Shown here: in pieces, positions 1 to 64,000 of the stretch | How the letters are laid out: every line of letters begins with the position of its first letter | Numbering within the stretch: position 1 is the first letter of the stretch | Assembly (NCBI GenBank): GCA_965221125.1 | Contig: CBDCRW010000005.1 | Location: 96,001 to 160,000, forward strand | DNA length: 64,000 bases | Direction of reading: 5' to 3' | Source: Alphaproteobacteria bacterium | GTDB taxonomy: Bacteria; Pseudomonadota; Alphaproteobacteria; UBA828 | The notes under the pieces: generated by a model | What the model was told of the DNA's origin: nothing | The model's database searches: none | Seen by the model: the letters and a program-made list of their open reading frames with translations, nothing else | Made by a program: the position numbers and the translations under genes

Positions 1-647
1 TGCTCGACCAGGTCCGAGATCAGCACCGTCTTGCCCGAGCCCGTGGTGCCGGAGACGATCGTGTGGTGCCTCTCGGCACCCTTCGGCCAGGGGATGCCGG
101 CGATCAGGTAGGGCTGGGCCTCCGCGGGGCGGTTCCGCAGCAACAGCCGACGACGCCATGGCAGGGAGCGGCGCCTCAGCTCCTTCGCGCTTGCCAACTC
201 GCCGCCCCGCAGGCGCTTGCCGCGCCCCAGTCTTCGCCCCAACAGGCGCAGCCCGAACAGGACGGCGACGGCGAGGACCGCACAGGCGCCGCCGCCGAGC
301 AGGGCGGAGTCGACGGCATCCCCCAGCAAGCGCTCGCGAAGATCGAGGATCTTCGGGTGTGTCGCGATGGTGTCGAGGGTCATGACCAGGACGGTTCCGT
401 CCACGTCGCGGATCTTCTTGGTCTTGTCGGGCTTGAAATCGGCCAAGAGCATGAACTCGCTCAGCGCGTAGACGCCGAAGACGTGCCAGTCGTGGTTGGT
501 GTAGTCGCTGGTGGTCTTCCAGATCGCGGCGCCCAGGCCCGCAAGGATGACGCCGATGCCGATCCACCAGCCGAACCTGAACCACGTGCGGAAACCCCTG
601 GTAGCAACCCGGAGCCCGCGCCCGGTGTCGCCGCCCACCCCGGTCAT
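1..647 (-). CDS. Type IV secretion coupling protein (TraD/TrwB-like), N-terminal part; continues beyond the window's left edge
   Basis: Translated by hand from the ATG at 647. Two TM segments are followed by 'YLIAGIPWPKGAERHHTIVSGTTGSGKTVLISDLVE' (Walker A in a TrwB/TraD context). ATGA overlap with the upstream ORF. Confidence 0.85.
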   Translation of the reverse strand, partial: MTGVGGDTGRGLRVATRGFRTWFRFGWWIGIGVILAGLGAAIWKTTSDYTNHDWHVFGVYALSEFMLLADFKPDKTKKIRDVDGTVLVMTLDTIATHPKILDLRERLLGDAVDSALLGGGACAVLAVAVLFGLRLLGRRLGRGKRLRGGELASAKELRRRSLPWRRRLLLRNRPAEAQPYLIAGIPWPKGAERHHTIVSGTTGSGKTVLISDLVE

Positions 648-1321
648 TGCGAAGTCTCCCCCTCTGCGGCAGCTGCCGGGGCACCGGCAGCGCCGCTCCT
701 GTCATGGACGTTGCCGCCAGTAGAGGAACCGGCCAGTTCCCTGAAGCGGGCGAGCCAGCGCTCTGCCGCGGCATCGGGCGCGAGCGGGCGGATGGTGCGG
801 CGCAGCGGCGGGAAGGGCGTCCTGGCGCCGCCCACACCGAGATCGCGTCTTTCCGCAGCGTCGGTCATTCTGGCGACGAAGTGGAGCACCTCGCTCCAGT
901 CTTCCGGCGGCTCCGGGTCGAGGCCTGCGGCCCCGCGCACCGCCCTGTCGACAGCGGCGCCCAGCGCCTTGGCGCGTGCCGCCGTCCTGACCGATGCGGG
1001 GAGACCCGCCTCTTCGTCGCCGAGCCAGGCGGCACGCGCAGGCTTGAGAAGTGCGTGGAGCGCCAGGCAGCGGCAGTCTTCGCCGGCGATGCCCTCCAGC
1101 GCCTCGATTTCCCCGGACATGGTGAGCCCGTGCTGGGCGAGCGAGAGGAAGCGCTGCGTGCGTCCGCCCCAGCGGCAGGTGTTGGCCAGCACATGGGCGA
1201 TCGCCTCGACGTCCACGTCGATGTCCGCGCCCCGCTCCGGATCGCCGGGCCAGCGAGGCGGCGGCGACTGGTTCGATCGCGAGTGCCGGCGGCGCTTGAC
1301 GGGGGATACTTGGTCGGTCAT
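644..1321 (-). CDS. HD-domain (phage YfbR-like nucleotidase) homolog with degenerate metal-binding motif
   Basis: 'IAHVLANTCRWGGRTQRFLSLAQHGL...ALLKPARAAWLGD...ERRDL' follows the family pattern IAHxLxxxCRFxGH...SVAQH...LLHDAxEAYxGD, but HD is replaced by KP. Confidence 0.7.
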   Translation of the reverse strand: MTDQVSPVKRRRHSRSNQSPPPRWPGDPERGADIDVDVEAIAHVLANTCRWGGRTQRFLSLAQHGLTMSGEIEALEGIAGEDCRCLALHALLKPARAAWLGDEEAGLPASVRTAARAKALGAAVDRAVRGAAGLDPEPPEDWSEVLHFVARMTDAAERRDLGVGGARTPFPPLRRTIRPLAPDAAAERWLARFRELAGSSTGGNVHDRSGAAGAPAAAAEGETSQ

Positions 1322-1569
1322 CGTCTCGATCCTCGTGAAGTTCCTTGGGTTGTGCCGTTGTTCATCGAGGACAGGAGGGCGCTGGCGGAAGCCGGTGGTG
1401 GAGGCCAGCACCCCGGGATCGGCCCCCGATATCGTTTCGGCGGGAATGATTGAATTCGGGAAAGCCGGCACGGAGGCGCGAACCGCCGTGCCGGCAACCC
1501 GTCAGACGCCCGGTGCCGATCCGGCCGATGCTGCCGGCGGCCGGGCCCGCGAGAACAGCTCCGGCACCG

Positions 1570-1884
1570 TCATCGCCGCCCCCGGTCTGGCGCCTGGCCG
1601 GCCTCGCACCGGAGCTCCGCCCACAAACCCTTGAAGACCTTGAATGTCAGCGCCGCCAATGCGAGCAACAGCGACACGCAGAGCGTGAGCATCAGCACGA
1701 CGATGAGGGTTTCGATCTCGCAGGTGCTCCAGGAGGAAAACTCCGCCGCGGTTCCCGACAGGGTCTCTCTATATTCCGTCGGCAGAGGCGGGGACGTCTC
1801 CGCATATGCCGGGGCGGCCTGCGGGATGACCGGCGCAGGCTCCCCGGTCTGCTTGCCCAGCGGCAGACCGGCGCCGACCGTCAT
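1570..1884 (-). CDS. Small single-TM hypothetical protein
   Basis: 104-aa ORF with one hydrophobic helix. ATGA overlap with the excisionase-like gene. Confidence 0.5.
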   Translation of the reverse strand: MTVGAGLPLGKQTGEPAPVIPQAAPAYAETSPPLPTEYRETLSGTAAEFSSWSTCEIETLIVVLMLTLCVSLLLALAALTFKVFKGLWAELRCEAGQAPDRGRR

Positions 1885-2171
1885 CGCCGTACCCTCCCGG
1901 AGCCGTCGGCGCCGTCATCGTCGTCGTCCTCGTCATTCTCCTCGTCCCCGTCGTTCGGGATCGGACCCTGCAGCCCGTCGTCGGAGGTCGAATGCCTGCG
2001 CCGCTTCGACGCCCACTTGATGACGTCGGACAGCAGATAGCGCACGACGCCTTCGAGGTCATAGTAAGGCGGACCCCCACCGCGGGAGCGGTAGCTCTCC
2101 AGCGTACGCGGGCTCAGGCCCAGGTACTCCGCCACCCTCTTGGTGGATATGAACTGAGCGTTCTCGTCCAT
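1881..2171 (-). CDS. Excisionase/AlpA-like helix-turn-helix protein with acidic tail
   Basis: 'FISTKRVAEYLGLSPRTLESYRSRGGGPPYYDLEGVVRYLLSDV' is an HTH_17-type pattern. Confidence 0.8.
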   Translation of the reverse strand: MDENAQFISTKRVAEYLGLSPRTLESYRSRGGGPPYYDLEGVVRYLLSDVIKWASKRRRHSTSDDGLQGPIPNDGDEENDEDDDDDGADGSGRVRR

Positions 2172-2520
2172 TTCTTTCTCCCATGTGTCCTGCCGCATCG
2201 ACCGCAACAGGCGTGACGCCGTCCCCGACCGAGGCCCGCACCTGGCTCCACCGCACTCGCGGTGTTCGCCATCAAGGCACTCATCTCTTGGTCGGTGCCG
2301 GGCGTCGGGACCCGTCCCCGCCCCGGCCTGAGCACGAAGCCGGGACCGCTCATTGCCCTCTCGCCGAGCCTTTGCGGCTCGATGCTGTGCACCTCGGTGC
2401 TGTCGAACGGCGCGTGACGGCTGCCTGGGGCAATGCGGTCGATGTGGAGTGATGTGCTCATGGGGAGAACATATAGGGATCAAACTCCTCCTGACAACTG
2501 GAGAGAACCCTCCAAGCAAC

Positions 2521-2596
2521 TGTAGCGAAACGGTTATTCGCTACATATAGACGACATAAGACGACATAGGCGGACAGGAGTACGCTGGAGTACGAT
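2521..2596. promoter_or_regulatory. Operator-like palindrome plus two pairs of 10-bp tandem repeats upstream of the xis-traD operon
   Basis: TGTAGCGAA-N7-TTCGCTACA (2521-2545), AGACGACATA x2 (2549-2568) and GGAGTACG(C/A)T x2 (2577-2596). Confidence 0.5.
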
Positions 2597-2969
2597 CCTG
2601 TAGGCGATCAAATTTTCGTGATGCCGGCACGGTCCTACCGGGCGCGAGACTTCGCCGTCATCGGCCGCAAGTGCCACAGGGTCGGCGGTTGGCGGGAATT
2701 CGGAAAGCGGAGGGTGCCTGCCACCGGAGACATCGCGATGCTCGCGGAACTCCTCGATGGTTATGCCAGAGAACCACCCCGAACCTCGAACCATCGCTGT
2801 GTCGGCGTGACCCCGGCGAGGCGGCCGCTTTCCGATGAGCCGGTCTCGGCCAACCCGCGGTCGACATTTTCGAGATGGAAGCCAACACCGCTACCGGCTC
2901 GCACCAAGCGCCCGAAAGGGGAGAACGTCACATTTTGGGCAGCTCAATGTGGCACATGAAAGGGAGCTT

Positions 2970-3155
2970 CGGCATCACCGTCGAGCGGCGTCGAGAGTGA
3001 GCGCGAGCTGATGCTGCCGCAGGCGCTCACCAAGCGGCTGGTGAACCCTGCACCGCCCAACGACGTCACGGAGGGGTATGCGGCCAATTGGACGATGGAG
3101 CAGTCGCACGGACCGGCCCAGCGTATAGCCGATCGCATCGAGGCGCTGAGAGAGA
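2970..3155 (+). pseudogene. C-terminal remnant of a tyrosine integrase
   Basis: 'ERELMLPQALTKRLVNPAPPNDVTEGYAANWTMEQSHGPAQRIADRIEAL' resembles an integrase box II end (LVNH...DVTxGY). The His is replaced by Pro and there is no intact upstream frame. Confidence 0.6.
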
Positions 3156-3211
3156 GTTGGGATTCCATTGGGAACCGGGCGGATGAAGACGCCCGGGCCC
3201 AGCATTTGCGG

Positions 3212-4165
3212 TCATACAGCCAACGGTCGGGTGATCTTCCTCAAGGTATCGGCGAAGGTCTGGCTGACCAGCGTCAGAGCCACGCCTCGGCGGGTGACCA
3301 ACTCTATCTTCGTGTTGAGACGGTAGGTTTCGGGCAGGAGGCTGCGCATTTGCCCGCTTTCCACCCACCGCTCGGCGTAGGAGACGGGCAGATAGCCGAT
3401 GTGCCATCCGGACAGGATGAGGAAAGCCACGCCCTCGATCTGGCGGGCCGCCGCGGTCGATGGCAGATCTCCGGTGAGTGGTGCGACCTGCCGCTCGGAC
3501 AGATAGGCGCGGTGGACAAGATCGGCCGCCTGCAAGTCATCGCTGTCGATCCCTTCCGGAGCCCGGTCGAAGAGTGCGTGATCCTTGCCGCAGTAGAGCT
3601 CCACCGGATCGTCGTAGAGGGCCTCGTAGGCCAGGCCCGGGCGGTGCTGGTGGAACACGCCGATCCCCAGGTTGACCCTGTTCTCCAGCACGGCGCGTTC
3701 GATCTCGTCCGGCGCCAGCGTGTGGAAGTGAACATGGACCTGCCGGGCCTTCGACCTGAAAGCGCGGAGCACGTCGGCCAGCGGATAGCCACTATCGGTG
3801 GCCCAGTTGTCGATCACGGCGATCGAGAGCTCGCCGATCAGCTCGCCGCGAAGCGCGCCCACTGTGGCACGGAAACTCTCCAGCGCGGTTGCGAGGTGCT
3901 GGCAGGCCTCGTACACGATCCGCCCCTTGTCCGTCAGGCGGAAGCCGGCGCGTCCTCGTTGACAGAGGCGCATACCGAGGCGCCTTTCGAGATCGCCGAT
4001 CTGGCGGCTGATGGTCGACTGGCCGACGTTCAGGGCAACCTGCGCCGGGGCGAACCCGCCGCACTCCGCGACCGTCATGAAGACCGCGAGCATGTGTAGA
4101 TCGGCCTTGTGAAGACGCGGGGTGGCGGCCGCGTCCGGTGGCCTGTCGTTTGCCCTTTCCTGCAT
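3212..4165 (-). CDS. LysR-family transcriptional regulator
   Basis: N-terminal HTH 'FMTVAECGGFAPAQVALNVGQSTISRQIGDLERRLGMRLC'. Divergent from the ABC binding-protein gene. Confidence 0.95.
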   Translation of the reverse strand: MQERANDRPPDAAATPRLHKADLHMLAVFMTVAECGGFAPAQVALNVGQSTISRQIGDLERRLGMRLCQRGRAGFRLTDKGRIVYEACQHLATALESFRATVGALRGELIGELSIAVIDNWATDSGYPLADVLRAFRSKARQVHVHFHTLAPDEIERAVLENRVNLGIGVFHQHRPGLAYEALYDDPVELYCGKDHALFDRAPEGIDSDDLQAADLVHRAYLSERQVAPLTGDLPSTAAARQIEGVAFLILSGWHIGYLPVSYAERWVESGQMRSLLPETYRLNTKIELVTRRGVALTLVSQTFADTLRKITRPLAV

Positions 4166-4329
4166 GCTAACATTTCATGAGTGATGTATTTGGCAACTGA
4201 GAGTAGCACTATGATCGCTCCATGGACGAGGGGTCAGGCACGCGAGGCGAGGAGGCAACTGCCACATCGATCCATTGTCGAGGCGCCCGCCGTGCATGGC
4301 TCCAGCATGATGAATCGCAGGAGAATACA

Positions 4330-5304
4330 ATGAAGACTTTCAAGTGGCGCCGCGGCTTGTGTGCGGCCGTGTTTCTCGTCGGCCTTTCGCCCGTCATCGG
4401 CGTCGCGCCTGCCCAGTCGGCAGATATCGTCGTGGGCGTTCCCAATTGGCCGTCGGCAGCGGCTACCGCGAACATCCTAAAGGTGGTGCTGGAGGACAAT
4501 CTAGGCCTGGAAGTGGAACTTCAGAACGGCACCAACCCCGTCATCTTCGAGGCGATGGACACCGGCAGCATGCATGTGCATCCGGAGGTCTGGCTGCCCA
4601 ACCAGACCAATCTGCACGACAAGTACGTCAAATCGAAGGGTACGGTCAGAATGAGCCCCAACGGCGTGTCCTCGTTTCAGGGCATGTGCGTGACGAAGGC
4701 AAGTGCCGACCGTACCGGCATCACTGCGATCGCCGATCTTGCTGATCCCGACATGGCGAAGAACTTCGACTCGAACGGCGACGGCCTGGGTGAAGTGTGG
4801 GTCGGAGCATCGGGCTGGGCTTCGACGAATATCGAGAAGATCCGCGCCAAGAGCTACGGCTACGACGAGACCATGGAGCTGCTGGAAATGGACGAGGCGT
4901 TGGCAATGGCCGATGTCGACGCCGCGGTCGCAAAGGATGCCAACCACGTCTTCTATTGCTACACGCCCAACCACATGTTCGCGCTGTACGATCTGGTCAT
5001 CCTGGAGGAGCCTCCGTATGACGAGTCTAAGTGGGTGATCATCCAGCCGACCGACGACCCCGAATGGCTGGAAAAATCGAGCGCGCCGGTTGCGTGGGAT
5101 CTGGCCTGGCTGCACGTGCACTATGCGGCATCCCTGGAGGAGTCGCATCCGGAGGCCGCGGCCCTGCTGAGCAAGATCGCGCTGACCACCGACCAGGTGT
5201 CCCACATGACCTTCGGCCTCGTGGTCGAGAAGATGAGCCCCGCCGACTATGCCGTGCAGTGGGCGCAAGACAACGCCGATCTCGTCGACTCGTGGATGAA
5301 GTAA
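4330..5304 (+). CDS. Glycine betaine/proline-type ABC transporter substrate-binding protein (ProX/OpuAC family)
   Basis: Signal peptide, 'IVVGVPNWPSA', 'HVHPEVWLPN', 'FYCYTPNHMF'. GGAG RBS before the ATG. Confidence 0.9.
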   Translation: MKTFKWRRGLCAAVFLVGLSPVIGVAPAQSADIVVGVPNWPSAAATANILKVVLEDNLGLEVELQNGTNPVIFEAMDTGSMHVHPEVWLPNQTNLHDKYVKSKGTVRMSPNGVSSFQGMCVTKASADRTGITAIADLADPDMAKNFDSNGDGLGEVWVGASGWASTNIEKIRAKSYGYDETMELLEMDEALAMADVDAAVAKDANHVFYCYTPNHMFALYDLVILEEPPYDESKWVIIQPTDDPEWLEKSSAPVAWDLAWLHVHYAASLEESHPEAAALLSKIALTTDQVSHMTFGLVVEKMSPADYAVQWAQDNADLVDSWMK

Positions 5305-5426
5305 AGCGGTTGGTCGTCTTAGCGACGCCGGTGCGCATGAAATCCGGTCGTTGCTGGACGGCTCATGCGGAAGGGAACGACCTTAGCGGCCCCACTCTGA
5401 ACCGGTGCCTGAGTGAGGCTGCGTGA

Positions 5427-5462
5427 GATGGGCGATGCGACGGCATCGCCCATCTTTCTTTC
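5427..5462 (+). terminator. Probable intrinsic terminator
   Basis: GATGGGCGATGC-loop-GCATCGCCCATC hairpin followed by TTTCTTT, between convergent genes. Confidence 0.55.
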
Positions 5463-5598
5463 TCCGACGGACACGCCCTCGCCATTGCCGCGCGAGCCAG
5501 CAACGGCGGTGATTGGCTCAACTTTCCTTGTCTCTCGGTACACGTACCACTTGCACGCGCTGCATGCGCACCTTTCCCGCGCCTGTTTCCCGGTTGAG

Positions 5599-6483
5599 CT
5601 AAACGTCTTCGCGGTAGAGCGCCTGACACAGGCAATGGACGCCGCCGCCGCCGAGTGTGAACATCGACATGTCCGGATCGAAGACTTCGAAGCCCATGGC
5701 GCGCATGCGCGCGTTCAGGTCCGTCGCCCCGCTCATGGAAAGCACACGGTCGTTGCCGAGCGCCACGAGGTTCACGCCGAGGTTTCTGGCTTCCGCGTAA
5801 CCGACCTCGACGAACTCGAAGCCGCGCTCGCGGAGCAGAGCCACCAGCCAGTCCTCCATGGCATCGACACACGCCACGAGCAGCTTGGGCGCCAGCGGCA
5901 CCACCAAGCCGTCCATGTGCACGAACTCCCGCGAGATGGGTGCAACCACGGCTTCCCACCCCTGCTCCCGCACCCAAGCCGCGACCTGTTCGGAACCTTC
6001 GCGTTCGGAACGCTCGCCGCTAAAGCCGATCAGCACGAAGCCCGGCTCAACGATGTTGAAGTCGCCGCCCTCGAAGTGACCGGCGGTGGCGTAGCGCCAG
6101 ATCGGAATGTCGTTGCTCTGGTAGAAGCGGATGGCGGTCACATAGTCAGCGCGCCGGCTCTTGAGCTGCATATGGCAGATAAGCGCGCCCCAGGGAGTCA
6201 TTGCGCTCGAATCGCGGGCGAAGAAGTTGCGGTGCAGGACCTCGTCGGCATCCAGATAGTGGCAGGTCACACCATTGGCCTCGTAGATCGCTACCATCTC
6301 GGCGTGCTGCGACATGGCCCTCTGAAGGTTGAATTCGACTCCTGTGTGTATCTGGTTGTTGAGCGTCCGCATGGTGATCGGACCGGCGTCGATCCAGCGG
6401 TAGAATTCAGGGATACCCAGGAGAACGTCCTTGAGTGGACCGTAGTCGTTGTGAATGCCCCAGCGGCGCGGATTGGCAGTCAT
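5599..6483 (-). CDS. Amidinotransferase/dimethylargininase (pentein) family guanidino-modifying enzyme
   Basis: 'FFARDS', 'HFEGGD', 'VHMDG' and the C-terminal catalytic-Cys motif 'GGGGVHCLCQ'. Confidence 0.9.
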   Translation of the reverse strand: MTANPRRWGIHNDYGPLKDVLLGIPEFYRWIDAGPITMRTLNNQIHTGVEFNLQRAMSQHAEMVAIYEANGVTCHYLDADEVLHRNFFARDSSAMTPWGALICHMQLKSRRADYVTAIRFYQSNDIPIWRYATAGHFEGGDFNIVEPGFVLIGFSGERSEREGSEQVAAWVREQGWEAVVAPISREFVHMDGLVVPLAPKLLVACVDAMEDWLVALLRERGFEFVEVGYAEARNLGVNLVALGNDRVLSMSGATDLNARMRAMGFEVFDPDMSMFTLGGGGVHCLCQALYREDV

Positions 6484-6744
6484 GAGCCATTCTCTCCGAC
6501 TTGATTGACCGGCACGAGTACATCATGAATTGGGCAATGGAATCAAGCTGCAACCGCCGATGAGCTTGGATGCCGTCACGCCTATCAGGAACATGACGCC
6601 GTCTTGCGGTGCGTGGGTCCATATGTCGTTCCACCCGATTGAGCGTGGAAAATCCCGAGCGTGCCGCCAGTCAATTGACCGTCTGACTGCGGGCCGTCAC
6701 GGGGTCGCTGCGAGCGAGCAACAGCCTCGTTGCAGGCACACCGA

Positions 6745-7791
6745 ATGAGTGAACCGGTCATCAGGCTGCAGGGCGTGTGGAAGATCTTCGGCGCTCGGGT
6801 CGAAGACGCAATGCAGGCCATCACGCAGGAGGGCCTCAGCAAGACGCAGGCGCTCGAGCGGTTCGGGTGCGTCGTCGGAATCGCGAATTGCTCGTTCGAG
6901 GTTCCGCGCGGGGAGATTTTCTGCGTCATGGGACTGTCCGGCTCAGGAAAGTCGACCATGGTGCGTCATATCAATCGGCTGATCGAGCCGACTGCAGGCC
7001 GTATCGAGGTCTTGGGACGGGATGTGCTGGCGCTCGGCGAGGGAGAGTTGAGGAAGCTGCGCGCTGCCCAGATCGGCATGGTGTTCCAGCACATGGCGCT
7101 GTTCCCGCACCGCACGGTCCGGGACAACGTCGCGTTTCCGCTGCAGGTGCAGGGTCTGCCGAAGGCGAAACGCTGGGAGGTCTCCCAGCGTTGCCTCAGC
7201 CTCGTCAATCTCGACGGATACGAGGACCGCTTCCCGAGCGAGCTGTCGGGGGGCATGCAGCAGCGTGTCGGGCTCGCGCGGGCGCTCGCGTCGGACCCCG
7301 AGATCCTGCTGATGGACGAGCCGTTCTCCGCGCTGGACCCCCTGATCAGGCGTCGGCTTCAGGAGCAGTTCATGTCGTTGTCGGCCGAGTTGAACAAGAC
7401 CACGGTCTTCATCACGCACGATCTGGACGAAGCGATCCGCATCGGCAGCCGTATCGCCATCATGAACGACGGCCGAATCGTGCAGATCGGCACGCCGGAA
7501 GACATCGTCACCAACCCGATCGACGACTACGTGCGGGATTTCGTTGAAGGCATCTCCACGCTGAAGCTGGTGTTCGCCCATACCATCATGGTGCGAATCG
7601 CAGAGTACAGACCACGTCCCGGCGAAGACCTGGAGCGTGCGCCGAGGGCCGCCCACGACGTCGATTTGAGCGAACTCATCGACGCATCCATCGCAACGGA
7701 TCAGCCCATCGTGATCACGCACGATGGCATGGACGTAGGCGTCATCGACAAGACCACACTGCTTAACGGAATCAAGGGCGGAAACGACTGA
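6745..7791 (+). CDS. Betaine/proline ABC transporter ATP-binding protein (ProV-like)
   Basis: GLSGSGKS, LSGGMQQRVGLARAL, ILLMDEPFSALDPLIR. Confidence 0.95.
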   Translation: MSEPVIRLQGVWKIFGARVEDAMQAITQEGLSKTQALERFGCVVGIANCSFEVPRGEIFCVMGLSGSGKSTMVRHINRLIEPTAGRIEVLGRDVLALGEGELRKLRAAQIGMVFQHMALFPHRTVRDNVAFPLQVQGLPKAKRWEVSQRCLSLVNLDGYEDRFPSELSGGMQQRVGLARALASDPEILLMDEPFSALDPLIRRRLQEQFMSLSAELNKTTVFITHDLDEAIRIGSRIAIMNDGRIVQIGTPEDIVTNPIDDYVRDFVEGISTLKLVFAHTIMVRIAEYRPRPGEDLERAPRAAHDVDLSELIDASIATDQPIVITHDGMDVGVIDKTTLLNGIKGGND

Positions 7792-9347
7792 TGCGAGAGA
7801 CCGAGTATTCCGAAGAGTCAGTCAAGCTTTCCGGCTCCATCGGCAGTTTCGTTCGTTCCCGGCAGGGATATTACGGCCGGGAGTTTGAGAAGATTCAGGT
7901 AGCGGAACAATTTCCGTGGTCGTGGAACACCATGGCCGCTCTCGCAGGTCCCTTGTGGGGTGCATCCCGCGGTCTGTGGGGGTACTTCTGGATGTTCCTG
8001 ATCCTCGAAGTACTCGCGCTTGTTCAGATCGGCAGGGGTTGGTGGGGCGACCTTGGAGCCGACAAGCTCGCCCGGCTGGAGAGACTCACCCGCAAGTCGG
8101 ACGAGTTCATGGCGAAGTACGATGCGGCCCTGCTCGCCGGTGATCCCGACGCGGAATCGTACCTCAATCGCGCGGAGAACCTCGATAAGATCGCGGTCCA
8201 GGTCGCAGAAGAAGCAGCGCTCGCGGCCGAGGGGGCCACGACGATTCTTCTCGTCGGCATCGCTCTGTTGATCGGCTTGCGCCTGATCCAGGGCTTCTAC
8301 GCCAACCTGCGCTACGAGAAACAGTATCTGAGCTGGAGAGCGAATCCCTCCAGGACAGCCGCCGGCGTGAGCTGGGTACGGGCCGGTCTCGGCAGCCTGC
8401 TGTGGCTGGCGATCGTGCCGCTCACCCTCTACCGCTTCACCGTCGGCAAGATCGACCCCGAGCTCGAACCCTACGTTGCCGGCGTTCCCATCGAGAAAGG
8501 GACCTATTACGCGCCCATGTCCGATTGGCTGGACGCAGGCTTCGACTGGCTGTCGGTCGAAGGGGCCGGCGTCTTCGACGGCGTCGTCGCGGCGATCAGC
8601 GCAGTCGTGGGCGCGCTGGAAACGGTGCTGGTCGACGCGCCGTGGCCGGTGGTCATGACGGTCATCGTCGTTGTCGCATGGCGGCTGGCCGGTCCTCGGG
8701 TCGCGGTGTTTACCGCCGCCGCGCTCGCCTACCTGGCGCTGTTCGGCCTGTGGGAGACGAGCATGGTGACAGTCGCCTTGCTCGGCGCCGCCGCATTCCT
8801 GTGCGTGCTGTTCGGGATACCGCTCGGGATCTGGTTCGGCAAGAACCAGAGGGCTTACAACGCAGCCCAGCCGGTGCTGGACTTCATGCAGACGATGCCG
8901 GCGTTCGTCTACCTGATCCCGATCATCGCCTTCTTCGGCACGGGCAAGCCGCCGGGGGTGCTGGCAACATTGGTGTTCGGGATGCCGCCCGTCATACGGC
9001 TGACGGCGCTTGGCATCCGCGGCGTACCGGAGAGCACCAAGGAGGCCGCTATCGCCTTCGGCTGCAATCGCTGGACGCTGCTGAAGGACGTGGAGATACC
9101 GCTCGCGCTGCCGTCCATCATGACCGGGATCAACCAGACCATCCTGATGTGTCTCTCGATGGTTGTGATCGCGTCGCTTATCGGTGCGAAGGGCCTGGGC
9201 CAGGACGTGCTTATCGCGCTCCAGTACGCGGCCAAGGGGCAGGGGATGCTCGCCGGTCTCGCGATCCTGTTCTGCGCGATGGTCATCGACCGCATCATCC
9301 AGGGGCACTACAAGCGCTCCGCCTCGCGCCAGGTGCCCCGGGGATAG
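7791..9347 (+). CDS. Betaine/proline ABC transporter permease (ProW-like) with N-terminal extension
   Basis: 'PVLDFMQTMPAFVYLIP', an EAA motif and 'GINQTILMCLSMVVIASLIGAKGLG'. Confidence 0.93.
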   Translation: MRETEYSEESVKLSGSIGSFVRSRQGYYGREFEKIQVAEQFPWSWNTMAALAGPLWGASRGLWGYFWMFLILEVLALVQIGRGWWGDLGADKLARLERLTRKSDEFMAKYDAALLAGDPDAESYLNRAENLDKIAVQVAEEAALAAEGATTILLVGIALLIGLRLIQGFYANLRYEKQYLSWRANPSRTAAGVSWVRAGLGSLLWLAIVPLTLYRFTVGKIDPELEPYVAGVPIEKGTYYAPMSDWLDAGFDWLSVEGAGVFDGVVAAISAVVGALETVLVDAPWPVVMTVIVVVAWRLAGPRVAVFTAAALAYLALFGLWETSMVTVALLGAAAFLCVLFGIPLGIWFGKNQRAYNAAQPVLDFMQTMPAFVYLIPIIAFFGTGKPPGVLATLVFGMPPVIRLTALGIRGVPESTKEAAIAFGCNRWTLLKDVEIPLALPSIMTGINQTILMCLSMVVIASLIGAKGLGQDVLIALQYAAKGQGMLAGLAILFCAMVIDRIIQGHYKRSASRQVPRG

Positions 9348-9530
9348 TGCGCCCCGTGCCTCCCGCAAACGCCGTCCCGGATGCGACGGGGGACCGAATA
9401 CGGGATTGTCAATTGGTGAGCACATCGCGAGGGTTCGGATGATCCACGGCAAGAGGCACGTGAGGTCGCCGGCGAACACATCTCCGCTTCGGCGCGGGAA
9501 CGGAACGAACGGGAACAGGAGCGTATCGCG

Positions 9531-11297
9531 ATGAATATGACGACTGAAGAAGCTTTCGTGAAGGTGCTGCAGCGGCACGGGATCGAGCACGTGTTCGGGA
9601 TCATCGGCTCGGCCTTCATGCCGATCTCCGACCTCTTCCCCAAGGCCGGGATCACCTTCTGGGACGTGGCCCACGAGAGCAACGCGGGCTTCATGTGCGA
9701 CGGCTACACGCGGGCCACCGGCAAGATCGCCATGTGCATCGGCCAGAACGGCCCCGGCATCACCAATCTCGTGACCCCGGTGAAGACCGCGTACTGGAAC
9801 CACACCCCGCTGCTGCTGGTGACGCCGCAGGCGGCCAACAAGACCATCGGCCAGGGCGGCTTTCAGGAAGTGCCGCAGATGGCGCTGTTCGAGGAGATGG
9901 TCTGCTACCAGGAGGAGGTGCGCGACGCGTCACGCATGGCCGAGGTGCTGAACCGGGTGATCGAGAACGCGATCCGCCAGTCGGCGCCGGCGCAGATCAA
10001 CGTGCCGCGCGATCTGTGGACTCAGGAGGTTGATATCGAGCTGCCGCCGGTGGTGCACCTGGAGCGCGCGGCGGGCGGCGAGGCTTCGGTGGCGGAAGCC
10101 GCGCGGCTGCTGTCCGAGGCGCGCTTCCCGGTGATCCTCTCCGGCGGCGGCGTGGTGATCGGGGATGCGATCGGCGAGTGCCGGGCGCTGGCCGAGCGGC
10201 TCGACGCGCCGGTCTGCTCCGGCTACCAGCACAACGACAGCTTCCCCGGCTCGCACCCGCTTGCCGTGGGCCCGCTCGGCTACAACGGCTCCAAGGCCGC
10301 GATGGAGCTGATCGCGCAGGCCGACGTGGTGCTGGCATTGGGCACCCGCCTCAACCCGTTCTCGACGCTCCCCGGCTACGGCATCGACTACTGGCCGAAG
10401 GACGCGGCGATCATCCAGGTGGAGCTGAACCCGGACCGCATCGGGCTCACCAAGAAGGTCACGGTCGGCATCTGCGGCGATGCGAAGAAGGTGGCGCGGC
10501 AGCTCCGCGAGCAGCTCTCGGCCACGGCCGGCAACGCGGGCCGCGAGGAGCGCCGGGCGGCGATCCACCAGACCCGCTCGGCGTGGCTGCAGACCCTCGC
10601 CAGCATGGACCACGAGGACGACGACCCCGGCACCACGTGGAACGTGGACGCGCGCACGCGCGAGCCGGAGCGCATGTCGGCGCGGATGGCGTGGCGCGCG
10701 ATCCAGGACGGACTGCCGCCGGACGCCATCATCTCGTCCGACATCGGCAACAACTGCGCCATCGGCAACGCCTATCCCACCTTCGAGGAGGGCCGGAAGT
10801 ATCTCGCGCCCGGCCTGTTCGGCCCGTGCGGCTACGGCTTCCCCGCCATCCTCGGGGCCAAGATCGGGTGTGCGGACGTGCCTGTCGTCGGCTTCGCGGG
10901 CGACGGCGCCTTCGGCATCTCGATGAACGAGATGGTCTCGGTCGGGCGCGAGGGCTGGCCCGCGATCACCATGGTCGTCTTCCGCAACTACCAGTGGGGC
11001 GCAGAGAAGCGCAACTCGATCCTCTGGTACGACAACAACTTCGTCGGCACCGAACTCAATCCCGACCTGAGCTACGCGAAGGTGGCGGATGCCTGCGGGC
11101 TGAAGGGCGTCGCGGTGAGCACCATGGAGGAGCTGACGGCAGCACTCCGTGAGTCCTGCGAAGCGCAAGCCGACGGCGTCACCACTTTCATCGAGGTGAT
11201 CCTGAACCAGGAGCTGGGCGAGCCCTTCCGCCGCGACGCGATGAAGAAGCCCAACGTCGTCGCCGGCATCGACGGCGCCGACATGCGCCCGCAATAG
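9531..11297 (+). CDS. xsc: Sulfoacetaldehyde acetyltransferase
   Basis: 'MTTEEAFVKVLQRHGIEHVFGIIGSA', ThDP motif GDGAF...N, 'WGAEKRN' and C-terminal 'LNQELGEPFRRDAMKKP'. Confidence 0.97.
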   Translation: MNMTTEEAFVKVLQRHGIEHVFGIIGSAFMPISDLFPKAGITFWDVAHESNAGFMCDGYTRATGKIAMCIGQNGPGITNLVTPVKTAYWNHTPLLLVTPQAANKTIGQGGFQEVPQMALFEEMVCYQEEVRDASRMAEVLNRVIENAIRQSAPAQINVPRDLWTQEVDIELPPVVHLERAAGGEASVAEAARLLSEARFPVILSGGGVVIGDAIGECRALAERLDAPVCSGYQHNDSFPGSHPLAVGPLGYNGSKAAMELIAQADVVLALGTRLNPFSTLPGYGIDYWPKDAAIIQVELNPDRIGLTKKVTVGICGDAKKVARQLREQLSATAGNAGREERRAAIHQTRSAWLQTLASMDHEDDDPGTTWNVDARTREPERMSARMAWRAIQDGLPPDAIISSDIGNNCAIGNAYPTFEEGRKYLAPGLFGPCGYGFPAILGAKIGCADVPVVGFAGDGAFGISMNEMVSVGREGWPAITMVVFRNYQWGAEKRNSILWYDNNFVGTELNPDLSYAKVADACGLKGVAVSTMEELTAALRESCEAQADGVTTFIEVILNQELGEPFRRDAMKKPNVVAGIDGADMRPQ

Positions 11298-11385
11298 TGG
11301 ACATCGCGGACCGCCTCATCGCGCAAGCGAAGGAGCGTCGGCGCAGCGTCACCCTGCCGGAGTGCGATGAACCTAAATCCCATAG
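11297..11385 (+). pseudogene. pta: Truncated phosphate acetyltransferase, N-terminal ~27 aa only
   Basis: 'MDIADRLIAQAKERRRSVTLPECDEPK' resembles the Pta start (xxIVLPEGxDxR). It is coupled to the xsc stop, which is the usual xsc-pta order, and similarity ends abruptly. Confidence 0.65.
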
Positions 11386-11813
11386 ACGACTGACGGTGAC
11401 GTCGAGCCACGGGCGGCGCGATTGCGTCCCGGGTCGTGGCGCAAGAGGCTCGCGCCTTACGCGCGGCAATCAGCGGTGGAGCCCGGCCAATCCGGGATGC
11501 CCGTTGTTCGTGCCGAGGGGACGGCAGCGCGCTTTTTCACACTGTCCCGCCGGGCTACCCTGACGTCAGGCTGAAAGCATGCTTCGCCATGGCGACGGTG
11601 AAGCGAGCCGAAACTTGGGATGTCGTGCGCGCAGAGGTCGGACTGCGATTCCGCTACACGACCCAATCGGTGAACGCGATCATCTAGGCGACCTGAGACC
11701 GGCCGCGGCCCGAAGACAGGCGATGTCCCTGGAGGTGATTGACGAAGCCGCTTCCGCAATGCCGGGATCAGCGATTGTAGTATCCATCGACGTGGCACCG
11801 ACCGGACCGCATC

Positions 11814-12989
11814 ATGCTGACCTTCACCGAAGAGCTCGTCCTGCTGCTGAACGACGAGGACGGTGCGCCGCTGCCGATCCGGCAGGATATCGTGGCGTGT
11901 GCGCTCGCCGGCGCGGTGCTGATGGACCTGGCGTTCGCTTATCGGATCGATACCGACCTCAAGGCGCTCTTCGTCAACGACCGGACGGCGACCGGCAAGC
12001 CCACGCTCGACCGCATATTGGAGAGGATCGCGGCCCGTACCGAGGTCTGCGATACCAAGATGTGGATCGGCACGCTATCCGTCGAGGAGGCGCCCTCCAT
12101 TCACGAGCAGACCTTGGCGGGCCTCGTCGAGAGCGGAATCCTGACGCTGCGGGAGAGCAGGCTTCCGTGGATAAGGGCCCGGCGCTATCCGAGCAGCGAC
12201 GGCAAGACGGCGAAAGAGCTCCGCCAGCATGTCGCCAACGTGTTGACCTCCGACGAGATTCCCGACCCTCGCGATGTCGCCCTGATCTCCCTGTTGGACG
12301 CCTGCGAAATCCTCCCCGACATCTTCCCGAGACAGGAGATAGAGGATTTTCGTCCCCGGATCGCTCTCTTGCGCAAGATGGACCTGATCGGCCGTGAGGT
12401 CGCAGGCGCCATCGCCGAGATCGAGCGCTCGATCATTCAAGCGGTGCGCGTCCGAGCCGCGCAGTTCAAGAAGCTGCTGCTGATCCTCTCAATCGCCGCA
12501 GGTGTGGCCGCGTTCGCGACGCTTGTGGCCCCGAGGTTCCCGGTGGCGGATCGGTTCAGTGCCCTGTATTTCGAGCGCCTCTGGTTCGACGGCGGCTGGC
12601 AACTGTGGAGCGGCTTCGCGCTTCTCGGATTGAGCGGCGCCGGCGTCCTCGCGGTCCTGCTCCTGAAGCTGCGAGCGATTGCCCGCCTGGGCGGCTTCAA
12701 CTGGTGGCGGCTTGCTCATGTCGGGTTCGGCATCGCCTGCGTGCTCGCGCTCTTCGCGCATACCGGCTTTCGCTTCGGGACCAGTCTCAACGCGGCGCTG
12801 ATGGGCTGCTTCCTGGCCGTGCTGGTCCTCGGCGGCCTGGCCGGGGTCTGCACGAACGCAGCGGGTCAACTCAGAAAATGGGGGATCAAGCCCAAGCAGC
12901 GCATCATTCCGATGCGGGTGCATATCGTGGCCCTCGTTCCCCTGCCCGCTCTCCTGATCATCCACATCATCGCCGTCTACCTTTACTGA
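11814..12989 (+). CDS. GPP34 (GOLPH3/Vps74-like) domain fused to a cytochrome b-like membrane domain
   Basis: N-terminus 'MLTFTEELVLLLNDEDG...ALAGAVLMDLAFAYRIDTD...PDPRDVALISLLDAC'. The C-terminal ~5 TM helices carry two His pairs (WRLAH...LFAHTG; RVH...IIH). Confidence 0.8.
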   Translation: MLTFTEELVLLLNDEDGAPLPIRQDIVACALAGAVLMDLAFAYRIDTDLKALFVNDRTATGKPTLDRILERIAARTEVCDTKMWIGTLSVEEAPSIHEQTLAGLVESGILTLRESRLPWIRARRYPSSDGKTAKELRQHVANVLTSDEIPDPRDVALISLLDACEILPDIFPRQEIEDFRPRIALLRKMDLIGREVAGAIAEIERSIIQAVRVRAAQFKKLLLILSIAAGVAAFATLVAPRFPVADRFSALYFERLWFDGGWQLWSGFALLGLSGAGVLAVLLLKLRAIARLGGFNWWRLAHVGFGIACVLALFAHTGFRFGTSLNAALMGCFLAVLVLGGLAGVCTNAAGQLRKWGIKPKQRIIPMRVHIVALVPLPALLIIHIIAVYLY

Positions 12990-13001
12990 TGAGGCCGACA
13001 C

Positions 13002-14480
13002 GTGTCGCGCAAGTCGATCCTTCACGTCTGCTGGGTGCTGGCGACCCTGGCGGCGATCGGCGCGGTCACGGTGTGGATGACGGTGGGCGGCGATCGCGAA
13101 GTCTTGTTGATCGGCGCAACCACCGATGCCCATCACCAGTTCGAACTGGCGTGCGAGAGCTGCCACACCGCAGCGGTCTTCGCCAGCAGGAAGGCAGCGT
13201 TGAAGGGTCTGAACAAGGCCTGCCGGAACTGTCACGAGGACGATCTGAAGGACGCCGAGGACAGTCACCCGCGCAAGAAATTCCGCAATCCGAGGATGTC
13301 CGTCTACTGGGAGCCGCTCGATGGCCGGTCTTGCACGACCTGCCATGTCGAGCATCGCCCCGAGATCACCCGGAAGGGGGCGGTTACTGTCGCGATGGAT
13401 TTTTGCGAGGCGTGCCACGGCGAGGGCGATCAGGACGTGCGAATGGACCGCCCGACCCATGCGGGCTTGACCTTCAACACCTGTGCCTCGTCGGGTTGCC
13501 ACAACTATCACGACAACCGCGCGCTCTATGCGGACTTCCTGGTGAAGCACGCGGACCAGCCCTGGCTGGCTGCGGCACCTGTGCACGCGCTTGCGGCCCT
13601 GCACCGTTCGCAGAAACCGCTGGAAGAGACGGCGCTCGGGCGGGAAGACGCTCTCGCGCCGGCAGCGGCGCTCGCGGACGAAACGGCCCTCGATCACTGG
13701 GCTGGCTCGGGTCATGCGGCAGCGGGCGTGAACTGCGCGGGCTGCCACGCGCCGGAGGTGGCGTCAGGCGCGCCGCTCGCCGAGATCGAAGCCGGTTGGA
13801 CCGACGCGGCGCCGCTCACGGCCTGCAGGGACTGCCACAAGCAGGAAGCGAAGACCTTCGCGCTCGGTCGGCACGGCATGCGCCAGCACCCTGAGATCGC
13901 GCGGCCGCGGGATGCGTCGGCCACCGTCCTTGACGCCGTGCTGCCCGAGGGTGTCACGGAGTGGCTTTCCGACGCGCCTTATCCCGTGCTCATGACCGTG
14001 AAGGAGGCACGCATTCCGATGCGCGCCGATGCCGCCCACGAGTCCCTCGATTGCGGGACCTGCCACCAACCCCATGCGGTCGACGTCGAGCACGCCGCGG
14101 TGGAGGCCTGCATGTCCTGCCACGCCGACCTCCATACTCAGGCCTATGTCGGCAGCCCTCATCATGCGCTTTGGCAGGCGGAGCTGGCCGGCGACGCAGA
14201 GCCCGGCTCAGGGGTGAGCTGCGCAACCTGCCACATGTTCAAGGTGGAACGCCGGGGAACGATCTTCACCAGCCATCATCAGAACGACGGCCTGCGGCCG
14301 AGCGAGAAGATGATCCGGCCCGTCTGCCTCGATTGCCACGGTCTCGGCTTCGACATCGACGCGCTCGCGGACGAGGACCTGGTGGCCGGAAACTTCAGGG
14401 GACAGCCTGCGGTCCATGTCGAGAGTATCGACTGGGCGGTGCAGCATGCGACATCGGGCGTTCCGAACGATGAGCGTTGA
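13002..14480 (+). CDS. Membrane-anchored multiheme cytochrome c (10 CxxCH + 1 CX4CH)
   Basis: CESCH, CRNCH, CTTCH, CEACH, CASSGCH, CAGCH, CRDCH, CGTCH, CMSCH, CATCH and CLDCH, with an N-terminal TM/signal segment. Confidence 0.92.
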   Translation: MSRKSILHVCWVLATLAAIGAVTVWMTVGGDREVLLIGATTDAHHQFELACESCHTAAVFASRKAALKGLNKACRNCHEDDLKDAEDSHPRKKFRNPRMSVYWEPLDGRSCTTCHVEHRPEITRKGAVTVAMDFCEACHGEGDQDVRMDRPTHAGLTFNTCASSGCHNYHDNRALYADFLVKHADQPWLAAAPVHALAALHRSQKPLEETALGREDALAPAAALADETALDHWAGSGHAAAGVNCAGCHAPEVASGAPLAEIEAGWTDAAPLTACRDCHKQEAKTFALGRHGMRQHPEIARPRDASATVLDAVLPEGVTEWLSDAPYPVLMTVKEARIPMRADAAHESLDCGTCHQPHAVDVEHAAVEACMSCHADLHTQAYVGSPHHALWQAELAGDAEPGSGVSCATCHMFKVERRGTIFTSHHQNDGLRPSEKMIRPVCLDCHGLGFDIDALADEDLVAGNFRGQPAVHVESIDWAVQHATSGVPNDER

Positions 14481-14523
14481 GCGCTCGGCCGTGTGCCGAT
14501 TGAAACCTGGGAGGACAGGAGCC

Positions 14524-15093
14524 ATGCAACGAACATCGAGCCTGATTGCCGCGTTGGCGTTCGGCACGGCCACGACGCTGGCGGCGGCAACCGCAGCGGC
14601 GGACGATGTTTCTTACGAGCGGGTCGCCGACATGCTGTACACGGTGATGTCCGCGGACCGCGAGGTCTACACGAAGATGGTGATCCAGCGCCTCACCGTG
14701 GACGACAAGGTCATCACCGCGTCCGAGCACTTTCGGGATGATCTGGCCTTGCCGCTGCCGGCGCAGATGTTCCGCTTCGGCTCCGAGGCGGCGATGGATG
14801 CGACCGAGGACTTCTCCTATGCGCTGCTCTCGCTCCATCCCATCAATAGGAAGAACGGTCCTGGGACGGATCTGGAGAGGGAGGGCCTCGAATTCGTCGT
14901 CGACAATCCGGGCGAGAACTTCTACGGCGAAGAGGAGCTGGGCGGAGAGGAGTACTTCACCGCCATCTATCCCGACTACGCCGTCGCCGAGGCCTGCGCG
15001 CTCTGCCACAACGACCACAAGGATTCCCCTCGTCGAGACATCGAGGTCGGCGACGTTATGGGCGGCGTCGTCATCCGTATTCTGATGGATTGA
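14524..15093 (+). CDS. DUF3365/Tll0287-like periplasmic monoheme c protein
   Basis: Signal peptide, 'LPLPAQMFR', 'SLHPINRKNGP' and 'ACALCHNDHKDSPRRD...GDVMGGVVIRI'. Confidence 0.85.
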   Translation: MQRTSSLIAALAFGTATTLAAATAAADDVSYERVADMLYTVMSADREVYTKMVIQRLTVDDKVITASEHFRDDLALPLPAQMFRFGSEAAMDATEDFSYALLSLHPINRKNGPGTDLEREGLEFVVDNPGENFYGEEELGGEEYFTAIYPDYAVAEACALCHNDHKDSPRRDIEVGDVMGGVVIRILMD

Positions 15094-15407
15094 GGGGTTC
15101 CTGCTGACAGCCTCTCGGTGCCAGCACCATGCCACGCAGTGTTGCGGGGTGACTCGTCCCTCGCCCGAATCTCTCGCTGATCGGGATGGTCTCCAGCGGT
15201 ATCCCGCGGCGCGCACTTCTTGTGCCGTCCTGGGTGGGGTTCCGACCCATCCAAACGGTCATGGTCGCCGCAGTGTTGAGCCACCGGGTGGGATCTGCTT
15301 CACGGCAGACAATGGACGCCGTGCGCGCCGGAGGCGTCCTCATCGACGCGCTTCGCGCGGCGGTCCCGCCGGGCCAATTTGTCGCGAGGGAGGAAGAAAG
15401 TTTCATT

Positions 15408-15759
15408 ATGGCGAGGGTGACTCGGGCCGGTCTGACAAACGCTGTGCTTGACGAGGCCGAACTGCCGGATCGCGATGCGAGGTCTCTCGTGGATACCGTG
15501 ATCGATATGGTGGCAGAGCGGCTGACAGCGGGGGAGACGGTGATGATCTCCGGCTTCCGGCACCTTCATCGCGCGCGACAAGGCCGCGAGGATGGGTCGT
15601 AACCCGAAGACCGGCGAGGCGGCGGCGATCTCGGTGCATCGGGTGGTGGTGTTTCGCGCCTCGCAGATTCTGAAACAGCGGGTCGCCTCGGCCATGCGGG
15701 ACGCGGCCGGCAGCGGCCCGAACACTCGGGACAGACCGGGCGTCGGGCAAGGCGGGTGA
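15408..15759 (+). pseudogene. IHF-alpha/HU-family DNA-binding protein, frameshifted
   Basis: 'MARVTRAGL...GETVMISGF', then one extra C at ~15557 (TTCCGGCACC). The next frame continues '[20 protein letters not shown]...[14 protein letters not shown]'. Confidence 0.85.
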
Positions 15760-15947
15760 CCGCGGGGATCCATGATCCGATGGGGCAACGCCGAAGGCGC
15801 GGGCTCGGGCGGCGCGGCCAAGCGCCTCGCATCCATAAAGGGTGCCGAGGCCGACCGGCGGATGCGCCTATCGTATAGAGGCGCCGCGCCGGCCGCAGCG
15901 GCCGCCGCGACGGTCGCAGCCACTTGAGTGTTCGCAGAGACTCAGCC

Positions 15948-16196
15948 TCAGTGCGGGCCGGTGGCTTTCCGGACCCGCGCGGCGAAGGCGATCCAGGAGT
16001 CCCGGTCGTGCCCGAGACGCCGGTTCATGCCGTCGCACAGATTGAGGGCGTTATCCAGCGTCAACGCGATCAACGTGGTGGGAATGACCTTGTCAAGACT
16101 GTCGACCGCGATGACGATGCGGTACATGCCGTCCCCGGGCAGCTCCTCGGGGCAGAACACGTAGTCCGGATTGTCCGGCAGCGCTTGAACGGTCAT
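15948..16196 (-). CDS. Hypothetical protein (82 aa)
   Basis: GGAG RBS and protein-like composition 'MTVQALPDNPDYVFCPEELPGDGMYRIVIAVDS'. Confidence 0.55.
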   Translation of the reverse strand: MTVQALPDNPDYVFCPEELPGDGMYRIVIAVDSLDKVIPTTLIALTLDNALNLCDGMNRRLGHDRDSWIAFAARVRKATGPH

Positions 16197-16321
16197 GGGA
16201 ATTCTCCGCTGTTGCGTCGATGCCAGCTTACCCGCCGGCCCGCCCGCGTGCGCTGCCGGGTCGGCGGGTCGGTTCGGGAGGACAAGATCCGGGGGGCGAG
16301 CCCGCCGGGATAGCGGCGAGC

Positions 16322-17029
16322 CTATCGGTCCCTTGCGGAGATTCTCACCAGGCAGCTGTGGGCAGTGGTGACGACCTCCACCTGCGGACCGCAGGACTGC
16401 AACAGGGACTTCAGTTTCTTCTTGCCGAACTTCGACGGCTCGAAGCCGGGCTCGACCTCGCGCAGGCTCACGCCCACCAAGCCGATATCGACCCACCCGT
16501 CGTTCTTGTCGAGCGAGGCCATGGCAGCGACCAGCAGCGAGACGAAGTCGTCGCGACGCTCGATCTCCGTGCATGAGACTGCAGCGGGCATTTCGGCGCC
16601 GGACGCCCCTTCGAGGAACGCGAACTCATCGCATGCCTCGACGAACGCCCTCGGCGTCTTGCGCTCGCCCATGCCGACGACATGGCGACCGCTCTGGCGC
16701 AGGCGGATCGCGAGCGGCGCGAAGTCGCTGTCGCTCGAGACCAGGCAGAAGCCCTCGATCCTGGTGTCGTGCAAGAGGTCCATCGCTGCGATGGTCAGCT
16801 CGATGTCGGCTGCATTTCGACCGCCGGCCTGCGGTGTGCGATCAGCCGTGTGAAAGGCGTAGCGCACAAGGGCCTTGTCCCACCCGGCAGATACCACCGT
16901 GCCGAATGCGCGGCGAATCTCGACCCTGCCGTGCTTCGCAGCCTCCGAAAGGATGAGCGGCGCCAGCGCCGGGGAGACGTTCTCGGCATCCACCAGGACG
17001 GCGAGCTGTCGTCGGGCCATGTCGGTCAT
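16322..17029 (-). CDS. NYN-domain protein with C-terminal OST-HTH/LOTUS domain
   Basis: 'LAVLVDAENV', 'NAADIELTIAAMDLL', 'LVSSDSDFAPLA' and C-terminal 'GWVDIGLVG...PGFEPSKFGKKKL'. Confidence 0.92.
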   Translation of the reverse strand: MTDMARRQLAVLVDAENVSPALAPLILSEAAKHGRVEIRRAFGTVVSAGWDKALVRYAFHTADRTPQAGGRNAADIELTIAAMDLLHDTRIEGFCLVSSDSDFAPLAIRLRQSGRHVVGMGERKTPRAFVEACDEFAFLEGASGAEMPAAVSCTEIERRDDFVSLLVAAMASLDKNDGWVDIGLVGVSLREVEPGFEPSKFGKKKLKSLLQSCGPQVEVVTTAHSCLVRISARDR

Positions 17030-17084
17030 CGTGGAGAACGTGTGTTGCTCGCCATGACGCCCAACTTCTCCCTCGCTGCGCCGG

Positions 17085-17360
17085 TCACCGGTAGAACTCG
17101 ACGTAGAACCGTACCCTTCCCATCGGCTCGACTTCGTGCTCGACCTCCGGCTCGACGACGCCGGGGTGGTCGGGGTTCAGGATCAACTCCTCCGCCGGCG
17201 ACCGGAGGATACGATAGAGAAGCCTTCCGTCGAGTACCACGATCAGGCCCCAGGTCCCTGCCCTTGTGCGATGCGATCTCCTGAGACCCGGCGACACCGT
17301 CTCCTCGGTGAACTCCGGGGTACGCCGGTAAAGGCGGACAATGGCAGGGAGGGATTTCAT
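17085..17360 (-). CDS. DUF1971 (TehB N-terminal/YeaR-like cupin) protein
   Basis: 'YRRTPEFTEETVSPGLRRSHRTRAGTWGLIVVLDGRLLY...HEVEPMGRVRFYVEFYR'. Confidence 0.85.
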   Translation of the reverse strand: MKSLPAIVRLYRRTPEFTEETVSPGLRRSHRTRAGTWGLIVVLDGRLLYRILRSPAEELILNPDHPGVVEPEVEHEVEPMGRVRFYVEFYR

Positions 17361-17389
17361 CGGCCAAACCACCGATCACGGAGACGGCA

Positions 17390-17790
17390 AGGCCCACCGA
17401 CCCCCGGCTGCATCGGGATCGCCCGCAGCAACGTCGTCGGGGCGCCGTCGGCCCAACGCGTTCCCGGCTCCCACTTCCGGCAGCCGGTCAGGCTCCTGCT
17501 CATCAGGGGCGCAATCTGGGCCCGTGTGAGCTGCAGCTTCTCGCGCACCTCGCGCGAGGTGGCGGCCGCAATGAACGGCGGCGGCACCTTCGCCCCCAGC
17601 GTTAGGGCAGCGCCTCGTCAAGGGACTGAATCGTGTCTTCCCAGGACATGCTCATGATCTTTGCGGCGCCCATGATCGACGCGACGATGGCTGCCATTCC
17701 GCGGCGCGGCAAGGGGCTCAAGTCGGTCCTGGCGGATTTGGCACAGGCGCGCGGCGCATAGAACGGCACCCTGTGCGTTCGCACGATGAT
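17390..17790 (-). pseudogene. Decayed HigB/RelE-HigA toxin-antitoxin pair
   Basis: Toxin-tail-like 'CAKSARTDLSPLPRRGMAAIVASI'. The antitoxin start 'MSWEDTIQSLDEAL' ends in a stop, followed by an out-of-frame HTH 'EVREKLQLTRAQIAPLM...RKWEPGTR...TTLLRAI'. Confidence 0.55.
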
Positions 17791-17902
17791 AGGGAAAATC
17801 AATGGCGCCGACACCAGGTATTGGTGGCGACGATTGCGGGCCACGAGCGAGCAAACGTAGAATTTCGACAGGCTCGATTCTCTGCAGGAAGTTGTGCGCA
17901 CC

Positions 17903-20425
17903 ATGAAATACATGCTTCTGGTGGCCGGCCTGGCGCTTCTCTTGGCGGGCTGCATTCATGATGGAGACGGGATCTCCACATCCGGAGACACAACCGTCCA
18001 GCCGGAGCCCCCGAAGTCGGAAGAGGAGCGGCGGCGGGCCTATGCCGCGCACCCCGAGTTCCGCAACCAGTACGGTCTGGAACAGATCAAGGCGCACCAT
18101 GCGTACGCCCGCGGCGCGACCGGCAAGGGGGTGACGCTCGGCATCGTTGACAGCGGTGTCGACCCAAGCCACCCGAAGTTCGAGGGTAAGCTCGAGTCGA
18201 GCAACGTCGAGGGCTACGAGCCCGACTTCGACACCTGCGACAACCCAGCCGCCGACGGCGACTGTCACAGCCTGGTCGGGCATGGAACGTTCGTCGCGGG
18301 CATTATGGCAGCGAACAGGCGGGCGAGCCCGGACGCGGGCACCGGTAGCGCGTCGGCCATCCACGGGGTCGCTTTCGACGCTGATGTGATCTCGGTGGGA
18401 TTCCGCGATTTGGGCGAAACCCTCGAGGACATCCTCGGCGATTACCCCACGCCCGAGCAGATCCGCGACCTTCCCGATCTGCTGCGCGACCTCGAGTCCA
18501 GCCTGGAAGAGCAGTTTGCGTCAGCCTTTGAGCGTCTGAACGGGCGGGTAACTGCGGTCAACGCGAGCTTCGGGCTGCCCGGAAACATCGAGGACTTCGG
18601 CGCCGATGCGCTGCGTAAGCGCTTCCCCAACGTGATCGATGCCATCGCGCAGGTCGATACCCCGGCCGGCGCACGCACGATCTATGTTTGGGCAGCTGGC
18701 AACGCCCGGGGCGAGATCGATCTGGACGGCTCCGTCGAGTCCGGCAGTTCGGTCGAGATCGTGGCCGGGCTTCCAGTCAGAATCCTGGAGCTGCGGGGTC
18801 ATTCCCTGGCTGTGGTGGCGACGGACCAGCAGGGCGAAATCGCGGATTTCTCCAATCTTTGCGGCATCGCGAAGGAGTTCTGCCTGGCGGCACCGGGCGT
18901 AAACATCACCGGTCCGGTGCCGAGCCTCTACTGCCCCACCGGTACGGCGGAATGCTACCGCACGTTCGAAGAGGCCGGCACGTCGTCGGCCACGCCGTTC
19001 GTGACGGGCGGGATCGGTCTGCTCGCGCAGCACTACCGCAACCAGCTCGGCAATGACGAGATCGTTGAGCGCATGCTCGCGACCGCCGATCGGACGGGTG
19101 AGTATGCCGACTCGGACGTGTATGGCCGGGGCTTCCTCGACCTCGACGCCGCGACGCGTCCGGTGGGCGAGACGCGGATGCTGACCGGCCGCTTGCTGTC
19201 CAGTCCCTCGGCGCCGAGTGCCGCCAGCGTATTCCACCTAGGCGGCGCATACGGTGATTCGCTCGCGCGGGGGTTCGCGTCGCGGGAGGTCGCAAGCTTC
19301 GACGACCTGGACGCGCCGTTCTTCCGCCCGCTTGGCGACTACCTCGGGCCCAGCCGTTCTTCCATGTTCGGGCTCGAAGAGCGTCTTGGAACACTGGGAC
19401 GCGATCCACGCGGCCCAAGGTGGCGCATGAATGACGCCGAGTTCCGACTGCGCCTCAATGCTGTGGCGACGTCTCATGACTTCGGTGGCGTGCAAGGTTC
19501 GGACTTCCGCAATGAGGCGGACGCGTCCGCCTCGCTCGGCTCGTTGTCGCTCGCTCAGGAGCTCGGAGGCGGTCGGCTGCTGTTCGGATACCGCGCCCAC
19601 CCGGGCTGGCAGTTCGGGCTCCATGCCGGCAACGGCAAGGCGAGTGAAGGATCCGGATCGATCGATCTTGGCGTGTTTGCCGATGAGGGCGCATTCGTCA
19701 ATCCGTTCCTTGGGTTTGCCCGCGACGGCGCCAGCATCGGCTATGGGGCGTCCCTCGGCGCGGCTTGGTTCCGTATCGGGGCTTTCCATGGCAAGGCACA
19801 GCATGGGGAACTGCGCGACCCGGATGCGGGCCAGGCCACGGGTGCGTTGACCGAGTACCGCTTCGGCCGGTCCGGCCTCGCCGTGCAAGCGGGGTGGCTC
19901 TCGGAAGCCGAGGCGGCGGTGGGCGGGCGGCCGAGCGGGGCGTTCGGCGAGATCGCTGCGGACTCCGTCATCGCGGGGCTCTCGGCGCGTCGCTCACTCG
20001 GCGCCGGCTGGACTCTGCTCACCAGCGCCCATGCGGGCATGAGCCGCGCCGGGATGCAAGGACATGGCATGGTACGCGACCCATCGGCGCTATGGACCGC
20101 TTCGTTCGCTCTGGGTCTCGTCGGCGAAAGTATGGATCGTGCCGGAGGACGGTGGGGATTCCGATTGTCTCAGCCGCTACGCATCGAGGCGGGTCATGCG
20201 CAGTTGCGGTGGGTGTCAGGCCGCACCCCCGACGGACGGGTCATGGTCGAGCAGGCCACCCTGGACCTGGAGCCCTCGGGCCGTCAGTTGGATCTGGAGC
20301 TGATCTACTCCCGTCCGTGGGCAGGCGGACGGGCGCATCTGGCCGGTATCGTCACGCGCGACGCAGGACACGTCCAGGACGAGCACGAAGCCGCACTGCT
20401 GATGCGCTACAGCCGCTCGTTCTGA
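17903..20425 (+). CDS. S8 subtilisin-family serine peptidase; lipoprotein with C-terminal beta-barrel-like region
   Basis: Lipobox LLLAGC. Triad motifs 'GIVDSG', 'GHGTFVAG' and 'GTSSATP', oxyanion motif 'AAGN'. Ends in 'YSRSF'. Confidence 0.92.
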   Translation: MKYMLLVAGLALLLAGCIHDGDGISTSGDTTVQPEPPKSEEERRRAYAAHPEFRNQYGLEQIKAHHAYARGATGKGVTLGIVDSGVDPSHPKFEGKLESSNVEGYEPDFDTCDNPAADGDCHSLVGHGTFVAGIMAANRRASPDAGTGSASAIHGVAFDADVISVGFRDLGETLEDILGDYPTPEQIRDLPDLLRDLESSLEEQFASAFERLNGRVTAVNASFGLPGNIEDFGADALRKRFPNVIDAIAQVDTPAGARTIYVWAAGNARGEIDLDGSVESGSSVEIVAGLPVRILELRGHSLAVVATDQQGEIADFSNLCGIAKEFCLAAPGVNITGPVPSLYCPTGTAECYRTFEEAGTSSATPFVTGGIGLLAQHYRNQLGNDEIVERMLATADRTGEYADSDVYGRGFLDLDAATRPVGETRMLTGRLLSSPSAPSAASVFHLGGAYGDSLARGFASREVASFDDLDAPFFRPLGDYLGPSRSSMFGLEERLGTLGRDPRGPRWRMNDAEFRLRLNAVATSHDFGGVQGSDFRNEADASASLGSLSLAQELGGGRLLFGYRAHPGWQFGLHAGNGKASEGSGSIDLGVFADEGAFVNPFLGFARDGASIGYGASLGAAWFRIGAFHGKAQHGELRDPDAGQATGALTEYRFGRSGLAVQAGWLSEAEAAVGGRPSGAFGEIAADSVIAGLSARRSLGAGWTLLTSAHAGMSRAGMQGHGMVRDPSALWTASFALGLVGESMDRAGGRWGFRLSQPLRIEAGHAQLRWVSGRTPDGRVMVEQATLDLEPSGRQLDLELIYSRPWAGGRAHLAGIVTRDAGHVQDEHEAALLMRYSRSF

Positions 20426-21112
20426 ATCGGCGAGGTATTCAGCCATCGCGAGGTCCCTGGCCGAAGCGAAGCTCCGGGCAGATAGCGTTTCCGATAAAGG
20501 GATGGTTGCAGGGCAGACGAGCGCTCCTGTGGCGATGTGCACCGTCGCATTTGCAGCCCGAGGCTTCTGAAGGGTTGCAGCGGCATGGGCATGCTACGCG
20601 GCGAGGACAGCCCGGACCGGCAAGACCTTCGCCGATTGCGCTGGCGCCCCGCCTGCTGAGCGAACGCCAACGCCAGCCACTCTGGCGACGGTCACTGTGC
20701 CTCCTGAAGGGTGTCGCCCCGCCGCTCTCCGATCAAGCCCGAAATAGCACGCACCGAACGGCACGGCCGGGACGGCCTCCGGGGGCGGCTTGAACTGCCG
20801 TTCGGGGTGCTGGCATCGCGAAGGCGGAGGGTCTCGCGAACGGCAACGATCCCGCCTACCCGGCCACCGCTGGCGCGGCGGCTGTAGGTGCGTTGCGACG
20901 CCTGCGCGCAGGGCTAAGCGGAAACATGATCGACTCGTATTGCATTTGCAATCACGCGGGAAATTCGGGCTCAACGCGAACTGAACCCGGCGAATCGTAG
21001 TTCTTCTTTGTCGTTCAATGGGTTTCCGCGCTTTGACTATTACGCGCTTGTCGCGCAGCAGGATGGCGTCGGTGACCGAGCACGTCGCTCAGATTGCAGG
21101 GGCTGTCCGTAC

Positions 21113-22267
21113 TCATCCCGTGACCTCGGCGATCCTGCTCGCGATGCGATTGGCGGCCGCTTTTACGGGGTCGTTGGCCAAGTGCGCGTAGCGCGAGGTC
21201 GTCGTCACCCTGTTGTGGCCAAGGAGCTTGCCGATCATCGGAAGCCCTTCACCGACCAGCAGACCGCCGCTGGCAAAGCTGTGCCTGAGGTCATGGATTC
21301 GCAGATTTTCGATCCCGGCCCGGTCGAGAATGCGGCGCCACGAGTCGTGCAGGTAGGCGATGTGCTTGCCACCCCTGATGCCCGGCAACACCCACGGACT
21401 GCCGTTTGCGCGCGGGATGCCCCGCAGTACCGCGATCGCCGGATCGCCCAGGTGCACCACCTTCGAACCGGTCTTGCTCTCCGCCAACCTGAGCTCGCCT
21501 GCATCGAGATCGACATGCTCCCACCGCAGGCTCATGATCTCCCCGCTCCGGCACCCGGTCAGCATCAGCAAGCGTATCGCGGCGATCGCCACCGGGGAGA
21601 CGAAGCCCTCATCCTCCGCGTCACGCAGCGCCGCGCCGAGACGGCGGTACTCGTCGTCCGAGAGAAACCGCTCCCGCTTGTGCTCCGGATACTTCTTGAC
21701 GTGCCGGCACGGATTGACGCCCTCGGGCCGCATCTCCCAGACCTCGGCGAGCGTCAGCATGCGCGAGAGCACGCTCAGCGTCCGGTTGGCATGGCCGGGG
21801 ACGTCGCGCATCTCGTGGTGAAGAGCGGCGACGTCGTTCTTGCCGAGATTGCCGACCCGGCGCTTGCCGAGCCGGGGAAGGATGCGGTTGTCGATGATCT
21901 TGCGGTAGAGCCGCGCGGTGCCGGGCTTCAGATGACCAGGGGCGTACTCGTCCATGAAGCGCTTGGCGAGGTCTGCCACGGTGGCGCCTCTCTTCCCACG
22001 GGGAATCTTCCCTTCGAGATCGCGGCCGGTCTTCGCAAGAGTGACAATCTCTGCTGCCTTTGCCCGCGCGGCGGCGGGCGTGATGGGGCCGTGGGGTCCG
22101 ATGGTGACTTTGACGGATCGTCCCTCGTGTCGGTACTTGACGATGTAGACCTTGCGCCCCGTCGGATGGACGCGGACCCCGAAGCCTGTGATGGCGTCGT
22201 CCCAGAGAATTCTCTCCCGCTCTTCGGGGACGAGGGCATCGACGGTTCTCTTGGTGATTTTCGGCAA
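21113..22267 (-). CDS. Tyrosine recombinase/integrase with arm-binding domain
   Basis: '(M)PKITKRTVDAL...WDDAITGFGVRV', 'LTGCRSGE', 'KTG', 'HDLRHSFAS' and 'LLGH...TSRYAH'. A TTG start at 22267 is assumed; an alternative ATG at 22288 lies inside the IS66 end. Confidence 0.95.
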   Translation of the reverse strand: MPKITKRTVDALVPEERERILWDDAITGFGVRVHPTGRKVYIVKYRHEGRSVKVTIGPHGPITPAAARAKAAEIVTLAKTGRDLEGKIPRGKRGATVADLAKRFMDEYAPGHLKPGTARLYRKIIDNRILPRLGKRRVGNLGKNDVAALHHEMRDVPGHANRTLSVLSRMLTLAEVWEMRPEGVNPCRHVKKYPEHKRERFLSDDEYRRLGAALRDAEDEGFVSPVAIAAIRLLMLTGCRSGEIMSLRWEHVDLDAGELRLAESKTGSKVVHLGDPAIAVLRGIPRANGSPWVLPGIRGGKHIAYLHDSWRRILDRAGIENLRIHDLRHSFASGGLLVGEGLPMIGKLLGHNRVTTTSRYAHLANDPVKAAANRIASRIAEVTG

Positions 22268-22389
22268 GGTTCGTAATCCTTCGGTCATAGAGTGATGGCA
22301 TGTTGGGCGTTGACATCAACGACCGCGCCTGGAGACGCGCTCGGTAGGAATTGCTGGTAACGAATTTCGCCATGCGCTAGCGTGAGTGC

Positions 22390-23014
22390 ATGGCGATTCG
22401 CGACGCGTCTGCCGCGGCACACCTCTCGCTGGTCGAGGGGTCTGACGGTCCATGGTCTTTTCCTCCTGATAATCCGTCCTCCGAAGAGCCGGACTGGCGA
22501 TCCCTGTCCGAGCGGGCGCACGCCCGTGCGGAGAGCGAGGGGGCGCGGGCAGACGCGGCTGAAGCGCGCATCCAGGAACTGCTCGGCGATATCCGTCGGC
22601 TCCGCGCTTCTTTGCGCAAAACGGGAGCAGCCGGAAGTACGGGGGAGCCGCTGCCGAGGGGTGCCCGTGGAGCGCACAAAGCGCCGCGAAGATTGCGACG
22701 GAACGACACCATCGGCTCGCTGCATGTGGAGAACGCCGAACTGCGCGAGGAGGCCACAACGCTGCGCAAGGCGGCGGGTGCGGCACAGACGTCGCTCTCC
22801 AGGAAAGACGCCCGGCTGCTCAAGGCCCGGGAACGTTCGCAGGCCCAAAGGAGCACGATCGAGGAGCTGCGCCGGCAGGTCCGTTCCCTGGAAAGGCAGG
22901 TCGCCCGGCAGAGCCGCGACCTGGAGGAGGCGGAAAGCCGCAGGCAGACTATCCGTGATCTCTCCCGCGAGAACGCGGAACTCCGTGGAGCACTCAGGGA
23001 TTGGCGCGACCAGG
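22390..23014 (+). pseudogene. 5' coiled-coil part of the IS66 transposase, split by insertion
   Basis: Heptad-rich ORF. It joins in frame with 27641-29301 when 23015-27640 is removed (...RDWRDQ|EATIEWF...). Confidence 0.85.
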
Positions 23015-23383
23015 TGTTGTTTTCCGGTCTAGCCGGATAGAAGCACGGGTTTTTTTCTCACTTTGATTGGTTGGTGGATTTCCCGGGATGGTGGCCGAGT
23101 GCGGGAAGGACGCTGCCTGCGGCATTTTTTTGATCCTCAGCAGAATCCTCATTGCTGTTGAAGCTGTGGAGCGGTGGGCGCGAGATCGGCGAGTGTGGTC
23201 AGGCGGTGGGCAAGCGCCAGCTTGTCCACGGGCTGTCCACACGGTCCGCAGGACGCCGATCGGTCCGCAGGACGCGTCCACGGCTCCACAGCTTGGCGGC
23301 GGCGGGGAGCGTCCGTAATCTTGGCCTCTCACTGAACGACAAAGAGAGGCCCGGGGGACGGAACTCCCGCCGGGCCAGGGCCG

Positions 23384-24019
23384 GTGCAGCTTCGCTACGA
23401 AACGGGGCTCACCAGCGAGGAATACGTTAAGACCGAGGCGTGGCGCGACGCAAGGCTTGAGCGCTGCCCGAATCACCCGCACGGCGGATGTTCTGTGGCA
23501 AGCCACGGCACCTACGAGCGGAAGACCCCGCCCGGCGCAAGGGTTCCTCGCTGGTATTGCCGTGAGAGCCATACGACCATCGGCCTGCTGGCCGACTGTC
23601 TGGCGGCGCGGCTGCCGGGCACGCTCGATGCGCTGGAAGCGGTTGTTGTCGTGGCGGAGGAGGCCGGCAGCCTGGAGGAGGCAGCGGACGAGGTGCGCTG
23701 CCCCGAGGACGAGGACGCCATCGAGCTTCCCGGCGCCGTGCGTTGGATCCGCCGCAGGCTGAAGCTTGTGCACGACGCGCTTGTGCGCGTCATCGGCCTG
23801 ATCCCCGACCTGCTCGCGGGCTGCGCGCCCACCATGAGCGCGGTGCGCGAGCGTCTGAAGAGCGACAGCGCGTTGATGGAACTGCGCGGCCTGGTCGCCG
23901 GGCAGCTCCGGACGCTACCCGCGCCTCTGGGCTTCCAACCCCACGGCATCGACGTGGGGAATCGCAAACCGCAGTTCCAACAACGGGCGGGGCCGGACCC
24001 GCCGCCGGAGAGTTCGTAG
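23384..24019 (+). CDS. Zn-ribbon/HTH transposon accessory protein (DUF6431-like)
   Basis: 'CPNHPHGGC...HGTYERK...RWYCRESHTTIGLLADCL' and a downstream helical segment 'AVRWIRRRL'. Confidence 0.65.
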   Translation: MQLRYETGLTSEEYVKTEAWRDARLERCPNHPHGGCSVASHGTYERKTPPGARVPRWYCRESHTTIGLLADCLAARLPGTLDALEAVVVVAEEAGSLEEAADEVRCPEDEDAIELPGAVRWIRRRLKLVHDALVRVIGLIPDLLAGCAPTMSAVRERLKSDSALMELRGLVAGQLRTLPAPLGFQPHGIDVGNRKPQFQQRAGPDPPPESS

Positions 24020-24064
24020 CGTGACGATCCCGGGGCCAGGGAGTCCCTGAACGAGGATCGCACC

Positions 24065-25393
24065 ATGAACAGCTCAGACGACGACCTTCGCCAACAGATC
24101 GCGCTCTTCCGATACGACGTCATCGCCGATCTGGTGCATCTGCCCGTGGGTGCACCGGGTGCCGGCGCGATGATGCGCGCCAAAGCCGAGAAGACCTACA
24201 CGATCCCCGGAACCACCAGGACCCGGGTCGCCGCCGAGACCATGCGGCGCTGGATCAAGGACTACCGCTACGGCGGCTTCGACGCGCTCTACCCCAAGCC
24301 CCGCACCGACCGGGGGAAGCCCCGGCGGCTGCCGCCCGAGGTCGCCGAGCGCCTCATCGCGCTGAAGACCGAGAACGACGCATTGTCGGTTCGCGCCATC
24401 ATCCAGAAGGTCAAGGAGGAGGGTATCGACCACCCGCTCGCCTCGTCCACCGTGCACCGCCTCTTCAGCCGCGAGGGCCTGTTCGACAAGAAGCCGCCCG
24501 ACGGGGCGGATCGCCGCCGCTTCGCCTTCCGGCATGCCGGCGAGATGTGGATGAGCGACGTCATGCACGGACCCAAGGTCCGGCACGGCCGAACCCGGCG
24601 CAAGACCTACCTGATCGCCTTCATCGACGACGCCACCCGCGTCATCCCGTTCGCCGCCTTCGCCATGGCGGAGAACACTGCGGCGTTCCTGCCGGTGTTC
24701 AAGGACGCGCTGATCCGGCGCGGCCTCCCGGCCCGCTTGTACGTCGACAACGGAAGCGCCTACCGCTCCCGTCATCTCTCCCTGGTCTGCGCCAGGCTCG
24801 GCGTTGCGTTGATTCACGCAAGGGCGTTCCAGCCAGCGGGAAAGGGTAAGATCGAGCGCTTCTTCCGCACCCTCCGGGCCGGCTGGCTCCGCCACCTCGG
24901 CGATGACGTCGACAGCCTGGAGGCGCTCAACCGCAGCCTCTGGGCCTGGATCGAGGGGGAGTATCACAACAGCCCGCATCGTGGCCTCGACGAGGGGCGC
25001 ACCCCGCTTGAGCAGTGGGCGCTGGCCTCGGCCGGCGTGCGCTATCCCGACGCCACCATGGACCTCGACGATCTGTTCCTCTTCGAGGCCAGGCGCCGTG
25101 TCTACAAGGACCGCACCGTTAGTCTGAACGGCCGCGTCTACGAGGTCGACGCCCTCCTGGTGGGTCAGAACGTCATCCTGCGCTACGACCCGGCCGCGCC
25201 GCCCTCGCGCCCTCTCGACGTGGTCCATGACGGCAAGCCGGCCGGCAAGGCCAGCCCTCTCGACGCCTACGCCAATACCGCCGTCAGGCGCACCTACCCG
25301 GCCAGGGAGATCGAGGCCGAAGATCCGGCGCCCGAGCCTCCGCCCTCGCCGCTGGCCATGCGCAACCTCAAGGACAAGAAGGAGGACGAGTGA
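24065..25393 (+). CDS. DDE transposase/integrase (rve core, HTH N-terminus, Mu-transposase-like C-terminus)
   Basis: 'WMSDVMHGP...IAFIDDATR...LYVDNGSAY...GKGKIERFFRTLR...YHNSPHRGL'. Confidence 0.95.
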   Translation: MNSSDDDLRQQIALFRYDVIADLVHLPVGAPGAGAMMRAKAEKTYTIPGTTRTRVAAETMRRWIKDYRYGGFDALYPKPRTDRGKPRRLPPEVAERLIALKTENDALSVRAIIQKVKEEGIDHPLASSTVHRLFSREGLFDKKPPDGADRRRFAFRHAGEMWMSDVMHGPKVRHGRTRRKTYLIAFIDDATRVIPFAAFAMAENTAAFLPVFKDALIRRGLPARLYVDNGSAYRSRHLSLVCARLGVALIHARAFQPAGKGKIERFFRTLRAGWLRHLGDDVDSLEALNRSLWAWIEGEYHNSPHRGLDEGRTPLEQWALASAGVRYPDATMDLDDLFLFEARRRVYKDRTVSLNGRVYEVDALLVGQNVILRYDPAAPPSRPLDVVHDGKPAGKASPLDAYANTAVRRTYPAREIEAEDPAPEPPPSPLAMRNLKDKKEDE

Positions 25394-26193
25394 TGTACCT
25401 GCGCCACTTCGCCTTCACCCGCCTGCCCTTCGAGACCCCGGCAGAGACCGACGAGCTGTTCGAGTCCAACGCGCGCCGCGAGGCCGAGGCCAGGCTCGGC
25501 CACCTCATCGACCTGCGCGGCATCGGCCTGCTCACCGGCGAGGTGGGCTCCGGCAAGACCACCGTGTGCCGGCATCTGACCGCGCAGCTTCATCCAGGCC
25601 TCTACCGGGTCCACTACGTCTCGCTGACCACGGGCAACGTGCTCGACATGTACAAGGCGATCGCGTGGGAGATCGGCCTGCCCATCGAGCGCTCCCGCGC
25701 CTCGGCCTATCAGGCCATCCGAAACGAGATCTCCCGCCTCGTCACCGAGGCCAAGCAGCTGCCGGTCCTCGTCATCGACGAGGCCCATCATCTGCGCAAC
25801 GACGTCCTTGAGGACCTGCGCCTGCTCACCAACTTCGCCATGGATGCAGAGCAGCGCCTGTGCCTCGTCCTCGTCGGTCTGACCGAGCTCAGGCGCCGCC
25901 TGGCCATGGCCATGCACGAATCCCTCAGCCAGCGCCTCGTCGTCCGCCACCACCTGAGCGGTCTCGACCGCGACGAGGTCGACGCTTACATCAAGCACCG
26001 CCTCAGGCTCGCGGGATGCGAACTGCCGCTGTTCGAAGAGCCCGCCGTCGAGGCCCTGTTCCAGGGCGCGCGCGGCCTGCCGCGCCAGATCAACCGCATC
26101 GCCCACTACGCGCTCTCCGCCGCCGCTCTCGACGAGGCGAGGACCGTCAGTGCCGACCACCTGCAGCACGCGCTCGAGGAACTGCGGCCATGA
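25393..26193 (+). CDS. ExeA/TnsC/MuB-like AAA+ ATPase
   Basis: 'LLTGEVGSGKTT', 'VLVIDEAHHL', 'VLVGLTEL', 'SLSQRL' and 'GLPRQINRI'. Coupled to the transposase stop. Confidence 0.93.
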   Translation: MYLRHFAFTRLPFETPAETDELFESNARREAEARLGHLIDLRGIGLLTGEVGSGKTTVCRHLTAQLHPGLYRVHYVSLTTGNVLDMYKAIAWEIGLPIERSRASAYQAIRNEISRLVTEAKQLPVLVIDEAHHLRNDVLEDLRLLTNFAMDAEQRLCLVLVGLTELRRRLAMAMHESLSQRLVVRHHLSGLDRDEVDAYIKHRLRLAGCELPLFEEPAVEALFQGARGLPRQINRIAHYALSAAALDEARTVSADHLQHALEELRP

Positions 26194-27230
26194 CCGGCTT
26201 CCCGACCCGCGCCCCGATCGAGCTGGAGGAGCGGCCGCGCGAGCAGCAATGGCTGGTGGACACGCTATGGGGCGAGCAGGCCGTCGGCATCGTCGGCGGC
26301 GAGCCGAAGTGCGGCAAGTCCATCCTGGCGCTGGACCTCGCGGTCGCAGTCGCCGCCGGCGTCCCATGCCTGCGGCACTTCGCCCCGGCCCGGCCTGGCC
26401 CGGTCCTGCTGTTCGCCGCAGAAGACGCCGGCCACCTCGTGCGCAAGCGCCTGCAGGGGATCGCCCGCGCCGCAGGCGCCCGCTTCGAGACCCTCGACAT
26501 CGCCGTCATCGACGTGCCCACACTGCGCCTCGACCATCTCGACGACCGCCGCCGCCTGCAGCAGACCGTGGAGCGCATCGCACCGCGCCTCGTGGTCCTC
26601 GACCCCCTGGTCCGCCTGCACGGCGTGGACGAGAACACGGTTGCGGACGTCGCCCCGATCCTCGGCTTCCTGCGCGACCTGCAACGCCGCTTCGAGACCG
26701 CCGTCCTCCTCGTCCACCACGCCCGCAAGAGCGGGGCCACGAGGCCGGGGCAGGCCCTGCGGGGCAGCAGTGAGCTGCACGCCTGGGGGGACTCGAACCT
26801 CTACCTGCGCCGCCGGGACCGGCAGACCCTCATGACCGTCGAGCATCGCGCCGCACGCGGTCTCGACGACATCGAGATCGAGCTCAAGGAAGACGGAGAG
26901 GAGCCCTCCTTCCGGCTGCGCCAGCCGCCCACGGCCGGCGGCGGGGCGCCTCAGCCCGAAACACCCGAATGCCGCGTTCTCAAGGCGCTCGCCGACGCCG
27001 GGGCGCCGCTCTCGCAACGCCAGATCCGGGAACGCGCCGCGACCCGGCACAAGACCGTCGGCGTAATCTTGCAAAAGCTCGTCCAGGAGGGTCGCGTCGC
27101 GCGCAACGCCGAGGGCGGCTACAGCGTCGTCGCAGGCGCAGCGGACAAGCGGGCGGCGGCCGCCGCCGCCAACGGCAGCAGTCGGCCGCAGGCCCCGCGG
27201 TTCCCGGAGCCCGGTTCCGCCAACGCCTAG
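26190..27230 (+). CDS. RepA-like (AAA_25, RecA/SF4-type) helicase with C-terminal winged helix
   Basis: 'WLVDTLW...GGEPKCGKS...AAED...VVLDPL...DEN...LLVHHARK...LRGSSELHAWGD', then wHTH 'LSQRQIRERA...LQKLVQEGRV'. ATGA overlap with the ATPase gene. Confidence 0.9.
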   Translation: MTGFPTRAPIELEERPREQQWLVDTLWGEQAVGIVGGEPKCGKSILALDLAVAVAAGVPCLRHFAPARPGPVLLFAAEDAGHLVRKRLQGIARAAGARFETLDIAVIDVPTLRLDHLDDRRRLQQTVERIAPRLVVLDPLVRLHGVDENTVADVAPILGFLRDLQRRFETAVLLVHHARKSGATRPGQALRGSSELHAWGDSNLYLRRRDRQTLMTVEHRAARGLDDIEIELKEDGEEPSFRLRQPPTAGGGAPQPETPECRVLKALADAGAPLSQRQIRERAATRHKTVGVILQKLVQEGRVARNAEGGYSVVAGAADKRAAAAAANGSSRPQAPRFPEPGSANA

Positions 27231-27640
27231 GGGTTCGAGCCGGAACCGCCGTCGGGAACCACCCTTCCCCAACGGTCCGGAAGGCGCTGCGCCTCCACCG
27301 GGATACTACGTCAGGTGAGCGGCCAGTCCGTGGCCGGAAGCTTGCTTCAGGCCATGGCAGCACTTCGTCGTGTGGACGGTGGCGAGTCACCCGAAGGGCC
27401 GAAGCGAAGCGCAGGAGCGGCGCAGCCGCTTGACGCGCCGACGGCCGCGCGACACCTCGTCAGCTCTCCTCAAGCACCAGTCCAAACCTCAATCAGACAG
27501 CGACCCCGGACCGCCCGCAGAGACCATGAGCTCCTACGCTTCGATCCGGAAAAGACCGAGCAATCTGGGAAATCAGGGCAGCGATCACGTCAAATAATCT
27601 GGGAGATTCGGCGTCAAATAACGTGCGAAACAACACCAGG

Positions 27641-29301
27641 AGGCCACCATCGAATGGTTCGACGGCCGCGTCAGCGAGCTGGAATGTGCCCTGGACGAGG
27701 CCGCAGACGAGAGGCGGTGGATGGAGGCCGATCTTGCCGATCGCCCTCTGTTGCCCGTGGCCTTCGAACGACTGCGCACCCAGGAGAAGACGATCCAATC
27801 GCTCACCGAGAAGATCCAGTCCCTCTCCGAGAAAAACGAGCGGTTGCGGGCCCGGATCACGGACCTGGAGGCGACGGTTGCCAGGCACCGTGCGAGCAGG
27901 GCCGTGCTGTCCAAGGCACTGTTCGGCAGCAAGAGCGAGCAGCAGGAGAAGCCCAGCACGGGGCGCAAGCGCGGCCAGCAGCGCGGCGCTCCCGGCCACG
28001 GCCGTACCCCGCGGCCCGGGCTCGAGGAGCGCACCGACAAGCGCAACCCGCCCAAGGACGCGCGCGCGTGCTCCTGTTGCGGCAAGCCCTATGTCGCCAA
28101 CGGCGAGCACGTCTCGACCATCATCGAGATCGAGGTCAAGGCCCACAAACGCAGGATCGTCCGCCCCCGCTGGCGCCGGGGTTGCGACTGCCCGTCCTCG
28201 CCCCTGGAAGTGACGGCGCCCCCGCCGCTGCGCCTGTTCCCCAGGACACCCTACGGAACCAGCGTGTGGGCGAGCTTCCTCTACGAGCGCTACGCCTCTC
28301 TGCGGCCCCTCAGCCAGGTCTCCGCGTGGCTGTCCGGCCTCGGTCTGCCGATCGCTGCCGGCACCCTCGCCGGCAGCGTGGAGCGCTTCATTCCTGTGTT
28401 CGAGCCCGTGGCGGACGCGATCCTCGCGCACCAGAACCAACAGGCGGTCCGTCACGGCGACGAGACCGGCTGGCGTATCCAGTCGCTGCGCGAGATCGGC
28501 CGCTCCAACCGCGCGTGGCTGTGGAACTCGGTCAGCGAGGATGCGGTCTACTTCCACTGCGACCCCTCGCGCTCGGCCGAGGCCGCGAAGACGTTGTTCG
28601 GCGATACCGCCGTCGTCGTGTTCGTGGTCTGCGACCGCCTCTCCAGCTACAAGAAGATGGCGCGCGACCTCGACGGCAAGGTGATCCTCTGCTTCTGCTG
28701 GGTCCATCAACGGCGGGACTTCATCCAATGCGCGGCCAGCCACAATCGGCTGACGGACTGGTGCCAGAGTTGGATCGAGCGCATCGCCTCGATCTACAGC
28801 CTGAACAAGGCGCGGCTGCGGCATTACGACCCCGCTCTGGAGCGCCAGACGCCACAGTTCGACGCCGCACAGAGAGAGTTGGAGAAGGCCGTCGACAAGC
28901 TGTTCGCGGACGCAAAAGCGGAACTGGCCGGCCTGCCGGCCGGCTCGCGCGAGGCCAAGCCGCTGCGCTCGCTGCTCAACCACCGCGAGGGGTTGTGCGT
29001 CTTCGTCGACAACCCGCAGGTGCCCATGGACAATAACGCTGCCGAGCGGGCGTTCAGGAAAGCGGTCATAGGACGACGCCTCAGCTTCGGATCCGACAGC
29101 GAGGACGGCGCGAAGTTCACGGCAATCATGTACTCCGTCGTCGGCACCCTCGCCATGAACGGCATCGATGTCCGGCGCTGGCTGGAGGCATGGCTGAAGA
29201 CCTGCGCGAAGAATGGCGGCAAACCGCCGGACGACTTGTCGCCCTGGCTGCCGTGGTCGATGAGCGAGAAGCGAAGGCGCAAGTTCACGGCGCCGGGATG
29301 A
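27641..29301 (+). CDS. IS66-family transposase (TnpC-like), 3' part
   Basis: 'LFGSKSEQ', 'GQQRGAPGHGR', Zn finger 'CSCCG', 'HGDETGW', 'CWVHQRRDF' and 'DNNAAERAFRKAVIGRRLSFGS'. Confidence 0.93.
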
Positions 29302-30179
29302 CCGGCGCCATCGAGTGCCGCTACTACGGGCGCGACTTCACTTCGGAAGAGATGGCGCTGCTGCGCGCGCTCATCGCCGCCGACCCGCCCCTCAACCGCC
29401 ATGCCCTGTCCAAGGAGTTCTGCCGGCGCATCGGCTGGGTCAAGCCTGACGGCGGGCTCAAGGACATGATGGCCAGGGTCACCATGCTGGCCATGCACAA
29501 GGACGGTCTGATCACCCTGCCGCCGCCGAGATGGAAACCGGGTCCGCCAAAGCCCATCGTCTTCGGGCCTGACACCGAGCCGCCGCTCTTCCCCGCCCCC
29601 ACTACCCTCGATGACGTTCGCCCGCTCGAGATGCGCACCGTCGTGCGCAACACCCGGGAGGGCAAGCTCTGGAACGAGTTCGTCGCCCGCTACCACTACC
29701 TCGGCTTCAAGACCCTGGTCGGTGCCCAGATGCGCTACGCCGTCCACGGCCGCGACGGCTGGCCGCTCGCCATGCTCGGCTTCTCCACCGCCGCCTGGAA
29801 GCTCGCGCCGCGCGACAGCTTCATCGGGTGGACGCCCGAGAAGCGCGAGAAAAACCTGCCGCTGGTGGTCGACAACCCGCGTTTCCTCATCCTGCCCTGG
29901 ATCAAGATCCCAAACCTCGGCTCGCACATCCTCGCCATCGTCCGCCGCCGCCTGCCCGAGGATTGGATCGAGCGCTACAACACCACGCCCGTGCTCGTCG
30001 AGACCTTCGTCCAGAGGCCGCCCTACACCGGCGCCGTCTACAGGGCCTCGGGATGGATCCATGTCGGAACCACACAGGGGCGCGGCCGCTATGACAGATA
30101 CTCCCAAAGGGCCCTGCCGCAGAAAGACATCTGGCTCCGGCCCCTCCGAAAAGACTGGAAACGAGCACTCAACCGATGA
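29298..30179 (+). CDS. DUF4338 (DruA-like) domain protein, IS66 passenger
   Basis: 'RYYGRDFT', 'LWNEFVARYHYLGFKTLVGAQMRY', 'NPRFLILPW...NLGSHIL' and 'LVETFV...YTGAVYRASGWIHVGTTQGRG'. Confidence 0.88.
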   Translation: MTGAIECRYYGRDFTSEEMALLRALIAADPPLNRHALSKEFCRRIGWVKPDGGLKDMMARVTMLAMHKDGLITLPPPRWKPGPPKPIVFGPDTEPPLFPAPTTLDDVRPLEMRTVVRNTREGKLWNEFVARYHYLGFKTLVGAQMRYAVHGRDGWPLAMLGFSTAAWKLAPRDSFIGWTPEKREKNLPLVVDNPRFLILPWIKIPNLGSHILAIVRRRLPEDWIERYNTTPVLVETFVQRPPYTGAVYRASGWIHVGTTQGRGRYDRYSQRALPQKDIWLRPLRKDWKRALNR

Positions 30180-30550
30180 CATCTCGGTCCTCATCACGCA
30201 CCATCACCCGGTGACCGAAGGGATTCCAAGGTTCTGAATTTTCCTTCTGGTTTCGGGTGCCACATAGGTACCTATAGAACGCGAACCAGAGCGTACGATA
30301 TCGTACTTCTGACCACAAGGGAATTCACATAATGCACTGAATATAGTGCAATATCGTACTTCTCTCGTCTTCTAGGGCCATAACCCCAATACCATGGTGC
30401 GGTGCACGGGACGAGCCGCCGGGGGCAGGCTCTGCGGATGCAGCGCACGGACCATCGCCCTACAGGAAAGGCCGGGCCGGAGCGGCCCCGGGGAGCCGGC
30501 TCGTGGCCGGGCGCTCGTCCCGCGGCCCTCTGCCGCCGCCGGGACGGGTC

Positions 30551-30655
30551 AGCTTGTGCCACCTTGTGCCACTTTGTGCCACTTTGTGCCGCCCGTTTCG
30601 TGCCACCTTGTGCCACTTTGTGCCACTTTGTGCCGGCGTATGCCGGAATATCCCG
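30551..30655. repeat. 10-bp tandem repeat array (TGCCAC(C/T)TTG), two blocks
   Basis: TGCC recurs at 30557, 30567, 30577, 30587 and at 30601, 30611, 30621, 30631, 30641. The two blocks are offset by 44 bp. Confidence 0.9.
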
Positions 30656-30875
30656 CCTTAAAGCCTTTCCGTGCAAACCAGAACCGCTCTGAGCCGTATT
30701 GCTTCACCAGGGTCATGGTCTGCGCGTCGCTGCTGCCCGGCCCGCAGGGCAGGAAAGGCGCGCGTACCCGCAGGTCGCGACACAGGCCGTGACCTTGGTG
30801 AGAATTGCGGGTTAATCTCCGGCTGCAGCGCGGCCGGCCCCGCGCGGACTTATTCGGCTTATTCGGGAGACGCGC

Positions 30876-31844
30876 ATGGCGACGACGCACCGCACCAAGG
30901 TCCTGATCATCGGCTCCGGCCCCGCCGGCTATTCCGCCGCGATCTACGCCGCGCGCGCCAATCTTGAGCCGATCATGGTGCAGGGCCTGGAGCCCGGCGG
31001 CCAGCTCACCATCACCACCGACGTCGAGAACTATCCGGGCTTCGCCGACGTCATCCAGGGGCCGTGGCTGATGGAGCAGATGGCGGGCCAGGCGCAGGCG
31101 GTGGGCACCCGGCTCATCCACGACATGGTCGTCGCCGTGGACCTCGGCACGCGGCCCTTCGTCTGCACCGGCGACTCCGGCGACGTCTACATCGGCGAGA
31201 CCGTCATCATCTGCACCGGCGCGCAGGCGAAGTGGCTGGGGCTGGAGAGCGAGCAGCGCTTCATGGGCTTCGGCGTCTCGGCCTGTGCCACGTGCGACGG
31301 CTTCTTCTTCCGCGGCAAGGAGGTCGCGGTGATCGGCGGCGGCAACACCGCCGTCGAGGAAGCGCTCTACCTCACCAACCACGCGAGCAAGGTGACGCTG
31401 GTGCACCGCCGCGATGCGCTCCGCGCCGAGAAGATCCTGCAGGACCGCCTGTTCCGCAACGACAGGATCGAGATCCTGTGGGACCATGTGCTGGACGAGA
31501 TCGAGGGCGAGAGCGATCCGCTCTCGGTGACGGGGATGGCGGTGCGCCATGTCGGCACCGGGGCGGTGCAGCGGATTCCGCTCCAGGGCGTGTTCATCGC
31601 CATCGGGCACCGCCCCAACACGGAGCTCTTCGCCGGCCTGCTCACCATGGACGATGAGGGCTACATCCAGACGATGGCGGACAGCACGAAGACGAACGTG
31701 CCGGGCGTGTTCGCCGCCGGCGACGTGCAGGACAAGGTGTTCCGCCAGGCCGTGACCGCCGCCGGCACCGGCTGCATGGGCGCGCTGGAGGCCGAGAAGT
31801 TTCTCGCCGAGGCCGAGACGCCCGCGGCCGCCGCGGCGGAGTAG
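30876..31844 (+). CDS. trxB: Thioredoxin-disulfide reductase
   Basis: GSGPAG, 'GGQLTITTDVENYPGF', CATC active site, GGGNTA and 'FAAGDVQDKVFRQAVTAAGTGC'. Confidence 0.98.
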   Translation: MATTHRTKVLIIGSGPAGYSAAIYAARANLEPIMVQGLEPGGQLTITTDVENYPGFADVIQGPWLMEQMAGQAQAVGTRLIHDMVVAVDLGTRPFVCTGDSGDVYIGETVIICTGAQAKWLGLESEQRFMGFGVSACATCDGFFFRGKEVAVIGGGNTAVEEALYLTNHASKVTLVHRRDALRAEKILQDRLFRNDRIEILWDHVLDEIEGESDPLSVTGMAVRHVGTGAVQRIPLQGVFIAIGHRPNTELFAGLLTMDDEGYIQTMADSTKTNVPGVFAAGDVQDKVFRQAVTAAGTGCMGALEAEKFLAEAETPAAAAAE

Positions 31845-31870
31845 GCGCCGGGCGGGCGCCAGGCGTCGCG

Positions 31871-32761
31871 ATGGACTGGAATCGCCTCCGCATCTTCCAG
31901 ACGGTCGCCGAGCACGGCAGCTTCACCCGCGCCGGCGACATCCTCGAACTCAGCCAGTCGGCGGTAAGCCGGCAGATCGCGGCTCTGGAGAAGAGCCTGG
32001 GCGCGGTCCTCTTCCACCGCCATTCGCGCGGCCTGCTGCTGACCGAGCAGGGCGAGGCGCTCTACCGCACCGCCCGCGAGGTCTCGGCCAAGCTCGCGAT
32101 GACCGAGGCGCAGATCACCGATTCGCGGGACCGGCCCAGGGGCCCGCTGAAGATCACGACCACGATCGCCTTCGCGTCCGCCTGGCTCACGCCCCGGATC
32201 CCCACCTTCAACAGCCTCTACCCCGAGATCAACATCACCCTGCTCACCTCCGACGAGCTGCTCGACCTCTCCATGCGCGAGGCTGACGTGGCGATCCGCA
32301 TGATCGAGCCGACCGAGCCCGATCTCGTCCGCCGCCACCTGATGAAGGTCCACTCCCACATCTACGCCTCGCCGGACTACCTGGCCGAGTTCGGCCCGAT
32401 CGAGACGGTGGACGACCTCGCCCGCCAGCGCCTCATCATCTATGGCCAGGGGCCGCTCACCCCCATCGCCAGCCCCGACTGGCTGATCGCGATTTCGGGC
32501 GATCCGCGGGCCGACGGGCGCATCGTGCTGGAAGCGAACAACATATATTGCATGCGCGAAGCGGTGGAGAGCGGCATGGGAATCGCGGCGCTGCCGGACT
32601 ACGCGGTGTGGGGCAGCCAGCGGCTCCAGCGCGTGCTGCCGGACTATCGGGGGCGGCCCTTCGACGCCTTCTTCATCTACGCCGAGGAGCTGCGCTACTC
32701 CAAGCGTATCGGGGTGTTCCGCGATTTCCTGCTGGACGAAGTGGCCAAGTGGCGCGCCTAG
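31871..32761 (+). CDS. LysR regulator, LsrB/VtlR-like
   Basis: 'MDWNRLRIFQTVAEHGSFTRAG...LSQSAVSRQI...LFHRHSRGLLLTEQGE' and 'LDLSMREADVAIR'. Lies directly behind trxB, as lsrB/vtlR does in Alphaproteobacteria. Confidence 0.88.
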   Translation: MDWNRLRIFQTVAEHGSFTRAGDILELSQSAVSRQIAALEKSLGAVLFHRHSRGLLLTEQGEALYRTAREVSAKLAMTEAQITDSRDRPRGPLKITTTIAFASAWLTPRIPTFNSLYPEINITLLTSDELLDLSMREADVAIRMIEPTEPDLVRRHLMKVHSHIYASPDYLAEFGPIETVDDLARQRLIIYGQGPLTPIASPDWLIAISGDPRADGRIVLEANNIYCMREAVESGMGIAALPDYAVWGSQRLQRVLPDYRGRPFDAFFIYAEELRYSKRIGVFRDFLLDEVAKWRA

Positions 32762-32869
32762 GGCGCCCCTGTCATGCGTCAGGCGCATGGCTGATTTGCT
32801 TCCCGCACCCTAGCGCAAAAGAGTCATTGAACATACATATTGCGCCGCAGCATGACGCTCGCGTCGTGC

Positions 32870-33008
32870 GACGAGGATTGGCCGGGATGCCCATCTCGGC
32901 CCTGCGTCTTCAGGTGCAAGGCCTGAAGGGGGTCCTCGGATCCCACGTCTCCTAGACGTGAAGCCTCCCTGTTAGACTGGCCGGGTCTTCGGACCCGGCC
33001 TTTCTTTT
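32870..33008 (+). ncRNA. Candidate small RNA (suhB/MmgR-like, anti-SD CCTCCC) with intrinsic terminator
   Basis: Series of hairpins, then 'CCTCCCTGTTAGACT', then terminator GGCCGGGTC-TTCG-GACCCGGCC-TTTCTTTT. The 5' end is uncertain. Confidence 0.55.
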
Positions 33009-33027
33009 GTCTGCACGGATGATCGTC

Positions 33028-34206
33028 ATGGACTTCCTCCGCCCCGAAATCGCCGCCCTGGAGCAGAACGGTATCACCCGCGTGGCGCTGACGCGCATCG
33101 GCGACCCCGATGTGATCCCGCTCTGGTTCGGCGAAGGCGACGCCGTGACCGACGAATTCATCCGCGAGGCCGCCAAGGCGGCGCTCGATGCGGGCGATAC
33201 CTTCTACACCCACACGCGCGGCAAGCAGGCGCTGCGGGACGCGCTCAAGCGCTACCTCGACGGCCTCTACGGCATCGACCTCGACCCCGACCGCATCACC
33301 GTGCCGGGCGCCACCATGCTCGGCATCACCATCGCCGCGCAGATGGCGCTGAGCACCGGCGATCACGCGATCATCGTGGGCCCCGTCTGGCCCAACATCG
33401 ATGCCACCTACAGGACGACCGGCGCCGAGGTGACGTATGTGAGCCAGCGCCGGACCGACGCCGGCTGGCAGCTCGACCTCGCCGACGTTCGCGCAGCACT
33501 CCGCCCCCGCACCCGCTCGCTCTTCCTCAACTCGCCCTGCAACCCGACCGGCTGGGTGATGCCCGCGGCGCAGCAGGCGGAGCTGCTGGAGATCTGCCGA
33601 GAGCGGAACATCCTGCTGATCGCGGACGAGGTCTATCACCGCACCGTCTACGCGGGCGACGCAGCGCCCTCCTTCATGACGCTGGCCCGCGACGACGACC
33701 CGGTCATCGTCGTGAGCGGGTTCTCCAAGGCCTGGGCCATGACCGGCTGGCGCATCGGCTGGGTGGTGGCGCCGCGCCGGCACGCCGAGACGTGGGCGGT
33801 GCTCTCCGAGTGCTTCAACACCGGGGCGACGGTCTTCGTGCAGCAGGCCGCGATCACGGCGCTGGAGCAGGGCGAGGAGGCGATCGCCCGGCTGCGCGAT
33901 CAGTACGCGAGGGGGCGGGAGATCGTGGGGCAAGTGCTGGGGCGGTGTGCGCGCATCGAGCTCACGGCGCCCGAGGGCGCGTTCTATGCGTTTCCCCGCG
34001 TGCGCGGGCTCGCGTCGAGCCTCGCGTTCGCGGAAGGTCTGCTGGCGGAGGAGGACGTCGGCATCGCGCCGGGCTACACCTTCGGCCCCGGCAACGAAGA
34101 GTTTTTCAGGCTCTGCTTCGCGCACTCGCACGAAGGGCTCCGCGAGGGTCTCGAGCGGATCGTCCGCTACATCGAGCGCCACGATAACGAGTTCGATCCG
34201 GCCTGA
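33028..34206 (+). CDS. PLP-dependent aminotransferase class I/II
   Basis: 'LWFGEGD', 'NSPCNPTG', 'ADEVYH' and '[14 protein letters not shown]'. Confidence 0.93.
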   Translation: MDFLRPEIAALEQNGITRVALTRIGDPDVIPLWFGEGDAVTDEFIREAAKAALDAGDTFYTHTRGKQALRDALKRYLDGLYGIDLDPDRITVPGATMLGITIAAQMALSTGDHAIIVGPVWPNIDATYRTTGAEVTYVSQRRTDAGWQLDLADVRAALRPRTRSLFLNSPCNPTGWVMPAAQQAELLEICRERNILLIADEVYHRTVYAGDAAPSFMTLARDDDPVIVVSGFSKAWAMTGWRIGWVVAPRRHAETWAVLSECFNTGATVFVQQAAITALEQGEEAIARLRDQYARGREIVGQVLGRCARIELTAPEGAFYAFPRVRGLASSLAFAEGLLAEEDVGIAPGYTFGPGNEEFFRLCFAHSHEGLREGLERIVRYIERHDNEFDPA

Positions 34207-34283
34207 ATCGAGGAAAAGAGAAGGGAATTATATGGGGCTTCGGCCCCTCCGCACATCTTACCTGGTGCCCACCAACGACGTGG

Positions 34284-34739
34284 CTAAGCCGCCTCTCCGA
34301 TCGGCTTGTAGTGCTGCGGATCGCTCCCGTCGATCCGGATTGCCACTCCCGGAGCGCTGCTGTCTGCACTCAGGGCCATCATGTCTTCGATGGTCATATC
34401 GGATTCGATATCCAGCTTCTCCGCCGCCAGCAGCCTGACGATCAGCCTGACCTTGGGGTCAATCGTCTGGTCGCCGCGTTCCCATCGGGTGACGGTGACG
34501 CGGGTGTAGCCGAGCTTCTTCGCCAGTTCCCCCTGGGTCAGGCCCATCTCGCTGCGCAGGAAGCGCAACTCGGCCCCGGTCAGGTCGTGACCGTTGATGA
34601 GGGTGTGGGCGATCATCTTGTGAAGGCCCAGGATGTTCTCGATGCAATATACCTCGTCGCCGTGATCGTCCCTCTGAACGTCCACACCTTCGAGGTACAC
34701 GTTGTCCAGTCCGCATTCGGTGTATCGGTAACCCTTCAT
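34284..34739 (-). CDS. MqsA-like XRE HTH antitoxin
   Basis: 'YRYTECGLDNVYLEG...LTGAELRFLRSEMGLTQGELAKKLG...RWERG'. Confidence 0.85.
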   Translation of the reverse strand: MKGYRYTECGLDNVYLEGVDVQRDDHGDEVYCIENILGLHKMIAHTLINGHDLTGAELRFLRSEMGLTQGELAKKLGYTRVTVTRWERGDQTIDPKVRLIVRLLAAEKLDIESDMTIEDMMALSADSSAPGVAIRIDGSDPQHYKPIGEAA

Positions 34740-34770
34740 TCCGTTTTTGTCCTTTCCGGGTCAGGTCCTC

Positions 34771-35139
34771 TTATTTCCTGTCCACCCACATGATTGTGAC
34801 CACTTTTATGGTGGCGCTGGTCGGGCTAGGGATGATTACCAGCCTGACGGGGCGTCCATTCGAGTTGGGCGTCGTACACTCCATCTGGTACTTGAACAAA
34901 CCTTGTTGCGTGGCCGGTTCGGCCGTCTCGTACACAGTCCCCTGACGTAGAACGTGGAGAACGTCGCTGACCAGCAAACCCCTCTCTTGCAGGCGGTCCT
35001 TCGCGTGCCTCGTGAGCATGAGCTGAAGGGCCGGTGTCACCTTGGCTCTGATCCGACGGGTCGCGTCTGCCGGACGCCACGGTCTTGCTGGACGTGGCGC
35101 GATGTCTCCCTTCTCCTCACTCGTCATGCGCGACGACAT
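34771..35139 (-). CDS. DUF4258 (RelE/BrnT-like fold) putative toxin
   Basis: 'LTRHAKDRLQERGLLVSDVLHVLRQG...IKVVTIMWVD', upstream of the antitoxin. Confidence 0.8.
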   Translation of the reverse strand: MSSRMTSEEKGDIAPRPARPWRPADATRRIRAKVTPALQLMLTRHAKDRLQERGLLVSDVLHVLRQGTVYETAEPATQQGLFKYQMECTTPNSNGRPVRLVIIPSPTSATIKVVTIMWVDRK

Positions 35140-35351
35140 GTATCACAGCTATACATTCCACACGAGGAATTCCATGCCCGTTTAATCCTCCTGCTGACGC
35201 AGCCTCACGATCCAGCGGTAGCCGGCAAGTCATGGCGCGACAAGGTGTGGCGGGAATTGGTCCTCGTATCGTCGTGGATATGATTCCCAAAAGAAGAAGG
35301 CCGCCCCGAGCAATGCCTGGGCGGCCCTCAAGACGTCGCGTGGCCGCGGCG

Positions 35352-36344
35352 CTACATGTAGAGCGGCTCGGCCTTCAAATCGTCGTAGAGCGAGGCCACC
35401 TGCTCGCCGTAGCCGTTGTAGAGCTGGGTGGGCAGGCGCTCCTGCCCGTCGGGGCCGTAGAAGCGCTCGTGCGCCTGGCTCCAGCGCGGGTGCGGGACGT
35501 CCGGGTTGACGTTGGCCCAGAAGCCGTACTCGTTGCCCGCCAGCTCCTCCCAGAAGGAGGTCGGCCGCTCGTCCGTGAAGCTGAAGCGGACGATGCCCTT
35601 GATGTGCTTGAAGCCGTACTTCCACGGCACGGCGAGGCGGAGCGGCGCACCGTTCTGCTTCGGGATCGGCTTGCCGTAGTAGCCGGTGGCGATGAAGGAG
35701 AGCTCGTTGGTGGCCTCGGCCATGGTGAGGCCCTCGATGTAGGGCCAGGGATACCAGAACTGCTTCTGGCCCTCGGCCACGTCGTCGTCCTCGAAGGTCT
35801 GCATCACCAGGTACTTGGCATCGCCGAGCGGCCGCGCGAAGTCGATCAGCGCCTTCAAGGGGAAGCCGCTGTAGGGCACGGCGATGGACCACGCCTCGAC
35901 GCAGCGGTGGCGGTAGAGGCGTTCCTCCAGCGGCATCTGCGCCAGCAGGTCGTCGATGGCGACCGTCATCGGCTCTTCCACCAGCCCGTCGAACTCGACC
36001 GTCCAGGGCCGGATCTTCAGCGCCTGCGCCTTCTGCCAGATCTCCTTGAAGGAGCCGAACTCGTAGTAGTTGTTGTAGGTGGTCGCAAAATCCTCCGGCG
36101 TGAGCGCCCGGTCGAGGGTGTAGGCCGGGTTCTGCTCCACCGGGTAGAGGTGGGCCGAGGGGTCCTCCTGCTCCTCATCCGCGAGCGCCGCGCCGATTCC
36201 GCCCGCGAAGGGCAGCGCCGCGCCCGCCGCGAGCAGCGGGCCCGAGGCGAGCCCCTTGAGCAGCGTGCGCCGGTTCATGAACACCGATTCGGGAGTTGCG
36301 GCGGAGTCCGGCAGCTCCCAGCCGCGCTTGATCTTGATGAGCAT
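35352..36344 (-). CDS. msrP: Protein-methionine-sulfoxide reductase catalytic subunit
   Basis: Tat signal NRRTLL, 'YNNYYEFG', 'RHRCVEAWS', 'QNGAPLRLAVPWKYGFK' and 'ANVNPDVPHPRWSQA'. Confidence 0.96.
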   Translation of the reverse strand: MLIKIKRGWELPDSAATPESVFMNRRTLLKGLASGPLLAAGAALPFAGGIGAALADEEQEDPSAHLYPVEQNPAYTLDRALTPEDFATTYNNYYEFGSFKEIWQKAQALKIRPWTVEFDGLVEEPMTVAIDDLLAQMPLEERLYRHRCVEAWSIAVPYSGFPLKALIDFARPLGDAKYLVMQTFEDDDVAEGQKQFWYPWPYIEGLTMAEATNELSFIATGYYGKPIPKQNGAPLRLAVPWKYGFKHIKGIVRFSFTDERPTSFWEELAGNEYGFWANVNPDVPHPRWSQAHERFYGPDGQERLPTQLYNGYGEQVASLYDDLKAEPLYM

Positions 36345-36473
36345 CGAAGGCCCTCCGCTCCTGCCTGTTGCATCATGCCCGGCGCGCGTGCGCGCGGGCT
36401 CCTGCTATGACAGATGACACCGGCGGGCGCTCACGGCAACTCAACGCTGCGTGAGCGGCCCGTCAGGCTGCTG

Positions 36474-37727
<1,254 letters not shown>

Positions 37728-37816
37728 CTACAAGCGCTTGCGCGTCCCCGAGAGGTCGCGAGAAGGCGCAGCGTGCTAAGCTCCCCCAAACCGGACCGAG
37801 GAGCGCGTATCGCCTC

Positions 37817-39667
37817 ATGAACGACGCATCGCCCGCCGCATCATCGGACGCACAGGCCGCCAGCGAGGAGCGGCTCAGCGCCCTCAATCTCGCGGTCATG
37901 GCCAACCGCATGGACGCGATCTGCCGCGAGATGACCAACACCGTGCTGCACAGCGCACGCTCGGCCGTCATCGGCATCGCGCGGGATTTTTCCTGCGCCA
38001 TCATCACCTCAGACCACGAGGTGCTGGCGACTGCGGAAGCCATGCCGATCCACGTCTTCGGCATGAACATCCAGACCACCATCATGAGCGAGAGGCACCC
38101 CGACTTCCGCGAGGGCGACGCCTATCTCGACAACGACCCCTACGGCGGCAACAGCCACGCGGCCGACCACACGATCCTGGTGCCGGTGTTCCACGAGGGC
38201 GAGCACTTCTTCACCGTGGGCGTCAAGGCCCACCAGGCGGACGTGGGCAACAGCCAGCCCACCACCTACTTCGCCGCTGCAAGGGACGTCTATCACGAGG
38301 GCGCGTTGATCTTCCCCTGCGTCCAGGTGCAGCGGGACTACCGCGACATCGACGACATCGTGCGCATGTGCCGCCGCCGCATCCGCGTGCCGGACCAGTG
38401 GTTCGGCGACTACCTCGCCGCCATCGGGGCTGCGCGCATCGGCGAGCGCCGGCTCAAGGCGTTCATCGAGAAGTACGGCGCGAAGGCGGTGCGGGACTTC
38501 ATCCACGAGTGGCTCGCCTATTCCGAGCGGCGCGCGCGGGAATCGATCCGGGACCTGCCCAGCGGGCGGCTCGAGAACGAAGGCTGCCACGACCCGATCC
38601 AGCCCTTCCTGCCCGACGGCATCCCGATCAAGGTGAGCATCGACATCGATGCCGACGACGGCTTCATCACGGTCGACCTGCGGGACAACCCCGACTGCGT
38701 CGACGCCGGCATGAATCTCACCCGCGTCACCTCCACCATGGCGGCGGCCCAGGCGGTCTTCGCCTGCCTCGACCCGGACATCCCGCATAACGCAGGCAGC
38801 TTCCGCCGCCTCGACGTGCTGCTGCGCGAGAACTGCGTGGTCGGCATTCCGCGCTTTCCGCACAGCTGCTCGGTCGCCACCACCAACATGACCGACATGA
38901 TCATCAACCTGATCCAGTCGGCGTTTGCGACGCTCGGCGACGGCTACGGCTTCAGCCAGGGCAACTTCTGCAATGGCGCCGGCACCGGCGTCTGCTCGGG
39001 CAAGGACTGGCGCAGGGACGGCGCACCCTACGTCAACCAGATGTTCATGTCGGCGGGCGGCATGCCGGCCTCGGCGCGGAACGACGGCATGCACGGCTTG
39101 GTCAACCCGGTGAGCGTCGGCCTCGTCTACCGCGACAGTATCGAGGTGAACGAGCAGCGCTTCCCCTTCCAGGTGGACAGCGTCCGCGCGCTGGTGGATT
39201 CGTGCGGCGCAGGGCGGAGGCGCGGCGGGCCGGCCTCGGAGGTGATCTTCGGCCCGCGCCACGACCCGATGCTGGTCATCAACATCTGCAACGGGCTCAC
39301 CATCCTGCCGCAGGGCGTGCTGGGCGGCCTGCCGTCCCACGCGGGCTACCAGGCCAGGATCGCGGCCGACGGCACGCGCGAGGTCTACGAGACCGACGCC
39401 TACTGCCACCTCGAGCCGGGCTCGAAGCTCCACGCCATCGACAACGGCGGGGGCGGCTACGGCGACCCGCTGGAGCGCGAGCCCGAGCGCGTGCTCGACG
39501 ACGTGAACGAGCGCTACGTCTCGCGCGCCAAGGCGGAGGCGCTCTACGGCGTGGTTATCGTGGGCTCGGCGGAGGACGACGACCTTGCCGTCGATGTGGC
39601 CGCCACCGAGGCGCTGCGGCGCGAGCGGCTCGGCGACGACCAACGGGAAGAGATCGCCGCGTCCTAG
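37817..39667 (+). CDS. Hydantoinase B/oxoprolinase family protein
   Basis: 'SARSAVIGIARDFSCAI', 'NDPYGGNSHAAD', 'HQADVG' and 'GGGGYGDPLEREPERVLDDV'. Confidence 0.93.
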   Translation: MNDASPAASSDAQAASEERLSALNLAVMANRMDAICREMTNTVLHSARSAVIGIARDFSCAIITSDHEVLATAEAMPIHVFGMNIQTTIMSERHPDFREGDAYLDNDPYGGNSHAADHTILVPVFHEGEHFFTVGVKAHQADVGNSQPTTYFAAARDVYHEGALIFPCVQVQRDYRDIDDIVRMCRRRIRVPDQWFGDYLAAIGAARIGERRLKAFIEKYGAKAVRDFIHEWLAYSERRARESIRDLPSGRLENEGCHDPIQPFLPDGIPIKVSIDIDADDGFITVDLRDNPDCVDAGMNLTRVTSTMAAAQAVFACLDPDIPHNAGSFRRLDVLLRENCVVGIPRFPHSCSVATTNMTDMIINLIQSAFATLGDGYGFSQGNFCNGAGTGVCSGKDWRRDGAPYVNQMFMSAGGMPASARNDGMHGLVNPVSVGLVYRDSIEVNEQRFPFQVDSVRALVDSCGAGRRRGGPASEVIFGPRHDPMLVINICNGLTILPQGVLGGLPSHAGYQARIAADGTREVYETDAYCHLEPGSKLHAIDNGGGGYGDPLEREPERVLDDVNERYVSRAKAEALYGVVIVGSAEDDDLAVDVAATEALRRERLGDDQREEIAAS

Positions 39668-40890
39668 GCTGCCAGCATCTGCCGGCGGCGGGCGAGGTAG
39701 ACCACGATCGCGGCGTTCAGCACGTTGAAGGCGATCGCGTTGATGAAGGACGCGGTGTAGGACCCCGTGAGGTCGTAGAGCGCGCCGGCCATCCAGCCGC
39801 CGAGCGCCATGCCGGCGAAGGTGAACAGCATCGCCCAGCCCACGCGCCGGCCCGCCTCGTGCGCGGGGAAGAAGGTCCTGATGATGATGGTGTACGACGG
39901 CACGATCCCGCCCTGCGAGAGGCCGAAGACGGCCGAGACCACATAGAGCAGGGTGAGCGTGTCGGCGCCGAGGAAGGCGACGATGGCGAGCGCCTGGAGC
40001 ACCGAGCCGAGCAGCAGCGTGCGCAGGCCGCCGATGCGGTCCGAGATGAAGCCGGAGCCGATGCGGCTCACGATGCCGGTGCCGAGCATCAGCGACAGCA
40101 TCTCGGCGCCGCGCTGCGCGGCGTAGCCGAGATCCGAGATGTGGGCGACGATGTGCACCTGCGGCATCGCCATCGCCACGCAACAGCCGAGCCCGGCCAC
40201 GCAGATCAGGCACTGCAGCGTGCCGGGCGCGATGCCGAGCGGCCTGCTCGCGCCGGTCCACGCGTGCGCCGTCTGCGCCGCGAGAAGCGCGGCCGGCTTG
40301 CGGTAGAGCACGGCGGCGAGCGGCAGCATCGTGGCCGCCATGACGATGGCGATGATGACGTAGGTCTCACGCCAGCCCCGCGCATCGATGGAGGACTGGA
40401 CGATGGGCGGCCAGAGCGCGCCGGCGAAGTAGGTGCCGGTCACCACGATGGCAACGGCGAGCCCGCGCCTGCGCGTAAACCAGAGCGAGATGTCGGCGGC
40501 GATCGGCGCGAAGACGGCAGAGGTGCCGAGCAGGCCGGAAAGAATGCCGAGGGCCGCGCAGAACTGCCAGAATTCTTGGGTGAAGGCGGCGCTCGCCATG
40601 CCGCCGGGCAGTCCCACGCAGCCGATCAGCACCGGCACGAGCACGCCGAAGCGGTCCGCGAGCCGGCCCATGACCACGCCGCCGACGCCGCCGGTGAGCA
40701 TCAGCATCATGTAGGGGACGGAGGCGAGGCCCCGGCTCACCCCGAACTCGAAGGAGGCCGGCTTCAGCGCCACGATCACCGCGTACATGGCGGCGCCGCC
40801 CACGGTCACAAGCAGCAGCGACGCGATCAGGCGCACCACCGGGTAGATCGAGGGCGCGCCGCCCGGCATCGTGTGGTCGGTCTCGCTCAT
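39664..40890 (-). CDS. MFS transporter
   Basis: About 12 TM helices, with 'MGRLADRFG', 'WFTRRRGLA' and 'ISDRIGGLRTL'. Confidence 0.93.
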   Translation of the reverse strand: MSETDHTMPGGAPSIYPVVRLIASLLLVTVGGAAMYAVIVALKPASFEFGVSRGLASVPYMMLMLTGGVGGVVMGRLADRFGVLVPVLIGCVGLPGGMASAAFTQEFWQFCAALGILSGLLGTSAVFAPIAADISLWFTRRRGLAVAIVVTGTYFAGALWPPIVQSSIDARGWRETYVIIAIVMAATMLPLAAVLYRKPAALLAAQTAHAWTGASRPLGIAPGTLQCLICVAGLGCCVAMAMPQVHIVAHISDLGYAAQRGAEMLSLMLGTGIVSRIGSGFISDRIGGLRTLLLGSVLQALAIVAFLGADTLTLLYVVSAVFGLSQGGIVPSYTIIIRTFFPAHEAGRRVGWAMLFTFAGMALGGWMAGALYDLTGSYTASFINAIAFNVLNAAIVVYLARRRQMLAA

Positions 40891-41023
40891 GTATCTTCCG
40901 CGCATGCGTCGGCCACGCGCCGGGCGGCGGAGGCAGGAATGGCGGCGCACGCTAGCACGCGGCCCTCGCCCGGGCGAGGCGGCGGGAGCCGGATGGCGGC
41001 GATCACGGGGGAGGCGCGGGACG

Positions 41024-42211
41024 GTGTTTCTGAAGGCGTTGCAGGCCCGGAACCGGGCGTTCCTCGAAGCCGCGGTCGCGCTTCACCGGGCCGGCCGGGT
41101 GCCCGCCGGCGCCTACCTGCTCGATCTCGACACGATGACCGAGAACGCGCGGGCGATGAGCGCCGAGGCGGCCCGGCTCGGCCTCGACGTGCTGGCGATG
41201 ACCAAGCAGATCGGCCGCAACCCGCCGGCGCTCGATGCGCTCCGTGCGGGCGGGATCGAGCGCTTCGTCGCCGTCGACATGGCCTGCGCCCGGCCGATCC
41301 ACGCCAGCGGCCACCGCGTGGCGCACATCGGCCACCTCACACAGATCCCGCGCCACGAGGCAGAAGAGGCCGCAGCCATGCGCGCCGACTACTGGACCGT
41401 CTTCAACGAGGAGAAGGCCAGAGAGGCCGCAGCGGCGGCAGAAGCGCAGGGCCACGAGCAGGCGCTGATCGCGCGCATCCAGGCGCCTGGCGATACCTTC
41501 TATTCCGGGCACGAAGGGGGCTTCGACGCGGGCGCGGTCGAGGCCGTGGCGGATACGCTCGATGCCGCGCCGGGCGGGCGCTTCGCCGGGCTCACCACCT
41601 TCCCCGCCCTGCTTTTCGACGAAGGCACGGGCGAGGCGCGGCCCACGCCCAATCTCACGACCCTGAGCGAGGCCGCGTCACGGCTCGGGAGGCAAGGCCG
41701 CAGCGGCCTCGTCATCAACGCGCCGGGCACCACGTCGGCGCGCGTGATGGCGGCGCTGGCGGACGGCGGCGCGACGCAAGTGGAGCCCGGCCACGGGCTC
41801 ACCGGCACGACGCCCCTCCACGCCCGCAGCGCGCTGCCGGAGCGGCCTGCCATGCTCTATCTCACCGAGATCTCGCACTTTCACCAGGGCCGCGCCTACT
41901 GCTTCGGCGGCGGGCTCTACATCGACCCCGTGTTCGCGCCCTACCCGCTCAAGGCGCTGGTGGGCTCGGACCCGGAGGCCGCGCTCGCCCAGGAGGTCGC
42001 CGCCGCCACCCCGGACCCCAAGATGATCGACTACTACGGCCAGCTTCTGCCGGAGCCCGGCCAGCGCGTCGCAGTGGGCGATACGGTGATCTTCGGCTTC
42101 CGCGCGCAGGCCTTCTTCACCCGCGCCCTCGTCGTGCCGGTCGCCGACATCGGCCGGGGCCAGCCCGAGCCGAAGGGCGCCTGGACCGGCGACGGCCGCC
42201 CCGCCGCTTAG
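41024..42211 (+). CDS. YhfX-family PLP-dependent (alanine racemase fold) enzyme
   Basis: 'MTKQIGRNP', 'HIGHLTQIP', 'GHEGGF', 'GLTTFPALL' and 'QVEPGHGLTGTTP'. Confidence 0.88.
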   Translation: MFLKALQARNRAFLEAAVALHRAGRVPAGAYLLDLDTMTENARAMSAEAARLGLDVLAMTKQIGRNPPALDALRAGGIERFVAVDMACARPIHASGHRVAHIGHLTQIPRHEAEEAAAMRADYWTVFNEEKAREAAAAAEAQGHEQALIARIQAPGDTFYSGHEGGFDAGAVEAVADTLDAAPGGRFAGLTTFPALLFDEGTGEARPTPNLTTLSEAASRLGRQGRSGLVINAPGTTSARVMAALADGGATQVEPGHGLTGTTPLHARSALPERPAMLYLTEISHFHQGRAYCFGGGLYIDPVFAPYPLKALVGSDPEAALAQEVAAATPDPKMIDYYGQLLPEPGQRVAVGDTVIFGFRAQAFFTRALVVPVADIGRGQPEPKGAWTGDGRPAA

Positions 42212-42355
42212 AGCGTTTCCGTCTGAGACGGAAACGCTCTAGCAATTTATCGCTCACGGCAGCCGGCCTTTGGCCGGCGCCTCCGCGAGGGCGCCGCATT
42301 CGCGGCGGGCCGCTGTCGCGGCCTCTCGCGCGTCCGTCAAAGACGGACGCGCTCG
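42209..42355 (+). repeat. Dispersed structured repeat, copy 1 (75-nt core flanked by hairpins)
   Basis: TAGAGCGTTTCCGT..ACGGAAACGCTCTA hairpin, core 42250-42324, then a GCGCGTCCG..CGGACGCGC hairpin. Confidence 0.85.
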
Positions 42356-42374
42356 GGCCTTCCCCTGAGGCCTG

Positions 42375-44027
42375 CTAACCCACGGAGGTCGGGGCGAGGC
42401 GGGAGAGCTTGCGCGTCTCGGCGGTGATGACGTCGACCACCGCCGGCTGGCCGTCGCGGGTTGCGCGAATGCCGCGCTCCAGCGCGGGGCGCAACGCAGT
42501 GGGCTCGGTCACCGTCTCGGCGTGGCAGCCGAGGCTCGCCGCGATGGTCGCGTAGTCCCCCTGCTGCCTGTTGGCCTCGAAGCGCGCCGAAGCCTCGGGG
42601 ATGTTGCGGTCGTAGCCCGAAAAGATCGAATCGTGCTTGATCACGGTGAGGATGGGGATGTCGTTGCGGGACGCGGTCTCCCAATCCATGCCCGTCATGC
42701 CGACCGAGGCGTCGCCCATCACGTTCACCACCAGCTTGTCGGGGTTCGCGAGCTTGGCCCCCATGGCGAGGCCGAGCGAGAAACCCAATTGCGAGGACTG
42801 CCCCCAGCCGAGGTAGCTGCGCGGCGGGCCGGACTCATAGAACACGCTCTGGATGTCCCGCGAGGCGCCGGACTCGTGGGTGAGCATGGAGGTCTCCGGG
42901 TCGAGCACCGACCACAGCTCGCGCATCATGCGGTAGCCGTTGATCGGCGCGGACTCGTCGGCGAAGAGCGGCTCGTACTCGGCCTGCCACGCGGCCTTGA
43001 TGCGGGCGACGGTGTCCGCGGTCTCGGCCCTCCGCTCGGCCCTCCCGTCCCCCACATGGCGCCGCAGCTCGGCGGCAAGCTGGCCCAGGAAGAGCTTGGC
43101 GTCGGCCACGATGCCGACCGCCGTCTCGTACTCCTTGTTGATGTCGATGGCGTCGTTGGTCGCGTGGACGAGCGTCTTGCCGTCGGGCACGATCGGCGTG
43201 AACGGCGCCCGCGTGAGGCTGGAGCCCACCACAAGCATCGCGTCCGACGCCTGCAGGTAGTGCGCGGCCATGGCGGTGGTCGACAGCGCGCCGACGCCGG
43301 CGGCCAGCGGGTGCGCCTCGGGGAACGCGCTCTTGCCCTGCAGCGTCGTCATCACCGGCGCGCCGAGCAGTTCCGCGACCTCGCGCAGCTCGTCGCTCGC
43401 CTCCGCCCAGAGCACGCCCTGGCCGGCCCAGATCAGCGGCGTCTCGGCCGCGAGCAGGCGCTCGGCAGCCTCCCGCACCGCGCCGTCGTCGGCCGCAGAG
43501 CGCAGCCGCCGCACCGGCGTGTATTCGGGCGCGCCGTTCACCTCCGCCTTGCACACGTCGCCCGGCAGCTCCAGCATCACCGGCTGCGGCCGGCCGGAGC
43601 GGAGCGCCGTGAAGGCCTGGCGCAGCTTGATCGGCATGTGGTCGGCGGCCAGCACCTTCTGCGCCATCTTGGTCGTCGCCGCGTAGTTGGCCTTGCTGTC
43701 GAAGGTGGGCGGCTGGTCGACGTAGGAGGTGCCGGGGTGGCCGGGGAGGAAGAGCACCGGCGATGAATCCGTGTGCGCCTGGGCGACGCCGGCAAAGGCG
43801 TTCTCCGACCCCGCCAGCGCCTGGACGGTGAAGACGCCGATCTCGCGGCCGTTGGTGGAGCGCGAGACGCCGTCAGCCATGTTGCCGGCGACGCGCTCCT
43901 GCCGCGTGGTGATGACGCGCAGCCCGGCTCGCGCCACCGCCTCGATGATGGGCGTCATGGGGAAGCAGAGGCACTGGCGGACGCCTTCCGCCTGCAGGAT
44001 TTTCACCAGTAGATCGGCGCCGGTCAT
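42375..44027 (-). CDS. Thiamine pyrophosphate-requiring enzyme (acetolactate synthase-like)
   Basis: 'RQERVAGNMADG', 'GWGQSSQLGFSLGLAMGAKLA' and 'MGDASVGM'. Confidence 0.9.
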   Translation of the reverse strand: MTGADLLVKILQAEGVRQCLCFPMTPIIEAVARAGLRVITTRQERVAGNMADGVSRSTNGREIGVFTVQALAGSENAFAGVAQAHTDSSPVLFLPGHPGTSYVDQPPTFDSKANYAATTKMAQKVLAADHMPIKLRQAFTALRSGRPQPVMLELPGDVCKAEVNGAPEYTPVRRLRSAADDGAVREAAERLLAAETPLIWAGQGVLWAEASDELREVAELLGAPVMTTLQGKSAFPEAHPLAAGVGALSTTAMAAHYLQASDAMLVVGSSLTRAPFTPIVPDGKTLVHATNDAIDINKEYETAVGIVADAKLFLGQLAAELRRHVGDGRAERRAETADTVARIKAAWQAEYEPLFADESAPINGYRMMRELWSVLDPETSMLTHESGASRDIQSVFYESGPPRSYLGWGQSSQLGFSLGLAMGAKLANPDKLVVNVMGDASVGMTGMDWETASRNDIPILTVIKHDSIFSGYDRNIPEASARFEANRQQGDYATIAASLGCHAETVTEPTALRPALERGIRATRDGQPAVVDVITAETRKLSRLAPTSVG

Positions 44028-44068
44028 GCTCGTCTCCCCACTACCCGTGTTCGGTTGTCCGCGTGCGC

Positions 44069-44938
44069 TCAGAGTTCCGCCAGCGCCTCGATGCCGTTCA
44101 GATCCGGCGCCGTGCTGCCGCCGGGATCGAGCGGCTGGATGCAGACGTGGCTCGCGCCGGCATCGAAATGCTCCCGGATGCGCGCGCGCACGGCCTCCGG
44201 CTTGCCCCAGGCGACCATGGCGTCGAGAAAGCGGTCGCTGCCGCGCTCGCCCAGCTCGTCCTCGCCGAAGCCCAGGCTCAGCCAGTTGTTGCGGTAGTTC
44301 GTGAGCGGCATGTAGATGGCGAGCGTTTGCGCGGCGACGTTGCGCGCAGTCGATGCGTCCGGGGTGACGCACACCTTCTGCTCGACGCAGAGCCAGGCGT
44401 CCGGCCCCATGATCTCGCGCGCCCGCGCGGTGTGCTCGGGCGTGACGTTATAGGGATGCGCGCCCCGCGTGCGCTCGGTGGCCAGCGCCAGCATGCGGGG
44501 GCCCAAAGCCGCGAGCACCACGTTCCGCTCCTGCGGCGGCATGGCAAGCTCGGCGGCATCCATGACATCGAGGTAGGCGCGCATGGTCGCCACCGGCTTC
44601 GCATAGGTGTGGCCGCGAAAACCCTCCACCAGCGGCACGTGGGAGACGCCGAGGCCGAGCACGAAGCGGTCGCCGTAGAAGTGGTTGAGCGTGTCGTGGC
44701 CCGCGATCGCGGCCACGGCGTCGCGCGCGTAGATGTTGGCGATGCCGCTCGCGGCGCAGAGCCGCTCCGTCTCCGACAGCACGAGGCCGGCGAAGCCGAA
44801 GCTCTCGAAGCCCGTGCCCTCGGGATACCAGAGCGCGTCGTAACCCAGGGCTTCCGCCCGCTGCGCCCAGGTCGCGACCTCGCGCGCCGACGGCGAGTCC
44901 GGAAAGATCCACACCCCGCGCCTGCCCAGCTCCTTCAT
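44069..44938 (-). CDS. LLM-class (luciferase-like, F420-type) oxidoreductase
   Basis: 'AEALGYDALWYPE', 'SGIANIYARD', 'LGLGVSH', 'LAALGPRML' and 'GAHPYNVTPEHT'. Confidence 0.9.
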   Translation of the reverse strand: MKELGRRGVWIFPDSPSAREVATWAQRAEALGYDALWYPEGTGFESFGFAGLVLSETERLCAASGIANIYARDAVAAIAGHDTLNHFYGDRFVLGLGVSHVPLVEGFRGHTYAKPVATMRAYLDVMDAAELAMPPQERNVVLAALGPRMLALATERTRGAHPYNVTPEHTARAREIMGPDAWLCVEQKVCVTPDASTARNVAAQTLAIYMPLTNYRNNWLSLGFGEDELGERGSDRFLDAMVAWGKPEAVRARIREHFDAGASHVCIQPLDPGGSTAPDLNGIEALAEL

Positions 44939-45022
44939 GCCGCGCCTCTCCCTGGCAATCGCCCAACCGGTGCGCCGGAACCTAGCACGGATCGCCGACC
45001 GATGGCCCAGGGCGGCGGTGGC

Positions 45023-47112
45023 CAGGAACATTTTTTAGTCATGGCTGAGAGGGCGGGATGACCGAGAGCGGGCAGGCTTGGGCCGATGAAGGTCCTGGCC
45101 GAGCTTGGCTGGGCGGCTGCATGGGGTCCGCGGGGGCCGGTAGGGCTCGGTTTTCGGGCTCGCCGGGCAAAGCGATCCCGCCGCGCCGTTCGACGGCGCG
45201 TCCCGTCGCGCTCTGCGACGCGGTTACGCCCGCAGGATCATGCAGCGGGCGCGATCAGGATCGCGTCGAGAGCCTCCTGGGCGCGGGCGGCATAATGCCG
45301 GTTGGCCTCGGGCAGGAAGCGGAAGCGCCCGTCGCAGCGCACGATGGCGATGGCCGCGTTGGTCAGGCAGGAGAGATTGCGCGGCAGGTGGCGCACGTAC
45401 GCCCGGCAGCGGTCTTCGTCATAGGTGAAGTCGCGCACGTAGTGCAGCCGGTTCTCGATGTGCCAGTGATTGCGGACCAGAGCCAGAAGCTCCTCGGGCC
45501 CGGCGCGGTCTGCGCCGAGCGAGGTCAGGCTCCAGGTCACCTCGACGCTGCGCTCGCCGGTCTTGAGGATCTCGCGCTCGCGTTCGATGCGCATCGCCTG
45601 GCGGCGTCCGTGAAGGTTGGCGTAGCCGTCCCATTCGGCAGCGGAGAGGTCGACGACGGCGCAGCGGCGGCGCTCGATGCGGCCATGGCCCTTGTCGACG
45701 GTTTCGTGCCAGGGCGCGTCGGAGAAGTCGATCGCCTTGAGGTCTTCGAGGATGGTCTCCTGATTGTCCTTCACCGCGGTGACCACGTAGTCGGCGCGAC
45801 GCCCGAGCAGGCAGCGCGCGGTCTCGTGCTGGGCGTGCATCGCATCGAGGGTGACGGTCCGGCCTGCGAGGTCGAGACTGCTGGAGAGTTCGCGCACGGC
45901 GGGGATCTCGTTGCTCTTTCTATCGACCTCGACCTGTCCCAGGACCATGCCGGTCTTGTGCACCAGCGCCGCGACCATCATGCGCCGCCCGTCTTCGGTC
46001 TGCTTCGAGGCGCCGCGCAGGTCCTTTCCGTCCATGGCGACCGGGGCGTGCGCGCCGTCGTGCTGGCCGGTCCACCGGCCGATGGCGTTGTCCAGCGTCT
46101 CCGGCGGCAGGGCGGCGAGGATGTTGTGGAAGGTGGTGATCGCGGGCGCGGTGTAGCGCTTCTTCGAAGGGCTCCAGAACGCGCCGACCGCCTCGAGCTG
46201 CTCCTGCGAGAGCAGGGCGGCGAACTGGGCGAAGGCTGTCGAGCCCCGGTAGCCGGCAAGGCGGGCGGCGACGGCAACCGCCAGCACGGTCTTCAAGGGA
46301 TAGCGCTTGCCCCGGGCATGGCGGCACTCGGGCACCTCGCCCAGGCACTCGAACAGGCTGCGCAGCCGGGGCGCCGTCATCGGCTCGCTGTGTTGCTCGG
46401 CGTTCCAGTTCGCCGGGATCTCGGCCCGGCTCAGCGCTTCGGCGGCGCCATCGCTAAGTTCGAACACGAAGACCTCCTTGGGCTGGCCGTGGTGGCGCCA
46501 GCGCGGAGCAGCTCCGGGGTCACGGGCAAAGCCGCGCGTCATCCCCAGCGAGCGCCAGTTCGACGCGCGGTAGCAGGTGCCGGCGAAGCGCGCGGGATCG
46601 ACGAAGGTCTCGGCCAGGAGCGCCGGGTATCCATGCACCGCCTGGGTGTCCGCAGACAGCCGCCGCAGGCTCAGCCCCAGAACCCGCGAGGCCAGGTTGG
46701 GAACCCGCTCAGGCGTCAGGATCACGAAGCGCGAGTTGTTCGCGATCAGATGCAGGCGCCGGAACTGCTGCTCCGCCGACCAGCCGATCCAGCGGTCGCG
46801 CGCGGCCAGCTTGAACGCGCCCGGCTGCCAGCCGATCAGGGCGAGCCAGGTCTCGCCATGCACCGCGACATGGCGCAGCCCCTTGCCGACGACGCCGTGG
46901 AATCGCAGGTAGTGGTGCTCCTCCACCAGCCGGTCCCAGCGCCGGTGCTCCCGCGCGCCCCAGGTCGGGCGCACCGTGACCGCACGCAGATCAATGGACG
47001 AATCCAGGCCCGGCAACGTCGCCATGGCCGCTACACTGCCACAGCGAAAACGAAATGACCAGCGCCGCGATCACCTCACGCCGCTCGCCGGGCGGACAAA
47101 AAACGAGCCCTG
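45023..47112 (-). mobile_element. ISAs1-family insertion sequence
   Basis: Ends CAGGAACATTTTTT / AAAAAACGAGCCCTG. 10-bp TSD CGGCGGTGGC at 45013-45022 and 47113-47122. Confidence 0.9.
45238..47025 (-). CDS. ISAs1 transposase with N-terminal DUF4338 domain
   Basis: N-terminus 'HHYL...ANNSRFVIL...NLASRVL...LAETFVD...GTCYRASNW'. C-terminus 'AMDGKDLRG', 'KSNEIPA', 'TLDAMHAQ' and 'RNHWHIENRLHYVRD'. Confidence 0.95.
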   Translation of the reverse strand: MATLPGLDSSIDLRAVTVRPTWGAREHRRWDRLVEEHHYLRFHGVVGKGLRHVAVHGETWLALIGWQPGAFKLAARDRWIGWSAEQQFRRLHLIANNSRFVILTPERVPNLASRVLGLSLRRLSADTQAVHGYPALLAETFVDPARFAGTCYRASNWRSLGMTRGFARDPGAAPRWRHHGQPKEVFVFELSDGAAEALSRAEIPANWNAEQHSEPMTAPRLRSLFECLGEVPECRHARGKRYPLKTVLAVAVAARLAGYRGSTAFAQFAALLSQEQLEAVGAFWSPSKKRYTAPAITTFHNILAALPPETLDNAIGRWTGQHDGAHAPVAMDGKDLRGASKQTEDGRRMMVAALVHKTGMVLGQVEVDRKSNEIPAVRELSSSLDLAGRTVTLDAMHAQHETARCLLGRRADYVVTAVKDNQETILEDLKAIDFSDAPWHETVDKGHGRIERRRCAVVDLSAAEWDGYANLHGRRQAMRIEREREILKTGERSVEVTWSLTSLGADRAGPEELLALVRNHWHIENRLHYVRDFTYDEDRCRAYVRHLPRNLSCLTNAAIAIVRCDGRFRFLPEANRHYAARAQEALDAILIAPAA

Positions 47113-47138
47113 CGGCGGTGGCGGCTATGCTTGCCGCC

Positions 47139-47286
47139 CTAGAGCGTTTCCGTTTTGCACGGAAACGCTCTATGAATTTTTCGCTCACGGCAGTCGGCCT
47201 ACGGCCGACGCCTCCGCGAGGGCGCCGCATACGCGGCGGGCCGCGGTCGCGGCCTATCGCGCGTCCGTGCATGTCGGACGCGCTCT
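47139..47286 (+). repeat. Dispersed structured repeat, copy 2
   Basis: Same three-part layout as copy 1, with core 47181-47255. Confidence 0.85.
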
Positions 47287-47310
47287 GGGAGAGGCAGAAG
47301 GAGGCGACGC

Positions 47311-47679
47311 ATGGCAGGCGAGACGGCGGCCCACCACGACCGGGACAAGATCTACCTCGAGCGCTTCGACAGGCAGCTCCGCGCGCATCTCAGGACCCTG
47401 GTCACGCCGGCGCTCATCGAGGAGTACCGCGCGAACCCGCTCGGCCAGCATTCGGGCGACCTGGAGCGCGTGCTGAACTACTTCCGCCGCGCGCCTTTCG
47501 AGGGCAAGTACGTGCTCTTCGAGCTGGAGGCCAACGCCAAGTACAAGATCGTGACCACCACGGCGAAGGAGGGCGGCCTGCCGCAAGACGCGGACGGCAC
47601 GGTCTACACCGACAAGAACGAGGCGCTCCACGCGGTCTTCCTCAAGCGGGTGGACGCGCTGATGGCGAGCGGTTCCTGA
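47311..47679 (+). CDS. N,N-dimethylformamidase small-subunit-like protein
   Basis: 'IEEYRANPLGQHSGDLERVLNYFRR...EALHAVFLKR', directly upstream of the large subunit. Confidence 0.75.
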   Translation: MAGETAAHHDRDKIYLERFDRQLRAHLRTLVTPALIEEYRANPLGQHSGDLERVLNYFRRAPFEGKYVLFELEANAKYKIVTTTAKEGGLPQDADGTVYTDKNEALHAVFLKRVDALMASGS

Positions 47680-47697
47680 AGGCCGGGGGATAAGGCG

Positions 47698-49983
47698 ATG
47701 ACGGAGATTCATCTGGCAGGCTACTGCGACCGCTTCAGCGCGCGGCCGGGCGAGCGGCTCGACATCATGGTGAGCGCGGAGGGCACGGATGAGGCGGCGG
47801 TCCAGCTCGTGCGCCTGATCCACGGCGACGAGAACCCGGAGGGCCCGGGCTTCGTCGAGCGCGAGGTGGACGCGGCGGTGAACGGGACCCACGCCGTCGC
47901 CAAGCAGCACACGCAATTGGGGAGCTTCGTCCGCGTCGCGGACCCGGACGGCAGGCTCGCGCCTTCCAGTCCCTTCACGCTCTGGGCCTACATCTGGGCG
48001 CGGACGCCGGCGCAAGGCCGCCAGGGCATCCTCACCCGCTGGCAGGAGGCCGACGGCTGCGGCTACGCGCTGGAAATCGGCGAGGACGGCGCGCTGGCGT
48101 TCCGCGCAGGCGACGGCGCGGCCACGGACTCGCTCTCGGCTGACGTTCCGCTCATCGCGCGCCAGTGGTACCTGGTGGCGGCGTCATATGATCCCGCGAG
48201 CGGCGAGGCCACGCTCTACCAGGAGCCGGTCGAGAACCGCTACAGCAACCACCTCTCCAAGATCGTGCCGCTCGAGCGTTCCTGCCACGCGAGCGGGCGG
48301 CTCGGCGTCGCGCCGGCGGCGGCGGACGCGGACTTTCTCTGGGCCGCCGCGGGCGACCGCGCGGCCGGGCGGGGCCCGTTCGCGAGCTGCCTATACAACG
48401 GCAAGATCGACCGCGCGGGCGTCGCCGGCACGGTGCTGAACCGGCGCGCGCTGGACGGGGCGCGGGCAGCGGGCGGCGCACCGGCAACCGATGCCGTGCT
48501 CGCTGCCTGGGACACCACGGAAGGCTACAGCGCGACCGGCATCGGCGACACGGTCGTCGACACCGGCCCCCACGGCCTCCACGGCGCGGGCGTCAACCGC
48601 CCGGTGCGGGGCATGACCGGCTTCAACTGGAGCGGCCACGAGGACTGCTTCCGCCACGCGCCCGCACAGTTCGGCGGCATCGAGTTCCACGAGGACGCGC
48701 TCGCCGACTGCGGCTGGCAGCCCACCATCTCCATGAAGGTGCCGGACGTGAAGAGCGGCGTCTACGCCGCGCGCCTCACGGCGGGCGATGCGGTGGAGCA
48801 CGTGGTCTTCTTCCTCCGCCCGAAGCAGCCCACCGCGCCCATCGCCATGCTGATGCCCACCTGCAGCTACCTGGCCTACGCCAACGAGCGCATCGGTCTC
48901 GCCACCGGCATCGCCCAGGTGCTGAGCAGCCAGGTGACGGTGATCCACGAGTGGGACCTGGAGCTGCGCAAGCGGCCGGAGTACGGCGCCTCCTGCTACG
49001 ACAGCCACCGCGACGGGGCGGGCGTGTGCTACTCCACGCGGCTCCGGCCGATCCTCAACATGCGCCCCCGCCACCGCATGGCGCCCACCGTCGTGCCCTG
49101 GCAGTTCCCGGCCGATCTCTCGATCATCTACTGGCTCGAGACCATGGGCTACGACTACGACGTGATCACCGACGAGGACCTGCACCAGGAGGGGCTCGCC
49201 TGCCTCGAGCCCTACAACGTCGTCATCAACGCCACCCACGCCGAGTACTATTCCGAGCGCATGATGAACGCGACCGAGGACTACCTCGCGTCCGGCGGCA
49301 GGCTCATGTACCTCTCCGGCAACGGCTACTACTGGGTCGTCTCCTTCCGCGACGGCGACATGGACGTGATGGAGGTGCGCCGGCTCGACATGGGCACGCG
49401 GGCCTGGAACGCCGAGCCCGGCGAGCACTACATGGTGAGCAACGGGGAGCGCGGCGGCCTCTGGCGCGGGCGCGGGCGGGCGCCCCAGAAGCTGCTCGGC
49501 ACCGGGTTCACCTCCGAGGGCATGGACGAATCCAAGCCCTACCGCAAGATGCCGGATGCCGACAACCCGGCGGCCTCGTGGATCTTCGACGGGATCGACG
49601 GCGACATCATCGGCGACGCGGGGCTCGGCATCGGCGGCGCCGCCGGCATCGAGTTCGACCGTTACGACCTCGCCCTCGGCACCCCGCCGCACACGCTGAT
49701 CCTCGCCTCCTCCGAGGGCCATTCGGACAACTTCCCGCTCGTGGTGGAGGACATCCTCTGCAACTACCCCGGCATGGGCGGTACGCAGGACCACCGCGTG
49801 CGCGCGGACATGACCTACTTCACGACGCCGGGGGACGGCGCGGTGTGGTCCGCCAGCTCCATCGCCTGGGGCCAGGCGCTCCCCATCAACGCCTGCGACA
49901 ACAGCGCGTCGCGGGTCACCGCCAACGTGTTGAACGCGTTCATGAAGGATGGGCCTTTGCCGGGGGTTGGGGGTAAGGAATGA
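47698..49983 (+). CDS. N,N-dimethylformamidase large (beta) subunit family protein
   Basis: LamG-like N-terminal region, then 'SYLAYANE', 'SCYDSHRDG', 'THAEYYS', 'YLSGNGYYW' and 'GIEFD'. Confidence 0.88.
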   Translation: MTEIHLAGYCDRFSARPGERLDIMVSAEGTDEAAVQLVRLIHGDENPEGPGFVEREVDAAVNGTHAVAKQHTQLGSFVRVADPDGRLAPSSPFTLWAYIWARTPAQGRQGILTRWQEADGCGYALEIGEDGALAFRAGDGAATDSLSADVPLIARQWYLVAASYDPASGEATLYQEPVENRYSNHLSKIVPLERSCHASGRLGVAPAAADADFLWAAAGDRAAGRGPFASCLYNGKIDRAGVAGTVLNRRALDGARAAGGAPATDAVLAAWDTTEGYSATGIGDTVVDTGPHGLHGAGVNRPVRGMTGFNWSGHEDCFRHAPAQFGGIEFHEDALADCGWQPTISMKVPDVKSGVYAARLTAGDAVEHVVFFLRPKQPTAPIAMLMPTCSYLAYANERIGLATGIAQVLSSQVTVIHEWDLELRKRPEYGASCYDSHRDGAGVCYSTRLRPILNMRPRHRMAPTVVPWQFPADLSIIYWLETMGYDYDVITDEDLHQEGLACLEPYNVVINATHAEYYSERMMNATEDYLASGGRLMYLSGNGYYWVVSFRDGDMDVMEVRRLDMGTRAWNAEPGEHYMVSNGERGGLWRGRGRAPQKLLGTGFTSEGMDESKPYRKMPDADNPAASWIFDGIDGDIIGDAGLGIGGAAGIEFDRYDLALGTPPHTLILASSEGHSDNFPLVVEDILCNYPGMGGTQDHRVRADMTYFTTPGDGAVWSASSIAWGQALPINACDNSASRVTANVLNAFMKDGPLPGVGGKE

Positions 49984-50050
49984 GTGGTTGTGTGGTAGAA
50001 TGACACTGGCCACTCGTGGTGACACTCGATGCGGCGCCAGATTGGATGAA

Positions 50051-50150
50051 ATGAGCACGCTTGGCGACAATCTGATCCGTTCACTTGAGGAAGCAGTGGC
50101 TCATGCCAATGGCGACGGTCCTGGGATTGTCCATAAGCCCAAGACCCCAC
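50051..50150 (+). pseudogene. N-terminal fragment of a HigA-like antitoxin
   Basis: 'MSTLGDNLIRSLEEAVAHANGDGPGIVHKP' with no HTH following. Confidence 0.5.
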
Positions 50151-50311
50151 AACGTTTGAGGACAGGAAACACTCCAGTGAACGCAGTGGGCGCGGTCGAG
50201 GAGACAGACTTATCGTCGTCTGGCAGCTCGGCTCGGTGAGTGCGTAAGTACCACACTCCAACCGACTATGTACGTTAGACGACTATCTCTTGCCATTGAG
50301 AGGCAACTGCG

Positions 50312-50956
50312 ATGCGGCACTGCGAGGGAAGCGTACTATCGGCCTTCAGCATAGATCATGCAGCCTCCATTACCGGTCTGTCGAAAGCCCGCTTGACCAA
50401 ATGGGATCGTCTTGGATTTTTTGCTCCAGAATATATCGGTGATGACGACCGCCGTAACCCCTACTCCCGTGTGTATTCGTTTGTAGACCTTGTGGGGCTT
50501 CGAACACTTAAGCTCCTTGCCGACAATTACCGAGTCCCACTTCGTGAACTTCGCACAGCAGCAGAGGAGCTAAGGAAGCGTTCGGATCGTCCCTGGTCCG
50601 AAATCCCGCTCGCCGTATTGAAACGAAGAGTGGTATTTGATCTTGACACGTCGCCTCGAAACGTCACCGACGGCCAATATGCAATCAAACATATTCCGCT
50701 TCAGCCTATCGCTCAAGAAATCAGAGAGCAAGCAGAGAAGCTGCGTCGTCGAGATGCTTCTCAAATTGGACACACTGAAAAACGCAAATTTATTCAGCAC
50801 AATACAGAGGTCATTTCTGGAACAAGAATACCCGTATCTGCAATAGGCAGCTTTATTGACGCAGGATATAGCAATCGCAAAATCCTTAAAGAATATCCAT
50901 CCCTAGCACTGGGTGATATTGAGGCTGTGCGTCAAAGAGCCAAGTCTGCCGCTTAG
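50312..50956 (+). CDS. MerR-like HTH + DUF433 antitoxin (VapB45-like)
   Basis: N-terminal HTH '...RVYSFVDLVGLR' and C-terminal 'VISGTRIPVSAI...ILKEYPSL'. Low GC. Confidence 0.85.
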   Translation: MRHCEGSVLSAFSIDHAASITGLSKARLTKWDRLGFFAPEYIGDDDRRNPYSRVYSFVDLVGLRTLKLLADNYRVPLRELRTAAEELRKRSDRPWSEIPLAVLKRRVVFDLDTSPRNVTDGQYAIKHIPLQPIAQEIREQAEKLRRRDASQIGHTEKRKFIQHNTEVISGTRIPVSAIGSFIDAGYSNRKILKEYPSLALGDIEAVRQRAKSAA

Positions 50957-50970
50957 CACTATCCGTCCAA

Positions 50971-51354
50971 ATGAAGTTTTTCGCCGACCACAATGTCACA
51001 GAGTCGGTGTGCCGACTTCTGGAAGAGAGGGGGCATGAGGTAGTCCGTCTGAGAGACGAACTTCCTCCGGATTCGCCCGACCCGGTTGTCGCGAAGTACG
51101 CCGAGCAAATAGACGCAGTCTTGATCAGCCATGATCGCGACTTCAGAAAAATTGCTCCTAGAATTCCTCGCGGTGGCAAGGCGAGGTTTCGGAGGCTAAG
51201 TCGAATTCATTTGCAGTGCGACTATCCTGAGGCCGAAAACCGCGTCGCCGCTGCATTGGGTCTCGTGGAATTCGAGTGGAACCTCGCGCAAGAGAGGGCT
51301 GACAAACGTATCCACATTGTCATCCAGAAAACGGGGATCAAGACAAACCGCTGA
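50971..51354 (+). CDS. DUF5615 PIN-like toxin (VapC45-like)
   Basis: 'MKFFADHNV...GHEVVRL...PDPVV...VLISHDRDF'. Confidence 0.88.
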   Translation: MKFFADHNVTESVCRLLEERGHEVVRLRDELPPDSPDPVVAKYAEQIDAVLISHDRDFRKIAPRIPRGGKARFRRLSRIHLQCDYPEAENRVAAALGLVEFEWNLAQERADKRIHIVIQKTGIKTNR

Positions 51355-51543
51355 TGTGCTAACCCCCGTGCTGCCCCAGCTGAAGCGGCAGATGGGCTTC
51401 TTCATCTGGGTCATCGTTTGGGACGGACCGTTGGGTCGGCGCACGCGAGAGCGTGGGCAAGCCCACACCCCCACCGCTTTGAGCACTCCGGCCTCTGCCG
51501 CTATGGTATCGCCCCGCGAGGCGGTGAGGGGGAGCTGAGAGGA

Positions 51544-52890
51544 ATGAGCGAGGCGGCAAGCGGCCCGATGCGCTTTACGGGCACCAGCGACGAGGTCATC
51601 GACTGGCTGCGCGCCAACGGCGTGCAGCGCGTCCGCATCGAGTACTGCGACTACGGCGGCGTCGCCCGCGGCAAGGCCATGGACGTCGCCCACTTCGCGC
51701 ATTCGCTGCACCACGGCATCGCCTTCTGCGCCACGGTGCTGGCCTTCGACATCGCCGGCAACGTGGTGCCGGGCACCGACTACGGCGAGACCATCGGCTA
51801 CGCCGACTTCATCGCGAAGCCGGACCTCTCGAGCCTGCGCATCCTGCGCCACGAGGCCGACACCGCGCTGGTGATGGGCACGCTCGTCTGGCCCGACGGG
51901 CGGCCGGTCGAGGGCGACCCCCGCAACGTGCTGCACCGCGTGGCCGGGCGCATGGAGGCGATGGGCTTTGGCGCCACCTGCGCGCCGGAGTTCGAGTTCT
52001 TCCTGCTCGACGGCGAGCACGAGATGGTCGACGTCGGCGTGCAGTGCTACTCGATGCAGAAGCGCACCCAGTTCCTCGCCGAAGAATATTCGCTGCTGGA
52101 CGCGGCCGCCGCTCACGGCCAGCTCGAGTGCAGCCACTACGAGTACGGCCCCGGCCAATACGAGGTCAGCATCCGCCACCAGCCGGTGCGCCAGATGGGC
52201 GACGACGGCCATCTCTTCCGCGCCTCCATGAAGGAGGCGGCGATGCAGATGGGCAACCGCGTCACCTTCATGGCCAAGCCCTTCGACAAGATGACCGGCA
52301 ACTCCTGTCACTTCCACCTGTCCCTGGTGGACGGCGACGGCAACAACGCATTCGCAGCACCGGACGAACCGCATCGCATCAACGACACCTGCCGGCACTT
52401 CATCGGCGGCGTGCTGGCGCGGCTCTCGGAGCTCACGGCCATCTTCTTCCCCAACTCGAACTCGTACCGCAGGCTCGTGCCCGGCCTCTTCGCACCGATC
52501 TCGCTCGCCTGGGGCGTGGACAACCGCACCGCGGCGATCCGCGTCATCAACGAGAGCCCGGCCGCGACCCGGCCGGAACTCCGCGTCTGCGGCGGGGACG
52601 TGAACGTCTACCTGGCACTCGCCGCCTACCTCGCCGCCGGCCTCGACGGCATCGCGAACAAGACCGATCCGGGCCCGGCGGCGGAGGGCGACCTCGACAT
52701 GCAGGAGCTGCCCCGGCTGCCCGACGACTGGGGCGAGGCGCTCGACAGGTTCGAGGCGTCGGAGCTGGCCAAGGACTGGTTCGGCGAGGAGTTCTGCCGC
52801 AACTACGCCACGGTCAAGCGCTACGAGTACGACGACGTCCGCCGCCAGGTGCCGGACACCGAGCGCGCGCGCTACGTGGAGTGGTTGTAG
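51544..52890 (+). CDS. Glutamine synthetase family protein (gamma-glutamyl-amine ligase type)
   Basis: 'APEFEFFL', 'EYGPGQYE', 'TFMAKP...GNSCHFHLSL' and 'WGVDNRTAAIR'. Confidence 0.92.
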   Translation: MSEAASGPMRFTGTSDEVIDWLRANGVQRVRIEYCDYGGVARGKAMDVAHFAHSLHHGIAFCATVLAFDIAGNVVPGTDYGETIGYADFIAKPDLSSLRILRHEADTALVMGTLVWPDGRPVEGDPRNVLHRVAGRMEAMGFGATCAPEFEFFLLDGEHEMVDVGVQCYSMQKRTQFLAEEYSLLDAAAAHGQLECSHYEYGPGQYEVSIRHQPVRQMGDDGHLFRASMKEAAMQMGNRVTFMAKPFDKMTGNSCHFHLSLVDGDGNNAFAAPDEPHRINDTCRHFIGGVLARLSELTAIFFPNSNSYRRLVPGLFAPISLAWGVDNRTAAIRVINESPAATRPELRVCGGDVNVYLALAAYLAAGLDGIANKTDPGPAAEGDLDMQELPRLPDDWGEALDRFEASELAKDWFGEEFCRNYATVKRYEYDDVRRQVPDTERARYVEWL

Positions 52891-53000
52891 GGCGAGTCCG
52901 ACGAAGTCGGACTCGCCCTACAGGCCGCGACAGCGGCTCGCCGCGTATGCGGCGCCCTCGCGGAGGCGTCGGCCGCAGGCCGACTGCCGTGAGCGATAAA
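52886..53000 (-). repeat. Dispersed structured repeat, copy 3 (inverted), joined to a GTAG-type REP-like palindrome
   Basis: Core 52922-52996 is the reverse complement of copies 1 and 2. The flank is TGTAGGGCGAGTCCGAC..GTCGGACTCGCCCTACA. Confidence 0.85.
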
Positions 53001-53016
53001 GAAACAATCTTCCCCG

Positions 53017-54246
53017 CTACAGCGGCTCGCCGCGCGCAAGCCGGGGCAGGTCGCCGGCGAGGCCCATGGCGTGGCGCATGAAGAAGCGCTTGAGCGGCGG
53101 CATCTCGTTGACCGCCGCGAGGCCTGCGTCGCGGATCAGGCGCAAGCCCTGACTCTCGTTGGAGAAGAGCCGGTTCAGCCCGTCGGTCACGCCGATCAGC
53201 ACCACCGAATCGAAGCGCCGCCGGCGCTGATAGTGCGTGAGCACGTCGCCCTCGCCGATGTCGAGGCCGAGCCGCGCGCGGTCGACGACGAGCTCGGCCA
53301 GCACCGCGGCGTCGCGGATGCCGAGGTTGAAGCCCTGGCCCGCGAGCGGGTGGATCGCGTGGGCCGCATCGCCGGCGAGCGCGAGGCGGGGCGCGGTGTA
53401 GCGCTTGGCATGGGTGAGCCTGAGGGGATAGCTCCAGCGCGGGCCCGTGGGCTCCAGCGCGCCCAGGAAGTCGCCGAAGCGCGCGCCGAGCTCGCGCGCG
53501 AAAATCTCCGGCGGAGCCTCCATCAGGGCCGGCGCGAGGGCCGCCCGCTCGGTCCACACCAGCGAGGAGCGGTTGCCGGTCATCGGCAGGATGGCGAAGG
53601 GGCCGGCCGGCAGGAAGCGCTCGTGTGCGATGCCCCGGTGCGCCCGCTCGTGGGCGACCGTGCAGACGATCCCCGTCTGCTCGTACGACCAGCGCACGGC
53701 CTCGATCCCGGCGGCGGCGCGCAGCCTGGAGTTGGCGCCGTCGCAGGCGACCGCGAGGCGGGCGCGGACGCACCTGCCGTCCGCGAGCCGGGCCTCGACG
53801 GCGCCAGCCGTGGGCTCCAGCGCCTCGACCGAAGCCGGCGCCACGAGGCGGAGCGCCGGCAGCGCCGCCGCCCGCGCGAGCAAGGCCGCGCGGATGGCCC
53901 GGTTCTCCACGATGAAACCAAGCGGGTCCTCGCCCACGGTCTTGTGGTCGTAGTGGAGGAAAAGCGGCGCATCGTTGTCCGAGACGCGGATCTCCAGGAT
54001 CGGCTGGGCGTCGCCTGCGAGCGCGGGCCAGAGGCCGATGCCGTCCAGCACGCGCATGGAGCCGAGGGCGATGGACGAGACCCGCCCGTCGAACGCGGCA
54101 TCCTTCATCGCCTCCGGCGGCGCGCCGTCGACGACGACCGTCTCAATTCCGGCGCTGCCGAGCGCGACACCGAGGGTAAGCCCGACGAGGCCGCCACCGA
54201 CGATGACGACGTCGCTCTCGATACGCCCGTCAGGCCCGGCCGCCAT
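53017..54246 (-). CDS. UbiH/UbiL/COQ6-family ubiquinone biosynthesis flavin hydroxylase
   Basis: GGGLVG, 'DGRVSSI', 'ERFLPAGPFAILP' and 'GDAAHAIHPLAGQGFNLG'. Confidence 0.93.
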   Translation of the reverse strand: MAAGPDGRIESDVVIVGGGLVGLTLGVALGSAGIETVVVDGAPPEAMKDAAFDGRVSSIALGSMRVLDGIGLWPALAGDAQPILEIRVSDNDAPLFLHYDHKTVGEDPLGFIVENRAIRAALLARAAALPALRLVAPASVEALEPTAGAVEARLADGRCVRARLAVACDGANSRLRAAAGIEAVRWSYEQTGIVCTVAHERAHRGIAHERFLPAGPFAILPMTGNRSSLVWTERAALAPALMEAPPEIFARELGARFGDFLGALEPTGPRWSYPLRLTHAKRYTAPRLALAGDAAHAIHPLAGQGFNLGIRDAAVLAELVVDRARLGLDIGEGDVLTHYQRRRRFDSVVLIGVTDGLNRLFSNESQGLRLIRDAGLAAVNEMPPLKRFFMRHAMGLAGDLPRLARGEPL

Positions 54247-54278
54247 GTCCTGCTCTCGGCCTCGTTCGCCGTACCGGG

Positions 54279-54779
54279 CTAGCGCTTGAGGCCCGAAAGA
54301 TCCCAGCCTACCTGGTTGTACATGTCGGGCGCGTTCCAGAGGCCGCGCAGGTACGTGATCCTGCCGTTCTCGACGAAGCAGAGCTGGGAGAACTGGCAGT
54401 CAAAGCGCTGGCCGTTGCCCGGCAGGCCGAAATAGTCCTTCGTGATGGTGCCGCTCATCCAGCCCATGTCGCAGACGACGTTGCCTTGGACGCAGAAGGC
54501 CTCGATATGGAGCGAGAGGTCGGGCACCGCGTCGAGCCAGCCGCCGCCGAATTCGCGGATCGCGTCATGACCTATTGCCGGCGGCAGGGTGATGTCGTGA
54601 TAGACCCCGTCTTCCGCCATCACGGCCACCACCTCCTCGATGTCCTGGCTCGACCAGCCCCGGCACTGCCTGACGAGCAGCGCCAGGTTGTCGCGCTCGG
54701 CGTCGCTCATCTCGCCCAAGCTTTCGACCGGCTCGTCGGCCAGATTGCGCTCGCTCATCAACCACTCGCGTGTGCCCAT
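54279..54779 (-). CDS. SnoaL/NTF2-like fold protein
   Basis: 'MAEDGVYHD...GHDAIREF...PDL...ENGRITYLRGLWN'. Confidence 0.8.
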   Translation of the reverse strand: MGTREWLMSERNLADEPVESLGEMSDAERDNLALLVRQCRGWSSQDIEEVVAVMAEDGVYHDITLPPAIGHDAIREFGGGWLDAVPDLSLHIEAFCVQGNVVCDMGWMSGTITKDYFGLPGNGQRFDCQFSQLCFVENGRITYLRGLWNAPDMYNQVGWDLSGLKR

Positions 54780-54909
54780 GCGCCTCTCCTTCGCTCGCGC
54801 CGGTGCGGCGCGCGTCCGCCGTATCATCCCACCAACCCGGACTTCCCGCCACGGCCGCGGCGCCTGCGGGATTTGAAAGAAACTCATGCCGGCGCATAAT
54901 GCCGCGGCG

Positions 54910-55119
54910 ATGGCGGACGTGACGGCAGAACGGCGCGGGCTCGGCGGCAGAGGCCGCCGCAGGCTCCTGATCGGGGCGGGGGCGGCGCTTGGCCTGGGGC
55001 TGGTGGCCGCCAATTGGGGCACCTGCTGCGCGCTCGCCGCCGACGCCTACCAGAGCGTCACCGACTCCTACCTCGTCATGTGGATCGAGCGCGCGGGCAC
55101 CGCGCTCGGCTGCTTCTAG
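54910..55119 (+). CDS. Small hypothetical protein with twin-arginine-like hydrophobic N-terminus
   Basis: 'RRRLLIGAGAALGLGLVAANW', with high-GC3 codons. Confidence 0.45.
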   Translation: MADVTAERRGLGGRGRRRLLIGAGAALGLGLVAANWGTCCALAADAYQSVTDSYLVMWIERAGTALGCF

Positions 55120-55158
55120 CCCGCATTTGCCCCGGGGCCGCCGGGCGCCGGAGGAACC

Positions 55159-55962
55159 ATGCCGAAATTCGCCGCCAACCTCAGCTTCCTCTTCCAGGAG
55201 CACGATTTTCTCGACCGCTTCGCGGCGGCGCGGCGCGCGGGTTTTCGAGCGGTCGAGTATCTGTTCCCCTACGACCTCGCGCCGCCGGCGGAGATCGCGG
55301 GCCGGCTCCAGGACAACGGCCTCACCCAGGTGCTCTTCAACCTCGGCCAGGGGGACTGGGAGGCCGGCGAGCGCGGCATCGTCGCGCTGCCCGGCAGACA
55401 GGACGACGTGCGGCGCGCGGTGGACGACGCGCTCCGCTACGCCGATGCGCTCGGCTGCCGCCAGCTCCACGTGATGGCGGGCCTGGTGCCGGAGGGCGCG
55501 GACGAGCGCGCCTACGAGGACACGTTCGCCGGAAACCTCGCCTACGCGGCCGATGCGTTAGGCCGCGAGGGCGTCCGCGCGCTCGTCGAGCCGCTGAACA
55601 CGATCGACATGCCGGGCTACCTGCTCACCACCGCCGGCCAGGCGCAGCGGCTGATCGAGACGGTCGGCAGCAAGAACCTGTTCCTGCAGTACGACTTCTA
55701 TCACCGCCAGATCATGGAAGGCAGCCTCGCCACCGGCTTCGCGCAGTACCGGGACATCGTCAGCCACATCCAGATCTCCGGCGTGCCCGGCCGCCACGAG
55801 CCCGACGTCGGCGAGATCAACTACCCCTACCTCTTCGACATGCTGGATAACGCGGGCTACGACGGCTGGATCGGCTGCGAGTACCGGCCCAAGGGGGGCA
55901 CGCTGGAGGGCCTGGGCTGGCTCATGCCCTACGGCATCGGCGCTGCGGTAATCACCGCCTGA
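55159..55962 (+). CDS. Hydroxypyruvate isomerase family (Hyi/OtnI)
   Basis: 'MPKFAANLSFLF', 'VEYLFPY', 'DFYHRQIMEG', 'PGRHEPDVGEINY' and 'GCEYRP'. Confidence 0.93.
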   Translation: MPKFAANLSFLFQEHDFLDRFAAARRAGFRAVEYLFPYDLAPPAEIAGRLQDNGLTQVLFNLGQGDWEAGERGIVALPGRQDDVRRAVDDALRYADALGCRQLHVMAGLVPEGADERAYEDTFAGNLAYAADALGREGVRALVEPLNTIDMPGYLLTTAGQAQRLIETVGSKNLFLQYDFYHRQIMEGSLATGFAQYRDIVSHIQISGVPGRHEPDVGEINYPYLFDMLDNAGYDGWIGCEYRPKGGTLEGLGWLMPYGIGAAVITA

Positions 55963-55997
55963 ACCGCCGGGGTGCGGCGGCGACAAAGGGGACGACG

Positions 55998-56633
55998 ATG
56001 AGCGACGACACCTATCAGGACATCGGCTACGGCGCGATGGAGATCGGCTTCGGCGAGCGGCCGGGCGTCCTCGTGGTCGACTTCCAGACCGGCTTCACCC
56101 AGCCGCAATTCCCCATGGGGGGCTGCCCGCTGGTGCATCGCGCCGTGGAGAACACCGCGCGGGTGCTCGAAGCCGCCCGCGCGGCGCGGGTGCCGGTCGC
56201 CAACTGCTACACCGCCTATCACTCCGAGGGCGACATGCCCTACTGGAAGATCGCGCCTGTGCGCGAGAACTTCTTCGAGGGAGACCCCTGCGCCGAGATG
56301 GAGCCCCGCACCTCCGACCCCGACTACGACTACATCCTGCGCAAGTCCGGCCCCTCGATCTTCTTCCAGACGCCGGTCACGGCCTTCCTCACCAAGCACG
56401 GGGTGGACACGACCATCGTCATGGGCTGCATGACCAGCGGCTGCATCCGCGCCTCGGTGATCGATTCCTTCTCCTACGGCTACCGCACCATGGTGCCGGA
56501 GGACTGCGTCGGCGATGCCGACGAGCGCCCGCACCGGGACAACCTGCGCGACGTGGGCCGGCGCTACGCCGACATCGTCTCGTCCGAGCGCGTGCTGGAC
56601 TACCTCGACGAGATCAGGAAAAGAAACGTCTGA
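55998..56633 (+). CDS. Isochorismatase-family amidohydrolase (N-carbamoylsarcosine amidase/maleamate amidohydrolase-like)
   Basis: 'VLVVDFQ', 'KSGPSIFFQT' and 'GCMTSGCIRASVID'. Confidence 0.9.
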   Translation: MSDDTYQDIGYGAMEIGFGERPGVLVVDFQTGFTQPQFPMGGCPLVHRAVENTARVLEAARAARVPVANCYTAYHSEGDMPYWKIAPVRENFFEGDPCAEMEPRTSDPDYDYILRKSGPSIFFQTPVTAFLTKHGVDTTIVMGCMTSGCIRASVIDSFSYGYRTMVPEDCVGDADERPHRDNLRDVGRRYADIVSSERVLDYLDEIRKRNV

Positions 56634-56645
56634 AGGCGGCCAAAC

Positions 56646-56939
56646 CTAACAAGACGGCCTGAGCCGGTAGGGATCGGGCGAAGGCGCGATGTCGGCGCGG
56701 CCGGGCGCGAGCGCCTGCCCCTTCAGGGCCGCAGCGCGCAGAGTCGCCTCGTCGACGGCGCGCTTCTCGTTGAGCGCGCGGGCGAGCGAGAGCGCCGCGC
56801 GCCGCGTCTGGCAGGTGCCGACGAAGGCGTAGAGCCGGCGCCCCCTGGCGTGCTCCTCGGCCCGGACGACGCGCCAGGTCGAGTCCTCGCCTACCAGCCC
56901 CTCCACGACCAGGTAGTGGGTGGGCGTCTCCTCACTCAT
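56646..56939 (-). CDS. Hypothetical protein
   Basis: ORF with plausible composition 'MSEETPTHYLVVEGLVGEDSTWRVV'; no family recognised. Confidence 0.45.
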   Translation of the reverse strand: MSEETPTHYLVVEGLVGEDSTWRVVRAEEHARGRRLYAFVGTCQTRRAALSLARALNEKRAVDEATLRAAALKGQALAPGRADIAPSPDPYRLRPSC

Positions 56940-57009
56940 GGCGCCGAGGCTAGACCCGCGCGCGGACCCCGGCAACCCGTTCGCCCGCTTGCGTGGAAGA
57001 TGGGAGCCG

Positions 57010-57121
57010 GCCCCCTCCTCTCCCCGTCCCTCTCCTCCCCAGGGAGGAGAGGGGGCGCCACCCGGCCGGGCTACGTCCCCCCTCCGCCCTCCGGGGGGAG
57101 GGGGACAGGGGGAGGTGGGGG
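57010..57121. repeat. C/G-tract palindromic intergenic repeat, copy A
   Basis: CCCTCTCCTCCC..GGGAGGAGAGGG hairpin plus CCCCCTCC..GGAGGGGGACAGGGGGAGGTGGG. An inverted homolog lies at 62898-63010. Confidence 0.75.
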
Positions 57122-57138
57122 TCGCTCGGTGGATATGG

Positions 57139-57999
57139 TTACCGCCCGTCGCGGACGTGCTTGTAGATCTCGGTGAAGTCGGAGTCCGGGTGCGCGGCCT
57201 CCATGCCGTCCCAGATCTCGCGGAGCTGGCCGGCGAGGCGGCCGGGCGCGCCGGCAGCGGCGACGCTCGCCTGGTAGAGGCGGATGTCCTTCGCCATGAG
57301 CTTTGTCGCGAAGCCGGAATCGAAGGCGCCGGTGGCGATGCGGTTGGGGAACTTGTCCTCGGTCGCGGTATTGCGCCCGGTGGAGAGATTGACCGTCTCC
57401 AGGATCATGGTCATGTCGAGGCCCTGGCCGACGCCGAAGGCCACCGCCTCGCTGGTCGCCGCCATCGCCGTGGCCGAGAGGAAGTTGTTGAGGAGCTTCA
57501 TCGCCATGCCGTGGCCGGGCCGGGTGCCGACCTGGCGCGCGTTCGCTGCCATCGGGCGCAAGTAGGGCTCGATCTCGGCGTAGAGGTCGTCGGGTGCCGC
57601 CACCATCATGGCGAGCGTGCCGGCCTTCGAGCCCTTGGTGCCGCCGCTCACCGGCGCATCGGCGTAGCGGATGCCGGCTTGGGCCAGCAGGTCGTGAGCC
57701 GCTTGCGCGTCGTGCATGCCGGCGGTGGTGCTGTCCACCACGATCGCAGCCGCGCGGTTCGGGCAATCGGCGATCTCGTGGGCCACCTTCAGCACGGTCG
57801 GCCCGTCGGGCAGGCAGAGGAAGACGATCCGCGCCCTCTGCGACACTTCCGCCGCAGACTCGGCGCAGGGCGCGCCCGGCGGCGCCAGCGCTTCCGTGCC
57901 GGCGGCGTCGAAGCACACGACCTCGTGGCCCGCGGCGGCCAGGTTGTGCGCCATCGGCCCGCCCATGTTGCCGAGGCCGATGAAGCCGAGGGTGGGCAT
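57139..57999 (-). CDS. 3-hydroxyisobutyrate/2-hydroxy-3-oxopropionate dehydrogenase family
   Basis: 'GFIGLGNMGGPMA', 'DAPVSGG' and 'MKLLNN'. Confidence 0.92.
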   Translation of the reverse strand: MPTLGFIGLGNMGGPMAHNLAAAGHEVVCFDAAGTEALAPPGAPCAESAAEVSQRARIVFLCLPDGPTVLKVAHEIADCPNRAAAIVVDSTTAGMHDAQAAHDLLAQAGIRYADAPVSGGTKGSKAGTLAMMVAAPDDLYAEIEPYLRPMAANARQVGTRPGHGMAMKLLNNFLSATAMAATSEAVAFGVGQGLDMTMILETVNLSTGRNTATEDKFPNRIATGAFDSGFATKLMAKDIRLYQASVAAAGAPGRLAGQLREIWDGMEAAHPDSDFTEIYKHVRDGR

Positions 58000-58388
58000 C
58001 AGCCGCCCTCCGCCTTGCGGTGCTCGTCGACCACGCGGCGCGCGATGCGGAAGCCTTCGACCGCCGCCGGCGCCCCGCAATAGACGGCGACCTGAATCAG
58101 CGTCTCCTTGATCTCGTCGACGCTCGCGCCGTTGCGGAGCGCGCCCTTGAGATGCAGCTCCAGCTCGTGGCTGCGGCCGAGCGCGGACAGCATGCAGATG
58201 TTGTTGAGGCTGCGCTGCTTGCGGCTCAGCCCCGGCCGGCCCCACACCGCGCCCCAGCAGTACTCGGTAAGGATCTCCTGAAACTCCTGGTTGAAGTCGT
58301 CGGCGCTGCCGATGGCGCGGTCGACGTACTCCGCGCCCAGCACCTCGCGCCGGATCTGGAGGCCTTTCTCGTACATCTCGTTGGGCAT
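57999..58388 (-). CDS. Carboxymuconolactone decarboxylase family protein
   Basis: 'GLQIRREVLGAEYVD...WGAVWGRPGL...ELELHLKGALRNG...AVYCGAP'. Confidence 0.92.
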   Translation of the reverse strand: MPNEMYEKGLQIRREVLGAEYVDRAIGSADDFNQEFQEILTEYCWGAVWGRPGLSRKQRSLNNICMLSALGRSHELELHLKGALRNGASVDEIKETLIQVAVYCGAPAAVEGFRIARRVVDEHRKAEGG

Positions 58389-58413
58389 GGCGGTTGCTCT
58401 CCTGCGTGGAGGT

Positions 58414-59580
58414 CTAATCGGCCGTGTGGGCCGCGAGGAATTCTTCGTCGATAGTGACGCCGAGGCCGGGGCGGTCGGGAATGGCGATCATGCCGTCCAC
58501 CACCTCGAAGTTCTCCTCGGCGAGGTCGTGGAGCAGCGGGTTGGCGCCGAGCGAGTACTCGGCGATCACCGCGGCCGGCGAGGCCGCCATGACCTGAAGG
58601 CCGGCGGCGAAGTTGAGCGCGCCGCCCCAGAGGTGGGGTGCCAGCTTGATGCCGTAGCTCTCGGCCAGCGCCGCGATGCGCACGGCCTCGGTAATCCCAC
58701 CCGCGATGGCGAGGTCGGGCTGGAAGTAGTCCACGGCCTCGTGCTCCGCCAGGTCGCGGAAGTCGAAGCGGGTGAACTCGCTCTCGCCGGCGGTGATCGG
58801 GATGTCGGTCGCGGCCCGCACGGTGGCCATGCCGGCCCTGTCGTCCACGTTCACCGGCTCCTCGAACCAGGCAAGGTCGCAGTCCTCCACCTGGCGCGCG
58901 AAGCGGAGCGCTTCCTTCACCGAATAGGTGCCGTGGGCGTCCACCATGATGTCGACGTCGTCGCCGAGATGGGCGCGCGCGGCGTGGACGCGGCGCACCG
59001 AGGTCGGGACATCGCCGTCGCCTGCGCCGACGCGCATCTTCACGGCGCGGAAGCCGCCGCGTGCGATGTAGCTTTCGAGCTGCTCGCCGATCGCCTCGGC
59101 CGGCGCCCAGCCGCCGGAGGCGTAGGCCGGGAGCGACTCCCGGCACCTGCCGCCGAGGAGCTGCCACACCGGCACCCCGAGGGAGCGGCCGAGGATATCC
59201 CAGCAGGCCATGTCGATGGCGCCGATGGCACTGATCCTGCTGCCGCGGCGGTCCAGCACGGGGAAGCCCCGGCCGCGCGTGAGCGCGAAGTGCGCGCGGC
59301 CGCCGTTGTAGCCCAGCTCCCACAGGCGGCGCGGGTTGCGCGGGTCCTCGCCCACCAGCGCGGGCCCGAGATCGCGGTTGATGAGCGCGGCCATCGCCGC
59401 GTTGTTGCCCATGCTGCCGACCGAGGCCTTGGCCTCGCCCCAGCCGACCAGTCCGCATGCGGTCTCGATCCTGACGATGGTGGCGTCGAAGTAGTCGGCG
59501 ACCCCGAGGTCGCTCCTGTGCTGCTGCGCCTTGGGGATCGGCACGTGCACCCAGCGTGCCGTGACGCTCTCGATCTTCAT
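58414..59580 (-). CDS. Mandelate racemase/muconate lactonizing enzyme family
   Basis: 'AIDMACWDILG', 'VKMRVG', 'MVDAH', 'WFEEP', 'AGESE' and 'PGLGV'. Confidence 0.93.
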   Translation of the reverse strand: MKIESVTARWVHVPIPKAQQHRSDLGVADYFDATIVRIETACGLVGWGEAKASVGSMGNNAAMAALINRDLGPALVGEDPRNPRRLWELGYNGGRAHFALTRGRGFPVLDRRGSRISAIGAIDMACWDILGRSLGVPVWQLLGGRCRESLPAYASGGWAPAEAIGEQLESYIARGGFRAVKMRVGAGDGDVPTSVRRVHAARAHLGDDVDIMVDAHGTYSVKEALRFARQVEDCDLAWFEEPVNVDDRAGMATVRAATDIPITAGESEFTRFDFRDLAEHEAVDYFQPDLAIAGGITEAVRIAALAESYGIKLAPHLWGGALNFAAGLQVMAASPAAVIAEYSLGANPLLHDLAEENFEVVDGMIAIPDRPGLGVTIDEEFLAAHTAD

Positions 59581-59605
59581 CGGGCTGCTGTTCCTCGGTG
59601 AACGG

Positions 59606-59992
59606 TCACTCGGCGCGAGGGACCTCGGGGCGTTGCAGGACGGCGGAGAAAATCTCGTCGATGCGCGCGCGCAGCGCCTCGTCCTCGCGGGCGGCGTTGT
59701 AGATCGCGTAGTACTCGTCCGCGTCGATACCGTCGGTCTCGTCGATGGCGCGGGCGAGGTCGGCTTGCGCGTCCTCGATCAGGTCCTCGCGCGCGTCCTC
59801 GTCGGCCGCGCCCTCGATGACCGGCCGCCAGGTCTCGATGCGCTTGCTGACCTCGACGGCGGCGGAGACGAAAGCCGCGAGCGTGGCGTCGCTGTAGTCC
59901 TGCGCGGACGCGCGCGGGGCCGCCGCCAGCACCGCGCCGGCAAGCACGACCACGAGCAGCAGGGACGCGAGCCTGGGTGCGACGCGAGTCAT
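59606..59992 (-). CDS. DUF4168-like secreted helical protein
   Basis: Signal peptide, then 'YSDATLAAFVSAAVEV...EYYAIYNAAREDEALRARI'. Confidence 0.75.
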   Translation of the reverse strand: MTRVAPRLASLLLVVVLAGAVLAAAPRASAQDYSDATLAAFVSAAVEVSKRIETWRPVIEGAADEDAREDLIEDAQADLARAIDETDGIDADEYYAIYNAAREDEALRARIDEIFSAVLQRPEVPRAE

Positions 59993-60014
59993 GATGCGAA
60001 AGGCGCCGCCGCCA

Positions 60015-60758
60015 CTACGCGCCCGACTGCAGGGTAAAGCTCATCGTCGCCATGGGCGCGTCCGAGAACGGGTCCATGCCCCGCAGGCTGGTGATGGTGC
60101 CGTGCGGCACGGTCGCCGGGTTGTCGAAGGAGAAGTCATCCCCCTCCTCGGTGCCGGCATCCCAGGGGTAGAGGTTCACCGTGAGCGCCTCGATCCATTC
60201 GCCCTCGTCATCCAGCAGGGAGAGGCCGAAGACGCCGACGAACCAGTCGGAGCTCGGCGCGATCATCGTGAGCAGGGTGATGCGTGAATGCTCGGCGGTA
60301 AGCGTGACGGTGTCGAAGGAATCCGAGGCCGTCGCCCCCGGCCCCGACTCCTTGCGGAGCACGCTCAGCGCGTTCGCACCCGCTGCCTCGATCTCTTCCG
60401 TGAGCGTCGCCGTCCGCCCGCGCTCCGCCATGGATTCGATCCCGGGTGTGGCCTTGCCGCCGGCCTCCAGGAACGCCACGTCCCCGTTGTGGACGCCGCC
60501 GATCAGCGGCGAGAAGTGCACACCATCGGGAACGCCGCCCGGCGTGGCCTCGACGGTCCAGGTGCCGGTGAAGGTGACGGTATAGGTCGCGGACGCGCCG
60601 GTGGCGGCCTCGTGAGCCGCGGGGTCGAGCAGCGTCTCGCCGGAGGAATCGCCGTAGGCGGCGCAGCCGGGGACGAACGCGGCGACGAGGAGAGCGGCAT
60701 GGGCCGCGCCGAAGGATCGCGCGCCGCGCCGGGCGGTGCGGCCTGGAGCCTGGTTCAT
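60015..60758 (-). CDS. Spondin_N domain (F-spondin/mindin-like) secreted or lipoprotein
   Basis: 'ATYTVTFTGTW', 'HFSPLIGGVH', 'GIESMAERG', 'TMIAPSSDWFVG' and 'YPWDAGTEEG'. Confidence 0.88.
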   Translation of the reverse strand: MNQAPGRTARRGARSFGAAHAALLVAAFVPGCAAYGDSSGETLLDPAAHEAATGASATYTVTFTGTWTVEATPGGVPDGVHFSPLIGGVHNGDVAFLEAGGKATPGIESMAERGRTATLTEEIEAAGANALSVLRKESGPGATASDSFDTVTLTAEHSRITLLTMIAPSSDWFVGVFGLSLLDDEGEWIEALTVNLYPWDAGTEEGDDFSFDNPATVPHGTITSLRGMDPFSDAPMATMSFTLQSGA

Positions 60759-60771
60759 CGCGTGGTCTCCT

Positions 60772-61776
60772 TCAAGTCACCTGGAAGCCGTGGGCGAAGG
60801 GGTCGTCCTCGTCGACGAAGATCGTGTTGAGCCCGGTGACCCGCGCCCAGCCCTCGACGCTCGGCACGATCGCGTCGTGGTTGCCCACCTTCGTCGCGCC
60901 CTCGACGCGGCAGCGGAAGAGGCTGCCGATGATGCTCTCGTGCACGAACTCGTCGCCGGGCGCGAGTTTTCCCAGGGCCGCCCACTGCGCCATGCGGGCC
61001 GAGCTGCCGGTGCCGCAGGGGGAGCGGTCGAGCGCGCCGGAGCCGTAGAAGACGGCGTTCCGCGCGTGCGCGCTCGCGTCGCGGGGCGCGCCGGTCCACA
61101 TGACGTGGCTCACGCCCGCGATGGAGGGATCGTCCGGGTGAATGCACTCGACGGCCTTGTTGCAGGCCTCGCGCAGGCCGGGACTCATCGCCAGCAGCGC
61201 GGCCGCCGAGAACGCCTCCATCCCCGCGTAGCCCGGCTGCGGGTCGACGATGGCGTAGAAATTGCCGCCGTAGGCGATGTCCACCGTGAGCGAGCCGAGG
61301 CCGGGGCATTCCACCTCCACCCCCGTCTCCGCCAAAAAGCTCGGCACGTTGGTGATGCGCACGCCTTCGACGTGCGTGCCGTTCCGCCGGTAGCGGGCGT
61401 CGACGCGGCCCGCCGGCGTATCCAGCACTAGGAAGCCCTCGTCGCGGGGCGTGACGAGGCCGTGCTCCAGCGCGATGGTCACGGTGCCGATGGTGCCGTG
61501 GCCGCACATGGGCAGGCAGCCGCTGGTCTCGACGAAGAGGATGGCCAGGTCGGCGTCCGCCGAAATGGGCGGGTAGAGAAGCGAGCCCGACATCAGGTCG
61601 TGGCCGCGCGGCTCGAACATCAGCGCCCGGCGGATCCAATCGTAGTCGCGGAGGAAGTGCTGGCGCCGCTCGCTCATGGTGGCGCCCGCGAGCGCTGGCC
61701 CGCCGCCGGCGACCACGCGGACCGGATTGCCGCAGGTGTGGCCGTCGATGCAGAAGAAGGTGTGGCGCGCGCCCAT
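60772..61776 (-). CDS. 4-hydroxyproline 2-epimerase (proline racemase family)
   Basis: 'DGHTCGNPVR', 'MFEPRGHD', and catalytic motifs 'MCGHGTIG' and 'DRSPCGTGSSAR'. Confidence 0.93.
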   Translation of the reverse strand: MGARHTFFCIDGHTCGNPVRVVAGGGPALAGATMSERRQHFLRDYDWIRRALMFEPRGHDLMSGSLLYPPISADADLAILFVETSGCLPMCGHGTIGTVTIALEHGLVTPRDEGFLVLDTPAGRVDARYRRNGTHVEGVRITNVPSFLAETGVEVECPGLGSLTVDIAYGGNFYAIVDPQPGYAGMEAFSAAALLAMSPGLREACNKAVECIHPDDPSIAGVSHVMWTGAPRDASAHARNAVFYGSGALDRSPCGTGSSARMAQWAALGKLAPGDEFVHESIIGSLFRCRVEGATKVGNHDAIVPSVEGWARVTGLNTIFVDEDDPFAHGFQVT

Positions 61777-61779
61777 CGC

Positions 61780-62766
61780 TCAGCCCTTACCCGCGACCTG
61801 CACCCACTGGCCGCTGGCCGCGGCCTCGACCAGCGCTTCCATCACGGCGATGCAGTGCACGGCCTCCTCGGTCGTCACCGTGAACCGCGTCTCGCCGGCG
61901 CAGGCGGCGGCGAACTCGTCGAGCTCCAGCCGGAGCGTATCCAGCGCCTCAATGGGCTCTTCGCGCCTGGTCCCGTCCGCTGCCTGGAGGATGAGCTTGC
62001 TGTTGTCGATCTCGGCGAACGCGTTGCCGCCGGTGCCGTAGACGTTGATGTAGGAGGTGTGCGGGCAGGCGAACATCGTGCCGAGATAGCCCGAGACACC
62101 GGATTCGAAGGCGAAGAGCACCGAGGTCGTGTCGTCGATGTCGACCGGGACCGCGCGCCGGTACGCCTGCGCGCCCACCCGCGCGATGGGCCCCAGCAGG
62201 TAGACGAGGGCGTCGATCATGTGGATGCCGAGGCCGGTGATGGAGCCGGCCGGGCTCTCGATGCGGTTGGAGCGCCACAATTCCGGCGAGTAGCTGAGCG
62301 CGCTCGGCACGGAGAAATTGGCTTCCGCGTGGAGCACCGTGCCGAAGTCGCCTGCCTCCAGCCTGGATTTCAGCGCCTGCGTCCCGCTGTGCCAGCGCCG
62401 GTTCTGCCCGATGGCGAGAACCACGCCGGCTGCGGCGCAGGCATCGACCGCGGCCTGCGCGCTCGCGCGCGTCAGCGTGAAGGGCTTCTCGCAGAAGACG
62501 TGCTTACCCGCCGCCGCTGCCGCGATCACCTGCTCGGCATGGAGCGAGTGCGGCGTTGTCAGGATGACCGCGTCGACCCCGTCGTCGGCAAGCACCGCCT
62601 CGTAGGAGTCGTGCTGGGCCGTGCCGTACTTTTGGGCGAAGGCCGCGCGCTTCTCTTCGGACCGGGTGTAGCAGGTCACGATACGGATGGCGTCCGACTT
62701 GCCCTGTGCGGCATCCGCAAGCTCGTCGGACCACCAGCCCATCCCGATTGAGGCGGCGCGCAGCAT
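61780..62766 (-). CDS. Gfo/Idh/MocA oxidoreductase
   Basis: 'IGMGWW', 'TTPHSLH', 'GKHVFCEKP' and 'GIHMID'. Confidence 0.92.
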   Translation of the reverse strand: MLRAASIGMGWWSDELADAAQGKSDAIRIVTCYTRSEEKRAAFAQKYGTAQHDSYEAVLADDGVDAVILTTPHSLHAEQVIAAAAAGKHVFCEKPFTLTRASAQAAVDACAAAGVVLAIGQNRRWHSGTQALKSRLEAGDFGTVLHAEANFSVPSALSYSPELWRSNRIESPAGSITGLGIHMIDALVYLLGPIARVGAQAYRRAVPVDIDDTTSVLFAFESGVSGYLGTMFACPHTSYINVYGTGGNAFAEIDNSKLILQAADGTRREEPIEALDTLRLELDEFAAACAGETRFTVTTEEAVHCIAVMEALVEAAASGQWVQVAGKG

Positions 62767-62897
62767 GGCTTACACCCGATCCTGTGAGTCCTGTCCCGAC
62801 ACTAGCCCGGATTTCTCGCCACGGCCAAGGTCTGCGGCTGTCGACGGCGAACCCGTTTCGCTGCAACGCGCTCCCGCTTAGCGCTTTGCAATCGTCC

Positions 62898-63010
62898 ACC
62901 CACCTCCCCCTGTCCCCCTCCCCCCAAGGGCGGAGGGGGAACGCTGTCGGCGCCGTCCGTATTCTCCCTCTCCTCCCCACCGGGGAGGAGAGGGCCGGGG
63001 TGAGGTGGGG
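62898..63010. repeat. C/G-tract palindromic intergenic repeat, copy B
   Basis: Reverse-complement homolog of 57010-57121 with a different central spacer. Confidence 0.75.
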
Positions 63011-63118
63011 GCTTTGCTTCAGGCGTCCGTGGCAGAGAGAGCTTTCCGCGCTCCGATCGCGCCCGGTGCGGCATGACAAACAGCGTCGTTTCTCCCGATG
63101 CGGTCGTCCGGGGTAACG

Positions 63119-64000
63119 ATGGAAGCCCTGGTCGGCGCGGCGCTGCACACGCCGGAGGGGATCGTCTCCGCCCGCGCCCTGCTGCTGGCGGCGGGCGCAA
63201 TCCGCGACATCGTGGCGGAAAACGCGATCCCCGCCGACGCCCGGGTCACGCGGCTCGCGGGCGGCACGCTCGCCGCTGGCTTCATCGACCTGCAGGTGAA
63301 CGGCGGCGGCGGTGTCATGTTCAACGACGTGCCGACGGCGGCAACCGTCGCGGCGATCGGCCGTGCCCACCGGGCGCGGGGCACCACGGGCTTTCTGCCG
63401 ACCTTCATCTCCGGCCCGCGCGCCGCCATGGCGCGGGCGGTGGCGGCGGTGCGAGACGCGATGGACGCCGGCGAGCCCGGCGTGCTCGGCATCCACTTCG
63501 AGGGGCCGCACATCAACCCCGCGCGCCGGGGCGCCCACGATGCGTGCCAGATCCGGCCGCCGGCGGACGGCGACATCGACCTGCTCACCTCGCTCGGCGT
63601 TGGCCGCACGCTGGTGACGCTCGCGCCGGAGTGCGTGGCGCCTGCCGACATCGCCGCGCTGGCCGCCCGCGGCGTCATCGTCGCCGCCGGCCACAGCGAG
63701 GCCGACGCCGGCACCATCGACCGGGCGGCGGCGCAGGGGCTTGCCGGCGTCACCCACCTGTTCAACGCCATGGGCCCGCTCGGCCACCGCGAGCCCGGCG
63801 CGGCCGGCGCGGCGCTGACGCGCGACCGTCTCGCCTGCGGCATCATCGCCGACGGCGCCCACGTGCGCTGGGAGGTGCTGCGCCTCGCCTGGCGCGCGAA
63901 ACCCCCCGGCACGCTGTTCCTGGTCTCGGACGCGATGGCGCCGGTGGGTGCGGCGGATGCGGAGACGGTCCGCATCGGCGACGAGACCGCGCGGATCGTG
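63119..64000 (+). CDS. nagA: N-acetylglucosamine-6-phosphate deacetylase, truncated by window edge
   Basis: Hand translation gives 'GFIDLQVNGGGG', 'GIHFEGPHI', 'TLAPE', 'AGHS', 'THLFNAM', 'IIADGAHV' and 'LVSDAM'. Confidence 0.95.
   Translation, partial: MEALVGAALHTPEGIVSARALLLAAGAIRDIVAENAIPADARVTRLAGGTLAAGFIDLQVNGGGGVMFNDVPTAATVAAIGRAHRARGTTGFLPTFISGPRAAMARAVAAVRDAMDAGEPGVLGIHFEGPHINPARRGAHDACQIRPPADGDIDLLTSLGVGRTLVTLAPECVAPADIAALAARGVIVAAGHSEADAGTIDRAAAQGLAGVTHLFNAMGPLGHREPGAAGAALTRDRLACGIIADGAHVRWEVLRLAWRAKPPGTLFLVSDAMAPVGAADAETVRIGDETARIV

What the first reader, a model, noticed from the sequence alone, without database searches (positions are those of the whole stretch)
23015..27635. 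Compact Mu/Tn7-like transposon that carries its own RepA-like helicase
Seen: exact boundaries (TG...CA ends, 8-bp terminal IR, 5-bp TSD CCAGG, subterminal repeats). Four co-oriented genes follow: a Zn-ribbon protein, a DDE transposase, an ExeA-like AAA+ ATPase and an AAA_25 helicase-wHTH, the last three translationally coupled. Removing the element restores the host ORF in frame, so all four genes moved as one unit. Established: TG...CA ends, a 5-bp TSD and a transposase + AAA+ pair are typical of Mu, Tn7 and Tn5053/Tn552 systems, which use host replication functions. AAA_25/RepA helicases normally belong to plasmids and phage satellites. Inference: this element class may load its own helicase for replicative transposition or circle replication, and the Zn-ribbon protein may act as a TniQ-like target selector or regulator. 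No resolvase or TnsA is present.
Basis: partly seen in the sequence, partly recalled or inferred. Interest (0 to 1): 0.85.

Follow-up and report, generated by a model that had tools for sequence, protein, structure and literature searches.

The report
Transposon carrying its own helicase cassette
A 4.6-kb jumping gene, present in 20 identical copies in this genome, carries a plasmid-type helicase with its own repeat-flanked DNA site, and the same cassette sits behind the ATPase gene of three different transposon families, so it may let them start their own DNA replication.

Summary
Window 23015-27635 is a 4,621-bp transposon with TG..CA ends, an 8-bp inverted repeat and a 5-bp duplication. The genome holds 20 copies: 17 intact and 100% identical, 3 split by another IS. 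An uninterrupted paralog of the target gene shows the empty site.

The genes are a CCHC zinc-ribbon protein (O1), a MuA/TnsB-like DDE transposase (O2), a MuB-like AAA+ ATPase (O3) and an RSF1010-RepA-like helicase fused to a winged helix (O4).

- Among relatives of the transposase, only 8 of 56 informative loci carry O4.
- Others carry, in the same slot, a DUF3991-Toprim protein or a small protein ending in a QLxLF clamp-binding-like motif.
- Two genomes with multi-copy O4-less elements gave no O4 match, so O4 is not needed for this backbone to multiply.
- O4 is still not random cargo. 68 of 71 O4 homologs from metagenomes sit directly behind a transposition AAA+ gene: 64 in a second four-gene family, 4 behind IS21 istB.
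- O4 travels with a palindromic hexamer array whose sequence tracks its recognition helix.

Best reading, inferred only: a portable initiator-helicase plus iteron cassette that couples transposition to element-driven replication. O1 shows no TniQ likeness. I found no description in print.

The parts
23010..23014 (.). Left copy of the 5-bp target-site duplication, CCAGG
   Evidence: The empty-site paralog has a single CCAGG.
23015..23094 (+). Left end: terminal TGTTGTTT plus three putative transposase-binding repeats at about 23015-23036, 23049-23069 and 23072-23094. GATTTCCC lies at 23077-23084.
   Evidence: Conserved TGTTGTTTCCC... ends with repeated sites in relatives.
23384..24019 (+). O1, 211 aa: a CCHC zinc-ribbon protein with a helical C-terminal half; function unknown.
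   Evidence: In 28 homologs C28, C36, H41 and C59 are invariant. AF2 pLDDT 84.8. No PDB fold match. No Pfam or NCBIfam hit.
24065..25393 (+). O2, 442 aa: DDE transposase with HTH_32, rve and Mu-transpos_C domains.
   Evidence: Pfam. phrog_310 E 3e-49. Best PDB match TnsB, E 5e-7. IS481 model 201.9 bits, below its 224 cut-off.
25393..26193 (+). O3, 266 aa: AAA+ ATPase of the MuB/TniB kind (AAA_22). Its start overlaps the O2 stop (TGATG).
   Evidence: AAA_22 95 bits; TniB 20.8 bits, below its cut-off. phrog_296 'DNA transposition protein' E 1e-29. Best PDB match MuB 8xvb, E 1e-3.
26190..27230 (+). O4, 346 aa: RepA-like RecA-fold helicase domain (Walker A GGEPKCGKS at residues 36-44) fused to a C-terminal winged helix (recognition helix around ATRHKTVG, residue 284). 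Its start overlaps the O3 stop (ATGA).
   Evidence: AAA_25 127 bits. Profile against PDB: RSF1010 RepA E 5.5e-13. AF2 model plus Foldseek: RepA 1nlf/1g8y, TM 0.71-0.73 on the target. Motifs invariant in 39 homologs.
27199..27260 (.). Palindromic hexamer array across the O4 stop codon: GGTTCC at 27199 and 27213, GGTTCG at 27232, GGAACC at 27242 and 27255. Putative binding and loading site of O4.
   Evidence: The same kind of array follows O4 on all three backbones. The hexamer tracks the recognition helix.
27308..27454 (+). Conserved ~145-nt structured non-coding motif that moved together with O4; function unknown.
   Evidence: 84-91% identity to family-2a elements, above the ~80% of the coding part. 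49 predicted pairs, 94.8% of cells paired, 7 pairs with changes on both sides against 3.4 in shuffles. No Rfam match.
27558..27635 (-). Right end: terminal AAACAACA plus three putative transposase-binding repeats at about 27612-27635, 27588-27611 and 27558-27581.
27636..27640 (.). Right copy of the target-site duplication, CCAGG
22390..23014 (+). 5' part of the interrupted host gene, an IS66-family transposase-like ORF
   Evidence: The in-frame join with 27641-29301 gives one ORF. An intact paralog lies at C5:690431-692716.
27641..29301 (+). 3' part of the interrupted IS66-family ORF
   Evidence: DDE_Tnp_IS66 184.5 bits on 27721-29301.

Best explanation
SHOWN.
- Window 23015-27635 is an active, autonomous 4,621-bp DDE transposon with 20 copies in this genome.
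- Its backbone ('family 1') is a zinc-ribbon protein, a MuA/TnsB-like transposase and a MuB-like AAA+ ATPase, between multi-site TG..CA ends. This backbone is widespread in many phyla.
- Directly behind the ATPase gene is a variable fourth slot. In different relatives it holds one of three things: a ~70-aa protein ending in a QLxLF-type motif, a DUF3991-Toprim protein, or O4 as here.
- O4 is an RSF1010-RepA-like helicase fused to a winged helix.
- O4 came as a cassette: the gene, a palindromic hexamer array at its 3' end, and a 145-nt structured motif.
- The cassette's relatives sit in a second four-gene transposon family ('family 2'). 64 of the 71 O4 homologs with enough upstream DNA sit in that family, and its members were seen only with O4. 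The cassette also sits behind istB in some IS21-type elements.

INFERRED.
- O4 is an initiator-helicase. Its winged helix binds the hexamer array next to its own gene, and the ring helicase is loaded there and opens the DNA inside the element.
- Host primase and polymerase then copy the element, either in place or as an excised circle. This multiplies the substrate for transposition without depending on host initiation factors.
- That would explain why the cassette is portable between backbones, and would fit the high copy numbers of its carriers.
- It boosts transposition or widens host range. It is not needed for the chemistry of transposition.

I put the structural identification above 0.95 and the replication mechanism at about 0.45.
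For: Activity and boundaries:
- 17 intact copies at 100% identity and 3 interrupted ones.
- 15 of 20 perfect 5-bp duplications.
- An empty-site paralog.

O4 is a RepA-type helicase:
- AAA_25 at 127 bits.
- RSF1010 RepA E 5.5e-13 by profile, and top Foldseek hits 1nlf/1g8y.
- Walker A and B and the other motifs are invariant in 39 homologs down to 44% identity.

O4 belongs with transposition ATPases:
- Of 71 metagenome O4 homologs with at least 300 bp upstream, 64 have a family-2 AAA+ gene directly upstream.
- 4 more have IstB upstream: L135, L142, L189 and L193.
- 2 are truncated O4 copies and 1 has too little upstream DNA.
- 45 of 49 with at least 1.5 kb upstream also show the DDE gene, and 36 of 41 with at least 3 kb show all three genes.
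- In genome G002, 3 of 3 family-2b transposase copies have O4 downstream.

O4 moves as a cassette with DNA sites:
- O4 plus ~220 bp downstream is ~80% identical in DNA between a family-1 and a family-2a element, whose other proteins are only 26-28% identical.
- Family-1 O4s and family-2a O4s form one clade (support 99), which a midpoint-rooted tree places inside family-2 diversity.
- An array of at least two TTCC followed by at least two GGAA lies at 44 of 68 O4 3' ends, against 6 of 1,561 control windows.
- With exact 6-mers the figures are 18 of 68 against 5 of 1,757.
- The hexamer tracks the recognition helix: ATRHKTVG with GGTTCC in 8 of 8, and ATRPATV with GTTACC in 4 of 4.
- The C-terminal tail of O4 is encoded by these repeats and changes with them.

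Replication theme of the slot:
- DUF3991 plus Toprim_2 in L046, L050 and L064.
- Across 35 non-redundant family-1 rows the slot holds 8 Toprim genes, 11 small ORFs (6 with an exact QLxLF), 5 O4 genes and 11 unclear cases.
- The QLxLF consensus for beta-clamp binding comes from PMC4549789 (passages).

High copy number of carriers:
- 20 copies here.
- 30 and 34 O4 matches of two kinds in genome G001. I checked three of each kind: family 1 with O4, and family 2a.
Against: - No direct sign of replication was found. No right-end-to-left-end junction appeared among the joints listed for four public runs (6 more joints were not shown), and none of 159 loci had overlapping ends. Those runs are kept as contigs, which cannot show rare forms.
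- O4 is dispensable for the family-1 backbone. 48 of 56 informative loci lack it, and two genomes with several copies of O4-less elements gave no O4 match.
- The spacer between the hexamer arms is not clearly AT-rich in the window's version. I did not look for DnaA boxes or other origin features.
- The array lies at the 3' end of an operon, where a plain hairpin terminator would also lie.
- The helix-to-hexamer link rests on few independent switches, because the sequences are related.
- Family-2 elements were sampled through O4, so family-2 elements without O4 would have been missed, and I cannot say O4 is core there.
- The donor direction rests on a midpoint root and on the spread of O4 across backbones. 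It was not tested.
- Copy orientation shows no bias relative to GC skew: 6 of 12 informative copies.
- ISfinder and TnCentral could not be consulted.
Confidence: 0.45

Rival explanations
1. O4 helps Mu-style replicative transposition at the element ends. The AAA+ ATPase on the target DNA (O3, its family-2 counterpart, or IstB) recruits or loads the RepA-like helicase onto the forked strand-transfer intermediate, as DnaC loads DnaB. This replaces the host's restart primosome. The hexamer array then serves only for autoregulation or termination.
For: - O4 always lies directly behind, and is usually translationally coupled to, the AAA+ gene on three backbones.
- IstB is a close paralogue of DnaC (PMC11208146, passages).
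- There is no TnsA and no resolvase, and O2 is MuA/TnsB-like, which fits a replicative route.
- The Toprim and QLxLF alternatives in the slot also point to replisome recruitment.
Against: - O4 moved between partners that are only ~28% identical, or of another AAA+ family (IstB). That is hard to square with a specific protein contact.
- O4 moves together with its own DNA repeats, which points to a DNA site inside the element rather than at the ends.
Confidence: 0.2
2. O4 is a regulator or target chooser, not a motor. The winged helix binds the palindromic array as an operator, or as a transposition-immunity mark. The ATPase acts as a switch that tunes transposase or ATPase activity or picks targets, as TnsE or TniQ do for Tn7-type elements.
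For: - A winged helix plus an inverted repeat array looks like a repressor with its operator.
- Mu/Tn7-type systems often add a third or fourth targeting protein (PMC8649781, passages).
- The helix and the hexamer change together.
Against: - The full set of helicase motifs and the RepA fold are conserved.
- The array lies downstream of the operon, not at a promoter.
- Insertions show no site or orientation preference: 15 different duplications, and 6 of 12 copies co-oriented with GC skew.
- The alternative occupants of the slot are replication-type proteins.
Confidence: 0.2
3. O4 is passenger cargo with a job of its own, such as defence, addiction or a plasmid remnant. It merely hitch-hikes in a permissive slot.
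For: - Most family-1 relatives lack it, and they multiply without it.
- The slot accepts different genes.
- The transposase tree needs at least two gains or replacements of O4.
Against: - 68 of 71 O4 homologs sit in the same place behind a transposition AAA+ gene, on three backbones.
- No PADLOC defence model matches O4.
- O4 was not found in 72,556 plasmid records or in the viral contig collection.
- The elements carry no other cargo.
Confidence: 0.08

Closest known systems
Phage Mu transposition module (MuA transposase plus MuB ATPase)
   Same: - A DDE transposase with a Mu C-terminal domain that hits phrog_310.
- An AAA+ partner whose best solved relative is MuB and which hits phrog_296.
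- TG..CA ends with several subterminal sites, and a 5-bp duplication.
   Different: - No phage genes; the element is 4.6 kb.
- An extra CCHC zinc-ribbon gene upstream.
- A self-encoded RepA-type helicase with a repeat array. From my own recall, Mu relies on host restart proteins to load DnaB.
Tn7 / Tn5053 / Tn552-type transposons (TnsB/TniA, TnsC/TniB, TniQ)
   Same: - The best solved relative of O2 is TnsB.
- An AAA+ partner gene.
- Arrays of ~20-bp sites at both ends, as described for these elements (PMC8649781, passages).
   Different: - No TniQ/TnsD, no TnsA and no resolvase.
- No attachment site: the 15 perfect duplications are 15 different 5-mers.
- The TniB model scores below its cut-off.
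- The element carries no cargo.
IS21 (IstA transposase plus IstB ATPase)
   Same: - A two-gene DDE plus AAA+ core.
- Some IS21-type elements (L189/L193, L142, L135) carry the same O4 cassette directly behind istB.
   Different: - The window's O2 scores 43 bits against a 160-bit cut-off on the IS21 model.
- O3 is of the AAA_22 type, not the IstB type.
RSF1010 RepA, and Rep-plus-iteron origin modules of plasmids and phage satellites
   Same: - O4 has the RepA fold and motifs.
- Short repeats lie right beside the gene, in two opposed sets.
- From my own recall, P4 alpha and the SaPI Rep proteins are helicases with a DNA-binding end domain that bind iterons next to their gene.
   Different: - The module sits inside a DDE transposon.
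- There is no primase or RepC-type partner.
- O4 was not found in the plasmid collection searched.
- Origin activity is untested.
IEE (IS-excision enhancer), a PrimPol-helicase that acts on copy-out-paste-in IS
   Same: A primase/helicase-type protein tied to the replication step of DDE transposition (10.1101/2023.06.07.543989, passages).
   Different: - IEE is encoded outside the IS and acts in trans.
- It has an AEP primase and a UvsW-like helicase fold.
- It promotes excision rather than spread.
IS481 family
   Same: The closest NCBI transposase model: 201.9 bits for O2, and 106-109 bits for the family-2 transposases.
   Different: - All scores are below the 224-bit cut-off.
- From my own recall, IS481 elements are ~1-kb, one-gene IS.
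- Here there are four genes and a Mu C-terminal domain.

Membership tests
Tn7-like / Tn5053-type transposons | TnsB/TniA-type DDE transposase (rve plus Mu C-terminal domain) | tested here: met
   Pfam rve 41.9 bits and Mu-transpos_C 31.6 bits, both above their cut-offs. Best PDB relative is TnsB, E 5e-7.
Tn7-like / Tn5053-type transposons | TnsC/TniB-type AAA+ ATPase | tested here: inconclusive
   AAA_22 95 bits. TniB 20.8 bits against a 22.4-bit cut-off. PADLOC TnsC E 9.5e-4. Best PDB relative is MuB.
Tn7-like / Tn5053-type transposons | TniQ/TnsD target selector | tested here: not met
   O1 has no Pfam or NCBIfam hit. The AF2 model (pLDDT 84.8) has no PDB fold match better than E 0.09.
Tn7-like / Tn5053-type transposons | TnsA (cut-and-paste) or a resolvase (replicative) | tested here: not met
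   Only four genes lie between the ends, and none has such a domain.
Tn7-like / Tn5053-type transposons | Arrays of subterminal transposase sites and a 5-bp duplication | tested here: met
Mu-type transposition module | MuA-like and MuB-like protein pair | tested here: met
   phrog_310 E 3e-49 and phrog_296 E 1e-29. MuB 8xvb E 1e-3.
Mu-type transposition module | Part of a transposable phage genome | tested here: not met
   The element is 4,621 bp with four genes.
IS481 family | Transposase above the curated model cut-off | tested here: not met
   201.9 bits against a 224-bit cut-off.
IS21 family | IstA and IstB proteins | tested here: not met
   For the window's element, the IS21 model gives 43 bits against a 160-bit cut-off, and O3 has no IstB_IS21 hit. 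Other carriers of O4 do meet it: L189 IstB_IS21 258 bits.
RepA/DnaB-type ring helicases (Pfam AAA_25) | Domain model, Walker motifs and RepA-like fold | tested here: met
   AAA_25 127 bits against a 27-bit cut-off. RepA E 5.5e-13. Foldseek RepA TM 0.71-0.73 on the target. Invariant K43, D138, H176/H177 and R191 among others.
RepA/DnaB-type ring helicases (Pfam AAA_25) | Hexamer formation and DNA unwinding | not testable with these tools
   Needs purified protein.
Rep-plus-iteron replication origins | Short repeats beside the initiator gene that match its DNA-binding domain | tested here: met
   Arrays at 44 of 68 O4 3' ends against 6 of 1,561 control windows. Helix-to-hexamer link in 8 of 8 and 4 of 4, though based on few independent switches.
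Rep-plus-iteron replication origins | Autonomous or local replication started at the repeats | not testable with these tools
   The runs are kept only as contigs, and no junction or circle was seen in them.

The most novel reading that the evidence does not exclude
These elements are DDE transposons with a built-in replicon.
- O4 is an initiator-helicase that fires an origin, the hexamer palindrome, inside the element.
- Excised circles or in-place copies therefore replicate on their own before they integrate.
- The transposition AAA+ ATPase doubles as a DnaC-like loader.
- The Toprim protein and the clamp-binding peptide found in the same slot of relatives are other answers to the same need.

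This would be a general, so far unnoticed layer of 'bring your own replisome part' in bacterial transposition, spread over at least three transposon families and many phyla.
Probability: 0.3. Interest if true: 0.92.

Novelty: new variant of a known kind. Interest (0 to 1): 0.8.

Why it matters
From my own recall, DDE transposons that copy themselves (Mu, Tn3, IS21- and IS3-type elements) are taught as borrowing the host's replication machinery. Here a plasmid-type helicase travels with its own DNA repeats, and it is a near-constant companion of the transposition ATPase gene in three different transposon backbones. Relatives put a primase-like gene or a clamp-binding-like peptide in the very same slot.

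This makes an old question directly testable: how does the replication step of transposition get started, and does it limit host range and copy number?

The carriers reach 20 copies here and 30-34 matches per kind in another genome, and they occur in Alpha- and Gammaproteobacteria, Acidobacteriota, Spirochaetota and other phyla. The cassette may therefore help drive IS bursts in environmental and symbiont genomes.

It also defines two four-gene IS-like families, and an IS21 variant, that I could not find in the searchable literature. It flags a 145-nt structured motif of unknown role. A compact, self-priming, host-independent transposon would also interest tool builders.

Tried and rejected
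Searches that found nothing:
- O4 by tblastn against 72,556 plasmid records: no match at E 1e-5.
- O4 and the family-2 transposase against viral contigs: none confirmed.
- Rfam on 22900-27750 at E up to 1: only a chance-level hit elsewhere in the element.
- O4 in 301 genomes spread over the class: 3 with a match, the window's own genome among them. This was too sparse for a taxon-based survey.
- The family-2b transposase was found only in G002 among five genomes.

Tests without a useful result:
- O1 against family-2 ORF1 by profile comparison: probability 0.6%. Only a local C..C..H..Y.RKP.G motif is shared, so homology of the zinc-ribbon genes is not shown.
- The protein atlas placed O1 next to clusters in which 29-57% of members carry DUF6431. 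A direct Pfam scan of eight ORF1 proteins at E up to 10 gave no DUF6431 hit. It remains a lead only.
- The covariance model R1 of the 145-nt motif found only weak matches in family-2b elements, though in the right place: L141 24.1 bits and L190 21.8 bits. I treat the motif as limited to the family-1 plus family-2a clade.
- A strict ungapped hairpin scan caught 17 of 68 O4 3' ends, because the arrays contain bulges. I replaced it with repeat counts.
- None of 159 loci had overlapping ends that would mark a circular contig.
- Orientation against GC skew: 6 of 12 informative copies, so no bias.
- Complex prediction on O3 plus O4 returned 'no answer', with a score of 0.00. I do not use it either way.

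Public runs:
- All runs are kept as contigs. None of the joints listed was a right-end-to-left-end junction (6 more joints were not shown), and contigs cannot show rare forms.
- RNA-library contigs (X17, X18) cover parts of the element or of relatives, but this does not show transcription.
- The habitat labels of the runs I did not lay are not used.

Ambiguous evidence:
- The swapped flanks of the two C4 copies fit both homologous recombination and intramolecular replicative inversion, so they do not decide the mechanism (my reasoning).

Limits:
- ISfinder and TnCentral are not available here.
- Supplementary files of the papers were not seen. Table S1 of PMC8649781 might list related elements.
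- 'Not in print' rests on searches of the held library only.

Full report
**1. What is there.**
The element spans window 23015-27635 (4,621 bp). It begins TGTTGTTT and ends AAACAACA, and it is flanked by CCAGG on both sides. It holds four co-oriented genes: O1 23384-24019, O2 24065-25393, O3 25393-26193 and O4 26190-27230. The O2/O3 junction reads TGATG and the O3/O4 junction reads ATGA, so the last three genes are translationally coupled. O1 and O2 are 45 nt apart. Taking the element and one CCAGG out joins 22390-23014 to 27641-29301 in frame, giving an ORF with a DDE_Tnp_IS66 domain.

**2. It is real and active.**
- The organism's genome (4.58 Mb, 7 contigs, 69% G+C) holds 20 copies. 17 are intact and 100% identical over all 4,621 bases. 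3 are interrupted by a ~1.45-kb insert that encodes a Mutator-family transposase.
- 15 of 20 copies have a perfect 5-bp duplication, each a different 5-mer. 3 of 20 have a 4-base match.
- 2 of 20 copies (C4:671960-676580 and C4:716887-721507, in inverted orientation) carry each other's flanks, CGGGG and CCCTC. By my reasoning that pattern fits both recombination between two copies and an intramolecular replicative inversion, so it does not decide the mechanism.
- An uninterrupted paralog of the target gene lies at C5:690431-692716, 100% identical over 2,286 bp across the joint.
- Contigs of two public runs join 23008 to 27635, a skip of 4,626 bases with an equally good cut 5 bases on. This is the empty site.

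**3. The proteins.**
- O2 has HTH_32, rve and Mu-transpos_C domains. It hits the Mu-transposase PHROG at E 3e-49. Its best solved relative is TnsB at E 5e-7. It scores 201.9 bits on NCBI's IS481 model, below the 224-bit cut-off.
- O3 is an AAA_22 ATPase at 95 bits, with TniB just below its cut-off. It hits the MuB PHROG at E 1e-29, and its best solved relative is MuB at E 1e-3.
- O4 has AAA_25 at 127 bits and a MarR-like winged helix. A profile of nine homologs hits RSF1010 RepA at E 5.5e-13. An AF2 model (pLDDT 77) has RepA 1nlf/1g8y as top Foldseek hits, with TM 0.71-0.73 on the target. The Walker A motif (GGEPKCGKS, residues 36-44) and the other motifs are invariant in 39 homologs down to 44% identity.
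- O1 has no family hit. In 28 homologs C28, C36, H41 and C59 are invariant, which indicates a CCHC zinc site. A confident model (pLDDT 84.8) finds no PDB fold better than E 0.09. It is not TniQ-like by any test I could run.

**4. The ends.**
GATTTCCC lies 63 nt from the left end and 62 nt from the right end. The right end carries two more direct repeats. I defined the ends of relatives by comparing copies. They begin TGTTGTTTCCC... and carry about three ~20-bp repeats per end. This is the layout described for Tn7, Tn5053 and Tn552 (PMC8649781, passages).

**5. Family 1 and its fourth slot.**
- A scan of one genome per species with O2 gave 445 confirmed relatives. The best 80 were kept, which is 79 loci. 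They come from Alpha- and Gammaproteobacteria, Acidobacteriota, Spirochaetota, Verrucomicrobiota, Desulfobacterota and one Anoxybacillus.
- O1-O2-O3 are conserved in order down to about 36-47% identity.
- O4 follows the family-1 genes in 8 of 79 loci. 48 loci have at least 1.1 kb of DNA after O3 and no O4. 23 are too short to tell.
- O4-less elements are 3.3-3.5 kb, O4 carriers are 4.4 kb, and a third kind is 4.2-4.3 kb.
- In that third kind the slot behind O3 holds a DUF3991 plus Toprim_2 protein.
- In the short kind the slot holds a 68-76-aa ORF, often overlapping the O3 stop. Its end reads QLxLF followed by acidic residues and ..PF.
- Among 35 non-redundant rows I count 5 with O4, 8 with Toprim, 11 with the small ORF (6 with an exact QLxLF) and 11 unclear. 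QLxLF is the beta-clamp-binding consensus quoted in PMC4549789 (passages).
- On a quick transposase tree the small-ORF type lies in both main branches and the Toprim type forms essentially one branch. O4 carriers lie in two separate well-supported groups, so O4 was gained or swapped in at least twice.
- Genomes G004 and G005 carry several copies of O4-less elements and gave no O4 match at E 1e-10.
- So O4 is not needed for this backbone to multiply.

**6. Where O4 is found.**
- O4 has thousands of relatives: 7,882 of 8,000 scored candidates at E up to 0.001, and the best 120 are 69-92% identical. The sources name them only 'AAA family ATPase'.
- Genome G001 has 68 O4 matches: 30 of one score class and 34 of another. 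The three I examined of the first class are family 1 plus O4. The three of the second are a different 4,421-bp element, which I call 'family 2a'.
- Family 2a has four genes: ORF1', a CxxC..CxxC protein with an HTH; ORF2', an rve transposase 26% identical to O2; ORF3', an AAA_22 ATPase 28% identical to O3; and ORF4', 80% identical to O4.
- The DNA of O4 plus about 220 bp downstream is ~80% identical between the two element kinds.
- A metagenome scan with an O4 alignment gave 568 confirmed relatives. The best 80 were kept, at 48-88% identity.
- Of the 71 with at least 300 bp upstream, 64 have a family-2 AAA+ gene directly upstream. 45 of 49 with at least 1.5 kb also have the DDE gene. 36 of 41 with at least 3 kb have all three genes.
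- Of the 7 exceptions, 4 (L135, L142, L189, L193) have an IS21 pair upstream. In L189 IstA carries Mu-transpos_C_2 and IstB_IS21 scores 258 bits, and there is again a small Cys-rich ORF in front. 2 exceptions (L119, L120) are truncated O4 copies, and 1 (L127) has only 388 bp upstream.
- In a quick O4 tree the 8 family-1-hosted O4s and the 2 family-2a O4s form one clade (support 99). With a midpoint root this clade sits among family-2b and family-2c sequences.
- I read this as capture of the cassette by family 1 from a family-2a-like element. That direction rests on the midpoint root and on the spread of O4 across backbones, and I did not test it.
- Family 2 was sampled through O4, so family-2 elements without O4 would not have been seen. 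In G002, 3 of 3 family-2b transposase copies do have O4 downstream.

**7. The DNA that travels with O4.**
- Right after O4, or across its stop codon, lies an inverted array of short repeats on every backbone. Examples are GGTTCC x2(+1) / GGAACC x2 in the window (27199-27260), GTTACC x2 / GGTAAC x3 in family 2a, GTTTCC x3 / GGAAAC x3 in many family-2b elements, and similar arrays in the IS21 carriers.
- At least two TTCC followed by at least two GGAA occur at 44 of 68 O4 3' ends, against 6 of 1,561 control windows. With exact 6-mers the figures are 18 of 68 against 5 of 1,757.
- The hexamer tracks the predicted recognition helix: ATRHKTVG with GGTTCC in 8 of 8, and ATRPATV with GTTACC in 4 of 4. 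These sequences are related, so there are few independent events.
- The O4 tail is simply the translation of these repeats (..RFPEPGS.. against ..LPKTVTAS..) and changes with them. The DNA, not the tail, therefore looks like the selected feature.
- Further downstream (27308-27454) a 145-nt motif is 84-91% identical between family 1 and family 2a. It has 49 predicted pairs, with 94.8% of cells paired. 7 pairs change on both sides, against 3.4 in shuffles and 1-2 in slid controls. One member has a 23-nt insertion in a hairpin loop. The structure was derived from these same sequences, which flatters the controls.
- The motif has no Rfam match, and only weak matches in family 2b. Its role is unknown.

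**8. How it most likely works.**
- Shown: the anatomy, the activity, the three backbones, the cassette with its repeats, and the replication-type alternatives in the slot.
- Inferred: O4 is an initiator-helicase that binds the hexamer palindrome through its winged helix and opens the DNA there. The element is then copied, in place or as a circle, which multiplies the substrate for the transposase-ATPase pair.
- The inference rests on three points. First, the RepA fold. Second, the gene-plus-iteron layout, which I recall from P4 alpha and the SaPI Rep-ori modules (recalled, not checked here). Third, the portability of the cassette between unrelated partners.
- Copy-out-paste-in and Mu-type routes both need a replication step (10.1101/2023.06.07.543989, passages). 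[quoted passage not shown] That keeps open the rival view that the AAA+ protein loads O4 at the strand-transfer forks.
- A regulator or target-selector role, and plain cargo, are less likely for the reasons listed under the rival explanations. O4 matches no PADLOC defence model.
- There is no direct evidence of replication. The public runs are kept as contigs and the joints listed for them include no end-to-end junction. No circular contig was found. Copy orientation shows no bias.

**9. Novelty.**
The parts are of known kinds: a Mu/Tn7-style core and a RepA-type helicase. The combination appears in none of the eight full-text searches I ran. The combination has three aspects:
- a helicase-plus-iteron cassette that accompanies a four-gene transposon family in nearly all sampled cases;
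- its spread to a second family and to IS21;
- the primase-like and clamp-motif alternatives in the same slot.

ISfinder, TnCentral and paper supplements could not be checked, so I file it as a new variant of a known kind rather than categorically new.

**10. Verdict.**
The transposon-with-helicase reading is right. The TniQ idea is unsupported. The helicase is optional for this backbone, yet it is tied to transposition systems in general.
- Interest 0.8.

Noticed in passing
G000 C5:758404-759851, C6:194952-196404, C7:276233-277685 (L197 241-1437): Three of the 20 copies are interrupted by a ~1.45-kb IS. It encodes a 398-aa Mutator-family transposase (Transposase_mut, 407 bits). From my own recall this is IS256-like.
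   Followed up: partly
G000 C4:671960-676580 and C4:716887-721507: Two inverted copies carry each other's flanking 5-mers, CGGGG and CCCTC. This marks a ~45-kb inversion between them. It could arise by recombination or by intramolecular replicative transposition, and the pattern cannot tell which.
   Followed up: partly
window 27308-27454: A 145-nt conserved, apparently structured non-coding motif downstream of O4, shared with family-2a elements. It has no Rfam match and contains a GCGAAGC mini-hairpin. Whether it acts as RNA or as single-stranded DNA is unknown.
   Followed up: partly
L019 8117-8323, L014 8132-8353, L037 8151-8363 and others: O4-less relatives encode, behind the ATPase gene, a 68-76-aa protein ending in QLxLF...PF. 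This is a beta-clamp-binding-like motif. It has no Pfam family.
   Followed up: partly
L050 8090-8938, L046 ~8141-9067, L064 ~8186-9079: Other relatives carry a DUF3991 plus Toprim_2 (primase-like) gene in the same slot.
   Followed up: partly
L189 93-3866, L193, L142 1-2310, L135: IS21-type elements (IstA plus IstB) with the O4 helicase gene directly behind istB. In L189/L193 a small Cys-rich ORF lies in front.
   Followed up: partly
L062 285-1648: A family-1 copy in which the transposase gene runs straight into O4 residues 125-313. This looks like a deletion derivative that lacks O3 and the start of O4.
   Followed up: no
protein P0004: A 597-aa database protein carries both AAA_22 and AAA_25 domains. 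It is either a read-through or a true fusion of the O3 and O4 genes.
   Followed up: no
window 29190-30179 (+) and 21113-22288 (-): Next to the interrupted IS66-like gene lie a DruA (Druantia) domain protein (123.6 bits) and a tyrosine integrase. The element may sit in a mobile or defence island.
   Followed up: no
L069 397-8120; L068 5426-12959: Two family-1 copies lie close together in opposite orientation on one stretch: head to head in L069, tail to tail in L068.
   Followed up: no
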